Assembly: GCA_046761065.1 (NCBI GenBank) | Contig: JBHIFL010000089.1 | Span: 1 to 14,865 of the forward strand | Reading direction: 5' to 3' | Source: Candidatus Heimdallarchaeota archaeon | Lineage (GTDB): Archaea; Asgardarchaeota; Wukongarchaeia; Wukongarchaeales; JBHIFL01 | Length of the DNA: 14,865 nucleotides | In this document: in pieces, positions 1 to 14,865 of the stretch | Numbering within the stretch: position 1 is the stretch's first letter | How the letters are laid out: each line of letters starts with the position of its first letter | Position numbers and translations under genes: made by a program | The notes under the pieces: generated by a model | Told to the model about the DNA's origin: nothing | Seen by the model: the letters and a program-made list of their open reading frames with translations, nothing else | The model's database searches: none

Positions 1-36
1 AGAGGTGAGGTAATCGAACTGGAATCGGTTAACTAG
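1..36 (+). CDS. Possible 3' end of an upstream gene (…RGEVIELESVN*)
   Basis: Frame 1 is open from base 1 to TAG at 34-36 and is followed by a pyrimidine-rich tract (118-128). It converges on mglA. Too short to identify. Confidence 0.3.
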   Translation, partial: RGEVIELESVN

Positions 37-179
37 AAGATAGCTTGGGCAACAAGCTAAACTAAACCAAGAAATCTAATCTTGGCTCTAAAAATAGTAT
101 ACCTGTAAGATAAAGATTTCCTTCTTTTATGTTAAAAACCTATCTGTTTCTGAGCCTTAAACCCTACTGATTACTCCGT

Positions 180-764
180 TCATTCTTTTCTTATACCATA
201 AAGCTTATGAAGGACGATTTCTCGGGCAATACACTGAAAAGCTCGTTTAACTCCTAGTCCTCGGGTTGCAATGGTCTCATACACATAAACGGGGATCCCT
301 CGTCCATCTAATCCTAGTTCTTTAAGCATTTTCTCCCGCGAGACCGCACTATCCACATCCCGTTTGTTTAATGTAATGACAAACGGAATATCCGTCCCTA
401 ACTGGTCCCCAACTGCTTCCATTAGCTCTTGCATACTTTCAATATTATCTGCCATCTGTCTAGGATCCGAATCTGCAACAAAAATTATTCCATCCGCTCC
501 TTTCACTACCAGTTTTCGTTGGTGCACATGGCGTATTTGCCCTGCTGTCGTGTAAACGTCGAAAACTACTCTCTCACTTGCGGATAGGGGGACATAATCA
601 AAATAAAGTGTTCTTCCAGTGGGGTCTTCAATAGATGTGAAACCACCTTTAGTGAATCCTTCAACTTCGTTGTAAATCCAACGTAGGCTTGTGGTTTTAC
701 CTCCCATGGATGGACCATACAAGACAATCTTGAAATGGAGGATCCCATCAACATCCTTTCTCAT
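180..764 (-). CDS. mglA: MglA-family small GTPase (194 aa)
   Basis: G1 GPSMGGKT; MglA-type switch I RTLYFD (intrinsic Arg next to the Thr); G3 lacking Asp (TTAGQ, cf. TVPGQ); G4 NKRD; G5 ETIA. Start moved from TTG 824 to ATG 764 because GAGGAGG lies at 776-770. Directly downstream of a roadblock gene. Confidence 0.9.
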   Translation of the reverse strand: MRKDVDGILHFKIVLYGPSMGGKTTSLRWIYNEVEGFTKGGFTSIEDPTGRTLYFDYVPLSASERVVFDVYTTAGQIRHVHQRKLVVKGADGIIFVADSDPRQMADNIESMQELMEAVGDQLGTDIPFVITLNKRDVDSAVSREKMLKELGLDGRGIPVYVYETIATRGLGVKRAFQCIAREIVLHKLYGIRKE

Positions 765-826
765 TGGAACCTCCTCGGGGCAACAACTTGTAAGTTCAAT
801 AATGGTTCTTAGTGTACCAGCCAAGG

Positions 827-848
827 GAAGAGATACTGAAGAGATACT
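827..848. repeat. Tandem 11-bp direct repeat GAAGAGATACT x2
   Basis: Exact copies at 827-837 and 838-848 in the mglB-mglA spacer. Confidence 0.85.
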
Positions 849-855
849 GGCATCC

Positions 856-1350
856 TTAGAATCGTTCTAATTCATCGAGTGCTTGTTTAAGTTCTTCTTT
901 TTCGAGTTTGGGGGCCCCCTCTGTTACCACTTCCTCTGGGATCCGGGGGGTTGGTTTCTCTCCGACTCCAAGGAATTCATCTAGCAACCGGGACAATTCA
1001 TCCGAGTATTTCGTCATGACTAGTCGAATCAGTCCGATGTTCACATCCGGGTCCGTGATCACACACAACACCCCTTTTCCGCAACTTGACGCAAAAATCT
1101 TCCCATTCTCAAACTCGGACATCACGGTATCTAGGTCTCCTATATCTAAATTCTTTCCCTGCTCCTCACTCGCGCAAAAAACCGCGCTTGCGATCGCTCC
1201 GATGCCGTCGACATCAACGGGAAAGTAAGCGAACTTAGAAACGTGAGCGATCGTCAATCCAGTGCGATCAACAAGGATGACCTTTTTGATACCAGTTTCG
1301 GATTTGATAATCTTCGAGAGGATTCGATCAAACGCTTTAGCGTCGAGCAT
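856..1350 (-). CDS. mglB: MglB-like Roadblock/LC7 protein with C-terminal linker and amphipathic helix
   Basis: Roadblock pattern (GIKKVILVDRTGLTIA…GAIASAVF…GVLCVITD…NIGLIRLVM). Immediately upstream of mglA. SD GAGGTGA ends 4 nt before the ATG. Confidence 0.85.
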   Translation of the reverse strand: MLDAKAFDRILSKIIKSETGIKKVILVDRTGLTIAHVSKFAYFPVDVDGIGAIASAVFCASEEQGKNLDIGDLDTVMSEFENGKIFASSCGKGVLCVITDPDVNIGLIRLVMTKYSDELSRLLDEFLGVGEKPTPRIPEEVVTEGAPKLEKEELKQALDELERF

Positions 1351-1407
1351 CAGATCACCTCTTCTGCCATCAATCGAGGCAGAAAGTACAACAAGTATAT
1401 TTTTGCC

Positions 1408-1419
1408 AATTGTATAAAA
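1408..1419 (-). promoter_or_regulatory. Putative TATA-containing promoter element for mglB-mglA
   Basis: Minus strand reads TTTTATACAATT, about 60 nt upstream of the ATG. The same 12-mer lies upstream of the neighbouring roadblock gene. Confidence 0.55.
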
Positions 1420-1515
1420 ATATATGCAATAAGACGTTTTGGGGGAGGACCAGTAGACAAGATATTTTAAACCTCATTTAGATAAGCATTATGGTAGGGA
1501 TTTGCCGTGTTGCCG

Positions 1516-1833
1516 TTATGCGACCTTATCTCTTAAAACAATCAAGATGTAGTCACTTTCAGGCGCGATCAAGATCTCTCCATCTTGCAGATCGATGGTT
1601 AAGAAGTTCAGGGAGCTTTCCCCGAGTTCTTTTACAATACTCATGGCTTTGCCAACTAAGCTGGTAATCAAGGCGGAAACCTTTTCGGTGGTTTCAGTGT
1701 CACAATCGGAACTGATGGGCAAGCCTTCATTATTGGTGACGATCACGCCCCGCACACCTTCATAGCGGGCAAATCGCTTTAGTGTTGCTTGGAGTTTCTC
1801 TTGCGAAATCATGGGTGCCGCAACCATCCTCAT
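1516..1833 (-). CDS. Roadblock/LC7 protein, dynein light chain roadblock (DYNLRB)-like
   Basis: TLKRF…[17 protein letters not shown]…KA…V…LNFLTI…[14 protein letters not shown] aligns by eye over its full length with eukaryotic DYNLRB (TLKRL…GVQGIIVVNTEGIPIKS…LTFLRI…EIMVAPDKDYFLIV). The start could be a downstream ATG (1827 or 1812). Confidence 0.9.
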
Positions 1834-1863
1834 TTTGGTGTTGGTCTCTACATCTCTACCGGT

Positions 1864-1875
1864 AATTGTATAAAA
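1864..1875 (-). promoter_or_regulatory. Putative TATA-containing promoter element for the DYNLRB-like gene
   Basis: Minus strand TTTTATACAATT about 30-40 nt upstream of the ATG, preceded by purine-rich CGGAAAA (BRE-like). Confidence 0.6.
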
Positions 1876-2431
1876 TATTTTCCGTAAGCACGTCGCAAGT
1901 GAGCATAGTGGGGGGAAGCTGCAGCGGGCTATTTGGGAGAAGGTCGATAGGTGTGCGAGGCATCAACTCCAAGGGGGATGGAGAAAGGCCAAACCTGCAT
2001 TACGAGGCGAGGGAAGAGAGGACCAGGCCAAGGAGCATGCCATAGCCGAAGATAACGCATTTTTGTCCCCTCTTCCCACGAAAGTCATATTGGAGACGGG
2101 CGGGCCAAGGGTGTTTAGATGAGCCTTGGGGGGTGCGGGGTAGCTCGACGCGGGCTTGAGTCGTTCGAGAGATTTCCGTCCCGGATGTTGCCCAGGGGTG
2201 CGGTGGATCAAGGGCACAGCCAAGGAGTGCGGGGTCGTTCTTCTGTCCATAAGGTCATGGAGTGCATGAAACGATCGCCTGCCGTTTCGTTTTGTTCGCG
2301 TCTCCTGGTCATGTAGTCTCTCTGATTCATTTTCTTCTATAGAAGCTGTTGGAAAAGCGCAGTAGCAACTGATCTTGGAAAGTGATTATTGGGGGAGTAG
2401 CTGCACATCACAAGTTGTCAGGTTTCTTTAA

Positions 2432-2496
2432 AAGCTTTGAACGGTGTGTACTGTTTCATCACTATAGGTACTAGATTCCTATTTAAGCTTTGAACG
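2432..2496. repeat. 12-bp direct repeat AAGCTTTGAACG, 53 bp apart
   Basis: Exact copies at 2432-2443 and 2485-2496, each preceded by a TTT(AA) tract. Confidence 0.8.
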
Positions 2497-2635
2497 CGTT
2501 GAACGAAAGAGATTTAAGGGGATTTGTGTTAAGGTCGGGTTGTTAAGGGAAAGTGTGCTATTATTAGCGTCTTTGTAGAGTTAGTCGAAAATGAATCTAG
2601 TGCAGCGGATGGCCGCATAAGCCGGAGGAATTCCA

Positions 2636-4157
2636 ATGGTAAGGGGATGGAACTCCCAATTTTGGCGTTTCAGTTCAAAAGAGGATAGCTTAGATTTTGT
2701 TCATCGTATCATAAGATATGGAGGGGTGGGTTTCACATCGCTTTACACGATGCTCCTCCTAATCTTCTTACTGACGTGGTGTGGCCCTTATCGCCCGTAT
2801 ATGGGGGTGGGGGAGGTGTTACTGGTTCTGTTGGGGGGGTAGTCTGTCTGGCGGTTGACAGGCTCAATGGGGGTATTCTATGGTGTTGCATCCCGACAGC
2901 AGGGTTGACACACCGCCTATGTCACTGCGTAAGCGAGTGGCCGCTACCTGTCGACGTCTGTTCCCCATCCGGAAGTACATCGACGCATTGAGCACTGTAA
3001 TCCAGCGTCGGAAGAACAAAGTGCTTCTTCTCTTAGGCCTATTCATCATAACAAGTGTCAGCATTCTTATCATGGATTTCCGCCCACGGGCGGCCTGGGT
3101 GCGAAGGGTGGCAACTTCCGGGTGGGTTGCTCCTTCTCGGGGTTATAACGACCTTAGTGTATCTGTGGTGGGGTTCCGACACCCCCTCACAAAGAGCCAA
3201 AAGCCTCCAGCGCGATTGTCTAGATCAGAAACTTCCCCCTTCGGTGGGTTCCTGCCGGGGTTGTTTCTGGCGCTGGGACTTTCTTTGTGCTACCACTACC
3301 GATTTCATGATGATCCCTTTTCCCTTGGGTAGGTGGTGCTTCTCTGGGTTGTGGTGAGTGGCGGGATGTGGCGTCTCAAGACCCAGCAAAGGGCGATGCA
3401 CCAGAGAACGAATCGGTTGTGTCGAAAACGAAGGGGGCTCCAACCGAGCCGATCAATGGGTGAGATCACGGGAAATCCCTGCTGCATGTAAGCCTAGTTG
3501 TGGGCTTAATGGTGAGCATTACAAACTGGGTTTGGGGCTTGGTGCCGAATTCGCCGTTCTATCAGGTAACCGGCTTTCTGTATCAGGAGGTCAGAGTGCT
3601 GCCGTATCTGCAAAGTCACGACCTCTTGGTCGCAGTTTTCACAGTGAGTTCGCTCGTGAGTGAGGTTGTTATACATGCCTTGACCAACCCTTGGCCGGCG
3701 TTCTTCCTCATGGGACTCCCTGCCGTGGCGTATTGGCGCTATCTTGCTCGTGTCTAGAAATGGTACCAGTGTTACACCCTCCGAGTGACCATCATTGGAC
3801 GTGTCATGGTCACCTTGAAACCAGTCGTTGTCTCGGGCGCGCTGGGAGTCAATGGGGTAGGTCTCCTCCACTTAGGTATTGGGTCTAAAGACGGGGTGGG
3901 TTCTGGTGCTCTCTTTGGCTTATGGTCTTTACTTTCCTTTCTTAATTATTGATCATCATTTTCATCATGCGTATTATGTTAGCCAGGTGAACCTCACTGG
4001 GAACCAGAAAGTCCTCGCTCAACAAAAGGAATCGCCCAGGATTGCCATGTATAGGCAGGCGCGCCAGTCGATCTACCTGGAAAAAGAACGCCTCCGGTGT
4101 ATCAAGCAGCTCAATAAACTAAACGAAGAGCTGCGCGAACTCCAGAAACTTGGTTGA
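2636..4157 (+). pseudogene. Fragmented multi-pass membrane protein gene(s) ending in a coiled-coil segment
   Basis: Successive + strand ORF pieces (2636-2842, 2880-3332, 3500-3757, 3879-4157) each carry hydrophobic TM-like runs. Hydrophobic reading continues past stops (…DPFSLG*VVLLWVVVSGG…). Frames alternate. The last piece ends in heptad-like LEKERLRCIKQLNKLNEELRELQKL. Confidence 0.5.
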
Positions 4158-4166
4158 GGCTGAATT

Positions 4167-4373
4167 ATGCTGCCCAAGGAAAACTCCTATGGGTTCACAC
4201 TTTGGGAAGGTTTGTCCTTTGGACGATTGTTACATGCATGTTTGGGATTATTTCCTCCCAAGCTTTATTGGCCGATTGAGAGGCCAGTGAAACGGATAGC
4301 CTTCTCGGAGGTGGAAGTGAATACAAATGGATCAAACAAGAATCAAATAAATATACACACGCCGATGAAGTAG
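4167..4373 (+). CDS. Doubtful small hypothetical protein (68 aa)
   Basis: ATG 9 nt after the previous stop, with GAGG upstream. No recognisable motif. Confidence 0.2.
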   Translation: MLPKENSYGFTLWEGLSFGRLLHACLGLFPPKLYWPIERPVKRIAFSEVEVNTNGSNKNQINIHTPMK

Positions 4374-4547
4374 GCCAATCGCAGAACCAGTGGGAGGATT
4401 TATATAGAAGGATCCTGACAACAAAGTAGGGAATACAGGTGGTTTACTACCTTGAAAAATCGTCGAATTGCGCAATAGGAATAAAAGGTCAATAATTCGA
4501 TATCAAGGTCGGTTAAATGCGATCCCTCCGTGTAAGGGGGTAGGTTT

Positions 4548-7500
4548 GTGAGCGAGCACGAGGAACTGAACAAACTCCGACAATTCGTCCGAAATTACAT
4601 CCCAAGTGATGCCCGGGGAGAGGAAAACCCTTTAGATCCGCTATTTGAGTTTCTACAAAGCCCTTATGAAAAGGTAAGGCTTGAAACCATTGCATCAATC
4701 CAAGGACTGATACACAAGGGGCTAAATCCCGCACAAGTTATGCCCATTCTTCTCAAAACGCTGCAAGACGAAGACAAGAAGATCCGAGAGGAAGTGGCAT
4801 GGACCCTTGGCATTATAGGGGAGAAAGTGGATGATCCTAGGCCCGTGATTTCCGCGCTGCTGGCCACGGTGTTGAACGAGGACTGGTGGGTGCGAGCAAC
4901 AGCGGCGGAGGCCCTTGGCAAGCTCGGGCCGCGCCTAGAGGATCCAGCACCCGTGGTGGCCGCGCTTGTGGCCTCAGCGCAGGACGAAGCCTGGCAGTTG
5001 CGGAAAATGGCGGTGAAAGCTCTTGGTGAGCTTGGGAGCCAGCTAGAGGATCCAGCGACCGTGGTAGCCACGTTGCAAGCCGGATTAAAAGATAAAAGGA
5101 AGCCGATACGGGAAACAGCGGCAGAGGCTCTTGGCGAGCTTGGGAGCCAGCTGGAGGATCCGGCACCCGTGGTGGTTGCGCTGCTAGCTGTATTGGAGGA
5201 GGAAGCTAGGGATGTACAAAAAATGGCGGAAAAGGCGCTTAGAGCGCTAACAGACAAATTGAAGGATCCGGTTTTTGCCGTGCCTGTGCTGCTAACTGCG
5301 TTGAAAGATAAAAACAGAGATGGTCGTAGAATAGTGGAAAAGACGCTCAAAGTGATGATAAGACATTTGGAGAATCCAGAGCACTTAATTTCCACACTGC
5401 TGGCTGTGGTGAAGAATGAAAACGATGAAATACGAGAGATGGTGGTAAGGGCGCTTGGGGGGGTGGCTTGGGCTCTTGGTAAGATTGGGAGCCAGTTGGA
5501 GGATCCGGCGCCTGTGGTATCCGCGATTTTGGATACACTAAAGGACAAAGAATTGAAGTATAAGGACATAGAGCGATTTATCGAGATAGTAAACAATTTA
5601 GAGAGCTTCTCGCAGATTGTACCCACCCTACAAGAGGCCTTGAAAGACAAGAATGTCTGGATTCGAGCGATGGCTGCTCAAGCGTTGGCAGTCAGAGCGG
5701 ACGAAGTAGAGGATCTTAACCCTGTGGTGACCATGCTTCTTGAGGAGGTGGAGAAGACCGACGACCACGACGAGGTGGATCCGCGTGTAATAACGGCCCT
5801 TGTGACAATAGTTCCCTGCGTTAAGGATCCTTCTGCGGTTGTCCCAGCACTTCATAAAGTCATGTATACCGAAGGTGAAGAATACGTCCGTTGGGATGTA
5901 GTGAAGGCCCTTGGGGTGATAGGCCCTAAGGTGCAGAATCCCTCCGAAGTGGCCGACCTGTTACTGGAGGTGATCTTTGAACCTGACGAAGATGTCAGTG
6001 ATGAGATCAAAGGAGAAGCTATCGAAGGCCTTTTTAACCTAGTGGAGGGTCTAGGCGATCCTTCGCCCATTATCCCAACGCTTGCAGAGGCTTTTTCCCT
6101 TGATGGGGACTTTGAAGCCATAGAAGAATATGGCTGGTGCCAGGAATATTATCCGTATGCGGGACTGGCATTGGACCTGTTTAGGGCGATTGTGGAGAAG
6201 CTGGAAGATCCCATGCCCGTGGTCGCCCCTCTACTGTGGCTCTTGGATGCCGGTTATGCGGACGTAAGCTGGTCCTCGGTGAGAGGTGAGATGATCGGTT
6301 CGTTGCATGCGGACATCCGCTGGACCGTGGCAGAAACGCTGGAGGCCCTCTGCTGGCGGGTGGCGGACCCCTCGGTGTTAGTGAATCCCCTTATTTCCTT
6401 TTTCTATTTCGAGCATAAGGGCGAGTGGCCTGCCGCCTGGCTCTTGGCGGTGGTCGTCTGTCGGTTGAGTGGTTTCACTCCCCCTGTCCCTGTACTTCGT
6501 GAGCTTTTAGCAGATGTGAAAGTGAAGGAAAAAAAGGAAAAAGGAGAGGTCTGGGGAGCGGAGGTCTGTGGTTGGATTCTCTCCCAACTTGAAGACCCGG
6601 TGGCGGTACTCCCTACCCTCCGAAAGCACCTGAAGGGGCATGAAGAAACCTTAGCTGCGATCCTAGGTGAGGTAGGAAGGTGTCTGGAGGATCCAACGTT
6701 CTTTGTACCGTTGCTCCTCCAACTCTTAGCAAAAGAAGATGCGGACGTACGCTGTGCAGCAGCGATGGCGCTCGGGAAGCTGCGGCCCAAATTACACGAT
6801 CCCTCTCCTCTAGCGCTTCCACTCTTACAAGCCGTGTTAGCTGTGGGAGCTGCAGACGATGACGCATGGGAGGAGATGATAAAGGTGTTGGTAGAAGTAA
6901 TCGGAGCATTAGAGAATCCCGCCCCGGTGGTGGAGGCGCTGCTGGCGGCTGTGCAGGACGAAAACGAGGGGATGCGCTATACGGCTGTGTTGACATTCAA
7001 AGAACTTGCAGATCTGATAGAGAATCCAACGCCCGTGGTAGTCGTGCTGGTGGACGCGTTGAAAAGTAACAATTTGTGGATGCGAAGAGCGGCGGCGGAA
7101 GCCCTAGATGATATAGGGAGCCAGCTGGAGAACCTGGCGCCTGTGGTATCTGCGTTACTGGATAAATTAACAGACGAGAATGCTTCAGTTCGAGCAACGG
7201 CGGCGAGAAGTCTTGACAAACTTGGCTGGAAGCCACAAATTGCTACCGAACAAGCACATTACTTAATTGCGAAACAAGCTTGGGATGAGGTGTCGAGAAT
7301 TGGAGCACCTGCGATTGCTCCCCTCATTCAGACATTGGCGGATGATGAATGGCTTTTCCCAACGAGAGCAGCAAATGCTCTTAAGAAGATAGGAGAGCCA
7401 GCAGTAGATGCCCTCATTCGGGTGCTACAGGCTGCAGATCGTGAGGTTCGAAGAAGGGCAGCTTGGACGCTTGGAGAGATTGGGGATGAGAAGGCAGTTG

Positions 7501-7592
7501 AACCACTCACTCAAGCTCTAACGGATAAAAATCAGGATGTTCAGAGAGCAGCACGAGAGGCGTTAGTAAAGATCAAGACGAAGAGCCGCTGA
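4548..7592 (+). CDS. Large HEAT-repeat (alpha-solenoid) protein, 1014 aa
   Basis: Many units of the form LEDPAPVVxALLxxLxDExxxVRxxAAxALGxLGxx (36 aa). The C-terminal units are the classical ~31-aa PBS-lyase HEAT type. GTG start after a G-rich SD-like stretch. Confidence 0.92.
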   Translation: MSEHEELNKLRQFVRNYIPSDARGEENPLDPLFEFLQSPYEKVRLETIASIQGLIHKGLNPAQVMPILLKTLQDEDKKIREEVAWTLGIIGEKVDDPRPVISALLATVLNEDWWVRATAAEALGKLGPRLEDPAPVVAALVASAQDEAWQLRKMAVKALGELGSQLEDPATVVATLQAGLKDKRKPIRETAAEALGELGSQLEDPAPVVVALLAVLEEEARDVQKMAEKALRALTDKLKDPVFAVPVLLTALKDKNRDGRRIVEKTLKVMIRHLENPEHLISTLLAVVKNENDEIREMVVRALGGVAWALGKIGSQLEDPAPVVSAILDTLKDKELKYKDIERFIEIVNNLESFSQIVPTLQEALKDKNVWIRAMAAQALAVRADEVEDLNPVVTMLLEEVEKTDDHDEVDPRVITALVTIVPCVKDPSAVVPALHKVMYTEGEEYVRWDVVKALGVIGPKVQNPSEVADLLLEVIFEPDEDVSDEIKGEAIEGLFNLVEGLGDPSPIIPTLAEAFSLDGDFEAIEEYGWCQEYYPYAGLALDLFRAIVEKLEDPMPVVAPLLWLLDAGYADVSWSSVRGEMIGSLHADIRWTVAETLEALCWRVADPSVLVNPLISFFYFEHKGEWPAAWLLAVVVCRLSGFTPPVPVLRELLADVKVKEKKEKGEVWGAEVCGWILSQLEDPVAVLPTLRKHLKGHEETLAAILGEVGRCLEDPTFFVPLLLQLLAKEDADVRCAAAMALGKLRPKLHDPSPLALPLLQAVLAVGAADDDAWEEMIKVLVEVIGALENPAPVVEALLAAVQDENEGMRYTAVLTFKELADLIENPTPVVVVLVDALKSNNLWMRRAAAEALDDIGSQLENLAPVVSALLDKLTDENASVRATAARSLDKLGWKPQIATEQAHYLIAKQAWDEVSRIGAPAIAPLIQTLADDEWLFPTRAANALKKIGEPAVDALIRVLQAADREVRRRAAWTLGEIGDEKAVEPLTQALTDKNQDVQRAAREALVKIKTKSR
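4830..5506 (+). repeat. Intragenic 108-nt tandem repeat array
   Basis: GAGGATCC-type anchors at 4938, 5046, 5154, 5262 and 5370 (108-nt period), then 5499. The long shared string GAGCTTGGGAGCCAGCTRGAGGATCC recurs. Confidence 0.85.
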
Positions 7593-7625
7593 ATTTGGAA
7601 GCGATAAACTGGATATAATGATATA

Positions 7626-8347
7626 AACGCATTGAACATGTCTATTTAAAATCCATAGAGTGTCGTTGAAGGGTCTAGACCCTCTAATCAATAGGATCAA
7701 AGGATCCATCTAACGTTAGATGTTTTAATAACTCCATGCTGGTCGTACCTGGTAATAGCGGAGCAGATCTCCTATCTGGTTACGATGCCTGATAGACTAA
7801 GTAGTTCGAGCTGGAGATGGTTTTGATAAGAGTTGGTTATAAGGTTTTCATGTATTGCCAAGAGTTTGCCTTACCATATAAGTTAACATCACACTTCGCA
7901 AGTGATCATGGTAGAAGTATTATTTATATGGGGATTTCTTTACTTCTCGTTGTTTTTTGAACTCCCGTGGATTTTTGTATTGTTCTAACATCGTGATGCG
8001 ATCAGTATTGCCTTCTCTACTGCTGAGACAAAGTTTATAACAGCCATAACGAAAAAAATCCATCAACATCCTCCTTAATCGATCTAAAAAGTCTGCTTTT
8101 CAGGAAAGAACTTGGAATCCAATCTGCCTTAAATCAACGATAATATTCGCGATTTCCCAATATCTATAGCAAAACACTTACGTTAACCCAACGTTTCGTG
8201 TCAAATGATTTTTATGGGTGTAGAATGCGAAGAGGCTTTCTTTTTCTGATAAACAATTTATTCTAAATTATTATTAAAAAGGGGTTAAATTGTCATTTTA
8301 CCTCGGTGATAAGGCAGAAAGTGGTTCAAGCTGATGTTCAATGCGTT
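7626..8347. repeat. 14-bp inverted repeat pair bracketing an ORF-less AT-rich spacer
   Basis: AACGCATTGAACAT at 7626-7639 and its exact reverse complement ATGTTCAATGCGTT at 8334-8347. Confidence 0.75.
7670..7722. repeat. Two adjacent perfect palindromes
   Basis: AGGGTCTAGACCCT (7670-7683, 14 bp) and CATCTAACGTTAGATG (7707-7722, 16 bp). Confidence 0.85.
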
Positions 8348-8495
8348 AAACCGATTTCAAAGTTTTCACGAATAATAAAATCGTGTTTACTTTGCTAAAT
8401 CATTCACTATGCCCCTAAAGATTGGTCAATTTACGAAAAAAAGAATGTTTTAAATATGTGTCTCATGGTCTGATTTCTCAGAAGTGGTGGAGTTC

Positions 8496-8876
8496 ATGTC
8501 AACAACATCTGATAAGATCGAAAAGGTCCTCAGCGATTTAATGAACGAGATTCCAGATATTGAGGGAATAGTTCTATCGAAGGAGGATGGAAGTCTTATT
8601 GTATCACAGACGATTTTTCCAGATTTAGATGACAATTCTATTTCAAAAACGGCTGTAGATGTAGCTCAAGCGGCTGTCCGATTATCGGGGACTATTGAGA
8701 AGGGAGAAATTAAGGAACTTAACGTAGAATTCAATGAAGGGTTCTGCTTAATTACTTCTAAGAACAACGTAGTTTTAACCCTTATCGCAGCGACTGATGC
8801 ACGATCACAACTCGGTCTTATCAAAATGAATGCTATGAAAGCATTAAATGAAATAAATAAGGAATTGTCGAGTTGA
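8496..8876 (+). CDS. Roadblock/LC7 domain protein (126 aa)
   Basis: KIEKVLSDLMNEIPDIEGIVLSKEDGSLIVS…LTLIA…QLGLIKM roadblock pattern. ATG 8496 is preceded by SD-like GGTGGAG; the ORF track start is GTG 8484. Confidence 0.88.
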   Translation: MSTTSDKIEKVLSDLMNEIPDIEGIVLSKEDGSLIVSQTIFPDLDDNSISKTAVDVAQAAVRLSGTIEKGEIKELNVEFNEGFCLITSKNNVVLTLIAATDARSQLGLIKMNAMKALNEINKELSS

Positions 8877-9175
8877 TATAATTAAAATGTTTAACTATGA
8901 AATTAAGTGATTACGCTTTACAATCTAAAGACAGCCATGATTATTCAAGAAAATTATTCTTCGATAGCATTTTAAGATTGTAAAACGATTTAAAATACTA
9001 TAGATTCCTAAGGGTATTTCTGATTTAATACCCGGTTTTCTATTGCCTTAGAATTTTGCTATAATACTTGGCAATGGGAAGGTGGGAATGTTTAATCTCC
9101 TTATACATCATAATTTTTTTAAGATAGTAACTTTTTCTTATACTTTAGCGGCTTGTCTTGAATGTGGAATGAAAA

Positions 9176-9445
9176 TTGAAGCAAGTGGGTCAAGGAAGGA
9201 TAATAAATTACTTGCGGGGAGGTAATACGCAGGTTAATAAGCGAGCCCTTATTAGAATTGAGGGGGTTACTTCTGATAAAGAGGCAGCTCCGTTGTTGGG
9301 GAAAAATTGTGTTTGGGAATCACCGTCTGGAAAAACGATAACTGGTAAAGTGATCCACGTTCATGGAAGGAATGGTGTTATACAAGTTAAGTTTACTAAA
9401 GGTATCCCTGGACAAGCCCTTGGAACTGCAGTAGTATTAAAATAG
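9176..9445 (+). CDS. rpl35ae: 50S ribosomal protein L35Ae (eL33)
   Basis: Motifs ALIRIEGV…EA..LLGK, WESPSGKTITGKV..VHG.NGV…F.KG.PGQALG match archaeal L35Ae. 89 aa, TTG start. Confidence 0.95.
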   Translation: MKQVGQGRIINYLRGGNTQVNKRALIRIEGVTSDKEAAPLLGKNCVWESPSGKTITGKVIHVHGRNGVIQVKFTKGIPGQALGTAVVLK

Positions 9446-9478
9446 AAACATCTTAGTTATTGTATTGTATATTGAGTC

Positions 9479-9555
9479 GCGCGTGATGATGGAAACCGGC
9501 AAGTCAGAACCAACATCGGTATGGTGTTGACGAATTATAGTTACACTGAACGCGC
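9479..9555 (+). ncRNA. Dual-guide box C/D sRNA (LSU rRNA 2'-O-methylation guide)
   Basis: Terminal complementarity GCGCGT(9479-84)/ACGCGC(9550-55). Box C GTGATGA 9483-89; D' CAGA 9505-08; C' TTGACGA 9527-33; box D CTGA 9546-49. D guide TTATAGTTAC is antisense to conserved H69 GUAACUAUAA. D' guide AACCGGCAAG is antisense to H70-71 CUUGCCGG(UU). Confidence 0.88.
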
Positions 9556-9566
9556 TTCTCTCTTTT
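9556..9566 (+). terminator. Pyrimidine/oligo-T tract ending the rpl35Ae-sRNA unit
   Basis: TTCTCTCTTTT directly follows the sRNA 3' stem, as in archaeal terminators. Confidence 0.45.
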
Positions 9567-9942
9567 AAGATTGGATCTATCAAAGAATGAGTCTGGCTAC
9601 ACAATTAGTATAACTGGTTGAAAGCAATAATACTATTCTTTTCCACCTACGAATGTAGATAGAACTTTTAAGTATTTACAAAGTATTTTTCTCATGCTTC
9701 TACAATAAGATATTGAAAAACGAGAAACCTTTCTCTAGTTCTGTATCCTCTGAACCTTTAAACTATCCAACTGCGGCTTGAGAGAAGTTCGTAAGGAAAG
9801 AAGGTTCCAAGACTTGTGGATGTTTAAAACGCTTAATCATAAAACACCAAGTTATTGTTAATAAAATTTTTTACCTTTCGTGGAGACAAGTCATTGTTCT
9901 GTGATAGAAGAAGACTGCTTAAACCGAGTCATCTTATTCACA

Positions 9943-10581
9943 CTAATGATGGAGTGTTTCACGCACAACTTTCCCTTCGGGGGATACTTCCTTAAAAATT
10001 TCAGACTCAAATTTGTATAATTTCGTATCTTCTAAGCACCAACAATCTGGAGTAAGACCTGCTTTCCCACAAAGTTGGATGAGAAATTCTTCGACATCCC
10101 AATCCCATTCAACCGGCACTTGTGGTAATAAAACCCCTTTTCTAACTCCTCTTTCAACAATTAGTCCATGGCGTCCAATTTCGATTTTTTCAAGATATTC
10201 ACTTGGTTTGCTTACTTTAATTTCCTCAGGAGGTGTTAATATCGTTACTTCAATTAAGGCTTCCGCCAGTTCTTTGAGGGTCATTGGGGGGAAGCGAGGA
10301 TCATTAGTGGCAGCAAGGATTGCTGAATCGATAGTAGCCTCGATAAGAGGCGCCTCTGGATATATATGGCCTATACAACCTCGCAACATGGTCCCACTTT
10401 GTGATTTTTTCTTAATGGTGACGAAAACGCCTGATTTCTTCCTTAAAGCAGGTGGTACATTGGTAATCGAAAGGCGTTGATTAGCATCAAGTCGCATTCG
10501 GATCGCTTCCCTTGCAGTTCGAACGAGGAATTCTCCATCTGCTTGGTTATACACAATTATCGCCCTCCATTTTTTGGGCAT
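9943..10581 (-). CDS. AMMECR1-domain protein (TIGR00296/AmmeMemoRadiSam A-like)
   Basis: GVFVTI, LRGCIG, DPRF, GRHGLIV, GVLLPQVPVEW, KAGL motifs. The real start may be GTG 10554, which has GGAGG upstream. Confidence 0.93.
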   Translation of the reverse strand: MPKKWRAIIVYNQADGEFLVRTAREAIRMRLDANQRLSITNVPPALRKKSGVFVTIKKKSQSGTMLRGCIGHIYPEAPLIEATIDSAILAATNDPRFPPMTLKELAEALIEVTILTPPEEIKVSKPSEYLEKIEIGRHGLIVERGVRKGVLLPQVPVEWDWDVEEFLIQLCGKAGLTPDCWCLEDTKLYKFESEIFKEVSPEGKVVRETLHH

Positions 10582-10679
10582 CAGTTCCCTTTAAGGTTTC
10601 TCATGAATAATAAAAGGATGAAAATGAGCAATGTTTTTTTAAAATCCAGAAAAGCCGTTTTTCATGTCTGTCCCAACTT

Positions 10680-11156
10680 TTAATGGGCTGATTTATGTAC
10701 TTTTAACTTGTTTTCTACAAGTTTAATTTTTTTCCAATGGGTTCCCACCCAATAGACTTGCCTACAATCAGTGCATTCCCAGAAGACATTTTGGTGTTTA
10801 AACGTCCCATTGGGCACCCTTCCTTGGATATAACTTTTTTCAACTCTTCTTACTTCTCCATTACATTTCGAGCATCTTGAATCGTCGGGTATTATGTTTG
10901 TGTGAAGATTCCATTTATGAATAACTTCCTCCAATTTCTCAAGGATAGTTGTCCCAGTGATTTGCTGAACTTTTAGACCCATTTTCTGGGCCTTGTGTGT
11001 TAATCTTTGATCTTTTGTAATAAGAATGCGATCATCTGATCTGGCAATTTCTAACAAATTTTCATCTGTTATGTCTCGAAAGTAGATGCAATCGTTCCCT
11101 AAGAGCCGTAGCCATCTTGTAAGTTTTCCTAACATACTATCACAAAGGAATTTCAC
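10680..11156 (-). CDS. Mut7-C RNase domain protein (PIN-like fold + Zn ribbon; DUF82)
   Basis: N-terminal KFLCDSMLGKLTRWLRLLG.D; RILITKD; SRCSKCNG and FWECTDCRQVYW.GTHW. The GTG start overlaps the pyrC stop (GTGA). Confidence 0.92.
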   Translation of the reverse strand: MKFLCDSMLGKLTRWLRLLGNDCIYFRDITDENLLEIARSDDRILITKDQRLTHKAQKMGLKVQQITGTTILEKLEEVIHKWNLHTNIIPDDSRCSKCNGEVRRVEKSYIQGRVPNGTFKHQNVFWECTDCRQVYWVGTHWKKIKLVENKLKVHKSAH

Positions 11157-12466
11157 TTAACTTCCCTCGGTGTAGTTCCTGAGATAAGTTTTCCAAACCC
11201 GGGGGGGACTAAAATCTCGTTATCTTCGCATGCAATAGTTCCTCGAATTAAAGTCATGATTGGGGTGATTTTTACTTGATATCCGTCAAAGGGAGAGTAT
11301 TTTGCTTTCGATATAAACTTAGATGCATCTATTTGGTGTGTTGTCTTAGGATCTATAATTACTAGATCCGCATCTCGCCCTGCTACTATACCCCCTTTAT
11401 TTGGTAATCCATAGATTATTGCGGGATTTGTAGAAAGTAGGCGTCCTAGATGGTGTAATGGGAAATTTTCTTTTAATGCATAGTCTAAGGTCAAAATAAG
11501 TAGTGTTTCAAGTCCTGGAATCCCTGATGGAGCTTTAGCAAAAGATTGAGCTTTTTCTTTTAACAGGTGAGGGGCGTGATCGGAGGCTATAGCATTAATT
11601 ATACCCTTTTTCATAGCTGTATGCAATGCTACAACGTCTTCTTTTGTTCGGAGGGGGGGGAGCATTTTTGCAATACCTTTTTTGGACAATAATGCGTCTT
11701 GGGTTAAAAACAAGTGATGTGGAGTCACTTCACATGAGACATTAAGCCCTTTTGTTTTTAAACTGATAATCTCTTGTATAGCTTCATGAACGCTTACATG
11801 GCAGATGTGAAGCCGATCTCTCTTAGTGAGAATCCTTCCTACCCATTTGATGGCTTGAGCCTCTTGTTTATTGCTGTGGGTCGTAAGAAATCGATTGATA
11901 TTGGCCTCACCATTTGTACTAAGGTCAGGGTGGATCGCGAGTGGTTTTTTTCCATCTATTCGAGTAAATACTTCTTTTAAGTTCTCAAGTGTAAGTCGAA
12001 GTGTTGTATATGGGTTATGGGGGAATATTTTGAACCCAGCAATTCCTTCGCGAAGGATTTCCTCGATTTCGGATAATTGCTTCGGTAAAAGTGAAAAAAA
12101 CCCTGTATCGACGAGAATTTTCTTTTGTGCAACCTTTTTTTTTGCTTTCAATGCTGTGAGAGAGTTAGTTAGAGGTTTAGTATTTGGCATGTCCAAAAGG
12201 GTTGTTATGCCACTAACAACAGCTGCTTGTGTCCCTGTTGTGAAATCTTCCTTATAAGATAATTCTAAATCACGTAAATGCACATGGATATCAATTAACC
12301 CTGGAAAAACTAGTTTCCCTGGGATGCGAATTATCTTGTCTGCTCGTGGTAATGTTGGTTCTTTTCCAACTTTGCGGATCTTCCCGTCATCAATTGCAAT
12401 TGCTCCTTCAACGGTTTTATCAGGGAGGACAATCTTCCCCCCTTCTATCATAAGATCCACTCTCAA
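11153..12466 (-). CDS. pyrC: Dihydroorotase (amidohydrolase superfamily)
   Basis: PGLIDIHVHLRD, DMPNTKP, GFK, HICHVS, CEVTPHHL, PPLR, ASDHAPH, YSPFDG. TTG start with AGGAG upstream. Confidence 0.88.
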   Translation of the reverse strand: MRVDLMIEGGKIVLPDKTVEGAIAIDDGKIRKVGKEPTLPRADKIIRIPGKLVFPGLIDIHVHLRDLELSYKEDFTTGTQAAVVSGITTLLDMPNTKPLTNSLTALKAKKKVAQKKILVDTGFFSLLPKQLSEIEEILREGIAGFKIFPHNPYTTLRLTLENLKEVFTRIDGKKPLAIHPDLSTNGEANINRFLTTHSNKQEAQAIKWVGRILTKRDRLHICHVSVHEAIQEIISLKTKGLNVSCEVTPHHLFLTQDALLSKKGIAKMLPPLRTKEDVVALHTAMKKGIINAIASDHAPHLLKEKAQSFAKAPSGIPGLETLLILTLDYALKENFPLHHLGRLLSTNPAIIYGLPNKGGIVAGRDADLVIIDPKTTHQIDASKFISKAKYSPFDGYQVKITPIMTLIRGTIACEDNEILVPPGFGKLISGTTPREVK

Positions 12467-12498
12467 TTTGACATTCTCCTTTTTTGTTCCGCAAGAGT

Positions 12499-14616
12499 TT
12501 AGCCAGATTTCTTATCTATAGGGTCTTGGATCTTGCTATTCCCCGGAATAAAATAAAAGAACTCATTTAGATCGAGCATGAGGATCTTATTTCTTTCCTG
12601 TTCGGGAACTTTTTTGGCCAAAATCGCTTTAACCTGCTTTGCAATGCTCCCTCGGGTTTCGTCTCCCGGTTTGAGGGCTATATAATAATCTGTCTTAGCT
12701 TTAACTGCACTGGGGGGGCCTCCTATTACACGAGCATATTTTTCTTCAACAATAATGCCGATAGCTGTCTCAAGGACCATTCCTTTTAAGGGATTTCTTT
12801 TTCCTCGTACAATCACCCCACCTCGTACAAGATATTCCCCCGATGGGGGAGAAAAACTTACCTGCTCAGGATTTACATAATAAGCATCTGCTGATCCGAC
12901 TCCAGCTTTCCAAGCACTAGAAAAAGAGGTTGCAAATTGACCAGCTTCTTGTAAAGTAGTTAAAGGGACATCTTTTCCTTCGGCAAGAATCAGAGTATGT
13001 GGGGCTCCATGGACAGTCGCATGAACGAAGATATCGCCTTTCTTCATGTATCTTTTCACAATGGTTTCATTGGTACGGGCATCTCTCCCTGCTATGACTA
13101 AGAAGTCATCTGAAGATTGAAACCAGCGGAATTTCTCAAACCAATATCTTTTGCGCCGCTCAATAATTGTATTTGCTTTGATTACCCTCTCCCTTGTCAC
13201 TTTTGTGATTTTTTTTCTTATACGCTCAAGTTGTTGTCTTGTGTCTGCAATAGCTTTCTTTGTGCCTTCAATTTTAGTTTTCATTTTGTGAGAACTTGCA
13301 AAATATTGTTGCGCAATCATTGATACCTTTTGGGTGAAATCTAGATCAATGAGAGTTCCCTTTATATTTACCACTACAATTCCCCGCTCTGGTTCAACCT
13401 TTTGGATCAGATTTGCTCCCTCAATTCCCATTTCACGCCCTTCTTGGATTTTTTTATTTATTTCAGTCCAATCAAATCCGTTTTTTCTAGCCCCAAGGAT
13501 TGTAGAAGTGATTTCCTCTAAGACAGGCAGGTAATCTAACAGGAGGGAACCGAGCCGGTTTTTACGCTCCGTTTGTTCTTGAAGTTCTTCTAGCCTTCTT
13601 TCTTGCTTCGTTAGTTGGCGTATCAATCTTTCTTCTTCTTTTTGTTTCTGTTTTATACTGTATTGATCCGTCGTTTCTTCTTCAACAACCGTTTTTTTTG
13701 GAATCTTTGGAGCAGTGGGCTCCTTTCTCTTTTCATATTCAATGAAGAAGTCATCAAGTGCTTCATTCATAGTGGCTCTTGTCTGTGACTTACTCGGTGG
13801 AATCGAATGGGCATATCTTTCAAGCGGGAATGGGGTTACATCAATCAGCTGGGAATTACGATAAACAAGAGTGGGGACAAGATCTGGGGGTTCGGCTTTC
13901 AACTTAGAAATAAGCGTGTTTAGGGCAACCCAAAGATCTCCTAAATTTTTTTCTGTCAATGTTGTGGCAAGTTGATCTTTTACAATGTTTGCGTGTTGAA
14001 TGAGTTCTTCTGCATAGGTACCTCCTATATTCAGTGTGTTTGCTAAAGTTCTTACCACATCCAATTCGCTTTTCTCAAGTAGCTCTTTCAAATCTTCACT
14101 GGTAAGGGAAAAGATGTCACGTCCTGCAAGTGGAGGGTATTTAAATGGTTTTCCAGGTAAGATATTGCGATCTCGCATTTTTCGATAATAAAGTCCCATT
14201 AGGATTGTCCCATCCTCGCGAACAATAACGAGGTTTCCCCGTTTAAAGAGTTCTGCCACTATTTTCAATATCTCCCCTCCTCGTTCCAACCTCATACCTA
14301 TAATTCGATCAAAATTCGGTTGGAAAAATTGAACTACCTTTGCACCTCGTAGGTGTCGTCTTAATGCTAGGCAAAAGTTTGGGGGTGATTTGGGCTTTGA
14401 CCTTTCAAATCGAGTAAGATGGGCTCTAACTTCCGGTTCTATGAGTAAAACCTGTTTTTCCTGCCCGAATTTGTGAAAAACAAAGAGGAAGATATTATCT
14501 ATCTGGTAGATATTCTTCAATCTGGCGCCTTCAAGCTCTTTCAACTCACGAACGACAGCAAACACATCAAAACTCGTCATCGACTGCTTAATAAGAATCA
14601 CCCCTCGATCAGTCAC
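12499..14616 (-). CDS. rqcH: Ribosome quality control factor Rqc2/NEMF (NFACT family, archaeal RqcH)
   Basis: NFACT-N (MTSFDV, PPNFCLALRRHL, FDRI, ELFKRGN), HhH-like GGTYAEE, coiled coils, and NFACT-R (WFEKFRWF, GRDARTNE, HATVHGAP, SSAWK, QVS..PPSGEYL..G). Start is uncertain: GTG 14616, ATT 14592 or ATG 14580. Confidence 0.93.
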   Translation of the reverse strand: MTDRGVILIKQSMTSFDVFAVVRELKELEGARLKNIYQIDNIFLFVFHKFGQEKQVLLIEPEVRAHLTRFERSKPKSPPNFCLALRRHLRGAKVVQFFQPNFDRIIGMRLERGGEILKIVAELFKRGNLVIVREDGTILMGLYYRKMRDRNILPGKPFKYPPLAGRDIFSLTSEDLKELLEKSELDVVRTLANTLNIGGTYAEELIQHANIVKDQLATTLTEKNLGDLWVALNTLISKLKAEPPDLVPTLVYRNSQLIDVTPFPLERYAHSIPPSKSQTRATMNEALDDFFIEYEKRKEPTAPKIPKKTVVEEETTDQYSIKQKQKEEERLIRQLTKQERRLEELQEQTERKNRLGSLLLDYLPVLEEITSTILGARKNGFDWTEINKKIQEGREMGIEGANLIQKVEPERGIVVVNIKGTLIDLDFTQKVSMIAQQYFASSHKMKTKIEGTKKAIADTRQQLERIRKKITKVTRERVIKANTIIERRKRYWFEKFRWFQSSDDFLVIAGRDARTNETIVKRYMKKGDIFVHATVHGAPHTLILAEGKDVPLTTLQEAGQFATSFSSAWKAGVGSADAYYVNPEQVSFSPPSGEYLVRGGVIVRGKRNPLKGMVLETAIGIIVEEKYARVIGGPPSAVKAKTDYYIALKPGDETRGSIAKQVKAILAKKVPEQERNKILMLDLNEFFYFIPGNSKIQDPIDKKSG

Positions 14617-14720
14617 GGAATTTCAAGATAGGAAGGGATCTTACTACTCACTAGGTATTTTTCCGATTTTGCTCATTTTTCTTTTCATTCAATTGGCTAT
14701 TATCTTTTCCGTCTTTGAAA

Positions 14721-14751
14721 ATGCATTAAACTCTCAGATGCGCTAAACTCT
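14721..14751. repeat. Imperfect direct repeat ATGC(AT/GC)TAAACTCT upstream of rqc2
   Basis: Copies at 14721-14734 and 14738-14751 (12/14 identical), next to a TTATATAA box at 14754-14761. Confidence 0.6.
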
Positions 14752-14865
14752 AATTATATAACTTTGTTAAAGAACAAAACCTTGATAGGTACTGTTTTTC
14801 ATAATGATTTTTAATAATACTCCCAAGCTGTGGGGATAACCATCTGACTTTTTGTCATTCTTACT

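What the first reader, a model, noticed from the sequence alone, without database searches (positions are those of the whole stretch)
9479..9555. Box C/D guide RNA predicting two eukaryote-conserved LSU methylations (snR63- and snR75-equivalent sites)
Seen: a complete C, D', C', D box set with a terminal stem. Established: the LSU H69 loop is GUAACUAU(A/G)A (E. coli 1910-1919), and many archaea have CCUUGCCGG at 1941-1949. Applying the D+5 rule, U9541 pairs with the A1913 equivalent and C9500 pairs with the G1945 equivalent. With the 343-nt offset these are yeast 25S Am2256 (snR63; human SNORD46 site) and Gm2288 (snR75). From memory, human SNORD46 also ends in …AUAGUUACACUGA like this RNA; this needs verifying. 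Inference: one archaeal dual-guide sRNA covers two sites that eukaryotes guide with separate snoRNAs, making it a candidate ancestral homolog. The host rRNA is not in this window.
Basis: partly seen in the sequence, partly recalled or inferred. Interest (0 to 1): 0.9.

Follow-up and report, generated by a model that had tools for sequence, protein, structure and literature searches.

The report
Old archaeal ribosome-methylation double guide RNA
This is a real small guide RNA gene of an Asgard archaeon, built to direct sugar methylation of two large-subunit rRNA nucleotides that yeast also methylates; the same double guide was already reported in a crenarchaeon, so it is an old archaeal family and only a candidate, unproven ancestor of eukaryotic snoRNAs.

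Summary
Observation confirmed. 9479-9555 is a box C/D sRNA 33 nt behind rpl35Ae. In the host's own 23S, the D guide forms 10 Watson-Crick pairs, with U9541 opposite A1913 (E. coli numbering). These correspond to yeast Am2256 (snR63/SNORD46) and Gm2288 (snR75). Guides co-vary with their own rRNA across 24 genomes. Fibrillarin, Nop5 and L7Ae are encoded. A profile finds one copy in 103 of 151 Asgard genomes. It is not Asgard-specific: Ignicoccus sR91 (Dennis 2015, RNA-seq) has the same two predicted targets, and Sulfolobus sR113 has the same D guide. A GTDB-wide pattern also hit 16 Thermoproteota genomes and no Euryarchaeota or DPANN. It neighbours rpl35Ae in Asgard and in Desulfurococcales, which favours one origin before the two phyla split. 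Descent of SNORD46/snR63 from it is plausible but untestable by sequence: the shared letters are boxes and target-dictated guide. Expression and methylation are not shown. This scan has noted the same family in at least 13 other genomes. Verdict: new member of a known kind.

The parts
9479..9555 (+). box C/D sRNA gene (predicted extent, 77 nt)
   Evidence: ends inferred from the terminal repeat and the conservation island, not from reads
9479..9484 (+). 5' arm of terminal stem (overlaps box C; probably slips to a 3-bp register in the kink-turn, inference)
9483..9489 (+). box C
   Evidence: invariant in 4 relatives
9490..9504 (+). D' guide; 9496-9503 pair with 23S 1942-1949 (E. coli numbering); C9500 selects G1945
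9505..9508 (+). box D' (CAGA; an A.C pair with C' replaces the usual U.U)
   Evidence: invariant
9509..9525 (+). short hairpin closing the internal C'/D' kink-turn; the only variable part among close relatives, pairs kept by one-sided changes
9527..9533 (+). box C'
9534..9545 (+). D guide; 9535-9544 pair with 23S 1910-1919 (helix 69); U9541 selects A1913
9546..9549 (+). box D
9550..9555 (+). 3' arm of terminal stem
9176..9445 (+). rpl35Ae (eL33) gene, conserved neighbour and probable co-transcribed host unit (context)
   Evidence: PF01247 E 2.7e-17; synteny

Best explanation
An archaeal double-guide box C/D sRNA. L7Ae binds the C/D and C'/D' kink-turns and Nop5-fibrillarin assembles on them. 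The D guide pairs with the helix-69 loop of pre-23S rRNA and directs 2'-O-methylation of A1913. The D' guide opens helix 71 and directs methylation of G1945, 32 nt away; the double pairing may also help this intersubunit-bridge region fold. It is probably transcribed with rpl35Ae and trimmed. It belongs to one old family shared by most Asgard lineages and part of Thermoproteota (Ignicoccus sR91, Sulfolobus sR113), in which A1913 is the fixed target and the D' guide is labile. Shown here: boxes, complementarity, covariation, distribution, synteny, protein genes. Inferred: transcription, processing, methylation, chaperone role and single origin.
For: 10-bp and 8-bp duplexes at the D+5 register. 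Unique in the genome, absent in shuffles. Cognate guide-rRNA pairs beat all 20,000 permutations for D (237 pairs against mean 211, max 227; 24 genomes); for D', 158 against mean 150, 0.3% of permutations reach it (kin are not independent). Compensatory changes at 1910, 1916 (three states), 1918, 1946 and 1948. Fibrillarin and Nop5 adjacent on C2, L7Ae family present. One hit each in 103/151 Asgard genomes, 20 of 26 other families, and 33/151 Thermoproteota. I. hospitalis sR91 (770 reads; targets A2179/G2211 in alignment numbers where A2178 = E. coli A1912) and S. acidocaldarius sR113 (32,156 reads) are expressed. Next to the rpl35Ae 3' end in Asgard (sense) and in Ignisphaera/Desulfurococcaceae (tail-to-tail). 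sR113 sits between DNA ligase and dCTP deaminase like the full dual guide of Acidianus.
Against: No expression or methylation data for this organism. The D' duplex is only 8 bp, shorter than the usual 10-12, so G1945 methylation is less certain than A1913. Model R1 was trained on many of the genomes it scores. The gene neighbourhood is not universal (Hodarchaeales-type copies lie before thiI; others beside endA, CYTH, DUF123), so a single origin for all copies is inferred.
Confidence: 0.9

Rival explanations
1. Vertical cross-domain homology. This TACK+Asgard sRNA was inherited by the first eukaryotes. Its 3' half survives as SNORD46/snR63/GlsR7 (D guide, Am2256), and its D' guide was split off or re-housed as the D' guide of the U15/snR75 clan (Gm2288).
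For: Kept in most Asgard families, including all 7 genomes scored in the Hodarchaeales-type family f23. Same slots: SNORD46, GlsR7, DdR4, snoR442 and nucleomorph NM-R8 carry the A1913 guide before box D, and snR75 carries its guide just after box C before D'. Am2256 is guided in yeast, human, Dictyostelium and Giardia; Gm2288 in yeast, plants and Dictyostelium. Exact sites are usually not conserved between archaeal genera (PMC6009581), so this family is an exception.
Against: All shared letters are boxes or dictated by the target. Best Rfam scores are 12-20 bits against gathering scores of 40-75. No convincing eukaryotic double guide was found. H68-71 is a methylation hotspot. D' guides are demonstrably swapped and shifted (C1934, A1938, G1940; G1945 paired with U1967 in Thermoproteales). 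Hoeppner and Poole could not tell homology from convergence in equivalent cases.
Confidence: 0.3
2. Convergence at a hotspot. A1913 and G1945 methylations are useful at the subunit bridge, so guides for them arose independently in eukaryotes, and perhaps separately in Asgard and Thermoproteota.
For: Hotspot status. Easy retargeting by two or three point changes. The Thermoproteales sRNAs T. tenax sR30/130 and P. calidifontis sR54 carry a G1945 guide with another D guide. No non-guide similarity to eukaryotic snoRNAs.
Against: Between the two archaeal phyla, the same pair of targets, the same slots, one copy per genome and shared rpl35Ae adjacency argue for common descent. The strict dual pattern found no Euryarchaeota or DPANN genome, although the methanogen 23S sequences carry both target sequences.
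Confidence: 0.5
3. Single-guide or chaperone only. A1913 is methylated, but the short D' pairing in this lineage serves only to dock or unfold helix 71.
For: 8-bp duplex with an A.G mismatch at 1950. A possible extra 5-bp pairing of 9490-9494 with 23S 1955-1959, the other strand of helix 71. D' has decayed in S. acidocaldarius.
Against: The D'+5 pair and positions 2-9 are perfect. The D' guide and box are invariant in four relatives, and compensatory changes at 1946 and 1948 occur elsewhere.
Confidence: 0.12
4. Chance motif in an intergenic region or 3' UTR.
For: Folding z-score only -0.85; no Rfam hit at gathering score.
Against: Covariation, conservation over two phyla, an expressed orthologue in Ignicoccus, and no dual hit in shuffles.
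Confidence: 0.01

Closest known systems
Ignicoccus hospitalis sR91 (IHOsR91; Dennis et al. 2015, PMC4644070, Additional file 1)
   Same: Box C/D double guide with D aimed at 23S A2179 and D' at G2211 of their alignment (E. coli A1913, G1945); same slots and similar length.
   Different: Its D guide matches the crenarchaeal loop with C at 1916 and G at 1918; internal spacer differs; their authors drew no link to eukaryotic sites in the passages read.
Sulfolobus acidocaldarius sR113 (same paper)
   Same: Same D guide and target (listed as 'A21779', read here as a typo for A2179); syntenic with the full dual guide of Acidianus.
   Different: D' guide has no predicted target (decayed).
Eukaryotic SNORD46/U46 (RF00218), yeast snR63, Giardia GlsR7 (RF02476), Dictyostelium DdR4/CD4, snoR442 (RF01232), nucleomorph NM-R8
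   Same: Guide in front of box D, same D+5 adenosine in helix 69 (yeast 2256, human 3739).
   Different: No second guide for G1945/2288 in those whose 5' half could be read (NM-R8; GlsR7's 5' half was not seen); mostly longer; Rfam scores far below gathering; use Snu13/Nop56/Nop58.
Yeast snR75 (RF01185) and plant U15 D' guide, clan CL00045
   Same: D'-slot guide for the G equivalent to E. coli 1945 (yeast 2288), with one spacer base before D'.
   Different: Guide sequence differs because the eukaryotic target differs at 1944, 1946, 1947 and beyond; no helix-69 guide.
T. tenax sR30/130 and P. calidifontis sR54 (Dennis 2015)
   Same: D' guide for G2211 (G1945).
   Different: D guide aimed at U2233, not helix 69.

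Membership tests
archaeal box C/D sRNA | boxes C, D', C', D in order, able to form two kink-turns | tested here: met
   C and D canonical, D'/C' variant with complementary A.C
archaeal box C/D sRNA | guide of about 10-12 nt complementary to rRNA with a Watson-Crick pair at D+5 | tested here: met
   D 10 bp; D' 8 bp (short) with correct +5 pair; covariation
archaeal box C/D sRNA | L7Ae, Nop5 and fibrillarin encoded by the host | tested here: met
archaeal box C/D sRNA | expressed as a stable small RNA and causes 2'-O-methylation | not testable with these tools
   no data for this organism; orthologues sR91 and sR113 have RNA-seq reads, their methylations are predictions
sR91/sR113 family (TACK+Asgard A1913/G1945 guide) | same two targets in the same slots | tested here: met
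sR91/sR113 family (TACK+Asgard A1913/G1945 guide) | shared genomic neighbourhood indicating orthology | tested here: inconclusive
   rpl35Ae 3' end adjacent in several Asgard families and in Ignisphaera/Desulfurococcaceae but inverted; other lineages differ; the Ignicoccus locus itself was not examined
SNORD46/snR63 (RF00218 and relatives) | D-box guide for LSU Am2256/Am3739 | tested here: met
   yeast numbering from tables and guide register, yeast 25S itself not aligned
SNORD46/snR63 (RF00218 and relatives) | Rfam score at gathering threshold, or similarity outside boxes and guide | tested here: not met
   no SNORD46 hit for the window; 12.7 bits against 40 for a Heimdall orthologue
snR75/U15 clan CL00045 | D' guide for LSU Gm2288 | tested here: met
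   positional equivalence, 32-nt spacing in E. coli, yeast and Dictyostelium
snR75/U15 clan CL00045 | sequence similarity to the clan models | tested here: not met
   no hit at E up to 10

The most novel reading that the evidence does not exclude
This is one guide-RNA family conserved by descent since before Asgard and Thermoproteota split, kept in the lineage closest to eukaryotes, and the direct ancestor of eukaryotic SNORD46/snR63, possibly also of the U15/snR75 D' guide after fission. It would be a rare traceable snoRNA family older than eukaryotes.
Probability: 0.3. Interest if true: 0.75.

Novelty: new member of a known kind. Interest (0 to 1): 0.42.

Why it matters
Whether any single snoRNA family predates the archaea-eukaryote split is open: Hoeppner and Poole (PMC3511168) found only a few site equivalences and could not separate descent from convergence. 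Exact archaeal guide sites are usually not conserved beyond a genus (PMC6009581). A double guide kept across most Asgard families and part of Thermoproteota, with both sites methylated in yeast, is therefore a strong candidate and is missing from Rfam. It gives a concrete prediction for cultured Asgard rRNA (Am1913, Gm1945) and a clear case of guide retargeting. It remains an ordinary mechanism, its crenarchaeal members were published in 2015, and the ancestry claim cannot be proven from sequence.

Tried and rejected
1. Rfam scans of the window and of three other loci gave only sub-threshold hits driven by boxes and the D guide. The GCAAG at the start of the snoR442 consensus resembles the archaeal D' guide but cannot pair with the eukaryotic target; treated as unexplained or coincidental.
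2. A 12-letter guide+box pattern over 400 Asgard genomes was at control level and uninformative.
3. Sequencing runs: no RNA holder listed; this is no evidence either way.
4. The sigma-70 promoter/terminator scan is not suited to archaea and gave nothing usable.
5. No copy in viral contigs.
6. A search for a eukaryotic double guide in metagenomes gave 4 stretches. Two lie in coding sequence and are chance. Two are one fungal-looking intronic SNORD46-type RNA with a snR75-like 9-mer but no D' box; not accepted as evidence, because that 9-mer is also a common C-box variant.
7. My genome-wide sRNA scan found other single-guide candidates only at chance level, so it cannot size the host's sRNA set.
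8. Depositor labels were not trusted. L111 and L126, labelled Crenarchaeota and Nitrososphaerota, are GTDB Asgard family f17; they and the similar L087 were counted as Asgard.
9. The full 23S binned in G116 and one copy in G410 look foreign and were not used for covariation.
10. Euryarchaeota and DPANN were tested only by the strict dual pattern and three species in Dennis 2015; single-guide versions there are untested.
11. The 5' half of GlsR7 could not be obtained, and no yeast 25S sequence was available to align.
12. No paper cataloguing Asgard C/D sRNAs was found in the held library.

Full report
Observation. The stretch lies 33 nt after the stop of rpl35Ae (9176-9445, PF01247) and about 390 nt before the end of a convergent AMMECR1 gene. 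It shows box C 9483-9489, D' 9505-9508, C' 9527-9533 and D 9546-9549, a terminal inverted repeat and a short hairpin between D' and C'. Folding energy alone is not exceptional (z -0.85), as expected for an RNA shaped by protein-bound kink-turns. No Rfam family reaches its threshold. In three close relatives found through rpl35Ae, boxes and guides are identical letter for letter, while the hairpin and flanks drift.

Targets. The host 23S is in the assembly (C17). The D guide pairs with ten consecutive bases of helix 69; nothing else in 16S or 23S exceeds seven WC pairs. Alignment with E. coli rrlB places the D+5 bases on A1913 and G1945. Among 467 box-pattern candidates in the genome this is the only one with both duplexes close together on one rRNA, and none arose in 12 shuffled genomes. 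Fibrillarin and Nop5 lie side by side on C2, and an L7Ae-family gene is present.

Covariation. For 24 genomes with both the sRNA and a 23S segment, each guide follows its own rRNA. Position 1916 is A, C or G with the matching guide base; 1918, 1910, 1946 and 1948 likewise. Cognate D pairs total 237 against a permutation mean of 211 (maximum 227 in 20,000). D' pairs total 158 against 150 (0.3% of permutations reach it). Relatives are not independent, so these are not probabilities, but several separate compensations are visible.

Eukaryotic equivalence. Yeast Am2256/snR63 equals human Am3739/U46 and Dictyostelium Am2522. Yeast Gm2288/snR75 equals plant Gm2278/U15 and Dictyostelium Gm2554 (PMC8817022; PMC5699541). 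The spacing is 32 nt, as for 1913 and 1945. The Rfam consensus of SNORD46 ends with the same guide register and box D, and snR75 carries its guide just before D'. Giardia GlsR7 (60 nt, Am1741) and nucleomorph NM-R8 also guide the helix-69 site from the D slot. I could not align yeast 25S itself; the mapping rests on these tables and guide registers.

Distribution. A pattern needing box C, both guides and box D gave 62 hits over 185,579 species: 42 Asgard (counting three mislabelled genomes), 16 Thermoproteota (Desulfurococcales, Ignisphaera, Sulfolobales), 4 bacterial chance matches, and no Euryarchaeota or DPANN. A profile of 44 copies hit one site each in 103 of 151 Asgard genomes, in 20 of 26 other families, and in 33 of 151 Thermoproteota, many with only the D half. 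The profile was trained on some of these genomes. Dennis et al. 2015 list I. hospitalis sR91 with targets A2179 and G2211, where A2178 is E. coli A1912, and S. acidocaldarius sR113 with the same D guide; both have RNA-seq reads. So the family has published members outside Asgard.

Orthology within archaea. The RNA follows rpl35Ae in sense in the host's order, in f6 (Thorarchaeia-like, inferred), f10, Borr/Sif and Atabeyarchaeia. It abuts the rpl35Ae 3' end tail-to-tail, with DNA ligase on the other side, in Ignisphaera and Desulfurococcaceae. In Sulfolobales it lies between ligase and dCTP deaminase, exactly where sR113 lies. This links the crenarchaeal and Asgard copies and favours one origin, though Hodarchaeales-type and other copies have different neighbours. 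The host is an Asgard archaeon whose 23S groups with its own order, and with a Hodarchaeales-type partial 23S in one tree (unresolved). Close relatives are deposited as Hodarchaeota or Heimdallarchaeota.

Plasticity. A1913 is nearly constant. The D' guide moves: to C1934 in f6 and f33, G1940 in f4, possibly A1938 in some Thermoproteota, and it has decayed in S. acidocaldarius. Thermoproteales pair a G1945 guide with a different D guide. Guides are thus easily shifted and recombined.

Mechanism. By established knowledge of archaeal C/D RNPs (PMC7994747), L7Ae, Nop5 and fibrillarin assemble on the two kink-turns and methylate the base paired five nucleotides upstream of D or D'. The prediction is Am1913 (firm) and Gm1945 (somewhat less firm, 8 bp) at the intersubunit bridges, with a possible folding-chaperone effect. 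Co-transcription with rpl35Ae is inferred from the 33-nt gap. Expression and methylation were not observed.

Ancestry. If the copies are orthologous, that makes the family older and still present in the lineage nearest eukaryotes, so inheritance is possible, and the slot match with SNORD46 (D) and snR75/U15 (D') fits it. Against it, every shared base is a box or dictated by the target, the region is a hotspot, and no convincing eukaryotic double guide was found. Hoeppner and Poole reached the same impasse for other sites. I put descent of the A1913 guide at about 0.3.

Verdict. Real, conserved and well supported as a box C/D double guide; a new member of a known kind whose closest relative is Ignicoccus sR91. 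Other agents of this scan reached the same view on other genomes; I found sR91 before reading those notes. Interest 0.42.

Noticed in passing
L003, L004, L005, L006, L009, L010 (about 1770-1890; L010 1372-1449 minus), L246: In family f6 (Thorarchaeia-like) and f33 the orthologue keeps the A1913 guide with a compensatory change at 1910 in f6. Its D' guide has shifted by a few point changes to C1934 and co-varies with 1937 in G026/G036.
   Followed up: partly
L238, L239, L250: Family f4 orthologue: D' guide retargeted to G1940 (9 bp).
   Followed up: partly
L214, L218, L220, L222 (match near 1500): A Thermoproteota subgroup has the A1913 D guide plus a D' guide whose +5 base faces A1938, equal to yeast Am2281 (snR13/U15 site); 8 bp with a mismatch at +3.
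   Followed up: partly
L008:1875-1959, L012:1863-1949: In the host's sister family f2, box D reads CACGA and box C has a matching extra A, adding one pair to the kink-turn stem. The D+5 site is ambiguous (A1912 or A1913).
   Followed up: no
L227:1520-1595, L228:8690-8765 minus: A eukaryotic (probably basidiomycete) intronic snoRNA with the SNORD46 D guide also has a 9-mer identical to the end of the snR75 guide shortly after a C box, but no D' box. It may be a eukaryotic double guide or just a variant C box.
   Followed up: partly
L072, L074/L083, L080, L266/L267: Several Asgard and Thermoproteota 23S genes carry insertions or introns just after the helix-69 loop, next to the guide's target.
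   Followed up: no
L255 (G116:C57), L162 (G410:C57): 23S genes that look foreign to their Hodarchaeales-type bins (different helix 70-71 sequence); likely binning contamination.
   Followed up: partly
window 180-1833 and 8484-8876: Ras/Arf-like small GTPase with two roadblock/LC7 genes, and a third roadblock gene upstream of rpl35Ae; typical Asgard eukaryotic-signature cluster, also near rpl35Ae in relatives (L233-L237).
   Followed up: partly
window 4548-7592: 1014-aa HEAT-repeat protein absent from the matching position in close relatives L233-L237, where roadblock genes lie directly upstream; probably part of an insertion or a different arrangement.
   Followed up: no
window 9943-14616 minus strand: Run of AMMECR1, Mut7-C RNase, amidohydrolase (dihydroorotase-like) and NFACT/Rqc2 genes.
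   Followed up: partly
window 9490-9494: The 5' end of the D' guide could also pair with 23S 1955-1959, the partner strand of helix 71; invariant in four relatives but not family-wide.
   Followed up: no
G000:C67 near 9506 (+), C96 near 12453 (+), C8 near 39789 (-): Other compact C/D-like candidates in the host genome with single 9-bp guides; at chance level in my scan, untested.
   Followed up: no
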